A DNA stretch of 64,000 nucleotides from Legionellales bacterium (GCA_047404175.1 JBDOIW010000040.1:21255-85254); one strand, 5' to 3'. Shown: positions 1 through 64,000, counted from the first letter of the stretch. Translations and numbers: made by a program. Notes: a model not told the origin generated them from the sequence alone.

Positions 1-9518: not shown

Positions 9519-9782
9519 GTTGAGACTAGACATCATAACAACCATTTTTAGTTTCTTACTCACCATTTGATGGCATTAACACCTGGTCTTTATGACTCAT
9601 AAGCACAGGATTAATGGAAATCTATTAGGAAGTGTGCTAAGATATACAGGTTAGGAGCTATATTGAGCTCCAGCCCTAATTACCTATGGTTTATGGCGCA
9701 TCCATCTCAAACTAGAGTAAAAAACAAACTCTGACTTCATTGATGACCATAACAATAACATTCTGATAAGGAAATAATAACC
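9519..9782 (+). promoter_or_regulatory. rne promoter and long 5' leader (candidate autoregulatory UTR)
   Basis: This 264-nt non-coding gap lies upstream of rne and contains a GGAGCT-ATATTG-AGCTCC hairpin. E. coli rne has a long structured leader used for autoregulation. Confidence 0.4.
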
Positions 9783-12314
9783 ATGTCATTTACAACTATC
9801 CAAAAGCCATCAAAGGCTATATTAATCGATGCTGTCAATAGCAACGAACTCCGTGTTGCCATTATCGACAACACACAGAAGAAGCAACACAATATTCTTA
9901 CCGACTTACATATTGAAGATAAGAAACGTGAGCTATATAAATCAAACATTTACAAAGGCAAAATCTCAAGCATAGAACCCAGCCTCAATGCTGTATTCGT
10001 TTACTACGACGATGGGAAGCGTCATGGCTTTCTTCCGTTCAAGGAAATTGATCGCGCCTACTACCAGGACCAGCTTTCTTCAGTACCTGCAAGTAAAGCA
10101 ACAGCGACAAAAGATGATGCTCAACAAACAACTCAACTAGAACAAGACAAGTCTGATAAACCAGACACTCAGGAAACTTCGCCTGAGAGTCCAGTTGCTC
10201 AAACTGACACGCCTCCAGAAAAAGAACAGACAACTTTTACTGTTGAAGAAGAAAAAAGTCATTCTCATAATCCTAGCAATGAAACGATTGCAAATGCACT
10301 TAAGATCGGCCAGGAAATCCTCGTTCAGGTAGTCAAGGAAGAACGGGGCACCAAAGGTGCTGCTCTAACGACAATGATTAGTCTTGCTGGCTCCTATCTT
10401 GTTCTTATGCCTAATAGTCCTTCTGTAAAGGGTATCTCTCGCCGAATAGAGGGCTCTGCTCGCGATGAAGCAAAAGATATCACTTCTAGCCTAAAGTGCC
10501 CAGAAAACATGGGGTTTATTATCAGAACTGCAGGCATCAATCAAAACATAGCGCATCTTCAGTGGGATCTCGATGTACTTGTTAACTTATGGAGCGCTAT
10601 TCACACCGCATCAGGCGAGCATGATGCCCCTGTGCTCATGCATCAAGAAAGTGATGTGATAAGCTGTGCGGTACGCGACCACCTTCGTCAGGACATCACT
10701 GATCTTGTTGTTAACGACCAGATCTCCTTTGAAAAGATCAAAACCTATATCCACCAAATAAAACCGCAATTCGTTGATCACGTCCATCTCTATGATCATA
10801 GCACTCCCCTTTTTGCACACTTTGGAATTGAGAATCAAATCGAACAAGCCCACCAACGTGAAGTACGTTTGCCTTCAGGTGGTGCCATCATCATAGACCC
10901 AACAGAAGCCCTTATTTCTGTGGATGTCAACTCGGCTCGTGCTAAAGGCTCTGACATTGAAGATACAGCATTTAGTACCAACCTTGAAGCCGCTGAAGAG
11001 CTAGCCAAACAGCTACGTCTTCGCGATATTGGTGGCCTTATTGTTATTGATTTTATTGACATGAATCACAATAAGCACCAACGCGAGGTTGAATCACACC
11101 TTAAAAAATGTCTTCAAGAAGATCGAGCCCGTATTAGACTTGGCAAAATATCTTCATTTGGCTTACTAGAGATGTCACGACAACGTCTACGGTCATCACT
11201 TGGTGAAGTAACAAAAATTGAGTGCCCAAGATGTGGGGGCCAAGGTATGATTCAAAGTGTTGAGTCGCTATCACTAAGCTTAATAAGGCGTATTCGTGAA
11301 GACGTTATGAATGAGCAACTTTTGCAGCTGCAGATTCATGTTCCTCTTGAAGTTTGCGCACAGCTCATGAATCATCACCGTAACCAACTCAGTGACATTG
11401 AAACATGTGGTAAAACAAGTATTATCGTCGTGCCTAATCCTAACTATCAGTCACCCCAATTTAAGATTAAAAAAATACGCTTTTCCGATAAAGCTACTAA
11501 GGCCGCTCAGATGGAAAGTAAAAGCTATCAACTTATTGAGCCTCATCGCAATCAATATCAACATGAAAAGTCCCATAACAATCAGACTAAGAACCAACGT
11601 AGCGAACCTGTAGTGAATGCACAGTCTATCACTGAAGCACATCAAAGCCCAAAACCTCAAATTAGCTTAGTGAAGCGCCTCTGGGATGGTATTTTTAACA
11701 ACAAGGCTATCAAAGTTAAATCTGAAGTTGAAATGGATCTTGTCGATGATAATATTGGCAATCTTAAAACATCATCTCAGCAAAACAAATCACCCAAGAA
11801 ACCAAGGCAACAGCAAGCTGGACATCGAGATCAAAAACGAGACCGCCACCCTTCCCGCAATAGAAAGCGCAATAGTGGTAATACAAGTCATAATCATTCT
11901 GCTCAAAAAAGCAACCAAAATACAAGTCATCACAACAAAGTGAGTAAGTCTAAAGATTCTATGAAAGTAGAAACAGCAAACATCGAAAGTCAACCATCCA
12001 CTCATACTAGCCCCTCTACACAAAAGCCAGCAACAAAAACTAAAAAAGAAAACGATAACAGAGGCTTAGATAAAAAGGCAATCAAGTCTAAAAACCAATC
12101 TGAGAGTAAAGGCGGAATTAAAAAAACAAAACAAGAACAGGCTGAGCCATCAGAAAAAAAAGCTTCGCCGAAACCAGTAAGTAGCATAAAACCAGTAAGT
12201 AGCATAAAATCAGAGAGCCCCACAAGTAACAAGACTAGCGCTAAACCAGCTGAAAAAAAGGCCGTCAAACCAAAGGCTGAAACCACTCAGAAATCCAGTG
12301 ATAAAGAAAAATAA
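9783..12314 (+). CDS. rne: ribonuclease E
   Basis: The N-terminal catalytic domain aligns to E. coli RNase E (ELRVAIID...NIYKGKISSIEPSLNAVFV...HGFLPFKEI; LAGSYLVLMP; DFIDM; Zn-link CPRCGGQG). The C-terminal half is a low-complexity basic scaffold. Confidence 0.93.
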   Translation: MSFTTIQKPSKAILIDAVNSNELRVAIIDNTQKKQHNILTDLHIEDKKRELYKSNIYKGKISSIEPSLNAVFVYYDDGKRHGFLPFKEIDRAYYQDQLSSVPASKATATKDDAQQTTQLEQDKSDKPDTQETSPESPVAQTDTPPEKEQTTFTVEEEKSHSHNPSNETIANALKIGQEILVQVVKEERGTKGAALTTMISLAGSYLVLMPNSPSVKGISRRIEGSARDEAKDITSSLKCPENMGFIIRTAGINQNIAHLQWDLDVLVNLWSAIHTASGEHDAPVLMHQESDVISCAVRDHLRQDITDLVVNDQISFEKIKTYIHQIKPQFVDHVHLYDHSTPLFAHFGIENQIEQAHQREVRLPSGGAIIIDPTEALISVDVNSARAKGSDIEDTAFSTNLEAAEELAKQLRLRDIGGLIVIDFIDMNHNKHQREVESHLKKCLQEDRARIRLGKISSFGLLEMSRQRLRSSLGEVTKIECPRCGGQGMIQSVESLSLSLIRRIREDVMNEQLLQLQIHVPLEVCAQLMNHHRNQLSDIETCGKTSIIVVPNPNYQSPQFKIKKIRFSDKATKAAQMESKSYQLIEPHRNQYQHEKSHNNQTKNQRSEPVVNAQSITEAHQSPKPQISLVKRLWDGIFNNKAIKVKSEVEMDLVDDNIGNLKTSSQQNKSPKKPRQQQAGHRDQKRDRHPSRNRKRNSGNTSHNHSAQKSNQNTSHHNKVSKSKDSMKVETANIESQPSTHTSPSTQKPATKTKKENDNRGLDKKAIKSKNQSESKGGIKKTKQEQAEPSEKKASPKPVSSIKPVSSIKSESPTSNKTSAKPAEKKAVKPKAETTQKSSDKEK

Positions 12315-12459
12315 GCTAGATATGATTAAGGCACTAAACTTCTATAGCTGACTGAGAAATAAACTCAGTCGGCTCAAACATTGTTTCGTTGAATAAATTT
12401 GTCATGTAAAAATAAAATAAACCACTACTATTATCAAAATACGTGATACGAGTAGTTTT

Positions 12460-13314
12460 ATGCATTATCAAGAAATTTATGAGGCAGCAAAATATTATGC
12501 TGACCATAAATGCCTTCATCAACAAGATGGTTTTTACATCAATAACCTCTATGCATCAGCATGCAACTATTTAATGTACAGTGACTTCAACGACCACTAC
12601 TTTACCATTTATTTTCTCGTCGAGGGCATTTACCATGAGTATCATGACCGGCTTATTAAAGAGAATCCTGATAAAATACCACTATTTAAGGGAGCAAGTA
12701 AGACATTACTTAAAGTGTACCACCATGTCACAGATAGCAAAAAAAACATTGAAACAATCGATCAACAACTTCTCATAGCTGTCTGTATTAACATGGAAAG
12801 AGTTAAACACTCTGGCGCACAATTTAGTTCTGCTGAAGTTGGAAATAGTAATCTCAAAGAGTATGAAGAACAGTTAAACATTGTAAAGACAAAACTACCT
12901 ATCATCATCGAGGCAAAATCTGCACTACTTGCTCTCAAACGAATGAATAGATTTCAGATCATTACAGATTACTTAATCGCAAAATTCGATTTAAAATACC
13001 CACCAAGAATTCCACGCCTGGACGATTTCTGTAAGCTTATCCATAGTCTTGATCAAGAGTGCAGCCAAGTGTCATTATCTCGTTATTTCGATCGTATGGA
13101 CACAGCAAAATTTGATAAGGTATCAGTTTACTCTACATGGAACGTGTGTTATTACAAAAACATTCGCGATCAAATCAGCATGCTTCCCGAAGCAACTCTT
13201 GAAAAGCAGTTTACATCATTTAAAAACCAGCTCTATGATCATCATAAAAAGGCAAAAGAAGGATCAAGTGCTGCAACAGTTTACCGTAGCCTTATTGTCA
13301 ACTTGTCATTTTAA
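12460..13314 (+). CDS. hypothetical protein (ORFan, AT-rich)
   Basis: The 284-aa ORF has no recognisable domain and is noticeably AT-richer than its neighbours. Its C-terminus is small-polar-rich with hydrophobic residues near the end. Confidence 0.5.
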   Translation: MHYQEIYEAAKYYADHKCLHQQDGFYINNLYASACNYLMYSDFNDHYFTIYFLVEGIYHEYHDRLIKENPDKIPLFKGASKTLLKVYHHVTDSKKNIETIDQQLLIAVCINMERVKHSGAQFSSAEVGNSNLKEYEEQLNIVKTKLPIIIEAKSALLALKRMNRFQIITDYLIAKFDLKYPPRIPRLDDFCKLIHSLDQECSQVSLSRYFDRMDTAKFDKVSVYSTWNVCYYKNIRDQISMLPEATLEKQFTSFKNQLYDHHKKAKEGSSAATVYRSLIVNLSF

Positions 13315-13316
13315 AT

Positions 13317-13814
13317 TTATTCGTCAACAAGAAATGCTTTTTCAATGATCACTGACTCTGTTGGCACATCCTGATGCCCCATTCGACTACCAGTTGATAC
13401 CTTCTCAATAGCATCAATAGTTTCCATGCCTTCTACGACCTGTCCAAACACACAGTACCCCCAACCCTGAGGTGACTCACTGCTGAAGTTAAGAAAAGCA
13501 TTATCTTTTGTGTTAATAAAAAACTGAGTGCTTGCAGAGTGAGGCATATTCGTTCTTGCCATAGCAAAAGTGCCACGTTTATTTTCACCACCTATGTTTG
13601 CTTCATTGTCGATGCTAGATCTACTTTCAAGATCCTGCATAGATGTATCAAAACCACCAGCCTGCACCATAAAATCCTTAATGACACGGTGGAAAATAGC
13701 GCCATTATAATAGCCTTCTTTCACTAAATTCTTAAAGTTTTCAGTTGTCTTTGGTGTGGCTTCACTTAGCTCGAGAATAAATTTTCCAAAATTAGTTTCA
13801 AATTGTGCTTTCAT
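13317..13814 (-). CDS. ppiB: peptidyl-prolyl cis-trans isomerase (cyclophilin, cytoplasmic)
   Basis: Cyclophilin motifs are present (FHRVIKDFMVQAGG, NKRGTFAMARTN, QFFI). No signal peptide is present. Confidence 0.9.
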   Translation of the reverse strand: MKAQFETNFGKFILELSEATPKTTENFKNLVKEGYYNGAIFHRVIKDFMVQAGGFDTSMQDLESRSSIDNEANIGGENKRGTFAMARTNMPHSASTQFFINTKDNAFLNFSSESPQGWGYCVFGQVVEGMETIDAIEKVSTGSRMGHQDVPTESVIIEKAFLVDE

Positions 13815-13895
13815 TTTTCCCTCAAATTCAATAAGATAATAAAAAATTACTCTATAGTAAGTTTAAACGAAAAACAATCAAAATAAGCTAATTTT

Positions 13896-15704
13896 ATGAC
13901 ACAACTAATCAATATCGCAATTATCGCCCATGTTGACCATGGTAAAACAACACTCGTAGACAAACTTTTATCTGAGTCTGGAACGCTCGATGATAGAAAA
14001 GATTCTGGCAATCGTGTCATGGACTCAAACACACTCGAAAAAGAACGAGGCATTACTATTCTTTCAAAAAATACCGCAATAGAGTGGAATGGCTATCGGA
14101 TTAATATTGTCGACACACCTGGTCACGCAGACTTTGGCGGCGAGGTAGAACGTGTACTTTCTATGGTTGACGCTGTGCTCCTACTTGTTGATGCTGTAGA
14201 AGGCCCCATGCCTCAAACTCGCTTTGTAACACAAAAGGCATTCATGCATGGCTTAAGGCCAATTGTTGTGGTTAATAAGATTGATCGCGATGGCGCACGC
14301 CCTGATTGGGCTATTGACCAAGTCTTCGATCTGTTTGTTAACTTAGGTGCCACTGATGAGCAACTTGACTTCCCTATTGTTTATGCTTCTGCTCTCCAAG
14401 GGTTTGCTCAGCACGAACTTGAGCATGCATCAGATACCATGCTACCGCTATTCGAAACAATAACTCGGCACGCACCACAGCCTGATGTTGATTCAGAAGG
14501 CCCATTTCAGATGCAGATTTCATCACTTGACTACTCTCCCTATGTCGGAACAATTGGCATTGGTCGGGTAACTCGAGGCTCCATTAAACCCAATACCCCT
14601 GTCACAGTGATCGCGCGCGATGGAAAAGAAAGAAAAGAGCGCGTACTTCAAGTACTACGGTATCTTGGCCTAGAAAGGCATGAGTCAGAGGGGGCAAGTG
14701 CTGGTGATATCATTGCGATATCCGGTTGTGAAACGCTTGATATCTCTGACACCTTATGTGATATGAATCATGTGGAAGCCCTTCCAGCTCTTACTGTAGA
14801 TGAGCCAACAATCACTATGACTTTTCAAGTTAACACGTCCCCTCTTGCAGGACAAGATGGAAAAATGGTGACAAGTCGTCAAATCAAAGATCGTCTCAAG
14901 AAAGAGACCCTCCACAATGTTGCCCTCAAGGTCACACAAACTGAGCAAGCAGAAAAGTTTAGTGTTTCTGGACGCGGAGAACTTCATCTTGGTATTTTAA
15001 TTGAAACAATGCGTCGTGAAGGCTTTGAGCTAGCCGTGTCAAGACCACAGGTTATCATTAAAGAAATAGATGGCATTCAACAAGAGCCTTACGAAGAGCT
15101 CACCTGTGACGTTGAAGAAGAACATCAAGGTTCGGTGATGGAAGCACTTGGCTCTAGACGTGGAGAAATGAAAAACATGATTCCCGATGGTAAAGGTCGT
15201 GTTCGTCTTGACTATATTATTCCATCTCAAGGCTTATTTGGGTTTCAAAACGAATTTATGTCGATGACAGGAGGCACTGGTCTACTTTATCACGTATTTG
15301 ACCATTATGGCCCTTACAAGCCTGGAGCAGTTGGCACAAGAAACAATGGTGTTTTAATCGCTAATGGCCCAGGCCAATCAACACAATATGCTCTTTTTGC
15401 TCTACAAGAACGTGGGAAAATGATGATAGGTCCTCAAACAACTGTTTATGAAGGCATGATCATTGGCATTCACTCTCGGAGTAATGATTTAGTTGTTAAC
15501 CCTATCAAAACCAAACAACTTACTAATATAAGAGCGGCAGGAAGTGATGACAATCTTCTTTTGACTCCTCCAGTTAGGTTAACACTCGAACAGGCTATGG
15601 GTTTTATTGATAATGATGAGTTAATAGAGGTCACACCTAATTATTTACGTTTACGAAAAGTACATTTGAAAGAGCACGAGCGTAAAAAAGCATCTAGAGG
15701 CTAA
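13896..15704 (+). CDS. typA: ribosome-associated translational GTPase TypA/BipA
   Basis: The ORF has G1-G4 motifs ([19 protein letters not shown]) and is 602 aa long. It aligns full-length to BipA. Confidence 0.93.
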
Positions 15705-15805
15705 TCATCTGATGAGAATTTTGCTTACATAAACTCTAATTTAGTACTATAAGCAAGATATGTTATTTTGCATAGGTTCATTTGAATTGAAATCTCTTAT
15801 CAGTT

Positions 15806-15834
15806 TTGACTCTTATTTTGGTTATATTTTAAAT
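15806..15834 (+). promoter_or_regulatory. candidate sigma70 promoter for the 15899 ORF
   Basis: TTGACT (15806-15811), a 17-nt spacer, then TTAAAT. This is a weak match, judged by eye only. Confidence 0.25.
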
Positions 15835-15898
15835 CCTATCCATCATTTTTTTACCGTCTATACTCAGTGTAGTTTAAATAAGCAAAAACACTTAACCC

Positions 15899-16942
15899 AT
15901 GAGTGACTCATTACAGAATATAGAAGAAGTAATACCGGCAGCCATCTCAGTACAACCAGGCGATTTAGCAATCGCTTTTAATTTTGTACACTCAATGCCT
16001 CAATATTATTTACCTATCATTGCCAGCTCACTCATTCATGAAGCGCGAGGTCAATTGGTCCTCAATAGCAAAGATCATGATGCAAAAAATAGTCTTTCTA
16101 AGAACCTAATACCATTGATACGTAGTTTAAACTTATATTATAAAATCTCCAACAGTAGAGAACCAAAAGCGCATAAATTTTATACTTATCAATTGATGCA
16201 GGTCATTGTTAACCACCTTAGTGATTTAAGTCATAGTCAAAAACAAGCAGCCCAGTCAATGATCTCCTATGAGGAACTTTTTTCTATAGAAACAATGGAT
16301 GCAAGAAAAATTGACTTTTTGAGCGAGGTCAACCACGCATTTAAAATACTTATATCAGCACTTCCATTAGACCACCATATTGATGAAGTAGCAAAATGGG
16401 ATAGTTTTGAAAAGATTGAATCAACGATCTTGTCTGCTGTCAGAAAGTTTCCTCCATATAGCCCTCTGAGTGATATGGGTTTAATCTTAGATGCACTAAA
16501 AACCATCCAAAGTAATCTTAAAAACAATGAAATTACTAAAGTAATGCAAGAACTAAAAGTTCTGGAGTGGAAAGATGAAATAGCCATAGATAAAGTTCAT
16601 ACTGCCATGAAAGTTATTGCAGAACAGGTTAGCCTTCGTGAAGGCAACATACTTGACCAATGGCAATCTTTAGATGATATTCATGGTACTATCGATCAGC
16701 TACTTAATCTCGGAGATGTTGATAGAGAAGCCATAGAACATGCGCAAATGATTATTGACACATGTCTATTGGATTCAGATGTTGAAGAAATTAGTCAACT
16801 CTTGAAACACAAATCGCAACCATTACGAGCTTCACCTGACCTTGCAGAAGTGCCAGAAAGAAAGAACAAGTCAAAGGGCAAGCTTAAAAATATCGGTGAT
16901 GATTCGGGAAACCTATCTACAAGTCATTACCGTCCAAAATAA
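15899..16942 (+). CDS. hypothetical protein (ORFan, basic C-terminal tail)
   Basis: The 347-aa ORF has no recognisable domain and is AT-rich. Its C-terminus is RKNKSKGKLKN... Confidence 0.5.
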   Translation: MSDSLQNIEEVIPAAISVQPGDLAIAFNFVHSMPQYYLPIIASSLIHEARGQLVLNSKDHDAKNSLSKNLIPLIRSLNLYYKISNSREPKAHKFYTYQLMQVIVNHLSDLSHSQKQAAQSMISYEELFSIETMDARKIDFLSEVNHAFKILISALPLDHHIDEVAKWDSFEKIESTILSAVRKFPPYSPLSDMGLILDALKTIQSNLKNNEITKVMQELKVLEWKDEIAIDKVHTAMKVIAEQVSLREGNILDQWQSLDDIHGTIDQLLNLGDVDREAIEHAQMIIDTCLLDSDVEEISQLLKHKSQPLRASPDLAEVPERKNKSKGKLKNIGDDSGNLSTSHYRPK

Positions 16943-17021
16943 TTCATCAAGTTTTGAAGAATTACTTTGTTATTACCTCAGAAAATAGAGTAAATATAAG
17001 TCAGTATTAAAGTGTTATTCT

Positions 17022-17198
17022 TTAGCTATGCATTGGAATTGCGTCATCTGGACGTAGTTGGAAAATACCATCGATATGCGTAAAGATAAGCTGCTCATGT
17101 TCACAGACTAGGCAGTCCTTAGCTTTATCATAAGTCAAACTGCTTTGACAGCAAGGACAAACAAGTTTATTTAGCAACTCAGGGGATAGTGTTGACAT
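17022..17198 (-). CDS. UPF0434/Trm112-like small protein (YcaR family)
   Basis: Manual translation gives [58 protein letters not shown] (58 aa). The CPxC...LxC pattern and length match E. coli YcaR. It falls below the ORF-track length threshold. Confidence 0.75.
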
Positions 17199-17219
17199 AG
17201 TAAAACTCCTTTATCTCAA

Positions 17220-17296
17220 TGGTCGGGACGGCAGGATTTGAACCTGCGACCCCTTGCACCCCATGCAAGTGCGCTACCAAGCTGCGCCACGCCCCG
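17220..17296 (-). tRNA. tRNA-Pro (anticodon GGG)
   Basis: The 77-nt cloverleaf has acceptor CGGGGCG, anticodon stem CTTGC/GCAAG, loop ATGGGGT, and a T-arm GGTTCAAATCC. It closely resembles E. coli proL. Confidence 0.9.
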
Positions 17297-17304
17297 ATAA
17301 TCGA

Positions 17305-17718
17305 TTATTCTAATACCTCAATCACTGCCTCTAGTTCGTGCACAGTTGCACGAAGCTGATGAGAGAGTGTGTCATTAAATTGTTCCTCATGACCCTCTTC
17401 CTGTTTGAGTACTTTTTCTAGACGAGCACTCGCACCATCAATGGTATACCCTTTTTCATACAAAAGCTCTCGAATTTGTCTGACAAGTATGATGTCATCT
17501 CTTTTATAATAGCGACGTCCACGCCGTTTCGATGGATTCAAAACGGGAAAAACCACTTCCCAATATCTGAGCACATGGGACTTTAGCTCACACAGTCTGC
17601 AAACTTCACCAATAGTAAAATAGATCTTGGTTGGGATCTCTGGTAAATTCTCAGTCTTGGTGATAGCTTCACCTACTTTTTTTGTATTACAATTCTTCTT
17701 GTTCTTGACTTCCTGCAT
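17305..17718 (-). CDS. MerR-family transcriptional regulator
   Basis: It has a MerR HTH ([19 protein letters not shown]) followed by a coiled-coil. The ihfA-MerR-tRNA-Pro arrangement is common in gammaproteobacteria. The annotated start overlaps ihfA by 32 nt, so the true start may lie downstream. Confidence 0.75.
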
Positions 17719-18001
17719 ACTTCTCTACCCTGAGTTTTAGTTTTTGACCAGCTCTGAAGGTCACTACTCTTCGTGCCTTAATGGGAATTTCTTCACCAGT
17801 CTTGGGGTTTCTACCAGGTCTCTGGCTTTTGTCACGTAGCACAAAATTACCAAAACCAGATAACTTTACGTTCTCACCAGCTTCAAGCACAAGTCTAATT
17901 TCTTCAAAGAATAATTCGACGAGCTCTTTAGCTTCGCGTTTGTTAAGACCAAGCGAATCAAATAGATGCTTTGATATCTCTGCTTTGGTGAGTGAATTCA
18001 T
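17687..18001 (-). CDS. ihfA: integration host factor alpha subunit
   Basis: The 104-aa ORF has the HU/IHF fold signature [26 protein letters not shown] and lies downstream of pheT. Confidence 0.93.
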
Positions 18002-18005
18002 TTTT

Positions 18006-20372
18006 TTACCTCATTATTATGTTATACTTCTTCTGCAACAGACTGATAATATTATCTATTTGTTGCTGGATAACCTGCTCTTCTAAAGTCGACTCTGATG
18101 ATTCAAACTGGAATCTTAGAGTGTAACTGACTAGATCAGGTTCATCACTACCCTTATAGATATCAAATAAAGTTATATCTTTCAAGCATGACGGAGATAT
18201 TTCTAAAATATCTTGTTGTATTAAACCAAAATCAATTGATTTACTCAACCAAAAACATAAGTCTCTTTGAACTTTTGGGTAAAGTGAAACACTTTCAAGC
18301 GGTTTTTTGATGGTTGTATCTATGTTGCCGAGTTGTATCTCAAAGAGGTAACAATCTCTAGCATGCTTTTTGGGATGAAGACCTTTAGGGTGACGCTTAC
18401 CAAGCTGAGCAAGTAGCGTTTCTCCTTGGAAGATAGCGCATGACTGACCAGGGTGTAAAAGAGTATGCTGTGTACGTTTTACCACAAGCTGAGAAGTATC
18501 CATGATACTCTCAAGTAGATGCATGACTAGTCCTTTAAGATAATAAAAGTCATGTTCATCTGAGCCAGAACGCCAAAATAATGGGCTAATACCATAAAAA
18601 ACACCAGCCAACCTATGATCAGCGCTTCTTTTTCCTTCTAATTGCTGATAAACATGTCCAGATTCAAATAGGTGATGACTTTCGACACCTCGCGAAAAAT
18701 TATAATCTAAGCTATTGAGAAGACCAGGAACCAAACTTGAGCGAAGTGTACTCAAAGGCTCAGCAATCGGGTTAGTTAAGCTCACAGGCATGCCCTGCTT
18801 AAGGTGAGCATGATCCTCGGCTCCTCGCAAACTTAGTGTAACGGCTTGGTTAAACCCAAGCTTTACGAGTTGCTCACATAATTGCTCAGCTATAGAAAGT
18901 GCTGGAGTTATAGCCTTGGCACGAAGCGTTGTTGTTGGAATGGCATCATAACCATGAATACGTGCTATTTCTTCAATTAAATCAGCCTCAATCTCAAGAT
19001 CATAACGCCATGATGGCGCAGACACCTGTAGAGTATCACCATTAGCATCTACTGTGCATCCCAAACGAGCGAGGATGGCTTGCATATCTTCTGCTGGTAA
19101 TGTGTAACCTAGGCGCCGCTCAAAAGCATGGCAAGATATGTTTATTTGAGGCTTGAGTACATCTTGAATATGAGCATTTTCAATCATATGCTGCCGACAC
19201 TCTCCCTCTACCATTCCCCAAGAGCGAAGATGACGCATAACTGCAGCGCTTGCTAACTCAGGCATATTTGGATCAACACCACGCTCAAAACGCATAGATG
19301 AGTCAGAACTAAATTTTAGTCTTCGTGATGTTTTAGCAATGGATTCGGGAGAAAAGCTAGCTGCCTCTAAAAGAATACTTGTACTATCGCTAAGTGATTT
19401 ACTTGCATCACTTCCCATGATACCTGCTAAACCTAAAATTTCGTTACCTTGCCTGACGACAAGATCCCCTTGAATAAGAGCGTGTTTTTTTTGATCAAGC
19501 CCTAGAAACTCGTTCTCTCCAGAGTGCTCACTCATCATAATCCTAGCATCATTAGATAGAGCATTAGCGTCATATGCGTGCAATGGCTGCCCTAGAGAGT
19601 GCATGACTAAGTGAATAGCATCGCAAATTGGATTGATTAAGGTATAGCCTAATCGGTGTAAAAGCATGGCAACAGGAGTTGGAGTTACCCTGCCCTGTAT
19701 TAAACAATCGAATTCAGAAAAAACAGCACGGTTCACAGCAGATGATTCGATAGAGACTCTACGTTGTAAATTAGGTAAGATTTCTTTGTGAGAATCAAGT
19801 TGCGACTTGAGTATACTGTTATCTTTAGCAGCTAAATCACGAGCGAGCCCTAAAGTTGAAAAACAGTCTGCACGATTGGGTGTTAATGCTAAATCAAATA
19901 TTACATCATCAATAGGTAGATATTCAACAAGTGACTGCCCAACAGGAGCCTCAGAAGAAAGCACCCAAATGCCGTCATCATGAGGAAAATCAATCGCCAA
20001 CTCATTTGCTGCGCATATCATACCCTGGGAAAGCTCACCTCGTAGCTTTGCTTGCTTAATAGTAAAATCACCGGGAAGAACTGCTCCGACAAGCGCAACA
20101 GGTACTTTTTGTCCACCATCAACATTTTTTGCACCACACACGATTTGTAATGTTGATTCTTGTCCAACATCCACTTCGCAAATAGATAGTTTATCTGCAT
20201 TTGGGTGAGGCTTACGGCTGATTACAAGACCTACCACAACATCAGAAAATTGAGCCTGATAAGTTATAACATCATCAACCTCATGACCTAACATTGTCAA
20301 CGTGTGTGCTACGGAGTCTTCATTGAAGTCAACCCATGATCGTAGATGGTAGCTACTTAGTTTCATCAACAA
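18006..20372 (-). CDS. pheT: phenylalanine--tRNA ligase beta subunit
   Basis: The 788-aa ORF has the tRNA-binding, B3/4, B5 and FDX-ACB domain order. It overlaps the end of pheS. Confidence 0.92.
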
Positions 20373-21366
20373 CCCTCACTGGCGAAAAAAACTGTTCGAG
20401 TAAACGCTTATCATTTCTATAAAAGTCTCTTATGTCCGATATATTATAAGCCATCATAGTAAGCCTTTCTATGCCAATCCCAAAGGCATACCCCTGGATC
20501 TGAGTTGAATCAAAACCTGCTTTATCAATGACATTAGGATGAACCATACCACAGCCCATGACTTCCAACCATCGACCCTGGAAATAAAGATCCACCTCTG
20601 CAGAGGGCTCAGTAAATGGAAAGTAGGAAGGACGAAAACGCAACTTAACTTTGTGACCAAAAAACTCAGAAAGAAATGTTATAATAAGCGACTTAAGATC
20701 TGAAAAATTAGAGCTGTGGTCCAACTTTAACCCCTCTAGTTGGTGAAACACAGGTGAGTGTGTTGCATCCATGGTATCCGAACGAAAGACGCGCCCAGAA
20801 GAGACAATGGCAAGTGGAGGCTTATGAGTTTTAAGTGCTCTAATTTGCACTGAAGATGTATGAGTACGAAGCAATGTATCCGCATCGATGAAGAGCGTAT
20901 CTTGCATATCACGCGCAGGATGGTTTGGAGGAAAGTTCAAAGCTTCAAAATTATGATAATCGTCTTCGATCTCAGGGCCATCAACACATTCAAACCCTAA
21001 GCCTAATAAGATTGATTGTAAGCGTTTCTCGACTATGTGCAAAGGATGAAAACCACCTTTACTGAACGGCTTACCTGGCAAGGTAATATCGAGTGAATCT
21101 TCAAGTAATGTTTGCTCTAAAGCCTCATTTTGCAACGTTTGTTTTTTTTCAGCGATAGCTTTATGAAGACGCACTTTTGCTTGGTTTATCAACTGACCTT
21201 GTTGCTTTTTTTGCTCAGTCTCTAGAGAAGATAGAGCTTTTAGTGCTGCTGTAATTTTCCCAGACTTACCTAGGTAATCCACCTGAATTTGCTGAAGGGA
21301 GTCGAGCGTTTCACAAGACTGAACACGAGATATCCCTTCATCACCAATTGCTGAGAAGTCATCCAT
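20353..21366 (-). CDS. pheS: phenylalanine--tRNA ligase alpha subunit
   Basis: The 337-aa ORF has class II aaRS motifs (FRPSYFPFTEPS, GxGxERL). Confidence 0.93.
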   Translation of the reverse strand: MDDFSAIGDEGISRVQSCETLDSLQQIQVDYLGKSGKITAALKALSSLETEQKKQQGQLINQAKVRLHKAIAEKKQTLQNEALEQTLLEDSLDITLPGKPFSKGGFHPLHIVEKRLQSILLGLGFECVDGPEIEDDYHNFEALNFPPNHPARDMQDTLFIDADTLLRTHTSSVQIRALKTHKPPLAIVSSGRVFRSDTMDATHSPVFHQLEGLKLDHSSNFSDLKSLIITFLSEFFGHKVKLRFRPSYFPFTEPSAEVDLYFQGRWLEVMGCGMVHPNVIDKAGFDSTQIQGYAFGIGIERLTMMAYNISDIRDFYRNDKRLLEQFFSPVRVVDETK

Positions 21367-21378
21367 GCTAGTGTCTCA

Positions 21379-21726
21379 CTAAGACTTAGCGTGATTAGCA
21401 ATGACTTCAAATGTTTTCATGTCGTCTACTGCAATTTGTGCAAGCACTTTTCTGTCTAGCATAATACTAGATTTGTTAAGACCATGAATAAGCTGACTGT
21501 AAGAAATACCACAAAGTCTTGCTGCAGCATTGAGACGCAATATCCATAACGAACGAAATTGACGCTTACGTTGTTTACGGTCACGATAAGCATACTGACC
21601 CGCTTTAATGACTGCTTGCTTAGCTACACGATACACTCGACTACGAGCACCATAATAACCTTTAGCCTGATTTAAAACCTTTTTATGACGAGCTTTCGCT
21701 GTCACACCTCTTTTTACTCGTGCCAT
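21379..21726 (-). CDS. rplT: 50S ribosomal protein L20
   Basis: [18 protein letters not shown]... is canonical L20. Confidence 0.95.
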
Positions 21727-21729
21727 GAC

Positions 21730-21924
21730 TTAGCCCCCTCGTAACATTGATTGAATTTGTTTGACTGATGATTTAACAACACTCATCATCGGACGACGTT
21801 TGCGCTTCACAGAAGACTTTACTTTTGAGTTGATGTGACTTCTATTAGCTTGACGCACTTTTACATCGTTTTTTCTGGAGCGAAATCTTTTCTTTGCGCT
21901 CGAATTAGTTTTCATTTTTGGCAT
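21730..21924 (-). CDS. rpmI: 50S ribosomal protein L35
   Basis: The L35 consensus begins at the internal MPKMKTNSSAKKRF. GAGGAG lies directly upstream of that ATG. The ORF-track N-terminal extension (MAKRIRSDEEII) is probably not translated. Confidence 0.85.
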   Translation of the reverse strand: MPKMKTNSSAKKRFRSRKNDVKVRQANRSHINSKVKSSVKRKRRPMMSVVKSSVKQIQSMLRGG

Positions 21925-21937
21925 GATTATCTCCTCA

Positions 21938-22450
21938 TCACTTCTTATTCGTTTTGCCACTTAAAATCATAATAATTTGCCGACCTTCAGATTTTGCTTC
22001 TTGATCAACAGCTGCAAGCTCACCAAGATCTTCAACAATGCGCTTGATGACTTCTTCACCTCGTTGAAAATGCATCATCTCACGACCTTTAAAGCGCATA
22101 GTAACCTTCACCTTGTCACCGCCCTCAAGAAAGCGTTTGATATTCTTGAGCTTAACTGTATAGTCACCGACATCAATACTGGGAGTGAAGCGAACTTCGC
22201 GCAAAGAACGTTTTTTTTGCTTTTGCTTTTTTTGTTTGCCGAAATTCATTTTACCATAATCGAGTATTTTACAAGTAGGTGGTGTAGCATGAGGAGCAAT
22301 TTCTACCAAATCAAGGCCAGCTGCTTGTGCTTTACTCATAGCACTAGTGATCGACACGACACCACATGATGCTCCTGTTTCATCAATGAGCAAGACGTTT
22401 TGTGCTTGAATTTGGTGATTGGTCAAATAACCCTTTTTTGACGGCTTGAT
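21938..22450 (-). CDS. infC: translation initiation factor IF-3 (probable non-AUG start)
   Basis: IF-3 N- and C-domain similarity is clear. It is in frame 18 nt after the thrS stop: TAG-CTGGAGGAGTCCGTT-ATC. GGAGGAG is followed 6 nt later by ATC, and there is no ATG. E. coli infC uses AUU. Confidence 0.8.
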   Translation of the reverse strand: MKPSKKGYLTNHQIQAQNVLLIDETGASCGVVSITSAMSKAQAAGLDLVEIAPHATPPTCKILDYGKMNFGKQKKQKQKKRSLREVRFTPSIDVGDYTVKLKNIKRFLEGGDKVKVTMRFKGREMMHFQRGEEVIKRIVEDLGELAAVDQEAKSEGRQIIMILSGKTNKK

Positions 22451-22465
22451 AACGGACTCCTCCAG

Positions 22466-24379
22466 CTAATTCTTGTCAGCAATTATTACTTGTAACTGCT
22501 TTGTTAATTCATCTATTGTTATGCCGCTTTCCGATTTACCATCTAGTGTTCGGCATGATACTGTATCCGACTCGATCTCTTGATCACCAATAACGATAAG
22601 ATAAGGAATACGAGCCATTACATGCTCTCTAATTTTATACCCAATCTTCTCATTTCTCAAGTCTTTATGTGCCCTTATGCCTTGTTTTTTTAGCTTTTCT
22701 TGTATTTCGGTCACTTTTATATTGTGTTTTTCTGATATTCCTAGCACCATGGCCTGCTTAGGGGCCAACCAAAGTGGAAGCCCCTGATCAAACTGCTCAA
22801 GCAAAATGCCAATAAATCGCTCAAGTGAACCTAGTGTTGCACGGTGAATCATCACGGGAACCTCTTGCTCACTCTTTTCATTAATAAAGCTAGCGTCAAG
22901 ACGGCCTGGCATGGCAAAATCTAGCTGCACTGTACCGCACTGCCAACTTCGCCCCAAGCAATCAGTAATATGGAACTCGATCTTAGGACCATAAAAAGCA
23001 CCTTCTCCTTCTTGAAGAACCCAATCCATGGAACGATCATCAAGCACTTTGGCTAGTAAGCTTTCAGCAAGATCCCATAAAGATTCATCACCCACCCGCT
23101 GCTCAGGCCTGGTTGATAATGCCACCTTCACTTTCGTGAAACCAAAATCTTGATAAATCTCTTGAAGCTGCTCGATAAAACCTGACACCTCAGATTCTAT
23201 TTGCGACTCACGACAAAAAATATGACCATCATCTTGAACAAAATTCCTCAGGCGCATCAAGCCATGCAAGGCACCAGAAGGCTCGTTACGGTGGCAAGAA
23301 CCATATTCTGCCATACGAATAGGTAGCTCTCGATAACTTCTAAGGCGATGCTTAAAAATCTCCACATGACACGGACAATTCATGGGCTTGAGCACCATAC
23401 GCTTATCACTCTCTTCATCCTGAACCATAAACATATTGTCAGAAAATTTACCGATATGACCAGAAGCTTCCCACAAAGAACTATCCACCAACTGAGGCGT
23501 CGCAACTAAATGATAGCCATTCTGCTCAAATTTTTCTGTCAGATAGTGCTGAACTTGCCTGTACAAAACTTGGCCGTCTTCATGCCAAAATACCATACCA
23601 GGAGCCAAATCACTGATATGAGCCAAATCCATCTTTTGCATCATACGGCGATGATCACGCTTTTCAGCTTCAGACAACCTTTTAAGATAGGCATTAAGGT
23701 CTTCTTCAGATAACCATGCGGTGCCATAAATACGTTGCAGCATGGGATTATTGGAATCCCCTCGCCAATAGGCACCGGATACTTTAAGTAACTTGAACCA
23801 CTTAAGCAAACCAGTTCGAGGCACATGAGGGCCTCGACAAAGGTCAATAAAATCTCCCTGTGTATAAAAACTTAAGGTCTCACCTTTTGGGATATCGCGA
23901 ATAATTTCTTGCTTGTAGGGCTCTCCACTTTTTTCATAGAACGCTAAAGCCTCTTGTTGTGGCATGACAGATCGTGCAACAGGATGATTTTCTTTCACGA
24001 CTCGCTTCATCTCACGCTCGATTTTTTCTAAATCCTGCTCTGTAATAGACTGGCTGCAATCGATATCATAATAAAAACCATCTTCAATCACAGGCCCAAT
24101 GGTAATCTGACAATCAGGGAAAATTCTTTTGATAGCTTGGGCCATCAAATGCGCACACGAATGACGAACCACCTCAAGCGCTCGCTCATCGCCCAATGTC
24201 ACAAGCTCAAGACGAGCATCATTTTGAATCAGATAATCATGATCTCTCGCCTCACTATCAACCAAGGCATAAACAAGCTTCTTTGCAAGTGAAGAACTGA
24301 TGTCTTTGGCAATGGATAGAGGAGTTTGAGGCTCATCATAGCTAAGCGTATTGCCATCAGGAAGCGTTATGACCGGCAT
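22466..24379 (-). CDS. thrS: threonine--tRNA ligase
   Basis: It starts at MPVITLPDG, identical to the E. coli ThrRS N-terminus. TGS, editing and class II catalytic motifs are present. The ORF-track 5' extension runs into tRNA-Val and is rejected. Confidence 0.93.
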   Translation of the reverse strand: MPVITLPDGNTLSYDEPQTPLSIAKDISSSLAKKLVYALVDSEARDHDYLIQNDARLELVTLGDERALEVVRHSCAHLMAQAIKRIFPDCQITIGPVIEDGFYYDIDCSQSITEQDLEKIEREMKRVVKENHPVARSVMPQQEALAFYEKSGEPYKQEIIRDIPKGETLSFYTQGDFIDLCRGPHVPRTGLLKWFKLLKVSGAYWRGDSNNPMLQRIYGTAWLSEEDLNAYLKRLSEAEKRDHRRMMQKMDLAHISDLAPGMVFWHEDGQVLYRQVQHYLTEKFEQNGYHLVATPQLVDSSLWEASGHIGKFSDNMFMVQDEESDKRMVLKPMNCPCHVEIFKHRLRSYRELPIRMAEYGSCHRNEPSGALHGLMRLRNFVQDDGHIFCRESQIESEVSGFIEQLQEIYQDFGFTKVKVALSTRPEQRVGDESLWDLAESLLAKVLDDRSMDWVLQEGEGAFYGPKIEFHITDCLGRSWQCGTVQLDFAMPGRLDASFINEKSEQEVPVMIHRATLGSLERFIGILLEQFDQGLPLWLAPKQAMVLGISEKHNIKVTEIQEKLKKQGIRAHKDLRNEKIGYKIREHVMARIPYLIVIGDQEIESDTVSCRTLDGKSESGITIDELTKQLQVIIADKN

Positions 24380-24394
24380 AGAATTCCTTGAAAA

Positions 24395-24469
24395 TGGTAG
24401 GCACGAGTGGAATCGAACCACCGACCACCACCATGTCAAGGTGGTGCTCTACCACTGAGCTACGCGCCT
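24395..24469 (-). tRNA. tRNA-Val (anticodon GAC)
   Basis: The 75-nt cloverleaf has D-arm TAGCTCAGTGGTAGAGCA, anticodon stem CCACC/GGTGG, loop TTGACAT and T-arm GGTTCGATTCC. Its 3' end lies 15 nt before the thrS ATG. Confidence 0.88.
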
Positions 24470-24582
24470 GTATTCATTAAGCCACTGATTCTAACACGCC
24501 CAACACCCAAGTGCAATCAAAACGTCACTCAAAAGCACTAAAACCAGCTTCAAAAATCACCTAAAAAACAAGGACCAGCATT

Positions 24583-25674
24583 GTGATTGAGCAAAAAATC
24601 ACCTATAATAACGCTACTTTTTCTTGTACACTAATTACTATGTCTAAACAGAGCATTGCCATCCCATGCAAGACGGTAGGCCCCATACACATTCGTACCG
24701 ACCAAGAGGATAATGCATTACACTTTCATGCACCTCTGGCTACCTTCGAAAAACCTGTGTGGTTTGCTGTTGGTCGTGGGGCCCGGCTGAGTCGCCAGGG
24801 CAACCCAATCCATACCTACTGCCTTGGTGAGCAGATGACACGATCGATTGTTTTCACCTCTGCCAGTGCTGCAGGTGCTATCAGTCTCAAAGCAAGCATT
24901 CAGTCTCGCTTCACTGATCTCTGCCAAGTAGTTGCACAAACCTCAAACTATGCAACACTCACAAAGCTCGACTTCACGCACTTAGGTAACAAGCTGTATT
25001 GTCGATGCTACTACACCACTGGTGATGCCGCAGGACACAATATGGTCACGAAAGCTTCAGATGCCATAGGTCAGCACATTGCCTCTTGGCCTGGCGACCA
25101 TCGCTACCTATCAGTTTCTGCTAACTTATGTACTGACAAGAAAGTATCATCTATCAATCCCCATGAAGGTCGCGGTAAAAAAATGCTTGCTGAAATAGTA
25201 CTAGATAGATCAGCGATCGAAAAGGTTCTTCATACAACGCCTGAAGCACTCGTTGAGCTGCACATTACCAAAAATCTGGCTGGATCCATATTGGCAGGCA
25301 GCCTCCACTCAGCCAATGCACATGTTGCCAATACATTACTGGCCTTTTATCTTGCAACAGGGCAGGACGCTGCTAATATCGTTGAAGGATCTCAAGCCAT
25401 GGTGCACACAGAAATGCAGGGGAATGACCAACTTTATTTTAGTGTGACACTTCCTTCTCTAGTGATAGGAAGTGTAGGCCAAGGCAAAAACGATGGTGAT
25501 ACCTACCAGAATATTCAAGCGATAGCACATAAGCACCCTGTCAACAGTCAAACACTTGCACATGTTTGTGCTGCAGCAGTACTTTGTAGTGAGATCTCTC
25601 TCCTAGCGGCACAAACCAAACCTGGTGAATTAGTCAAGAGTCATATGATATTAGAAAGAAGGACCCAAACATGA
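24583..25674 (+). CDS. mvaA: HMG-CoA reductase homologue (class I-like, short form)
   Basis: It has TTGDAAGHNMVTKASDAIG (compare DAMGMNM), IAIPCKTVGPIHI (compare PIPVGVAGPL) and VIGSVGQGKND (compare GTVGGGT). The start is GTG, and an in-frame stop 18 nt upstream caps the length at about 369 aa. Confidence 0.65.
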   Translation: MIEQKITYNNATFSCTLITMSKQSIAIPCKTVGPIHIRTDQEDNALHFHAPLATFEKPVWFAVGRGARLSRQGNPIHTYCLGEQMTRSIVFTSASAAGAISLKASIQSRFTDLCQVVAQTSNYATLTKLDFTHLGNKLYCRCYYTTGDAAGHNMVTKASDAIGQHIASWPGDHRYLSVSANLCTDKKVSSINPHEGRGKKMLAEIVLDRSAIEKVLHTTPEALVELHITKNLAGSILAGSLHSANAHVANTLLAFYLATGQDAANIVEGSQAMVHTEMQGNDQLYFSVTLPSLVIGSVGQGKNDGDTYQNIQAIAHKHPVNSQTLAHVCAAAVLCSEISLLAAQTKPGELVKSHMILERRTQT

Positions 25675-26906
25675 GCAGTATCGGTATTGAAGGCCTAAGT
25701 ATTTACTCTCCTGGACAACAATTTCTACTAACAACATTGAGCGAATTACGAGGTCATGCCTCTGGCTATTTTACTAAAAGCTCTGGACATATCAGCATGG
25801 CCATCCCTATGATGCATGAAGATGTTGTAACCATGGCAGCCGAGGCATGCTCAAAGCTTCCCTGCAGCCTTGATGATGTGACGCTTGTGCTCTTTGCAAC
25901 CGAGTCCTCAAAGGACCAATCCAAAGCTCAAGGTATCTACTTACATCGACTGCTCCAACTACGACCAGACTGTCGTGTTATTGAATTAAAACAAGCCTGC
26001 TATTCTGCAACAGCAGGCATACAATTAGCCATCGCCCACGTGATGCGCCACCCCAAGGAAAAAGTGCTTGTTGTGGCTTCTGACATTGCTTTTTACGAAC
26101 CCTACACAGTTGCAGAAGGGTCACAAGGAGCCGGGGCCACGGCTATTTTAATAAGTCAAAATGCAAAAATTGCCACATTGAGTGACCACGCAGGCTTTGT
26201 CACAGAAGACCACATGGACTTTTGGCGCCCTAACCACCTACCCTATCCCCGTGTTGATGGTCGTCTATCTTGCGACTTATATATTCGTCTTCTTCATCAG
26301 TGTTGGCAGCAATATAGTCAAAAATCTGGCCTGGACTACCATGATCACCAAGGCTTTTGCTTTCACACACCACTTAAGAAACTTGCGCTCAATGCTCACC
26401 GAAAACTTCTCCTGAAACAAAAAATCACCCCAGATGAAACAATGCAGCAACGCATAGAAACTAGTTTTTTATACGCAACCCACATCGGTAATACTTATAG
26501 TGCTTCCTTAATGATGTCTTTTGCATCCTTACTTAAACACTGTCACGACGATCTTGCTGGACAACGAATTGCTATGTACAGCTATGGCTCCGGCTGTGTT
26601 GCCGAGTGCTTTCACTTACAACCTATTACTGGCTACCAGCAACATCTCTCTCATTTACCTAGCATAGAAGCCCTTGAGCAGCGACCCACACTCTCACAAG
26701 ATAGCTACTTAAGCCTTATCGCTCATAACAAAAGCAACGACTACTCATCTGCCCATTCACTCAAATCAGAAGCTCACATTAGTGAGAAACAAGAAAATGG
26801 TGCCGTTTCAAGCTTCACAGCGCAGGACAAAACACAAGCACCCACCAGCACCTTTTCATTGCAGGGTCACGTCAATGACGCCCCTCAATACGAGCAGCAA
26901 TCATGA
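25671..26906 (+). CDS. mvaS: HMG-CoA synthase
   Basis: It has the ATESSKDQSKA...LKQACYSATAGIQLA active-site Cys region of HMGS. Its start overlaps the mvaA stop. Confidence 0.88.
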   Translation: MSSIGIEGLSIYSPGQQFLLTTLSELRGHASGYFTKSSGHISMAIPMMHEDVVTMAAEACSKLPCSLDDVTLVLFATESSKDQSKAQGIYLHRLLQLRPDCRVIELKQACYSATAGIQLAIAHVMRHPKEKVLVVASDIAFYEPYTVAEGSQGAGATAILISQNAKIATLSDHAGFVTEDHMDFWRPNHLPYPRVDGRLSCDLYIRLLHQCWQQYSQKSGLDYHDHQGFCFHTPLKKLALNAHRKLLLKQKITPDETMQQRIETSFLYATHIGNTYSASLMMSFASLLKHCHDDLAGQRIAMYSYGSGCVAECFHLQPITGYQQHLSHLPSIEALEQRPTLSQDSYLSLIAHNKSNDYSSAHSLKSEAHISEKQENGAVSSFTAQDKTQAPTSTFSLQGHVNDAPQYEQQS

Positions 26907-27808
26907 CAACAGTCTCATCTAGCCCAGGTAAACTTATCCTTGCGGGCGAGCATACTGTGCTATGTGGCGCTCAGGCCATTGCTGTTGCAATTCAAGAATA
27001 TACGTCTATTACACTTTTGAATTGTTCTGAGACAAAACTATCCATTCCTCCCTTGGGCATTACCAAGACGCCCCTTAATCAACTAGTCACCCCTCATCTC
27101 GCCACCATCAAGCATGCGATTAGCTCTCTCATCGATATGACTCCAGGCCAAGTAAATCTTGATATAACCATTGATACAAGTATCCCAATGGGGGCAGGCA
27201 TGGGCTCCTCCGCCTCCGTGTTTAGCGCGCTTACAAAAGCATGGCAGCATCACTTTATGCTTGAATTTGATATCATTCCTATTGTGCAGCATTTTGAACA
27301 GATTGCCCATCATCAAGCAAGCCAAGTCGATGCTCATACAGTGATTCATGGAGGAGCCTGGACTTTCCCCCCTGCACAGCAAGCTAATCCTATTCATTGC
27401 GAACTCACCGGCTGGTATTGGCTGAACACAGGCCGTCCGCAGTCTAGTACTGCTGAATGTGTGAAGCATACACTTCCCTTGCTTAAAGCTCATCCTGAGT
27501 GGACTCAGCTCAGTGATAAAGCAGCCCAAGATCTTTGTCAGGGTTTGCAAGACAATACGCCTGATTTGATTCATGAAAGCCTTCAGACCCTTCATCAGAA
27601 TCTTGTGCGTCTTGGCGTTGTGCCTACCTCTATTCAGGCACAAATTGAATCACTCAGATCACAAGGCATAAGTGCAAAAATAAGTGGAGCTGGCACACTT
27701 GTTGGTGATCAAGCTGGCATACTTTTACTTTACTCACCCAATGTTAAGCCAGATCTTGATGGTGTCAAACCACTTGTTTTATCAAAAAAAGGGGTGCATC
27801 TATGTTAA
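26903..27808 (+). CDS. mvk: mevalonate kinase (GHMP family)
   Basis: It has GKLILAGEHTVLCG and the GHMP motif PMGAGMGSSASV. Confidence 0.8.
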   Translation: MTTVSSSPGKLILAGEHTVLCGAQAIAVAIQEYTSITLLNCSETKLSIPPLGITKTPLNQLVTPHLATIKHAISSLIDMTPGQVNLDITIDTSIPMGAGMGSSASVFSALTKAWQHHFMLEFDIIPIVQHFEQIAHHQASQVDAHTVIHGGAWTFPPAQQANPIHCELTGWYWLNTGRPQSSTAECVKHTLPLLKAHPEWTQLSDKAAQDLCQGLQDNTPDLIHESLQTLHQNLVRLGVVPTSIQAQIESLRSQGISAKISGAGTLVGDQAGILLLYSPNVKPDLDGVKPLVLSKKGVHLC

Positions 27809-28704
27809 CAGTGAGTGCACCTGGATCTCTTATGATTGCCGGTGAACATGCCGTACTTGAAGGAGAAAAAGCCATAGTGATGGCCATTGATCACCGACTT
27901 ACTGTCAAGGTTAAAGAAGCCAAAGATAATAAAATAAGCATTGAATCACTACTGGGCACACGCCACTATACCTTGCCTCTCAAAAATATGAATCGTAGTG
28001 ATTGGCAGGATAGAATTCTTTATCACTTTAAAGACCAGATTGACCATGGCCTAGACATTGAAATTGAATCTTCGATTAACTCAGAACTGGGATTAGGTTC
28101 TTCAGCGGCGCTTATCACGGCTCTTTTCTATGCACTTAATCTAGTCACCCAACAAGCTATTTCATCCTATCACCATCACTGGCAAGAGTGCCTTGCTTTT
28201 CTTAGGCAGTATCAACCACAAGCCTCAGGCTCTGATCTTGCTGCTAGTCATTTTGGCGGCATACTAGAGCTTGATCCTAAGCAAGCATCAATCAATAGTT
28301 TTCGAACAAATGCCAAGTGGCTTATTGCTTATACTGGCTACAAAACCAAAACGCACGCAGTCATTGAACAAGTTCGTCAACACTATGATCCCACTCTTTT
28401 TAATCTGATTGGAGCCACCACTACTCAGCTGAAAGCTGCCCTGGTAGAATCTGACTTATCCACTGCAGGTGAACTTATGAATAAGCTTTATCAGTATCAA
28501 CAAAGACTCCACACAAACTGCAAGCATTCAGACACGCTCTGGGATCTGATGAGATCAAACTGTTTTGGTGCCAAACTTTCAGGCTCTGGATTGGGCGACT
28601 GCATGATTGGTCTCCTCAAGACCTCGGACATCCCAGATCAACTTGGGCCATACTCGACAATCGATTGCAGGCCAGATCAGCAAGGACTACTTTGCCATGA
28701 CTGA
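27802..28704 (+). CDS. pmk: second GHMP kinase, probable phosphomevalonate kinase
   Basis: It has SAPGSLMIAGEHAVLEG and LGLGSSAALITA. It lies between the mevalonate kinase and the decarboxylase genes. The MK versus PMK assignment for the two kinases is inferred. Confidence 0.6.
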   Translation: MLTVSAPGSLMIAGEHAVLEGEKAIVMAIDHRLTVKVKEAKDNKISIESLLGTRHYTLPLKNMNRSDWQDRILYHFKDQIDHGLDIEIESSINSELGLGSSAALITALFYALNLVTQQAISSYHHHWQECLAFLRQYQPQASGSDLAASHFGGILELDPKQASINSFRTNAKWLIAYTGYKTKTHAVIEQVRQHYDPTLFNLIGATTTQLKAALVESDLSTAGELMNKLYQYQQRLHTNCKHSDTLWDLMRSNCFGAKLSGSGLGDCMIGLLKTSDIPDQLGPYSTIDCRPDQQGLLCHD

Positions 28705-29692
28705 CCACTATGACCAGCTCAAAGCTAGGATTACATCGACAACACCTTTAGCAAGTGCCACTGCCTTTGCTCCTAGCAACATCGCGCTGTGCAAGTATTG
28801 GGGCAAGCGTGATGTATCTCTTAACTTACCACTGACAGATTCACTTTCCATTAGCCTAGGTCACCTAGGTGCTACGACAACTGTCTCGATCAATACCCAT
28901 CAAGATATCTATACTCTAAATGGTCTTCAACAACCTACAAATAGTAGCTTTTACCGTCGTTTGCATGTATTTCTTAATCACTTCCGAACAAAGCAAACGC
29001 CTTATTTTAGCGTCAAGAGTGAGCTCAATATTCCTTACGCTGCTGGCCTTGCCTCCTCTGCCTGTGGCTTTGCAGCCATCACTGAGGCACTTAACAAGTT
29101 ATTGCAACTTGAGCTCGACAAAAAATCACTTTCCCAAATCAGCCGACTAGGTAGTGGCAGTGCTGCTCGATCACACTGGCAGGGCTTAGTCCACTGGCAT
29201 AGTGGACAAGCTAATGATGGCAGCGATTGCTTTGCCACAGCCATGCCGAACATACTCCCTCACATGCGAATTGGCATAATTTTAACGGAACAATCGAGCA
29301 AGCTTGTAAGCTCCCGTCAAGCCATGCAGCAGTGCTTCACATCGGAAAGCACAAAACAAGCATGGCAATCATTGACCAACACAACCCTCCAACGTTTACA
29401 AAAAGCGATTGATGAGATGGATTGGCCCACTGTTGGACAGTGCACACAATCCCATGCTCAAGCGATGCACCAACTTATTCAAGAGCATTGTGGCGCTATC
29501 TTTGATAACTCAGAGAGCATCGCTATCAAAAAAAAGATTGAGTCACTGCAACAAGATGGTGAAAGAGTTTTCTGGACTCAAGATGCTGGGCCACAAATCA
29601 AACTTTTATTCAAACAGGAAAACGAGCAATCACTCCTTAAAATCTTTCCTGATATCCTTATTATTAACCCCTGGGAGCACAATCATGCCTGA
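28697..29692 (+). CDS. mvaD: diphosphomevalonate decarboxylase
   Basis: The true start is the internal MTDHYDQ. APSNIALCKYWGKRD matches the MDD signature. An ATGA overlap joins it to the upstream gene. Confidence 0.88.
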   Translation: MTDHYDQLKARITSTTPLASATAFAPSNIALCKYWGKRDVSLNLPLTDSLSISLGHLGATTTVSINTHQDIYTLNGLQQPTNSSFYRRLHVFLNHFRTKQTPYFSVKSELNIPYAAGLASSACGFAAITEALNKLLQLELDKKSLSQISRLGSGSAARSHWQGLVHWHSGQANDGSDCFATAMPNILPHMRIGIILTEQSSKLVSSRQAMQQCFTSESTKQAWQSLTNTTLQRLQKAIDEMDWPTVGQCTQSHAQAMHQLIQEHCGAIFDNSESIAIKKKIESLQQDGERVFWTQDAGPQIKLLFKQENEQSLLKIFPDILIINPWEHNHA

Positions 29693-30221
29693 TCATTACC
29701 TAACCCTTGTTGATGATGAAGATAATGCTCTAGGTTATGCCCCCAAATACCTTACCCACCAATTAGGACTACGTCACCGTGCTTTTTCTATATTTTTATT
29801 TGACCAAGATAGACCTGACCAGCTCTTACTTCAACAACGTGCTTCGAGCAAGTACCATTGTCCAGAGTTATGGTCCAACACCTGCTGCTCACATCCTTCT
29901 CCTGGTGAGTCTATCACCCATGCATGCAAAAGACGCTTACAGCAAGAGCTCCATATAGAATGTGACCACTATGAAAAAGCCGGTATTCTACTCTACGAGG
30001 CGCAACTTGATAATCAGCTTATTGAACATGAATTTGATCACATCCGCGTTGGTTTTATACAGCATCAAAGCTTTTCACCCAATCATGAGGAGGTGATGCA
30101 GCTTCGCTGGGAAAGCGTCAGCACTATTCAAGACTCGATTGAAGAAAACCCTGAGCAGTTTACCCCTTGGTTTCCTAATGCGTTTTCAATAGCCTGTCGG
30201 TATTTAGGCTTAGCAATTTAA
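29685..30221 (+). CDS. idi: isopentenyl-diphosphate delta-isomerase, type 1 (Nudix)
   Basis: The true start is the internal MPDHYLTLVDDED. It has the NTCCSHP hallmark plus conserved Glu/His residues. Its start overlaps the mvaD stop. Confidence 0.88.
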   Translation: MPDHYLTLVDDEDNALGYAPKYLTHQLGLRHRAFSIFLFDQDRPDQLLLQQRASSKYHCPELWSNTCCSHPSPGESITHACKRRLQQELHIECDHYEKAGILLYEAQLDNQLIEHEFDHIRVGFIQHQSFSPNHEEVMQLRWESVSTIQDSIEENPEQFTPWFPNAFSIACRYLGLAI

Positions 30222-30243
30222 CTCTTGGCATGATTTGATTGAT

Positions 30244-30269
30244 AGATCATAGAGTGCTGATCTCTTTTG
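30244..30269 (+). terminator. weak candidate intrinsic terminator after idi
   Basis: AGATCA-TAGAGTGC-TGATCT followed by CTTTT. The stem is short and the call is by eye. Confidence 0.25.
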
Positions 30270-30296
30270 GCTACTAATGTCCATATAATTCATTGA

Positions 30297-31361
30297 TCAA
30301 GCGATACTTTGTGCGCCCAATTCCATTGCATGAGGATTTTCAATAAGCTCTTCGTGATCTTCATCTCTAGGCTTTTGCTCTCTGCAAAAAAAACTGGGCC
30401 AAGACAGACAAGAGTTTCTTGGTGGACAAAGCTGGCTGCCCATTTCTATCATCACGGCATGCTCCTCTCTTCTTTCTGATACATAGTTTAAAGCATATTT
30501 TATTGCATAATTCGGCACATTATCTTGCAATATATATACTACATTGCTCTTCAGCAGCTCTTGAGTAACTATACGGGATAGTTCAACCCCCTCTTCCAGC
30601 TTTTCAATCTGATCGCCAGAAAGTATGATGCCATAATGCTCCTCTACAATTGTTTTCAACTGCATTAAGTAGGGAGTCTCTTCGTCATAACCACTAGGGG
30701 TGTTGGAGACTGTCGTGGATAGTTTTACTATTTCTTGCTTCACATTATCATGATTATGAGGAAAAATCATAGTGATAAATTGCCCATGAAGTGACTCATC
30801 CGCAAGATGTATCCATAAAAGACTATCTTCTCTATGTCGATTTGAAGAGCCATCTCCAACCACATAGATATTTTTAACACTTTGGTCTCTGTAGAAATAG
30901 TCAGTTAACCTAGTAAGTATACCACTATTAGTAGAATAAGGAGACAACTCACCCTCTTCATCTATCATCTTAGTGAGCGCATGTGAGCAGTTCAAAACAG
31001 CTACAGGACTTCCGTCAAGCCCTTTCACGACTTTAAAGGGACATGATAATGCTGCTTGATTGTAGTTATAAAGTGAATTCTCAAAATCAATTAGCTCTTT
31101 ACTAGGCCCACAAACAAATGCTAGCACCCCGCCAAAGCAGCAAGATAAAACACAAAATAATGGAAAGGCAACAGCCCAATAAGGCCATGGATAATCAGAG
31201 AAAAGAGAAATTGATACGGCAACATAACTAGCCCAAGGTAAGAAACAAACCACTATAGACAAAAGATCACGTATCAATTGAGTATTGGCTACTACCACTA
31301 GCGAAACATGACCATCACCTATTTTTTCGATGAAGCCATCTATTTTTGAAAAAATATTCAT
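30297..31361 (-). CDS. hypothetical membrane protein (2 N-terminal TM segments + ~250-aa soluble domain)
   Basis: The 354-aa ORF has hydrophobic stretches (LVVVANTQLIRDLLSIVVCFLPW and AVAFPLFCVLSCCFGGVLAFVC). It shows no domain similarity. Confidence 0.5.
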   Translation of the reverse strand: MNIFSKIDGFIEKIGDGHVSLVVVANTQLIRDLLSIVVCFLPWASYVAVSISLFSDYPWPYWAVAFPLFCVLSCCFGGVLAFVCGPSKELIDFENSLYNYNQAALSCPFKVVKGLDGSPVAVLNCSHALTKMIDEEGELSPYSTNSGILTRLTDYFYRDQSVKNIYVVGDGSSNRHREDSLLWIHLADESLHGQFITMIFPHNHDNVKQEIVKLSTTVSNTPSGYDEETPYLMQLKTIVEEHYGIILSGDQIEKLEEGVELSRIVTQELLKSNVVYILQDNVPNYAIKYALNYVSERREEHAVMIEMGSQLCPPRNSCLSWPSFFCREQKPRDEDHEELIENPHAMELGAQSIA

Positions 31362-31562
31362 TATGACTCAACATTTATTTTTATAGCATGCAATTCTACA
31401 ACTTTAACGCAAATCAATCAAGTCACTCATCATCATAATGACCTCATTATCTCCCAGGAAAGCCCACGCACTCACAAACATCGTTGCTTGACGTGTCTTT
31501 TCAATAGCCACTGAGTATTTTAGGATTTTTTTATTCCCATCTCAGTCTTATCCCCTTAATGC

Positions 31563-33968
<2,406 letters not shown>

Positions 33969-33979
33969 ATCATTTTCTC

Positions 33980-35602
33980 CTAGTGTGATTGATGCTCAAG
34001 TGCTGCTGTAATAAAGGCGATAAACAAGGGATGAGGATTAAGCGGTTTCGAAAGAAACTCTGGATGAAACTGACAAGCAACAAACCATGGGTGTTCATTG
34101 ATTTCAATCATTTCAACTAAGCCCTCTTGACTAGAACGCCCAGACAATACTAATCCTGCACTCTCTAGCTGATCTGTAAACGCAGGGTTGACTTCATAAC
34201 GATGTCGGTGACGTTCTTCTATCTCGCTTGATTGATAAATTTCAGCTGCAAGTGAATCGGCTGCCAGCTGGCAGCGTTGAGCACCTAAACGCATAGTACC
34301 ACCTTTATTTTCATCCGCTGCTTGCACAAGCGTGACACCTTTGTCATCTTGCCAAGACTGAACGAGCGTAATAACCGCTTGATCAGTTTTTGAAAATTCA
34401 GCACTATTGGCATTAGTGAGCTCACACACGTGACGCGCATATTCAACCACAGCAAGTTGCATACCTAGGCAAATGCCAAAAAATGGAATACGATTTATTC
34501 TTGCATAGTGAATCGCTGCAATTTTCCCCTCAACACCACGCTCACCAAAACCTCCAGGGACTAAGATAGCGTCAACATGAGCGCTCTTTAGAAACTGCAC
34601 TGGATCATTTTCTGCATCAACAAAGACGAGTTCTAGCCGAGCGCGCTGTGAGATAGCAGCATGCTTTAGTGCCTCATTAAGTGACTTATAGGCTTCTTTA
34701 AGCTCAGTGTACTTGCCAATAATGGCCACACTCACCTGATGTTCATGTGATTGTGCGCGTTCGATAAGTTGATACCAGGCCTCAAGTGCAGCATCTTGGC
34801 TAGAGACCTTGAGCTTATCAAGAATAAGCTTGTCTACGGCTTGCTCGTATAGCAAAATAGGCAACTCATAGATATTATCGATATCAGGCAGTGAAATAAC
34901 CGCCTCAGAGCCAACGTTTGTAAACAATGATATTTTATTTTTAGAAGTTTCATCGAGTACGTGCTTTGTTCGACAAAAAATAAGATCTGGCTGAATTCCC
35001 AATGACCGTAACTCTTTCACTGAGTGCTGTGTAGGTTTGGTTTTAATCTCTCCACTCACGTCCATAAAAGGCACCAAGGTAAGATGGAGATAAAGAGAGT
35101 TATCCTGACCTACTTCACAACGAAGTTGACGAATAGCTTCAAGAAAAGGTAAGGACTCAATATCACCTACTGTGCCGCCTATTTCAACAAGTAAAAAATC
35201 CAATTCACTGGTGAGTGCACGTTTGATTTTGCTGATGATCATGTCTGTGATGTGAGGTATAACCTGGATTGTTTCCCCTAAATAGTCACCCTTGCGTTCT
35301 TTTTGAATAACTTCAGCATAAATTTGACCTGTCGTAAAATTATTATCTGCTGTCATGGTGGATGAAACATAGCGCTCATAATGACCAAGATCTAGATCCG
35401 TTTCTGCCCCGTCATGAGTCACAAACACTTCACCATGTTGAAATGGGCTCATAGTACCTGGATCTACGTTAATATAGGGATCTAGTTTCATCATAGAAAC
35501 ACTGAAACCGCGCGACTCAATAACCGCACCCAATGCTGCTGCTGTAAGACCCTTACCTAAGGATGAAACCACTCCACCAGTAATAAACAAAATTTTTGTC
35601 AT
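33980..35602 (-). CDS. pyrG: CTP synthase
   Basis: It has [18 protein letters not shown] and a glutamine amidotransferase C-domain (GICLGMQ). Confidence 0.95.
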
Positions 35603-35754
35603 GAAACCCGCTATTTTTCTCTTGTATAACGGATTTTAATCATACCAGATTTTATATATTTCTCAAGCTAATCCTTAACGAAACCAAAATTTACCCCCAG
35701 ATAAAAAAACCGTATTTTTACTTGCTAAATCTTATCAAGCCATTGTAAAATAGA

Positions 35755-36276
35755 ATGATTATGCAAGATGATCCCCTAGATGATTTAGGCGCAACCCAAA
35801 AAATCACGCACAAGCGCCATCACTACTCAGAGCCTTCGCCTTTGATTCCTCGTCATTCTAGTGACCCATTAGAAGCCAGAGATCAATCTTGCAACCCACA
35901 TCACACACCGATCCCATCAAGTGGCCTTGATGAAATTTTCTACCTTCGAGAACCATCACTACAAAACCAATGTAAAGGGTGGAAGAAAAAAGCACTTCAA
36001 TCTCACCTCACATGCGATTTACACGAATTAACCCTTGTTCAAGCTGAAAAAAAAGTAGAAGACTATCTTATTAAAGCTAATTCCCTAGGCTATTCTGCCC
36101 TCTTATTCATTCATGGGAAGGCAAGGCACAGCCCTGTTGCAGCTCTTAAGTCTCAACTCGCAGGTCAGCTTCAATCTCACCCCCGTGTTCTTGCTTACTG
36201 GTCTGCTCCAGCAAGCCATGGCGGCACCGGCGCACTATTCTGTTTCATTCAAAATAATAAGGAAGATCATGTCTGA
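35755..36276 (+). CDS. Smr-domain protein (SmrA/YdaL-like)
   Basis: The C-terminal roughly 80 aa, [19 protein letters not shown]...[11 protein letters not shown]...GGTGALF, match the Smr domain. Confidence 0.7.
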
Positions 36277-36901
36277 CAAAACCATTATCATTGGTATTTC
36301 TGGTGCTTCTGCATCAGGTAAAAGCCTACTCGCAAACACGATAGTCAACGAATTAGGCTCTAGGCATGTTGTGGTGATTTCTGAAGATTCTTACTATAAA
36401 GACAATCAGCACTTAAGTATGGAAGAACGGGCACGCATCAATTTTGATCATCCAGACTCACTTGATCACGCACTTCTCATAGAGCATCTTGCTAAATTAC
36501 GCAACAATGAGGCCATTGAAGTCCCCCGGTATGATTTTGCCCAACATCAAAGGTTAGAAACAACAACCACAGTTAGTAATCACCGCATTGTGGTTTTAGA
36601 GGGAATTCTTTTGCTTTTTGATCAAGCTCTTCGTGATCTTATGGACATACGCCTATTCATGGACACCCCGCTTGATATCTGCTTACTTCGCCGTATCAAG
36701 CGAGACGTTCTCGAAAGAGAACGTTCATTTGATTCAGTCCTAGAACAATATAGCCGTACAGTCCGCCCCATGTACCTACAGTTTATCGAGCCGTCAAAAC
36801 GTTATGCAGATATCATTATCCCTCGAGGAGGAGAGAATAGGATTGCCATCGATCTTATCAAAGCTAAAATTAAAGAATTACTTCAACATGAACACAACTA
36901 A
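36269..36901 (+). CDS. udk: uridine kinase
   Basis: It starts at the internal [19 protein letters not shown] (P-loop). AAGGAAG lies upstream. Confidence 0.88.
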
Positions 36902-37979
36902 AATATCCATCGGCTTGTCCGGCGGAGTCGACTCCTCAGTCACAGCCCACTTATTACAAATGTCCTATTCGGTTGATGCATTTTTTATGAAAAACTGGGA
37001 ATCTGACACAGAAAATTGTACTAGCGAAGAAGACTTTCATTCCGCAAAAGAAGTAGCGAAGCACCTAGGCATTGATCTCCATCCAGTTAATTTTAGCTCA
37101 GCCTACTGGGACAATGTCTTTCAAGTGTGTCTTGATCAATTAGCGCTTGGGCAAACCCCCAATCCTGACATTCTATGTAACGAAAAAATAAAATTCTCAG
37201 CCTTCCTTGATCATGCGTTAGACCAAGGCGCTAGTAAAATTGCCACGGGACATTATGCGAGAGTGATTGAGAGTGATGAGGGATTTACCCTAAGACAAGC
37301 AAAGGACCGATTTAAAGATCAAACCTATTTCCTTTATCGACTTAACCAAAGACAACTCTCTCATTGCTTATTTCCACTAGGCAACTATCTAAAATCTGAA
37401 GTAAGAACCATCGCTAAGAAAGCAAATATTCCCAGTGCAAACCGCAAAGACAGCACAGGCATATGTTTCATTGGTGAACAAAAGTACACCCCATTTATTC
37501 GCTCATTTCTACTCACTCATCCTGGCACTATTGTCACAGAATCTGGAGTAGCCATTGGCGAGCATCAAGGCTGCGCACTCTTTACTATTGGCCAACGCAA
37601 AGGGCTTGCCATAGGAGGAGTAAAGGGCGCAGAGGCAAAGCCTTGGTACGTTATTGGCAAAGACCAGACCTCCAATACTGTTATCGTTTCTCAGAATGAG
37701 CAACATCCAGCGCTATGGTCAACTCAGCTCGATGTCTGCCAGGCGCACTGGATCTCACAGGCGCCAAAAGATAAGCAAGCCGTCACAGTCAAGATACGTC
37801 ACGGACAAGCCCAGACACCTGCAACACTCCAAAACATTCAAGACGACCTATTCTCAGTAGAATTAGAGCGTCCCGTGTGGGCACCTTGCCCCGGTCAATC
37901 CGTGGTGGTTTATCAAGATGACCAGTGTCTAGGTGGGGGTTTACTGAAGCACTACCAAGGAGCGCTTACACGTGCATAG
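36888..37979 (+). CDS. mnmA: tRNA-specific 2-thiouridylase MnmA
   Basis: It starts at the internal [18 protein letters not shown] (PP-loop). The catalytic Cys region is present. Confidence 0.9.
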
Positions 37980-40900
37980 CAACGCTTTACTCTTTGAACT
38001 TATGCAGTCCCAAGGGACACATCTTGTTGTCATCGATGACCCAAAAGATACTCAAGCACTAGTACAGCAAGCTGCTGCCTTAGACCCTCAACAAAAACGT
38101 CTTATTTTTTTTCCTGACTGGCAAACCCTACCTTATGATACTACTCTACCTGCAAGTAACGTGATTGCCACAAGACTCAAAGCGCTGCACCAACTTGCAC
38201 AACCTCGCAATCGCATTGTAATTATTCCATTTCATGCGCTCATCATGCATACACCACCCCCAGAATTTATTCATGGCCACCACTTTCAACTTAGACAAAA
38301 TCAAGAATACTCCCTAGAACAACTTAAATCACAATTAAGGCTATCCAACTATAGTGAATCTTCACTAGTCACTGAACCTGGCACCTATTCGGTAAGAGGC
38401 TCTTTGATCGATGTTTTCATTAACGGTCTGAAAAAGCCTATTCGTATTGACTTTTTTGATGACACTATTGAAAGTTTACATACCTTTTCGCCCAAAACTC
38501 AACTTTCACAAGAAGCCATTGAGTCTATTGAATGCCTACCCGGCTCAGAATACGACCTTAGTCTAGAGTCTATTGCGTTATTTCGTAGCCACTGGCGCTC
38601 TAGCATGGACACAACGAATCATCGTCTCTACAAAAGTGTCACAAAAGGTCACAACCTTCCTGAATTAATTCAATATATGCCCTTTTTCCACGACAAGGCT
38701 TCGAGTATTTTTGACTTCCTTCCTCAAGACACTCTGTGTCATTTTATAGGAAAAAACCCTATCGAAGCCTGCAGAGAACACGACAAGCTTATTGAGGACC
38801 GATATAGAGATGCACGCTATAGAATTGACCTTCTCCCTATTCCCCCCTCATCACTTTACCTCAATGCTGATCAGCTTGAAAAGACTCTAACCTCCTTTAC
38901 TTGCCACGCTTATAACTGCTTAGAAAGACCACAAAGCAAGCTTGATTTGGCAAATGAAATCAGTAGCAAAAAAACAGTAGTCGCAATTCAAAGCCAAGCA
39001 CGCCAACAACTACTTATCCAGCAGCTAAAGGGGAAAAACTTTGATACGTGTGAAGATTGGCATGGCGCTGTGCAATCACAAGCACCCATAAGCATTGTAG
39101 CAATCAATATGGCTGTTGGCTTTCACCATCCCAAGCTTCGTTTAGTGGTTGAAAATGATTGCTTTGAACAAAGCAAATTACCTCAAAACAGCAATGACTC
39201 CGATGAAACAACAGAGACCCCCATTCATGAGATGACCGAAGGAGATCTCATAGTTCATGTTGAGCACGGTATTGGCATCTACAAGGGACTTGAAACTGTG
39301 ACAGTCAACCAGCTCGCACAAGAGTTTGTTGTGATTCACTACCACAACCAAGATAAGCTTTACTTACCTATTGCACAATTACGATTAATCCAGCCTTATT
39401 TAGGTCTTAACCCTGAACTAGTAGAACTCGATACGCTCGGCAGTGGGAAATGGCTAAAAAAGAGAAAAAAAGCTGAGAAAAAAATTGAAGATATTGCAGC
39501 AAAGTTACTCCTAGTTTACGCAGAAAGAGCAAAGCGAAAAGGGATAAGCCATACCATAGCAGCTGAAGAACAACACTCTTTTTATGCCACATGTGATTTT
39601 GATCTGACCCCAGACCAAGAAAAAGCAACACAAACCATTCTTCAAGATCTTAAGGCATCTAAGCCGATGGAACGACTACTCTGTGCTGACGTTGGATTTG
39701 GCAAAACTGAAGTTGCCATGCGCGCTTGCTTTGCAGTAGCTACAGGCGGTCATCAAATTATTGTACTTGTTCCAACCACCCTTCTTGCTGAACAACATTA
39801 CCGTAGTTTTAGTGAGAGGTTTCATAATTTTCCAATCCAAGTATCTCTACTCACTCGGCACAATTCTAACAAGCAACGTCATGCCCTACTGGATGACTGG
39901 GATAAGGGCAAAACCACTATTCTCATTACAACTCATATCATTCTTAATCAAACAATTGCAACCGACCACCTAGGTTTAGTAGTCATTGATGAAGAGCACC
40001 GTTTTGGTGTAAAACAAAAGGAAAAACTTAAGTCATTAAAAGCTGAAGTTGATATCCTTTCACTCACAGCAACGCCTATCCCAAGAACGCTTCACCTCTC
40101 CTTATCAGGGCTTAAGGACATCAGTCTAATTCAAACACCACCAAAAATAAGAATCCCACCTATCTCGTTTGTACATCGACAGCAAGACAAACTGATTCAA
40201 GAAGCGCTTAGTCGAGAACTACTAAGAGGGGGCCAGGCTTTTTATCTTCACAATCGAGTTAGCACAATCGAGATGACCGCTCAACACCTACAGTCTTTAT
40301 TACCTAATGCACGAATCGCTGTGATCCATGGCCAAATGGCTGAGCAATCAGCAGAAACCATGATGCTAGATTTTATTCAGCATCGCTATGATATTCTTGT
40401 CTGTACAACCATTATAGAATCGGGCATTGATATTCCTAATGCCAATACGATTATAATCGAACGCGCAGATAAACTAGGACTTGCACAGCTCCATCAAATT
40501 CGTGGACGCGTAGGCCGCTCTGATCGCCAAGCTTATGCGTATTTCCTCACACCAAATGAAGGCGACATTGCAAAAGATGCTCAACGAAGGCTTAAGGCCA
40601 TTGAGCGAGCTTCGACGCTTGGTGCTGGCTACCAAATAGCAAGTGAAGATCTAGATATCCGGGGCACAGGTGAAATCTTAGGTGACGAACAAAGTGGTCA
40701 TGCCGGCATGATTGGACTGAATCTTTACCATGAACTGCTTGAAGAAGCGATTCAGTCAGAATCAGATGAATCACCTTTGAAAAAATCTAGTCATGCACTT
40801 ACCGACATTGAACTACCAGTAACCACGGCCATTCCAACTGACTATATGCCTTCACCTATGCTACGCCTAGAATTTTATCGGAAAGTTCAGGCATGTGATG

Positions 40901-41241
40901 ATCAAACAGCCCTATTTGATCTACGAGAACAAATGCGCGATCGCTTTGGGCCGCTTCCAGAACCTTGCACCATGCTCTTTCAAGTGAGACGCTACCAAAA
41001 CCAGTGCCAAACCCTTGGCATCAAAAAGATTAAAGGCAACAGGAAGGCCATCACAATCTATCTAGATCCCAAAGCCAGTATCAATACAGATCAATTAATT
41101 CACCTTATCCAAAACGAAAGTCAACACTATCAATTGATTCATCAAACACAGTTGCGCTGCTTACTTGGCGATGGTAGTCTCAACCATAGTATTTGTCGCT
41201 GCCTTGACTATGTGCTAAAGGCACTAACACTGGAGAAATAA
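37972..41241 (+). CDS. mfd: transcription-repair coupling factor
   Basis: It has helicase motifs (DVGFGKTEVAMRA, DEEHRFG, TATPIPRT). The start is GTG and overlaps the mnmA stop. Confidence 0.93.
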   Translation: MHSNALLFELMQSQGTHLVVIDDPKDTQALVQQAAALDPQQKRLIFFPDWQTLPYDTTLPASNVIATRLKALHQLAQPRNRIVIIPFHALIMHTPPPEFIHGHHFQLRQNQEYSLEQLKSQLRLSNYSESSLVTEPGTYSVRGSLIDVFINGLKKPIRIDFFDDTIESLHTFSPKTQLSQEAIESIECLPGSEYDLSLESIALFRSHWRSSMDTTNHRLYKSVTKGHNLPELIQYMPFFHDKASSIFDFLPQDTLCHFIGKNPIEACREHDKLIEDRYRDARYRIDLLPIPPSSLYLNADQLEKTLTSFTCHAYNCLERPQSKLDLANEISSKKTVVAIQSQARQQLLIQQLKGKNFDTCEDWHGAVQSQAPISIVAINMAVGFHHPKLRLVVENDCFEQSKLPQNSNDSDETTETPIHEMTEGDLIVHVEHGIGIYKGLETVTVNQLAQEFVVIHYHNQDKLYLPIAQLRLIQPYLGLNPELVELDTLGSGKWLKKRKKAEKKIEDIAAKLLLVYAERAKRKGISHTIAAEEQHSFYATCDFDLTPDQEKATQTILQDLKASKPMERLLCADVGFGKTEVAMRACFAVATGGHQIIVLVPTTLLAEQHYRSFSERFHNFPIQVSLLTRHNSNKQRHALLDDWDKGKTTILITTHIILNQTIATDHLGLVVIDEEHRFGVKQKEKLKSLKAEVDILSLTATPIPRTLHLSLSGLKDISLIQTPPKIRIPPISFVHRQQDKLIQEALSRELLRGGQAFYLHNRVSTIEMTAQHLQSLLPNARIAVIHGQMAEQSAETMMLDFIQHRYDILVCTTIIESGIDIPNANTIIIERADKLGLAQLHQIRGRVGRSDRQAYAYFLTPNEGDIAKDAQRRLKAIERASTLGAGYQIASEDLDIRGTGEILGDEQSGHAGMIGLNLYHELLEEAIQSESDESPLKKSSHALTDIELPVTTAIPTDYMPSPMLRLEFYRKVQACDDQTALFDLREQMRDRFGPLPEPCTMLFQVRRYQNQCQTLGIKKIKGNRKAITIYLDPKASINTDQLIHLIQNESQHYQLIHQTQLRCLLGDGSLNHSICRCLDYVLKALTLEK

Positions 41242-41793
41242 GTGAAAAAAACAATCATGCTCATAGGCCTTAGTTTTATTCTGCTCCCTGCATATGGTAA
41301 AACAGTCGATGTAATGGAGCTTATGATTTTCCAGCAACACAAACCAACTCATATCACTGCCTACAGCTACCCAGAGCTTCCTAGCAGCATAGCTTTGCAA
41401 AAAGCCATTAGTCCGAACATAGAAACGATCGAAACAGGAGCCCATGCAAAGCTATTCTCACGCCTGCAAGAAAGAGGAAAATTCGAGCCTCTCTGGTCCG
41501 GCGTATGGGAACAAGACCAAGCGCCTATGCTCCATGAGATCAAAGCATCACCACTCAAACTGTGGCTAAAAACCAATCACACGAGCCCTCGCACATTAAG
41601 TTTTTATCTTATTGAGAACGACCATGTGATATCCTATATCACCCATCCACTTCAATATAGCAAACCACTCTATATTGATCATCCTAACTATGGCATGGTC
41701 CTTGTGATGACAAAAAAGCATGTGGAAGAAGATGAAAGCACTCTATTGACAACCGGTGAGAATGAAGATTCTAGTGAAATGACTTCTGATTAA
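41242..41793 (+). CDS. hypothetical exported protein
   Basis: The start is GTG with a GGAG SD, and a signal peptide is present (MKKTIMLIGLSFILLPAYG). The C-terminal tail is acidic. No domain was recognised. Confidence 0.55.
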   Translation: MKKTIMLIGLSFILLPAYGKTVDVMELMIFQQHKPTHITAYSYPELPSSIALQKAISPNIETIETGAHAKLFSRLQERGKFEPLWSGVWEQDQAPMLHEIKASPLKLWLKTNHTSPRTLSFYLIENDHVISYITHPLQYSKPLYIDHPNYGMVLVMTKKHVEEDESTLLTTGENEDSSEMTSD

Positions 41794-41944
41794 TCATGTC
41801 TTAACATGGCAGTCATGATTAGCAAAAGAAAATTTTTTGTTTACTCTAGTTTTGAAGGACAAAACCTAATGACAGCTAATTATATTAATATTTTGTCTAG
41901 GTGAGTGTTATTTAATACGATGCGTTGAACTACTCGAAGTTAAA

Positions 41945-42145
41945 TTAACCAAATTTCTCACTGAACTTGCTAACTCGATCATCAACACGAACTTGTTTTT
42001 GGTTACCTGTGTAAAATGGATGACAATTAGAGCAGATATCAACCTGCATTTCAGCACTTGGGTAAGCCGATCGTGTTACGAGCACATTACCACAACGACA
42101 GCTAATCGTGACTTGATGGTATTTAGGATGGCCTTCTGCTTTCAT
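41945..42145 (-). CDS. rpmE: 50S ribosomal protein L31
   Basis: MKAEGHPKYHQVTISCRCGN...CSNCHPFYTG is the L31 zinc-ribbon signature. Confidence 0.92.
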   Translation of the reverse strand: MKAEGHPKYHQVTISCRCGNVLVTRSAYPSAEMQVDICSNCHPFYTGNQKQVRVDDRVSKFSEKFG

Positions 42146-42216
42146 GATGCTATCTCCAGAAAAAAATGCATTATAACGTCAACATAGGAAAATTGCAAGT
42201 TATGAGCCACTAGTTT

Positions 42217-43434
42217 TTACTGCTTATCAAGCATATCACCAGATAGGTTGACCACAAAGGATCTATCAGAAAGCTCATAGGTATTTTCATCCAAGTCCAT
42301 AGTAATAGCAGAAACTAGCTGACAAATAGTATGCTCAGAATTTTCAGCACAAGGGGTCTCCCACTTAAGACTAGCTTTTCCACGAAGCGCTTGGTCGACA
42401 AGTTGAGCAAAGATAAAGTTCTCAGTAAACTCATACTGATCATCAACATCTAATCCAAGCTCTGCAGCCAGCTCTACACCTTCACCGTTGAAGGATAGGC
42501 TTGCATCGATATCTAATTTCACATCTTGAAGAGCCTTCACCTTGTCCTCAATATGCAAAGACTGCAAGGCCTCAGCATCATAGTGTGGCATTACAGCTTT
42601 AGCAGAAATATCAAGAGACTCAATTGTATTTGCAACTCCTTGCATATCTTGGAACCCAATAGAGTCAGCCGTCACACTTGTTTCACTTGTCAACACACCC
42701 TCTTTATTAGTATCTAATACACCATCCAGTGATAAATTATCAATGCTAAATGGACCTGATTTGATACGATCAATTTGGTAGCTAGCGCTCAATTTCATAT
42801 GGTCTCCCATGTATAAAAGCCCCATAGGATGAGAAAATTCAAAGAGTGCATTATCTACAAAAATCGGTTGCCCCTCATAGTCCCCACTCACCTGATCCAA
42901 ATGAATGGAGCTATCAGTAAGAGTAAACTCCTTGTTATTCCAGTGACTCTGGTAGTCAGCGCCGAGAGATGCATCCATTGTCAAGCCAGGCACACTGCCA
43001 GACAAACTTGCCTCGAGCTTCCCTGAATGAAGGAAGTGGTGGCGTAGATTTATAGCCACGCTTATCTCCTCAAACACAGGGAGGTCATAATGCACACCAA
43101 ACAGACCTGACACAAACTCTCGATCACCATTAGCCTTTTTCTCAAACCAGAATGGCCCGTGATGAACATCAAAACTAATGACGAGAGGATCGGTGTGGGC
43201 ATGGCTATCATCGCTGATGCCGGCTTCAATTGTTGTATAAAATAGGTGTCTTTTTTTCTTAAGCACGGTCACTGATAGGGAAGCAGCATCGAGCTGTCCT
43301 GTTGCCTTCATAGCACTACTCACCATACCCGTTAAAAAGGTATCTATATGACGATCAACTGTGTGGCCAACTAGATAAGACGAACCCGCAATGATGCCAA
43401 GAGTTAGACCTGATACTATAGCTATTTTTTTCAT
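42217..43434 (-). CDS. YdgA-like (DUF945) exported protein
   Basis: It has an N-terminal TM/signal segment and shows similarity to E. coli YdgA, including the DHGPF block. Confidence 0.55.
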   Translation of the reverse strand: MKKIAIVSGLTLGIIAGSSYLVGHTVDRHIDTFLTGMVSSAMKATGQLDAASLSVTVLKKKRHLFYTTIEAGISDDSHAHTDPLVISFDVHHGPFWFEKKANGDREFVSGLFGVHYDLPVFEEISVAINLRHHFLHSGKLEASLSGSVPGLTMDASLGADYQSHWNNKEFTLTDSSIHLDQVSGDYEGQPIFVDNALFEFSHPMGLLYMGDHMKLSASYQIDRIKSGPFSIDNLSLDGVLDTNKEGVLTSETSVTADSIGFQDMQGVANTIESLDISAKAVMPHYDAEALQSLHIEDKVKALQDVKLDIDASLSFNGEGVELAAELGLDVDDQYEFTENFIFAQLVDQALRGKASLKWETPCAENSEHTICQLVSAITMDLDENTYELSDRSFVVNLSGDMLDKQ

Positions 43435-43499
43435 ATGCCCTTGTGATACTTGATTTACAATTTCACTATAGTAAATGCGTTAGCTGAAAGCAACACACT

Positions 43500-44423
43500 T
43501 CACATGACTAAACGTAAACAATCCTCTCGCGTTTGTATTTGAGTCAACTTTTGGCGCATATTTTTTCCCGAAGGAAGACATTTGGTCCAAAAATGCAGTG
43601 GCATCAAGGAAAATCTAAGCTGATTTATACTCATTGTAGATTGGCCAAGCCGAACCAATTCTAGTTTTATACGTGCGGTAATTTCCTCTGAAGACAAGGA
43701 TCTTTCTGGCAAAAGATCAAGCAGATTTCTTGGGGCTTGGTAGCTAGACCGGCCAAACATGTAGCCTGCAAATCCTAGCTTTTCCACACAATCAAGACTT
43801 GGCGTAATCTCGCCATTTAAATGAACTTTCACCTCTGGAAAGTGCGCTTTAACGCGTGCCGCCCTTTCATAATTGATCGGAGGAATCTCGCGATTTTGTT
43901 TTGGAGTCAAGCCCTTCAAGAGAGCAATTCTTGCATGCACATAACAATCCTCGATACCAAGAGCTAACAATGGCTCTAGAAAATCAAGCAAGAAGTCATC
44001 ACTGTCATACTCATCGACACCGAGTCTACACTTAATACTCACATTGACACCTTCTTCGATCATAGCCTTAAGACAATCTTGGACTAATGCTACCTCTTTC
44101 ATTAAGCAAGCACCAAAGCTTCCTTTTTGTACCCTCGGCGAAGGGCACCCTAAATTCAAGTTAACCGCATTGAGTCCCTTTTCCTTGAGAAGTCGGCATG
44201 CTTTTGCCAACAGGATAGGGTCAGAGCCTCCTAGTTGCATCACAGGCTTAACAGGTAGGTCTGCATAGTCATACCATGCCTGGTTGTGAATCACGGCATT
44301 GGCATGGATCATTTCACTAAAGTAAATAAACTCGGGCAATAGATCCGCATAAAACCTTATAAAATAAGGATTGGTATACCCCATGAGTGGTGCAATGCTT
44401 AATTCCACAGACATTCTAAACAA
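43500..44423 (-). CDS. dusA: tRNA-dihydrouridine synthase (DusA-like)
   Basis: It has the Dus motif NLNLGCPSPRVQKGSFGACLM and a TIM-barrel FMN site. Confidence 0.85.
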   Translation of the reverse strand: MFRMSVELSIAPLMGYTNPYFIRFYADLLPEFIYFSEMIHANAVIHNQAWYDYADLPVKPVMQLGGSDPILLAKACRLLKEKGLNAVNLNLGCPSPRVQKGSFGACLMKEVALVQDCLKAMIEEGVNVSIKCRLGVDEYDSDDFLLDFLEPLLALGIEDCYVHARIALLKGLTPKQNREIPPINYERAARVKAHFPEVKVHLNGEITPSLDCVEKLGFAGYMFGRSSYQAPRNLLDLLPERSLSSEEITARIKLELVRLGQSTMSINQLRFSLMPLHFWTKCLPSGKNMRQKLTQIQTREDCLRLVM

Positions 44424-44563
44424 GTAAAACTATATAAATAGTATCATATTCAGTAAATTAGCGCAAAATGAACATCTAATTAACACCCTGTACAAACTTA
44501 AGCATGCCCTCTTTTGCTTACCTTTATAGAGAATAAGAGCTATTAAAGAGCAAGGCCTTTAAT

Positions 44564-46270
44564 CTAATCCTCAACCACTAGAAGATGTCGTATAATCAGC
44601 TGAAGTTTGCGTCGACCACGAAAGCGATTATCTGAAAGCTGGTAAACCAACATGAGCTTTTTGGCCTGGTGTTTTGGCCATTGATTTGGGTCAACGAAAA
44701 AACAAATGGCATCAACTCCCCGCCCTCCTTGCTCGAGACTCACAGAGAGCTTCAAGTGAGCGCCACCCACCAAGTGCTGATCTTGGACATAAAAAACACC
44801 AGAGAATAAGGGCTCAGGAAATCCTTGTCCCCATGGGCCGTAAGTATCAATTAAATCAAATGCCTGTAGATTTAGCTCGCTCTGGCTAAGTGGACCATCT
44901 GATAACACAACAGGCGTAAGATCTTTTCCTTCCAGCTGAGCTTTACAAGCATGTTCAAATGCCTTTTTGAAAGACTCAAAATTGCATGCTGATAAACTTA
45001 GTCCAGCCGCCATAGCATGCCCACCAAACTTGGTTATTAGTCCAGGATGATTAGCATCAATCTGACTTAGTGCTTTTTGAATATGAAAACCTTCAATCGA
45101 ACGGCCCGATCCTTTTAAATCACCTGCATCATCTTTTGTAAAAATAATGACAGGACGATTAACCTGCTCTTTGACCTTAGAAGCAACTAGGCCAATCAGC
45201 CCCTCATGCCAATCCTCTTGATATAAACATAGAGCGTGTCCATCAAAACTCATAGATTTAACTAGCTCGGATGCTTCTTGTTTCATTGACTTTTCAATGG
45301 TTCGCCTCTCCTCATTCAAGTTATCTAAGAGACTGGCTGCTTTTAGCCCATCAGTTTCACTCTGAGCAAGAAGGCATGTGACACCTGTTGACATATCATC
45401 AAGACGACCCGCCGCATTGAGCCGAGGCGCTATCGTAAAAGCAATATCTGCTGCCGTGAGATACTGATGATTCTTTTTTGCCACCTGGATGAGTGCGCTA
45501 ACCCCTGGCAACATTTGTCCACTGCGGATACGCTTTAAGCCATGGGCAATGAGGGTACGGTTATTGGCATCAAGCGGCACAAGATCAGCAATAGTGCCAA
45601 TCGCAACCAAATCAAGTAATGTTTGCATAGAATAGGTTTTTGCAGCATCAATCTCTTTTGCCACCATGGCACTTCTCAACGCAGCCACAACATAGAAAGC
45701 AACTCCCACACCAGCTAAATTCTGACTTGGAAAAGTGTTGCCTGGCTGGTTGGGATTCACCACAGCAATAGCATTTGGAAGTGTCTCCCCCGCTAAATGA
45801 TGATCCGTTACAATCACATCAATACCTAAGGCATTGGCCCGGTCAACCCCTTCGTAGCTGACTATGCCATTATCAACTGTAATAATTAAGTCAGGTTTTT
45901 GTGGAGCCAGATGGTCAATAATTTTGGCACTTAAACCGTAACCATAGGTGAAACGGTTTGGAATAAAATAATCAACCTGATCAAATCCAAGCGAGTTAAG
46001 TGCTCGCATCATGAGTGATGTACTCGTGGCCCCATCCACATCATAATCACCAACAATCCAAATTGACTGCTTGGCCTCATAGGCTTTTATAAGACGTTCA
46101 ACGGCAAGATCTATCATGGGTAAAGATTCAAAGTGATGCAGATCTTTTAATGAAAGTTTTGTTTGTGCTTCATCATCAATACCTCGAGCACTCAACAGTC
46201 GGGTAATAAGAGGAGCCGTATCTGGCCATATAACGTCAGGCACGGGTCTTTGTTCTATTTTAATGCTCAT
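44564..46270 (-). CDS. recJ: single-stranded-DNA-specific exonuclease RecJ
   Basis: It has DHH motifs (DYDVDGATS, VTDHH) and a DHHA1 domain. Confidence 0.92.
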   Translation of the reverse strand: MSIKIEQRPVPDVIWPDTAPLITRLLSARGIDDEAQTKLSLKDLHHFESLPMIDLAVERLIKAYEAKQSIWIVGDYDVDGATSTSLMMRALNSLGFDQVDYFIPNRFTYGYGLSAKIIDHLAPQKPDLIITVDNGIVSYEGVDRANALGIDVIVTDHHLAGETLPNAIAVVNPNQPGNTFPSQNLAGVGVAFYVVAALRSAMVAKEIDAAKTYSMQTLLDLVAIGTIADLVPLDANNRTLIAHGLKRIRSGQMLPGVSALIQVAKKNHQYLTAADIAFTIAPRLNAAGRLDDMSTGVTCLLAQSETDGLKAASLLDNLNEERRTIEKSMKQEASELVKSMSFDGHALCLYQEDWHEGLIGLVASKVKEQVNRPVIIFTKDDAGDLKGSGRSIEGFHIQKALSQIDANHPGLITKFGGHAMAAGLSLSACNFESFKKAFEHACKAQLEGKDLTPVVLSDGPLSQSELNLQAFDLIDTYGPWGQGFPEPLFSGVFYVQDQHLVGGAHLKLSVSLEQGGRGVDAICFFVDPNQWPKHQAKKLMLVYQLSDNRFRGRRKLQLIIRHLLVVED

Positions 46271-46380
46271 GATACTCCCTACAAATCAAACGTATAAAAT
46301 CTCTTAAAACTAGTGAAAAACCTTGGCAAGGCGTTAACAATTGCTGTGATTTTCTATATAATAAGATAAAGAGGAGCCTG

Positions 46381-46773
46381 ATGAAACCCATACAAGATAG
46401 CCAAGCACAATTTGCCATTAGTACCTATGACCACGAAAGCATCACCGTGAATCATGTAAAACACTATCAAGCACTAGCTATTCACAGCTTAGAAGGCATA
46501 GCAACACTGCCGTTCAAAGCTGTATGTGAAATCAATGCAGACTGGCTCACTGACTGCTTCATCAAATACCCTGAGCTACAATTAATCCTTGTGGATACAG
46601 GCCCCTCACAACAATGGCTAGCACCAGAGCTTATTGCTCTTTGCCATCAGCATCGTATTGCCATTGAAACCATGACCACACCAGCGATTTATCGTCATTT
46701 TAGCTTTTTAGCGAATGAATCATTCAATACGCTAGGGGTATTTACCTCTCATGCAACATCGGGTGATTTATGA
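46381..46773 (+). CDS. Mth938-like/DUF498 domain protein
   Basis: The 130-aa ORF has the pattern LILVDTG...RIAIETMTTPAIYRHFSFLANE, typical of the Mth938/NDUFAF3-like fold. Confidence 0.6.
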   Translation: MKPIQDSQAQFAISTYDHESITVNHVKHYQALAIHSLEGIATLPFKAVCEINADWLTDCFIKYPELQLILVDTGPSQQWLAPELIALCHQHRIAIETMTTPAIYRHFSFLANESFNTLGVFTSHATSGDL

Positions 46774-48359
46774 ATATAGTGCTTGTGCAATGCAATCCCT
46801 CGGTAGGTCATATCTCAAATAATGTTGAACAAGTGCTCAACGCGATCAAAAAATATTCCAAGGCAGACCTACTGATTTTCCCAGAACTGATGCTAACTGG
46901 CTACCCACCAGATGACCTCTTGTATGAGCCAACGATCGCAAGAAATATCGAAGAAGCTATTATTCACGTCCAATCATACTGCCCTCATACCATGACTATT
47001 CTCTTGGGGACACCACGCTGGAATCACAAACAGTGTTTTAATAGTTGCGCTATCATAGAGGCTAAGAGACCTATTCGCTACGCCGACAAACATCAACTCC
47101 CTTGCTACGGTGTATTTAGCGAGCCTCGCCATTTTACAGCAGGTAAACAACAAGCTCCCATCAACATTAGAGGGCTTTCCTGCCTTATTTTAGTGTGTGA
47201 AGATATCTGGCACCCCCCTCAAGCACTTAAAGAAAGCCTTGATTTAATTATAAGCCTCAATGCCTCCCCCTTTACCCAAGATAAATTCGAGCAAAGACAA
47301 GATGTTGCTGAGCAATACAGTGCTTTTTATAATGCCCCTGTTGTCTATTGCAATCTTGTTGGCGGACAAGATGAACTCGTTTTTGATGGCAATTCATTTG
47401 TCTATCATCCTGATCAAGGCTTGCAAGCTGTTGCCTCACACTGTCAAGAGGATTCCATTCATTACGCACTGGGTCACGATACTAACAAAAAAGTACCAGA
47501 GAAACGTTCGCCTGAGGATTCCATCTACCAAGTCATTCGCCTTGGTCTACTTGACTACTGCAAAAAAAACCATATTCAATCCGCGGTGATCGGTCTTTCC
47601 GGGGGCATTGACTCTGCGCTTTGCCTTGCCTTACTCGCTGATTGCTTTCCTGCTAAGGATTTACACGTCTTTTACTTACCCTCACCTTTTAATGCAGAGT
47701 TAAGTCAATCATTAGCGCAAGAGCAATGCGACCAGCTAGGCATCGATCTGCATACCATACCCATTACACCACTCCTTAATGCTTATGAAACAACACTAGG
47801 TGACTCGATTGATTTCCACCAAGACCTTGTTCACCAAAACATACAAGCGAGAATACGAGCCGATATCCTTATGGCCAAAGCCAATGAACAGCAAGCATTA
47901 CTGGTTACAACAAGTAATAAATCTGAAGCCGCTATGGGATACTCAACTTTGTACGGAGATATGGCTGGAGGCTATGCCCCTTTAAAAGACCTATTAAAAA
48001 CTCAAGTGTATCAGTTAGCCCACTTTTGTAATCAACACTGTCGCGTTATACCTGAGGCGGTGATTCATAGACCTCCTAGCGCCGAGTTAGCACCTAACCA
48101 AAAAGATAGTGATAGCCTTCCTGACTACAACAAACTAGATCTCATCCTTGAGCACCTACTTGCACACCGTAATCCTGAACAACTAATAACTGACCATAAA
48201 ATAAAACCTCACGAAATAAATACCATCATGAGCCGTTTATACCGCAATGAGCATAAACGCTTTCAAATGCCTCCAGGTCCAATCGTCTCTGAAACAGCGT
48301 TAGGACGCGATCGGCAGTGGCCTATCACTCATGATCAAATGGCATTGTTAATTGACTGA
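46770..48359 (+). CDS. nadE: glutamine-dependent NAD+ synthetase
   Basis: It has an N-terminal CN-hydrolase domain and a C-terminal NAD synthetase PP-loop ([13 protein letters not shown]). Confidence 0.9.
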
Positions 48360-48436
48360 TTAAAGATGGAAAACTATACAGAAGAAGGATAATTTGCTAT
48401 GATGCAAAAATTAAAATTAGCATCACAACAACCATC

Positions 48437-49762
48437 ATGAACAAGAAAATTCACATTACAACCCATGGCTGCCAAATGAATGTATACGATTCTAAAAAAA
48501 TCGTTGACCTAATGGCTGAATCTCACTGTATGACAGTGACGAAAGATCCCTCTGAAGCTGACTTGATCGTACTAAATACCTGCTCTATTCGAGAAAAAGC
48601 CAAAGAAAAAGTATTTTCGGCCCTAGGTGGATGGCAACAGCTAAAAGACAACAACCCAAAGCTTGTAATAAGTGTTGGTGGCTGTGTTGCAAGTCAAGAG
48701 GGTGATGCTATTCGTGAACGAGCACCTTATGTTGATATTGTGTTTGGTCCACAAACCTTGCACCGTTTGCCGACCATGTATGATGAAATACAAAAAACAG
48801 GCAAAGCTCAAGTTGATATTTCCTTTCCGGAAATTGAAAAATTTGATCATCTCCCTGAAGCGCGCTCTGAAGGGCCTATTGCGTTTGTATCGATTATGGA
48901 GGGATGCAGCAAGTATTGCTCTTTTTGCGTAGTACCCTATACACGAGGTGAAGAAGTCAGTCGTCCCTTCGATTCTGTGATTGCAGAAATTGTTCCCCTA
49001 ATTGCAAAAGGCGTTAAAGAAATCAATTTACTAGGCCAAAATGTCAATGATTACCAGGGGCTTAAGCATGATGGTACCACTTGTGATCTTGCGGAATTAA
49101 TTGAAATCATCGCCTCACTTGATGGCCTAGAGAGGATTCGCTACACTACATCTCACCCCACTGCCTTTAGTCAACGGCTAATTGATGCTTACGCTCATAC
49201 GACCAAACTCCCTAATTACCTGCATCTACCTGTACAAAGTGGCTCAGATCGTATTTTAACGCTTATGAAGCGAGGCTACACAGCGCTAGAGTATAAGTCA
49301 AAAATCAAAAAATTACGTAGTATTCGTCCAAATATTAGCATCTCTTCTGACTTCATTGTTGGCTTCCCTGGTGAGACTGAAGCAGATTTTGATGACACGA
49401 TGGACCTTATTCATACCATAGGTTTTGACACCTCATTTAGTTTTATTTATAGCCCAAGACCTGGCACACCAGCAGCTGAACTGCCGGATGCCACACCGAT
49501 GGATGTGAAAAAAAAGCGCCTCAACATTCTTCAAACACGCATTATTCAACATGCTTTAGGGATTAGTCAAAGCATGATAGGTTCGGAGCAAACCGTACTG
49601 ATCACAGGTCATGCCAAAAAAGGCGGTGGATTGCTTGCAGGAAGAACCGAAAATAATCGTGTTGTCAACTTTAGAGCACCTCCTGAGCTCATTGGACACA
49701 TGGCTCTAGTTAAAGTAAATGAGGCTCTTCCAAATTCACTACGAGGAGAGCTCATTGACTAA
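48437..49762 (+). CDS. miaB: tRNA-i6A37 methylthiotransferase MiaB
   Basis: It has an MTTase N-domain (ITTHGCQMN), a radical [14 protein letters not shown] motif, and a TRAM domain. Confidence 0.93.
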
Positions 49763-50645
49763 CAAAGCGTTTCAGACGAGCGTCACTCTCGACTACCCCA
49801 TAGAATCAATTCAAACTCTATTAGGGCCAAATTCCACCACATTGCGGCAACTAGAAAAAGAATTTAACGTCACTATTTTTGATCGAGGACAACGACTTAT
49901 TCTTGAAGGCAAGCAGCTTGACGTTATAGAGGCAAAAAATAAACTACAAAAAATGATTGATACTAATTGTGAATCCAACGTTATTGATAAAAATAATCCC
50001 GCTGTTATCACACAACGCTTTAAAATATTCCCCAAAGGAAAGAATCAAACCTCAGCACTTGGACATCTAGAACAGTATGCAGTCAATTTTCTTATAGGTC
50101 CCGCAGGGACAGGAAAAACATTCCTCACAGTGGCTTATGCATTAAAAATGCTCTTAGAGCATCAGGTTGAACGCATTGTCATCACTCGTCCAATTGTTGA
50201 AGCCGGTGAAAAACTTGGTTTTTTGCCAGGCGATATTGCCCAAAAAGTAGATCCTTACTTAAAACCTATTTATGATAGCTTATATGACCTTTTAGGCACT
50301 CAAACCACCACCAAGCTAATGGATACTCATGTCATTGAAATAACACCATTTGCCTACATGCGAGGGCGAACATTTAAGCGTACGTATATCATTGCGGACG
50401 AATGTCAAAACACCACACCTCAACAAATGAAAATGTTATTAACCCGTCTAGGTCAAGGCAGCTATCTTACAATTACAGGAGACCCTGGCCAAGTTGATCT
50501 GTCACCAAGACAAATGACAGGGCTTGAAGACGCTGAAGATAAACTGCATGCCATTGACTCGATTGGCTTTAGCCACCTAAGTAGTCATGACAGTGTCCGC
50601 CATCCATTGGTTAAACTTATGATTGATGCATATGAACAAGCCTAA
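49755..50645 (+). CDS. ybeZ: PhoH-like ATPase YbeZ
   Basis: A P-loop ([11 protein letters not shown]) is present. Aligning to E. coli YbeZ suggests a TTG start at 49755 with AGGAGAG 4 nt upstream. The ORF-track start at 49719 overlaps miaB by 44 nt. Confidence 0.8.
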
Positions 50646-51087
50646 TATCGAAATTCATGGCCATCTTGGACTAAGCCTGAGCACTATTGAAGAGATTATC
50701 TATGCAGTGATGTCTGATCAAAACCAGACATCTCTCATTGCTGAACTTGACATCCAAGCGCTCGATAAAAAAGCGATGCAAGTTTTAAATTATGAGTATC
50801 GCCACAAGGATTACCCAACCAATATTTTATCCTTCCCTCACCAACATCAACAAGATAAACATCTCTTTCTAGGAGACCTAGTTCTCTGCCCCGATCTTAT
50901 TGCAGAAGAAGCACAACGCGCAGAAATTTTTTATGAACAACACATCACACACCTTTTAGTGCATGGCTTACTACATTTATTTAATTATGATCATGAAAAT
51001 GATCACGATGCTTCTATCATGGAAGTCAAAGAAATTGCTATACTAAAACAACTGAACCAACCTAACCCATATTCAGGATCAACATGA
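50626..51087 (+). CDS. ybeY: endoribonuclease YbeY
   Basis: It has the HGLLHLFNYDH zinc-binding motif. The exact start is ambiguous among TTG 50623, ATG 50626 and ATG 50632. Confidence 0.88.
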   Translation: MHMNKPNIEIHGHLGLSLSTIEEIIYAVMSDQNQTSLIAELDIQALDKKAMQVLNYEYRHKDYPTNILSFPHQHQQDKHLFLGDLVLCPDLIAEEAQRAEIFYEQHITHLLVHGLLHLFNYDHENDHDASIMEVKEIAILKQLNQPNPYSGST

Positions 51088-51884
51088 TTAAAAGACTAGT
51101 CAACTGGCTTGCCCCATGGACGAAAAAACCGAATAGCACCATCCTCGAGTGGAAAAAAAATCAAAACATAAGCCATGATACGGCAAAGATGCTAACTGGT
51201 GTGCTTCATATGGCTGAAATGCAAGTAAAAGACGTTATGGTCAGTAAGTCACTGATGTGCACTATTGACATTCAAACGCCTTTTGAGCAAGCAGTAGCGA
51301 TGATCATAGAAACAGGCCATTCAAGATTCCCTCTTATTGATCCTAATCATGATAAAGTTCTCGGCGTCATTATGGCAAAAGACCTCTTACGCGCCTCACT
51401 CAAAGATGAGCAAGACGATCTCACCTTATTAGCTCGCCCGATGAAAGTGATTCCAGAAACGAGAAGTTTAAGTTTACTATTACGTGAATTTAGACTTAGT
51501 CATAAACACATGGCGGTCGTTGTGAATGAGTATGGATCCATATCAGGCCTTATTACGATTGAAGACGTCTTAGAGCAAATTGTAGGTGAAATTGAGGATG
51601 AATTTGATACGCAACATGACCACATGATAGATAAAATTAGTCATGATTGTTATGAGATGCCTGCACTTACACCGATTGAGCACTGCAATCACATACTCGG
51701 CACACAATTTGTTGCAGGCCAATACGAAACCATGGCTGGATTGATTATGCATCACCTAGGACGCTTACCAAAACGTAATGAGAGCTTTACTCTTCTCAAC
51801 ACAACAATTAGGGTCACCAATGTAGACTCAAGACGTGTAAAACATATTGAAATTCATATCCATCCCCAAGAGGAAAAGGTTTAG
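51084..51884 (+). CDS. corC: CorC/HlyC-family Mg2+/Co2+ efflux-associated protein
   Basis: It has a CBS pair plus a CorC_HlyC C-domain. The miaB-ybeZ-ybeY-ybeX order matches E. coli. Confidence 0.88.
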   Translation: MIKRLVNWLAPWTKKPNSTILEWKKNQNISHDTAKMLTGVLHMAEMQVKDVMVSKSLMCTIDIQTPFEQAVAMIIETGHSRFPLIDPNHDKVLGVIMAKDLLRASLKDEQDDLTLLARPMKVIPETRSLSLLLREFRLSHKHMAVVVNEYGSISGLITIEDVLEQIVGEIEDEFDTQHDHMIDKISHDCYEMPALTPIEHCNHILGTQFVAGQYETMAGLIMHHLGRLPKRNESFTLLNTTIRVTNVDSRRVKHIEIHIHPQEEKV

Positions 51885-52591
51885 TGTTTTTCAACTCTAT
51901 CGAGTAGGCGTTTAACTCCTCCATCTGTCAATGGACTAAATTCTCCAGGCTTTTGAAAACGACTCAGCTTTACTCCCGCAAACTGAGTACGGTGAAGCTT
52001 TGCCACATGAGCATCAACGGCTTTAATCATTCGTCGCACAATACGATGACGCCCTTGATGCAAACTAACCTTGTAGTAATATTTCTTGATTGGCTCAATC
52101 GAGCTAAATGCTGCCATACCATCTGGCAGTTTAATACCATTTTTTAAGCGTTTCATATCATAATCTGTTAGATGTCTAGAGCATTTTAGCTCATACACTC
52201 GTTCATGAGCAAACTTTGCATGCATAAGCCTATGAGCAACATCACCGGAGTTAGTGATTAAAAGTAGGCCTGTTGTATTTACATCAAGCCTACCCACAAG
52301 AAACCATGGCTCATTACGAGGTAAGCGGTCAAAAACTGTTGAGTCAAACTGTTGTGCATCTTTAGAACACACTTCACCAAGAGGCTTATAATACCGAAGA
52401 ATCTCAAGTTTTTTTTCCTCCAACTGAACCGGAATTTGCTTATGGTCTAGATGCAGTATATCTCCAGCCTGTACCTGATCTCCCAGCACTGCTTTTTTGT
52501 GATTAAGTTTAACTTGACCCGAGATAATTAAGCGTTCAGCTTCACGTCGCGAGCAAATACCCTTTTGAGATAGAAATTTTTGTATACGCAT
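51881..52591 (-). CDS. rRNA pseudouridine synthase (RsuA/RluB family)
   Basis: It has an S4 domain (QKFLSQKGICSRREAERLI) and the catalytic VGRLDVNTTGLLLITNSGD motif. Confidence 0.8.
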   Translation of the reverse strand: MRIQKFLSQKGICSRREAERLIISGQVKLNHKKAVLGDQVQAGDILHLDHKQIPVQLEEKKLEILRYYKPLGEVCSKDAQQFDSTVFDRLPRNEPWFLVGRLDVNTTGLLLITNSGDVAHRLMHAKFAHERVYELKCSRHLTDYDMKRLKNGIKLPDGMAAFSSIEPIKKYYYKVSLHQGRHRIVRRMIKAVDAHVAKLHRTQFAGVKLSRFQKPGEFSPLTDGGVKRLLDRVEKH

Positions 52592-52664
52592 ACACCCTCC
52601 TGAGGTATTATATCAGATATTTACCGTAATTTCTGCCAAAATCAACGTTAAAAAGGCCATCAGC

Positions 52665-53195
52665 ATGCTAGAACTTCTCCCTCTGATTCTTTTTTTTATT
52701 GCATTCAAGCTTTACGGGATATACACAGCCACATGGGTTCTTATAGCCAGCATTAGCGCTAGTATGCTAACACAATTTATTCGCCATAAGCAGTTAACCA
52801 AGACAGAACAATGCATATTAGCATCCGTGTGGGTCTTTGGATTGGCCACACTCTATCTCAACGACCCCGTCTACCTTATGTGGAAGCCTACCTTTATTTT
52901 TACGCTATTTTGCCTTAGCCTTTTATACAACGAATGGAGAAGTCAAAATAATCTCATAAAAGCCTTGCTTGAGAAATCTATGGCTATGAGTGATGCTGGG
53001 TGGCAGTGGATGCAAAGAAGCTGGGCTGTTTTCTTTGCACTTGAAGCAGCTATCAATGCAATAGTTGCCTTGAATTGTTCACTTGAGACTTGGGTTAATG
53101 TGAAGGTGATTGGCTTAACTATTGCTACCCTGTTATTTATAGTATTTCAAATTATTGTGGTCACAAGGAAATATGAATGCAAGCTCATGAGTTAA
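52665..53195 (+). CDS. yciB: intracellular septation protein A
   Basis: The 176-aa ORF has 5 TM segments and aligns full-length to E. coli YciB. Confidence 0.85.
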   Translation: MLELLPLILFFIAFKLYGIYTATWVLIASISASMLTQFIRHKQLTKTEQCILASVWVFGLATLYLNDPVYLMWKPTFIFTLFCLSLLYNEWRSQNNLIKALLEKSMAMSDAGWQWMQRSWAVFFALEAAINAIVALNCSLETWVNVKVIGLTIATLLFIVFQIIVVTRKYECKLMS

Positions 53196-53443
53196 AAGAA
53201 AAAATAACATCATCCATTCAGAATCTAGATCCAAATGCACTCATTGAGCTTATCGATGAAACTCACAAACACACTGGTCATAGCGGCTTTCAAGCCGGAC
53301 GCTTCCACTTTAAACTAAAGCTACAATCGAATGAGCTAGATAGCTTGCCTAGAATAAAAGCCCATAAGCAAATCTTCGCGTCAATTCAACCTTATTCACC
53401 TTGGATTCATGCCTTTTCCATTGAGATTAAGCCTCTACCTTAA
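53177..53443 (+). CDS. BolA-family protein
   Basis: The 88-aa ORF has IDETHKHTGHSG...HFKLKL, the BolA signature. Confidence 0.7.
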   Translation: MQAHELKEKITSSIQNLDPNALIELIDETHKHTGHSGFQAGRFHFKLKLQSNELDSLPRIKAHKQIFASIQPYSPWIHAFSIEIKPLP

Positions 53444-54229
53444 CAACAAGTTAAAGGGAATTTCATCTAGCAAATTATCATCATAGAAGTTACCCTTAAA
53501 CTCAATAGTCACCTCACTATGTTGTCTGGCATATGCAGAAAGCAGTAAGAGTGAAGGACTACTCGCTTTAATAAAATTCAATTTTAACTTAAGTGGTCCT
53601 TTGCCATGGCGTGAATTCAGCTGTAATAAAAGCTTCCGCACACCGACATCTCCCAAAGGGTTATAGGATAGATCTAATTCAGCCATTTGTCCCTCGGAAA
53701 ACAACTCATCATCAAAAAAATGATCACCTAAACCGTTAGCTGAAAGATTAAGTCGACTTATCTTATGAGTATTTCTCAAGAGCTTTTGTAGCACCTTACG
53801 ATCAACTTCATGAAGTTTATTATGAGAGAGATTGAGTGTTACTAAATGCTGTTCTTGTGCGAGCAAGGAAGGCAAAAGCTCAATCCATTGAACACTTTGA
53901 TTGTAGCTAAGAGATAAGTCATAAATAGAGATGAGATTGTGATAACGATGAAGCACCTCAAGCTTGTCATGCAAATCATTGGCATTATCAAGATCAATAC
54001 TCACATGTTTACGCTCAGGTTCACCTTTATTTAGAAGAGATCTTTTATGTAATAAGAGCTCTAGACACTCTGCACTCTGAGCTTCTGAGCTTAAATTGAG
54101 AGAAGCAACGGTTTGCGAAAAGGATGATTGTAAATACTTAAGGCTAGAATCATCACAAGCATAAGCAGAAAAACAAGAAACTAAAACGCTAAAAATCATA
54201 GATTTAAAGCATAATCTAGATGATAACAT
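53435..54229 (-). CDS. leucine-rich repeat protein with N-terminal signal peptide
   Basis: The 264-aa ORF has a signal-like N-terminus (MIFSVLVSCFSAYA) and LRRs (LNLSHNKL, LNLSANGL, LDLSYNPLGDVG). Confidence 0.7.
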   Translation of the reverse strand: MLSSRLCFKSMIFSVLVSCFSAYACDDSSLKYLQSSFSQTVASLNLSSEAQSAECLELLLHKRSLLNKGEPERKHVSIDLDNANDLHDKLEVLHRYHNLISIYDLSLSYNQSVQWIELLPSLLAQEQHLVTLNLSHNKLHEVDRKVLQKLLRNTHKISRLNLSANGLGDHFFDDELFSEGQMAELDLSYNPLGDVGVRKLLLQLNSRHGKGPLKLKLNFIKASSPSLLLLSAYARQHSEVTIEFKGNFYDDNLLDEIPFNLLLR

Positions 54230-54364
54230 TGAAAGTCCACCATAGTTAGTTGTTTCATATAGGTAACATCATAATTATCAGACACCTATAATATATTTCG
54301 AAATATTTTCATATAAAAAAAATAAAGATCCATGTATTTTCAGCATTTATATTCATAGAAACCA

Positions 54365-64000: not shown

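Follow-up and report, generated by a model that had tools for sequence, protein, structure and literature searches.

A run of six mevalonate (MVA) pathway genes in a gammaproteobacterial genome raises the question of whether they form a working route to isoprenoid precursors, how long they have resided in their lineage and what has become of the MEP pathway. We analyzed the 64,000-nucleotide stretch of DNA that carries them (the window) and found the six genes to be a real, intact MVA operon, mvaA-mvaS-mvk-(pmk-like)-mvaD-idi, whose ORFs all lie on the plus strand and span 24583 or 24640, depending on the reductase start codon, to 30221. The operon and its surroundings comprise the following features.

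24395..24469, minus strand: tRNA-Val (anticodon GAC), found by ARAGORN and Rfam RF00005 (69.5 bits)
24488..24516, minus strand: putative tRNA-Val promoter, TTGCAC-17-TAGAAT, from a pattern search and a consensus match only
24581..24609, plus strand: putative operon promoter of the sigma-70 type, TTGTGA-17-TATAAT, the best score in the scan
24640..25674, plus strand: mvaA, short class I HMG-CoA reductase, 344 aa (PF00368, E=3e-75)
25671..26906, plus strand: mvaS, HMG-CoA synthase, 411 aa (TIGR01835, PF01154, PF08540)
26903..27808, plus strand: GHMP kinase 1, probable mevalonate kinase, mvk (TIGR00549, 129 bits)
27802..28704, plus strand: GHMP kinase 2, MVK-like paralogue, inferred phosphomevalonate kinase (TIGR00549, 126.3 bits)
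28697..29692, plus strand: mvaD, diphosphomevalonate decarboxylase, 331 aa (TIGR01240, PF22700, PF18376)
29685..30221, plus strand: idi, type 1 (Nudix) isopentenyl-diphosphate isomerase, 178 aa (NF002995, TIGR02150)
30297..31361, minus strand: orphan 354-aa ORF between idi and ftsB, a singleton cluster
31563..35602, minus strand: pyrG-kdsA-eno-ftsB (Pfam matches)

The ORFs fall into the HMGR, HMGS, GHMP, MDD and IDI families at scores far beyond chance, and these Pfam and NCBIfam matches bear out the initial annotation of a mevalonate operon that has overlapping genes and is complete from HMGS to IDI. The overlaps, previously given as 4 to 8 nt, measure 4, 4, 7, 8 and 8 nt and read, in gene order, ATGA, ATGA, ATGTTAA, ATGACTGA and ATGCCTGA. 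Because each stop codon overlaps the next start codon, translation of the six genes is probably coupled, as far as consensus features can tell. Their products would convert acetoacetyl-CoA and acetyl-CoA to HMG-CoA and then, via mevalonate, mevalonate 5-phosphate and mevalonate 5-diphosphate, to IPP and DMAPP. No thiolase gene was found in the operon or elsewhere in the 64-kb window and no intrinsic terminator was found 3' of idi.

The reductase, synthase, decarboxylase and isomerase are identified by family models and conserved residues. MvaA matches PF00368 (HMG-CoA_red) with 253.9 bits (cut-off 27) over profile positions 41-368 of 368; its TIGR00533 score of 237.5 bits is under the equivalog cut-off of 441.8 and that match begins at model position 69. 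Compared with eukaryotic and archaeal catalytic domains it lacks ~90 N-terminal residues, a truncation that represents a subfamily trait and not damage because all ~345-aa relatives share it. Short bacterial class I-like reductases are about 345-355 aa long and possess neither a membrane domain nor an N-domain. The Streptomyces sp. CL190 enzyme is reported to be of this short class I type with ~353 aa (Takahashi et al. 1999), and by this description MvaA would resemble it in size and class. MvaA retains 99 of 115 family-conserved columns, and alignment with human HMGR (1DQ8) places the equivalents of E559, K691, D767 and H866 in LATFE, CTDKK, GQDAA and LVKSHM, all four being invariant in the reductase family alignment. 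These correspond to the catalytic residues, with roles as reported by Istvan et al. (2000). The synthase narrowly passes the TIGR01835 cut-off (361.7 against 360.35 bits; model positions 1-370 of 382), retains 66 of 74 conserved columns and ends in a low-complexity tail of ~40 aa; its orthologue is fused to the following gene in L084, L086, L089, L102 and L158. MvaD scores 210.8 bits against TIGR01240 (cut-off 171.35), 79.9 bits against the phosphomevalonate decarboxylase model NF040704 (cut-off 475) and 46.5 bits against NF040847 (cut-off 560). The isomerase exceeds the cut-offs of both NF002995 (149.7 bits, cut-off 127) and TIGR02150 (121.3 bits, cut-off 105.8) and keeps the equivalents of E. 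coli Idi residues H25, H32, C67, H69, E87, E114, E116 and W161, among them the catalytic Cys and Glu and the metal ligands, with roles as reported by Wouters et al. (2003).

Both GHMP kinases have mevalonate kinase TIGR00549 as their best model, at 129 and 126.3 bits and under its cut-off of 163. For kinase 1, 10 of 10 PDB matches are mevalonate kinases, the family profile scores 146 bits against the M. jannaschii MVK and the motif PGK..GEH is conserved with P8, K10, G15 and E16 invariant; the gene at 26903-27808 is a probable mevalonate kinase. Kinase 2 reaches 65.3 bits against the Gram-positive type PMK model TIGR01220 (cut-off 165.7) and 26.6 bits against the archaeal type NF040957 (cut-off 500), and its family profile scores 189 bits against the archaeal MVK 6MDE versus 54 bits against the PMKs 1K47 (S. 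pneumoniae) and 3GON. Its motif 1 carries a near-invariant PGS where MVKs have PGK, and its orthologues are publicly named 'mevalonate kinase' or 'GHMP kinase'. Within the operon, which otherwise contains no PMK, the gene is placed between mvk and mvaD, an order kept in about 50 loci, where the mvk and pmk-like genes likewise stand side by side. Two GHMP kinases are therefore present as originally proposed, but since both are MVK-like the labels mvk and pmk are not fixed by sequence. Because kinase 2 misses the cut-off of every PMK model, we can only infer that it is the phosphomevalonate kinase, acting on mevalonate 5-phosphate with ATP. The claim that every step to IPP and DMAPP is encoded stands as regards the gene set and has to be softened at this step.

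The reductase start codon most likely lies at ATG 24640 rather than at GTG 24583, the start initially assigned 57 nt upstream. GTG 24583 falls within the conserved promoter-like site at 24581..24609, and ATG 24640 is kept in the related locus L082, where the frame upstream of the ATG is closed by stop codons. No clear Shine-Dalgarno sequence was found 5' of ATG 24640. The reported distance of 113 nt between tRNA and operon holds for the GTG and becomes 170 nt when measured to the likelier ATG. The tRNA-Val gene diverges from the operon, as noted before, and lies on the minus strand with its 5' end facing the operon. The site at 24581..24609 shows 10 of 12 consensus matches, ranking at the top of the scan, and its -35 TTG and CCTATAAT -10 element are kept at equal spacing in L082 and L083; judged by this consensus, transcription would probably begin from this conserved sigma-70-type site. 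The minus-strand element at 24488..24516 is a putative tRNA-Val promoter whose -10 element ends 19 nt upstream of the tRNA 5' end and whose -35 element lies within a block conserved with L082.

The operon is a long-standing resident of its lineage rather than an island that recently targeted the tRNA gene. The succession of tRNA-Val, 170-nt spacer, six operon genes and ftsB-eno-kdsA-pyrG is found in the same order in L082, the first 57 nt of whose contig are identical to bases 24412-24468 within tRNA-Val. The operon enzymes of the window and L082 are only 54-69% identical, and identities to all other sampled clusters are 26-51%, the two loci forming a long separate branch among sampled clusters. 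The orphan 354-aa ORF has no Pfam or NCBIfam match and is absent at the equivalent position in L082, where the gap between idi and ftsB is about 100 nt. The adjacency to the tRNA gene, on its 5' side, is ancestral and not a signature of integration. GC3 (0.391 vs 0.355) and codon-usage distance to housekeeping genes (0.92 for the operon vs 0.87 for host genes) were compared with the neighbors, as the initial annotation had proposed; the differences are at most slight and codon usage is close to that of host genes. Such a barely different composition indicates that the operon is ameliorated and any transfer old.

The sole unusual point of the locus is that the operon occupies a place where an MEP-pathway gene would normally be. 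In E. coli the gene order is ftsB-ispD-ispF-truD-surE, and in the window ftsB is followed by the orphan ORF and the converging mevalonate operon where E. coli has ispD-ispF. The E. coli MEP enzymes, IspD and IspF included, have no match anywhere in the 64-kb window. Since ftsB lacks its usual downstream neighbor ispD, the operon is most likely the cell's only route to isoprenoid precursors, as seen from 64 kb of genome. Of 10 distinct loci whose cassette has a terminal type 1 IDI, 9 carry the cassette next to ftsB/surE or cdsA/rseP/bamA, one locus type being eno-(MVA)-ftsB-surE-nlpD-rpoS without ispD/ispF and another frr-uppS-cdsA-(MVA)-rseP-bamA without dxr. The cassette is found within one or two genes of a normal MEP-gene position in nine of the ten, with the MEP gene absent there. 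We tentatively propose, at somewhat less than an even chance, that cassette placement at MEP-gene sites is non-random and that one pathway replaced the other, or the replacement became fixed, in situ; the recurrent position at former MEP-gene sites may be a new observation. If this is true, a cassette that inserted beside an MEP gene would become indispensable once that gene was lost, and cassette and deletion, being linked, could then spread from one gammaproteobacterium to another in a single step through homologous recombination in the conserved housekeeping genes on either side. Confirmation by a genome-wide survey would make this a concrete example of an essential pathway swapped for a non-homologous one.

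Altogether, we consider it probable that the operon encodes a functional classical MVA pathway, is an old resident and serves as the sole source of isoprenoid precursors, and this explanation has to be weighed against four others. A full MEP pathway could reside elsewhere in the genome, with the operon providing an auxiliary or condition-specific IPP supply, for example for a specialised isoprenoid. The window accounts for just 64 kb of a contig at least 101 kb long, and absence from it says little on six of the seven MEP genes, whose usual neighborhoods lie outside. Such dual pathways are nevertheless unlikely given the missing ispD downstream of ftsB, the likewise missing ispD/ispF or dxr in otherwise intact canonical neighborhoods of related cassette loci and published gammaproteobacterial cases in which MVA has taken over from MEP (PMC1635747, PMC9803151); none of the genes bordering the operon encodes a terpene synthase or another enzyme of specialised isoprenoid synthesis. 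The kinase step itself could be non-classical, with kinase 2 being another mevalonate kinase or acting on a different substrate. This is what the structure and profile matches of both kinases, the PMK scores of 65 and 27 bits, the public names of the orthologues and the serine replacing the MVK lysine in motif 1 would favor. It is rendered quite improbable by MvaD, which scores above the cut-off of the diphosphomevalonate decarboxylase equivalog and below those of the phosphomevalonate and bisphosphomevalonate decarboxylase models, so that a diphosphate substrate is expected, and by the lack of an isopentenyl phosphate kinase in the cluster. The two kinase families are moreover conserved as neighbors, a Paracoccus operon of the same order is described as a complete functional pathway in the account given in PMC7264872, and Hoshino and Gaucher treat the pair as MVK and PMVK of separate origins in this clade (PMC6107057). 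If kinase 2 fills the phosphomevalonate step, the phosphomevalonate kinase of the whole clade is an MVK paralogue; public pipelines name it 'mevalonate kinase', and pathway reconstructions will therefore report a missing PMK.

Recent arrival or loss of function would also be at odds with a functional, long-resident operon. A genomic island formed by site-specific integration at tRNA-Val would account for the neighboring tRNA gene, the operon GC content slightly above that of its neighbors (0.449 vs 0.421, Mann-Whitney p=0.0001) and the orphan ORF at the far end, but islands usually insert at the 3' end of a tRNA gene and this operon sits 5' of tRNA-Val, with the putative promoter of the latter between the two. 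The flanking ORFs contain no integrase, transposase or other mobility domain by Pfam, and no direct repeat of the tRNA end was found, the sole tRNA-related match being a 17-nt imperfect inverted one inside a coding region. Together with the host-like codon usage and an arrangement and spacer kept in a lineage with such dissimilar enzymes, this largely refutes recent integration, which we regard as very improbable. Scarcely credible is a decaying relic, its genes intact by chance and its function lost, a reading suggested by the low identity to all relatives but one and by three proteins (the reductase and both kinases) scoring under NCBIfam equivalog cut-offs. No frameshift or internal stop occurs over 5.6 kb and catalytic residues are kept. 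Of the columns with at least 95% conservation among orthologues, the window proteins retain 78-94%; almost every departure is common to L082, which marks these changes as fixed in the lineage and not as decay. The divergence is a property of the lineage because housekeeping proteins of the same genome are equally divergent.

The operon belongs to the cluster type described for a gammaproteobacteria/Verrucomicrobia/Lentisphaerae clade (Hoshino and Gaucher 2018, PMC6107057). It shares with those MVA gene clusters a short class I reductase of ~345 aa, a pair of MVK-like kinases with a classical decarboxylase after them, transmission as a syntenic set and presence in a gammaproteobacterium otherwise expected to use MEP. 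Unlike most sampled loci, where a ~340-aa FMN_dh-family gene, presumably a type 2 IDI (checked in L129 only), is second, the window has a type 1 IDI last. Such operons are a minority in gammaproteobacteria and attributed to horizontal transfer (PMC6107057, PMC1635747, PMC9803151), in agreement with the sporadic distribution first suggested, but 'some Legionellales' is too narrow, the operon type being much more widespread in marine gammaproteobacteria. Thiomicrospira crunogena, Coxiella burnetii and Legionella pneumophila have the MVA instead of the MEP pathway (PMC1635747, PMC9803151, PMC9997736). In Thiomicrospira (Hydrogenovibrio) crunogena XCL-2 the genes (Tcr1717-1734) form, by published locus tags, two groups (PMC1635747), unlike those of the window. 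The Paracoccus zeaxanthinifaciens operon, mvaA-idi-hcs-mvk-pmk-mvd (Humbelin 2002, as described in PMC7264872), is a complete pathway that, in the same account, can replace MEP in Rhodobacter. Compared by this described gene order, both are single operons with the reductase first and a synthase-mvk-pmk-mvd order, and differ in that the Paracoccus isomerase is second while the Nudix-type IDI of the window lies at the 3' end. Novelty is low because gammaproteobacterial mevalonate clusters that spread as syntenic sets are already published. The operon adds one divergent lineage to the known picture of some gammaproteobacteria making IPP via mevalonate, with bearing on predicted fosmidomycin and statin sensitivity and on metabolic reconstruction of uncultured marine bacteria.

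The host is an uncultured marine gammaproteobacterium. Its housekeeping proteins are very divergent and their best matches are gammaproteobacterial, consistent with the class named in the initial annotation. ThrS is 52-53% identical to Legionella and Coxiella proteins, under its best match, a four-protein tree does not group the window with either genus and neither contributes to the best 120 reductase or kinase matches. Judging from these comparisons, the host is not demonstrably a member of Legionellales. L. pneumophila and C. burnetii are reported to possess MVA genes and no MEP genes (PMC9803151), and the C. burnetii MVA genes are mostly essential (PMC9997736). By reported gene content the window resembles these two in its gammaproteobacterial MVA genes and has a similar host-associated flavor, and it differs from them in its separate position in ThrS and the four-protein tree. 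Uncultured marine bacteria of this kind possibly lead a host-associated lifestyle. The flavor of the window stems from LRR proteins and orphan ORFs.

The mevalonate (MVA) operon consists of six ORFs arranged gap-free on the plus strand (24583-30221) beside a tRNA gene:

24395-24469, minus strand: tRNA-Val(GAC), 113 nt from a GTG at 24583
24583/24640-25674, plus strand: gene 1, HMG-CoA reductase of the class I/NADPH type (PF00368, E=3e-75)
25671-26906, plus strand: gene 2, bacterial HMG-CoA synthase (TIGR01835, 361.7 bits; cut-off 360.35)
26903-27808, plus strand: gene 3, GHMP kinase (kinase 1), top model mevalonate kinase (TIGR00549, 129 bits; cut-off 163)
27802-28704, plus strand: gene 4, GHMP kinase (kinase 2), top model mevalonate kinase (TIGR00549, 126 bits; cut-off 163)
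28697-29692, plus strand: gene 5, diphosphomevalonate decarboxylase (TIGR01240, 210.8 bits; cut-off 171.35)
29685-30221, plus strand: gene 6, type 1 IPP isomerase (NF002995, 149.7 bits; cut-off 127)

Successive genes overlap at five stop/start junctions (ATGA, ATGA, ATGTTAA, ATGACTGA and ATGCCTGA) of 4, 4, 7, 8 and 8 nt. The initial annotation had described six overlapping MVA genes beside tRNA-Val, and its ORFs, 4- to 8-nt overlaps and 113-nt gap to the GTG agree with these results. The profile searches it proposed place the synthase, decarboxylase and isomerase above their cut-offs and the reductase in its family through PF00368, but both kinases and the reductase remain below equivalog cut-offs. 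The reductase reaches 237.5 bits against TIGR00533 (cut-off 441.8) and is missing approximately the first 70-90 model residues. Models for phosphomevalonate and bisphosphomevalonate decarboxylase give gene 5 scores far under their cut-offs. A family search found no thiolase in the operon or the rest of the window, and the pathway is therefore correctly worded as starting from acetoacetyl-CoA. A 186-aa antisense ORF inside the kinase 1 gene (27083-27643) is almost certainly spurious.

Operons of this type, their occurrence in gammaproteobacteria and their transfer as a block have already been published. In 2006 the MVA pathway was described as replacing the DXP/MEP pathway in the gammaproteobacterium Thiomicrospira crunogena (PMC1635747). 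MVA genes without MEP genes are reported for C. burnetii and L. pneumophila (PMC9803151), and most of the MVA pathway genes of C. burnetii are essential (PMC9997736). According to Hoshino and Gaucher, gammaproteobacteria are one of the main MVA-carrying bacterial groups, and MVA genes, found in a minority within each phylum, move as a syntenic set (PMC6107057). The pathway had been annotated as sporadic in the class, reported in some Legionellales and attributed to horizontal transfer, which is matched by these reports (PMC9803151, PMC6107057), and the overall reading of the operon was essentially right. More than 5,000 relatives were retrieved with the reductase as query. Among these, the top 120 all measure ca. 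340-380 aa, and most of those with names come from marine gammaproteobacteria (Neptuniibacter, Nitrincola, Thiomicrorhabdus, Cardiobacteriaceae and Osedax symbionts). The added interest of the operon lies in the identity of its PMK-like kinase and in the repeated placement of MVA cassettes at former MEP-gene sites.

Kinase 1 and kinase 2 belong to clearly paralogous families (hhalign probability 99.9%, 23% identity). Solved structures do not separate MVK from PMK by similarity, both families being MVK-like. The best structure matches of the two proteins and of their orthologue profiles are mevalonate kinases, with the kinase 1 family profile scoring 146 bits against M. jannaschii MVK and the kinase 2 family profile scoring 189 bits against M. 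mazei MVK compared with 54 bits against S. pneumoniae PMK. Motif 1 keeps its lysine in kinase 1 (PGK..GEH) and is a near-invariant PGS in kinase 2. PMK models match kinase 2 only, partially and far under their cut-offs (65 and 27 bits), and its orthologues appear in public records as 'mevalonate kinase', 'GHMP kinase' or 'mevalonate kinase family protein'. The initial naming of the pair as mvk and pmk is thus sound in recognizing two GHMP kinases, but no PMK model cut-off stands behind the second label. Instead, we infer that kinase 2 is the probable pmk from the classical diphosphate-type decarboxylase, its position between mvk and mvaD, and the gene order in Paracoccus. The Paracoccus zeaxanthinifaciens operon mvaA-idi-hcs-mvk-pmk-mvd can stand in for the Rhodobacter MEP pathway (PMC7264872); it shares the mvk-pmk-mvd order with the window, but its idi is the second gene while that of the window is terminal. 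The MVK and PMVK of the clade formed by gammaproteobacteria, Verrucomicrobia and Lentisphaerae seemingly have a separate origin (Hoshino and Gaucher, PMC6107057). Since kinase 2 falls below the cut-off of every curated PMK model, automated pathway reconstructions for the clade will report PMK as missing.

The six genes are constrained and working-looking members of a fast-evolving lineage and not relics. In an alignment of the reductase with human HMGR (1DQ8), the segments LATFE, CTDKK, GQDAA and LVKSHM correspond to E559, K691, D767 and H866, for which Istvan et al. in 2000 reportedly established catalytic roles. Loss of the catalytic Glu through the N-terminal truncation was considered and rejected, as the same alignment puts E559 on the retained LATFE. 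The truncation is common to all relatives of ca. 345 aa, and is thus a subfamily trait. The isomerase retains equivalents of E. coli H25, H32, C67, H69, E87, E114 and E116. When the window proteins were compared with up to 82 orthologues, genes 1 to 6 retained 99/115, 66/74, 31/40, 32/34, 60/70 and 33/36 of the columns conserved at 95% or more, and almost all departures are also found in L082, the closest relative of the window operon. Synthase and kinase 1 form a single fusion protein of ca. 740-756 aa in several compared loci (L084, L086, L089, L102 and L158). They are separate genes with an ATGA junction in the window, where the 3' end of the synthase gene codes for a low-complexity tail of ca. 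40 aa, possibly the remnant or precursor of a fusion linker.

The reductase most likely starts at ATG 24640, judging from the spacer sequence and its conservation. GTG 24583, with AAGGA 9 nt upstream, was considered as the true start and rejected for two reasons. It falls within the -35 element of the top promoter-like site in the region (TTGTGA-17-TATAAT, 24581-24609), and L082 and a further compared locus, L083, both retain the -35 TTG and CCTATAAT -10 element of this site. In L082, moreover, stop codons close the reading frame ahead of the aligned ATG, and the reductase is 344 aa long. The 113-nt distance is correct to the GTG, but from the likelier ATG the spacer to the tRNA is 170 nt, a length identical in L082. 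The opposite strand carries TTGCAC-17-TAGAAT (24516-24488), which stops 19 nt short of the tRNA 5' end and has its -35 in a conserved block. The spacer looks like two putative back-to-back promoters, their function being suggested by consensus matches. A block of ca. 20 nt (AAGTGCAATCAAAACGTCACT, 24509-24529), conserved with L082, overlaps the -35 of that putative tRNA-Val promoter and may help regulate the divergent operon. The thrS ORF as mechanically called (22466-24439) runs 60 nt into the tRNA-Val gene. From its true start, ATG 24379 (MPVITLPDG...), thrS encodes a protein identical to a database entry.

The operon has probably evolved for a long time with its host lineage, and any transfer would be old. 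This is indicated by ameliorated codon usage, the lack of island marks, the arrangement in L082 and low identities matching the divergence of housekeeping proteins. Compared with 32 housekeeping genes, the operon has a GC content of 0.449 versus 0.421 and a GC3 of 0.391 versus 0.355, and its codon-usage distance to these genes is 0.92 versus 0.87 among the genes themselves. The compositional check suggested in the initial annotation therefore gives a slightly higher GC3 and a codon-usage distance the same as that of host genes. The operon lies on the 5' side of tRNA-Val, and a search for island borders around it found no integrase or mobility gene, no tRNA-end repeat and no terminator after idi; tRNA-Val is a neighbour of the operon and not an integration site. 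L082 has the whole arrangement (tRNA-Val, spacer, six genes, ftsB-eno-kdsA-pyrG), with MVA enzymes 54-69% and enolase 81% identical to those of the window. The other sampled clusters are all 26-51% identical to the window operon, values roughly as low as those of host housekeeping proteins. MVA genes occur at most 10 kb from thrS in only 1 of 80 loci (Neptuniibacter MAG, L014), in another arrangement, and MVA-thrS linkage is therefore not general. Between idi and ftsB lies a 354-aa orphan ORF (30297-31361), a singleton cluster with no family match. Its absence from L082 marks it as a later insertion. Just upstream of this ORF, a 23-nt imperfect copy (19/23) of the 3' end of idi (30183-30205) is found at 31498-31520; it could be a trace left by insertion or simply coincidence.

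MVA cassettes seem to recur at former MEP-gene sites. The genes after ftsB in E. coli are ispD-ispF-truD-surE-pcm-nlpD. The window contains pyrG-kdsA-eno-ftsB, then the orphan ORF and the converging MVA operon, and IspD, IspF and other MEP enzymes have no match anywhere in the 64 kb. We compared the neighbourhoods of 86 further loci with a short reductase. In most of them the order is reductase, a gene of ca. 340 aa, synthase, kinase 1, kinase 2 and decarboxylase, which is the Paracoccus order; the second gene (FMN_dh family in one locus, L129) is presumably a type 2 isomerase. Cassettes of the window type, with a terminal type 1 isomerase, are found at 10 distinct loci. Three of these (L086/87, L089 and L158) read eno-[cassette]-ftsB-surE, with nlpD next in L089 and L158 and rpoS as well in L089, and ispD and ispF are absent from all three. 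In L102 the cassette adjoins surE and rpoS. Directly upstream of that cassette on its metagenome contig (8736-9914) is a gene of the Legionella major-outer-membrane-protein family (PF05150, E=1e-49), and at least the surE-linked form is therefore found in a Legionellales-like organism. A second site is represented by L107, which reads pyrH-frr-uppS-cdsA-X-[cassette]-rseP-bamA, compared with pyrH-frr-dxr-ispU-cdsA-rseP-bamA in E. coli; dxr is missing, as uppS begins at the frr stop codon. L125 and L159 have the same neighbourhood. Outside the 10 loci, a shorter cassette ended by a contig edge also lies beside bamA (L131). Among terminal type 1 isomerase cassettes only L084/85 sits elsewhere, leaving nine of the 10 at such positions. 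A rough NJ tree, which like the four-protein tree below was built from tblastn-derived fragments and is fit for grouping and not for rooting or donor inference, separates the ftsB/surE loci, the rseP loci, and the window with L082 into three groups. This suggests about three placement events, not nine. The recurrence is thus suggestive and comprises few independent events. No description of cassette placement at MEP-gene sites was found in the literature searched.

The host is reasonably assigned to the gammaproteobacteria on its protein sequences and belongs to a fast-evolving or deep-branching, poorly sampled lineage with unusually divergent housekeeping proteins. Chromosomal genes in the window include fabD-fabH-plsX, rne, bipA, pheST-infC-thrS, pyrG-kdsA-eno-ftsB, mfd, recJ, nadE and miaB-phoH-ybeY-corC, accompanied by several orphan ORFs and two leucine-rich-repeat (LRR) proteins. 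All named BipA matches among the best 120 are gammaproteobacterial, with identities of 78-80% to three contigs and then a plateau of 71-73% across many orders. ThrS reaches at most 57% identity among the GTDB species-representative matches listed, and concatenated ThrS, InfC, PheS and PheT share ca. 45% identity with each gamma- and betaproteobacterium sampled. In the four-protein NJ tree, the window forms a very long branch, at equal distances from the 57 loci, and does not join Legionella or Coxiella. BipA thus bears out the class given in the initial annotation, but a placement of the host in Legionellales is unsupported by ThrS and the four-protein tree. L082 originates from an EMO BON coastal marine metagenome from Europe (ERR13954273). 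In the nearest NCBI relative (L170; GCA_018402195.1, JAGYIW010000017.1; BipA 78%), pheT and thrS are each called in several fragments (7426-13340), which suggests either genome reduction with pseudogenes or assembly frameshift errors. The LRR proteins of the window (7827-9518 and 54365-55489) are of the LRR_6, LRR_4 and LRR_8 types, and the nearest BipA relative (L169) encodes a 1038-aa LRR and ankyrin protein (4096-7212). The LRR proteins, together with the many orphan ORFs of lower GC content (mean 0.394) in the window, suggest a host-associated lifestyle.
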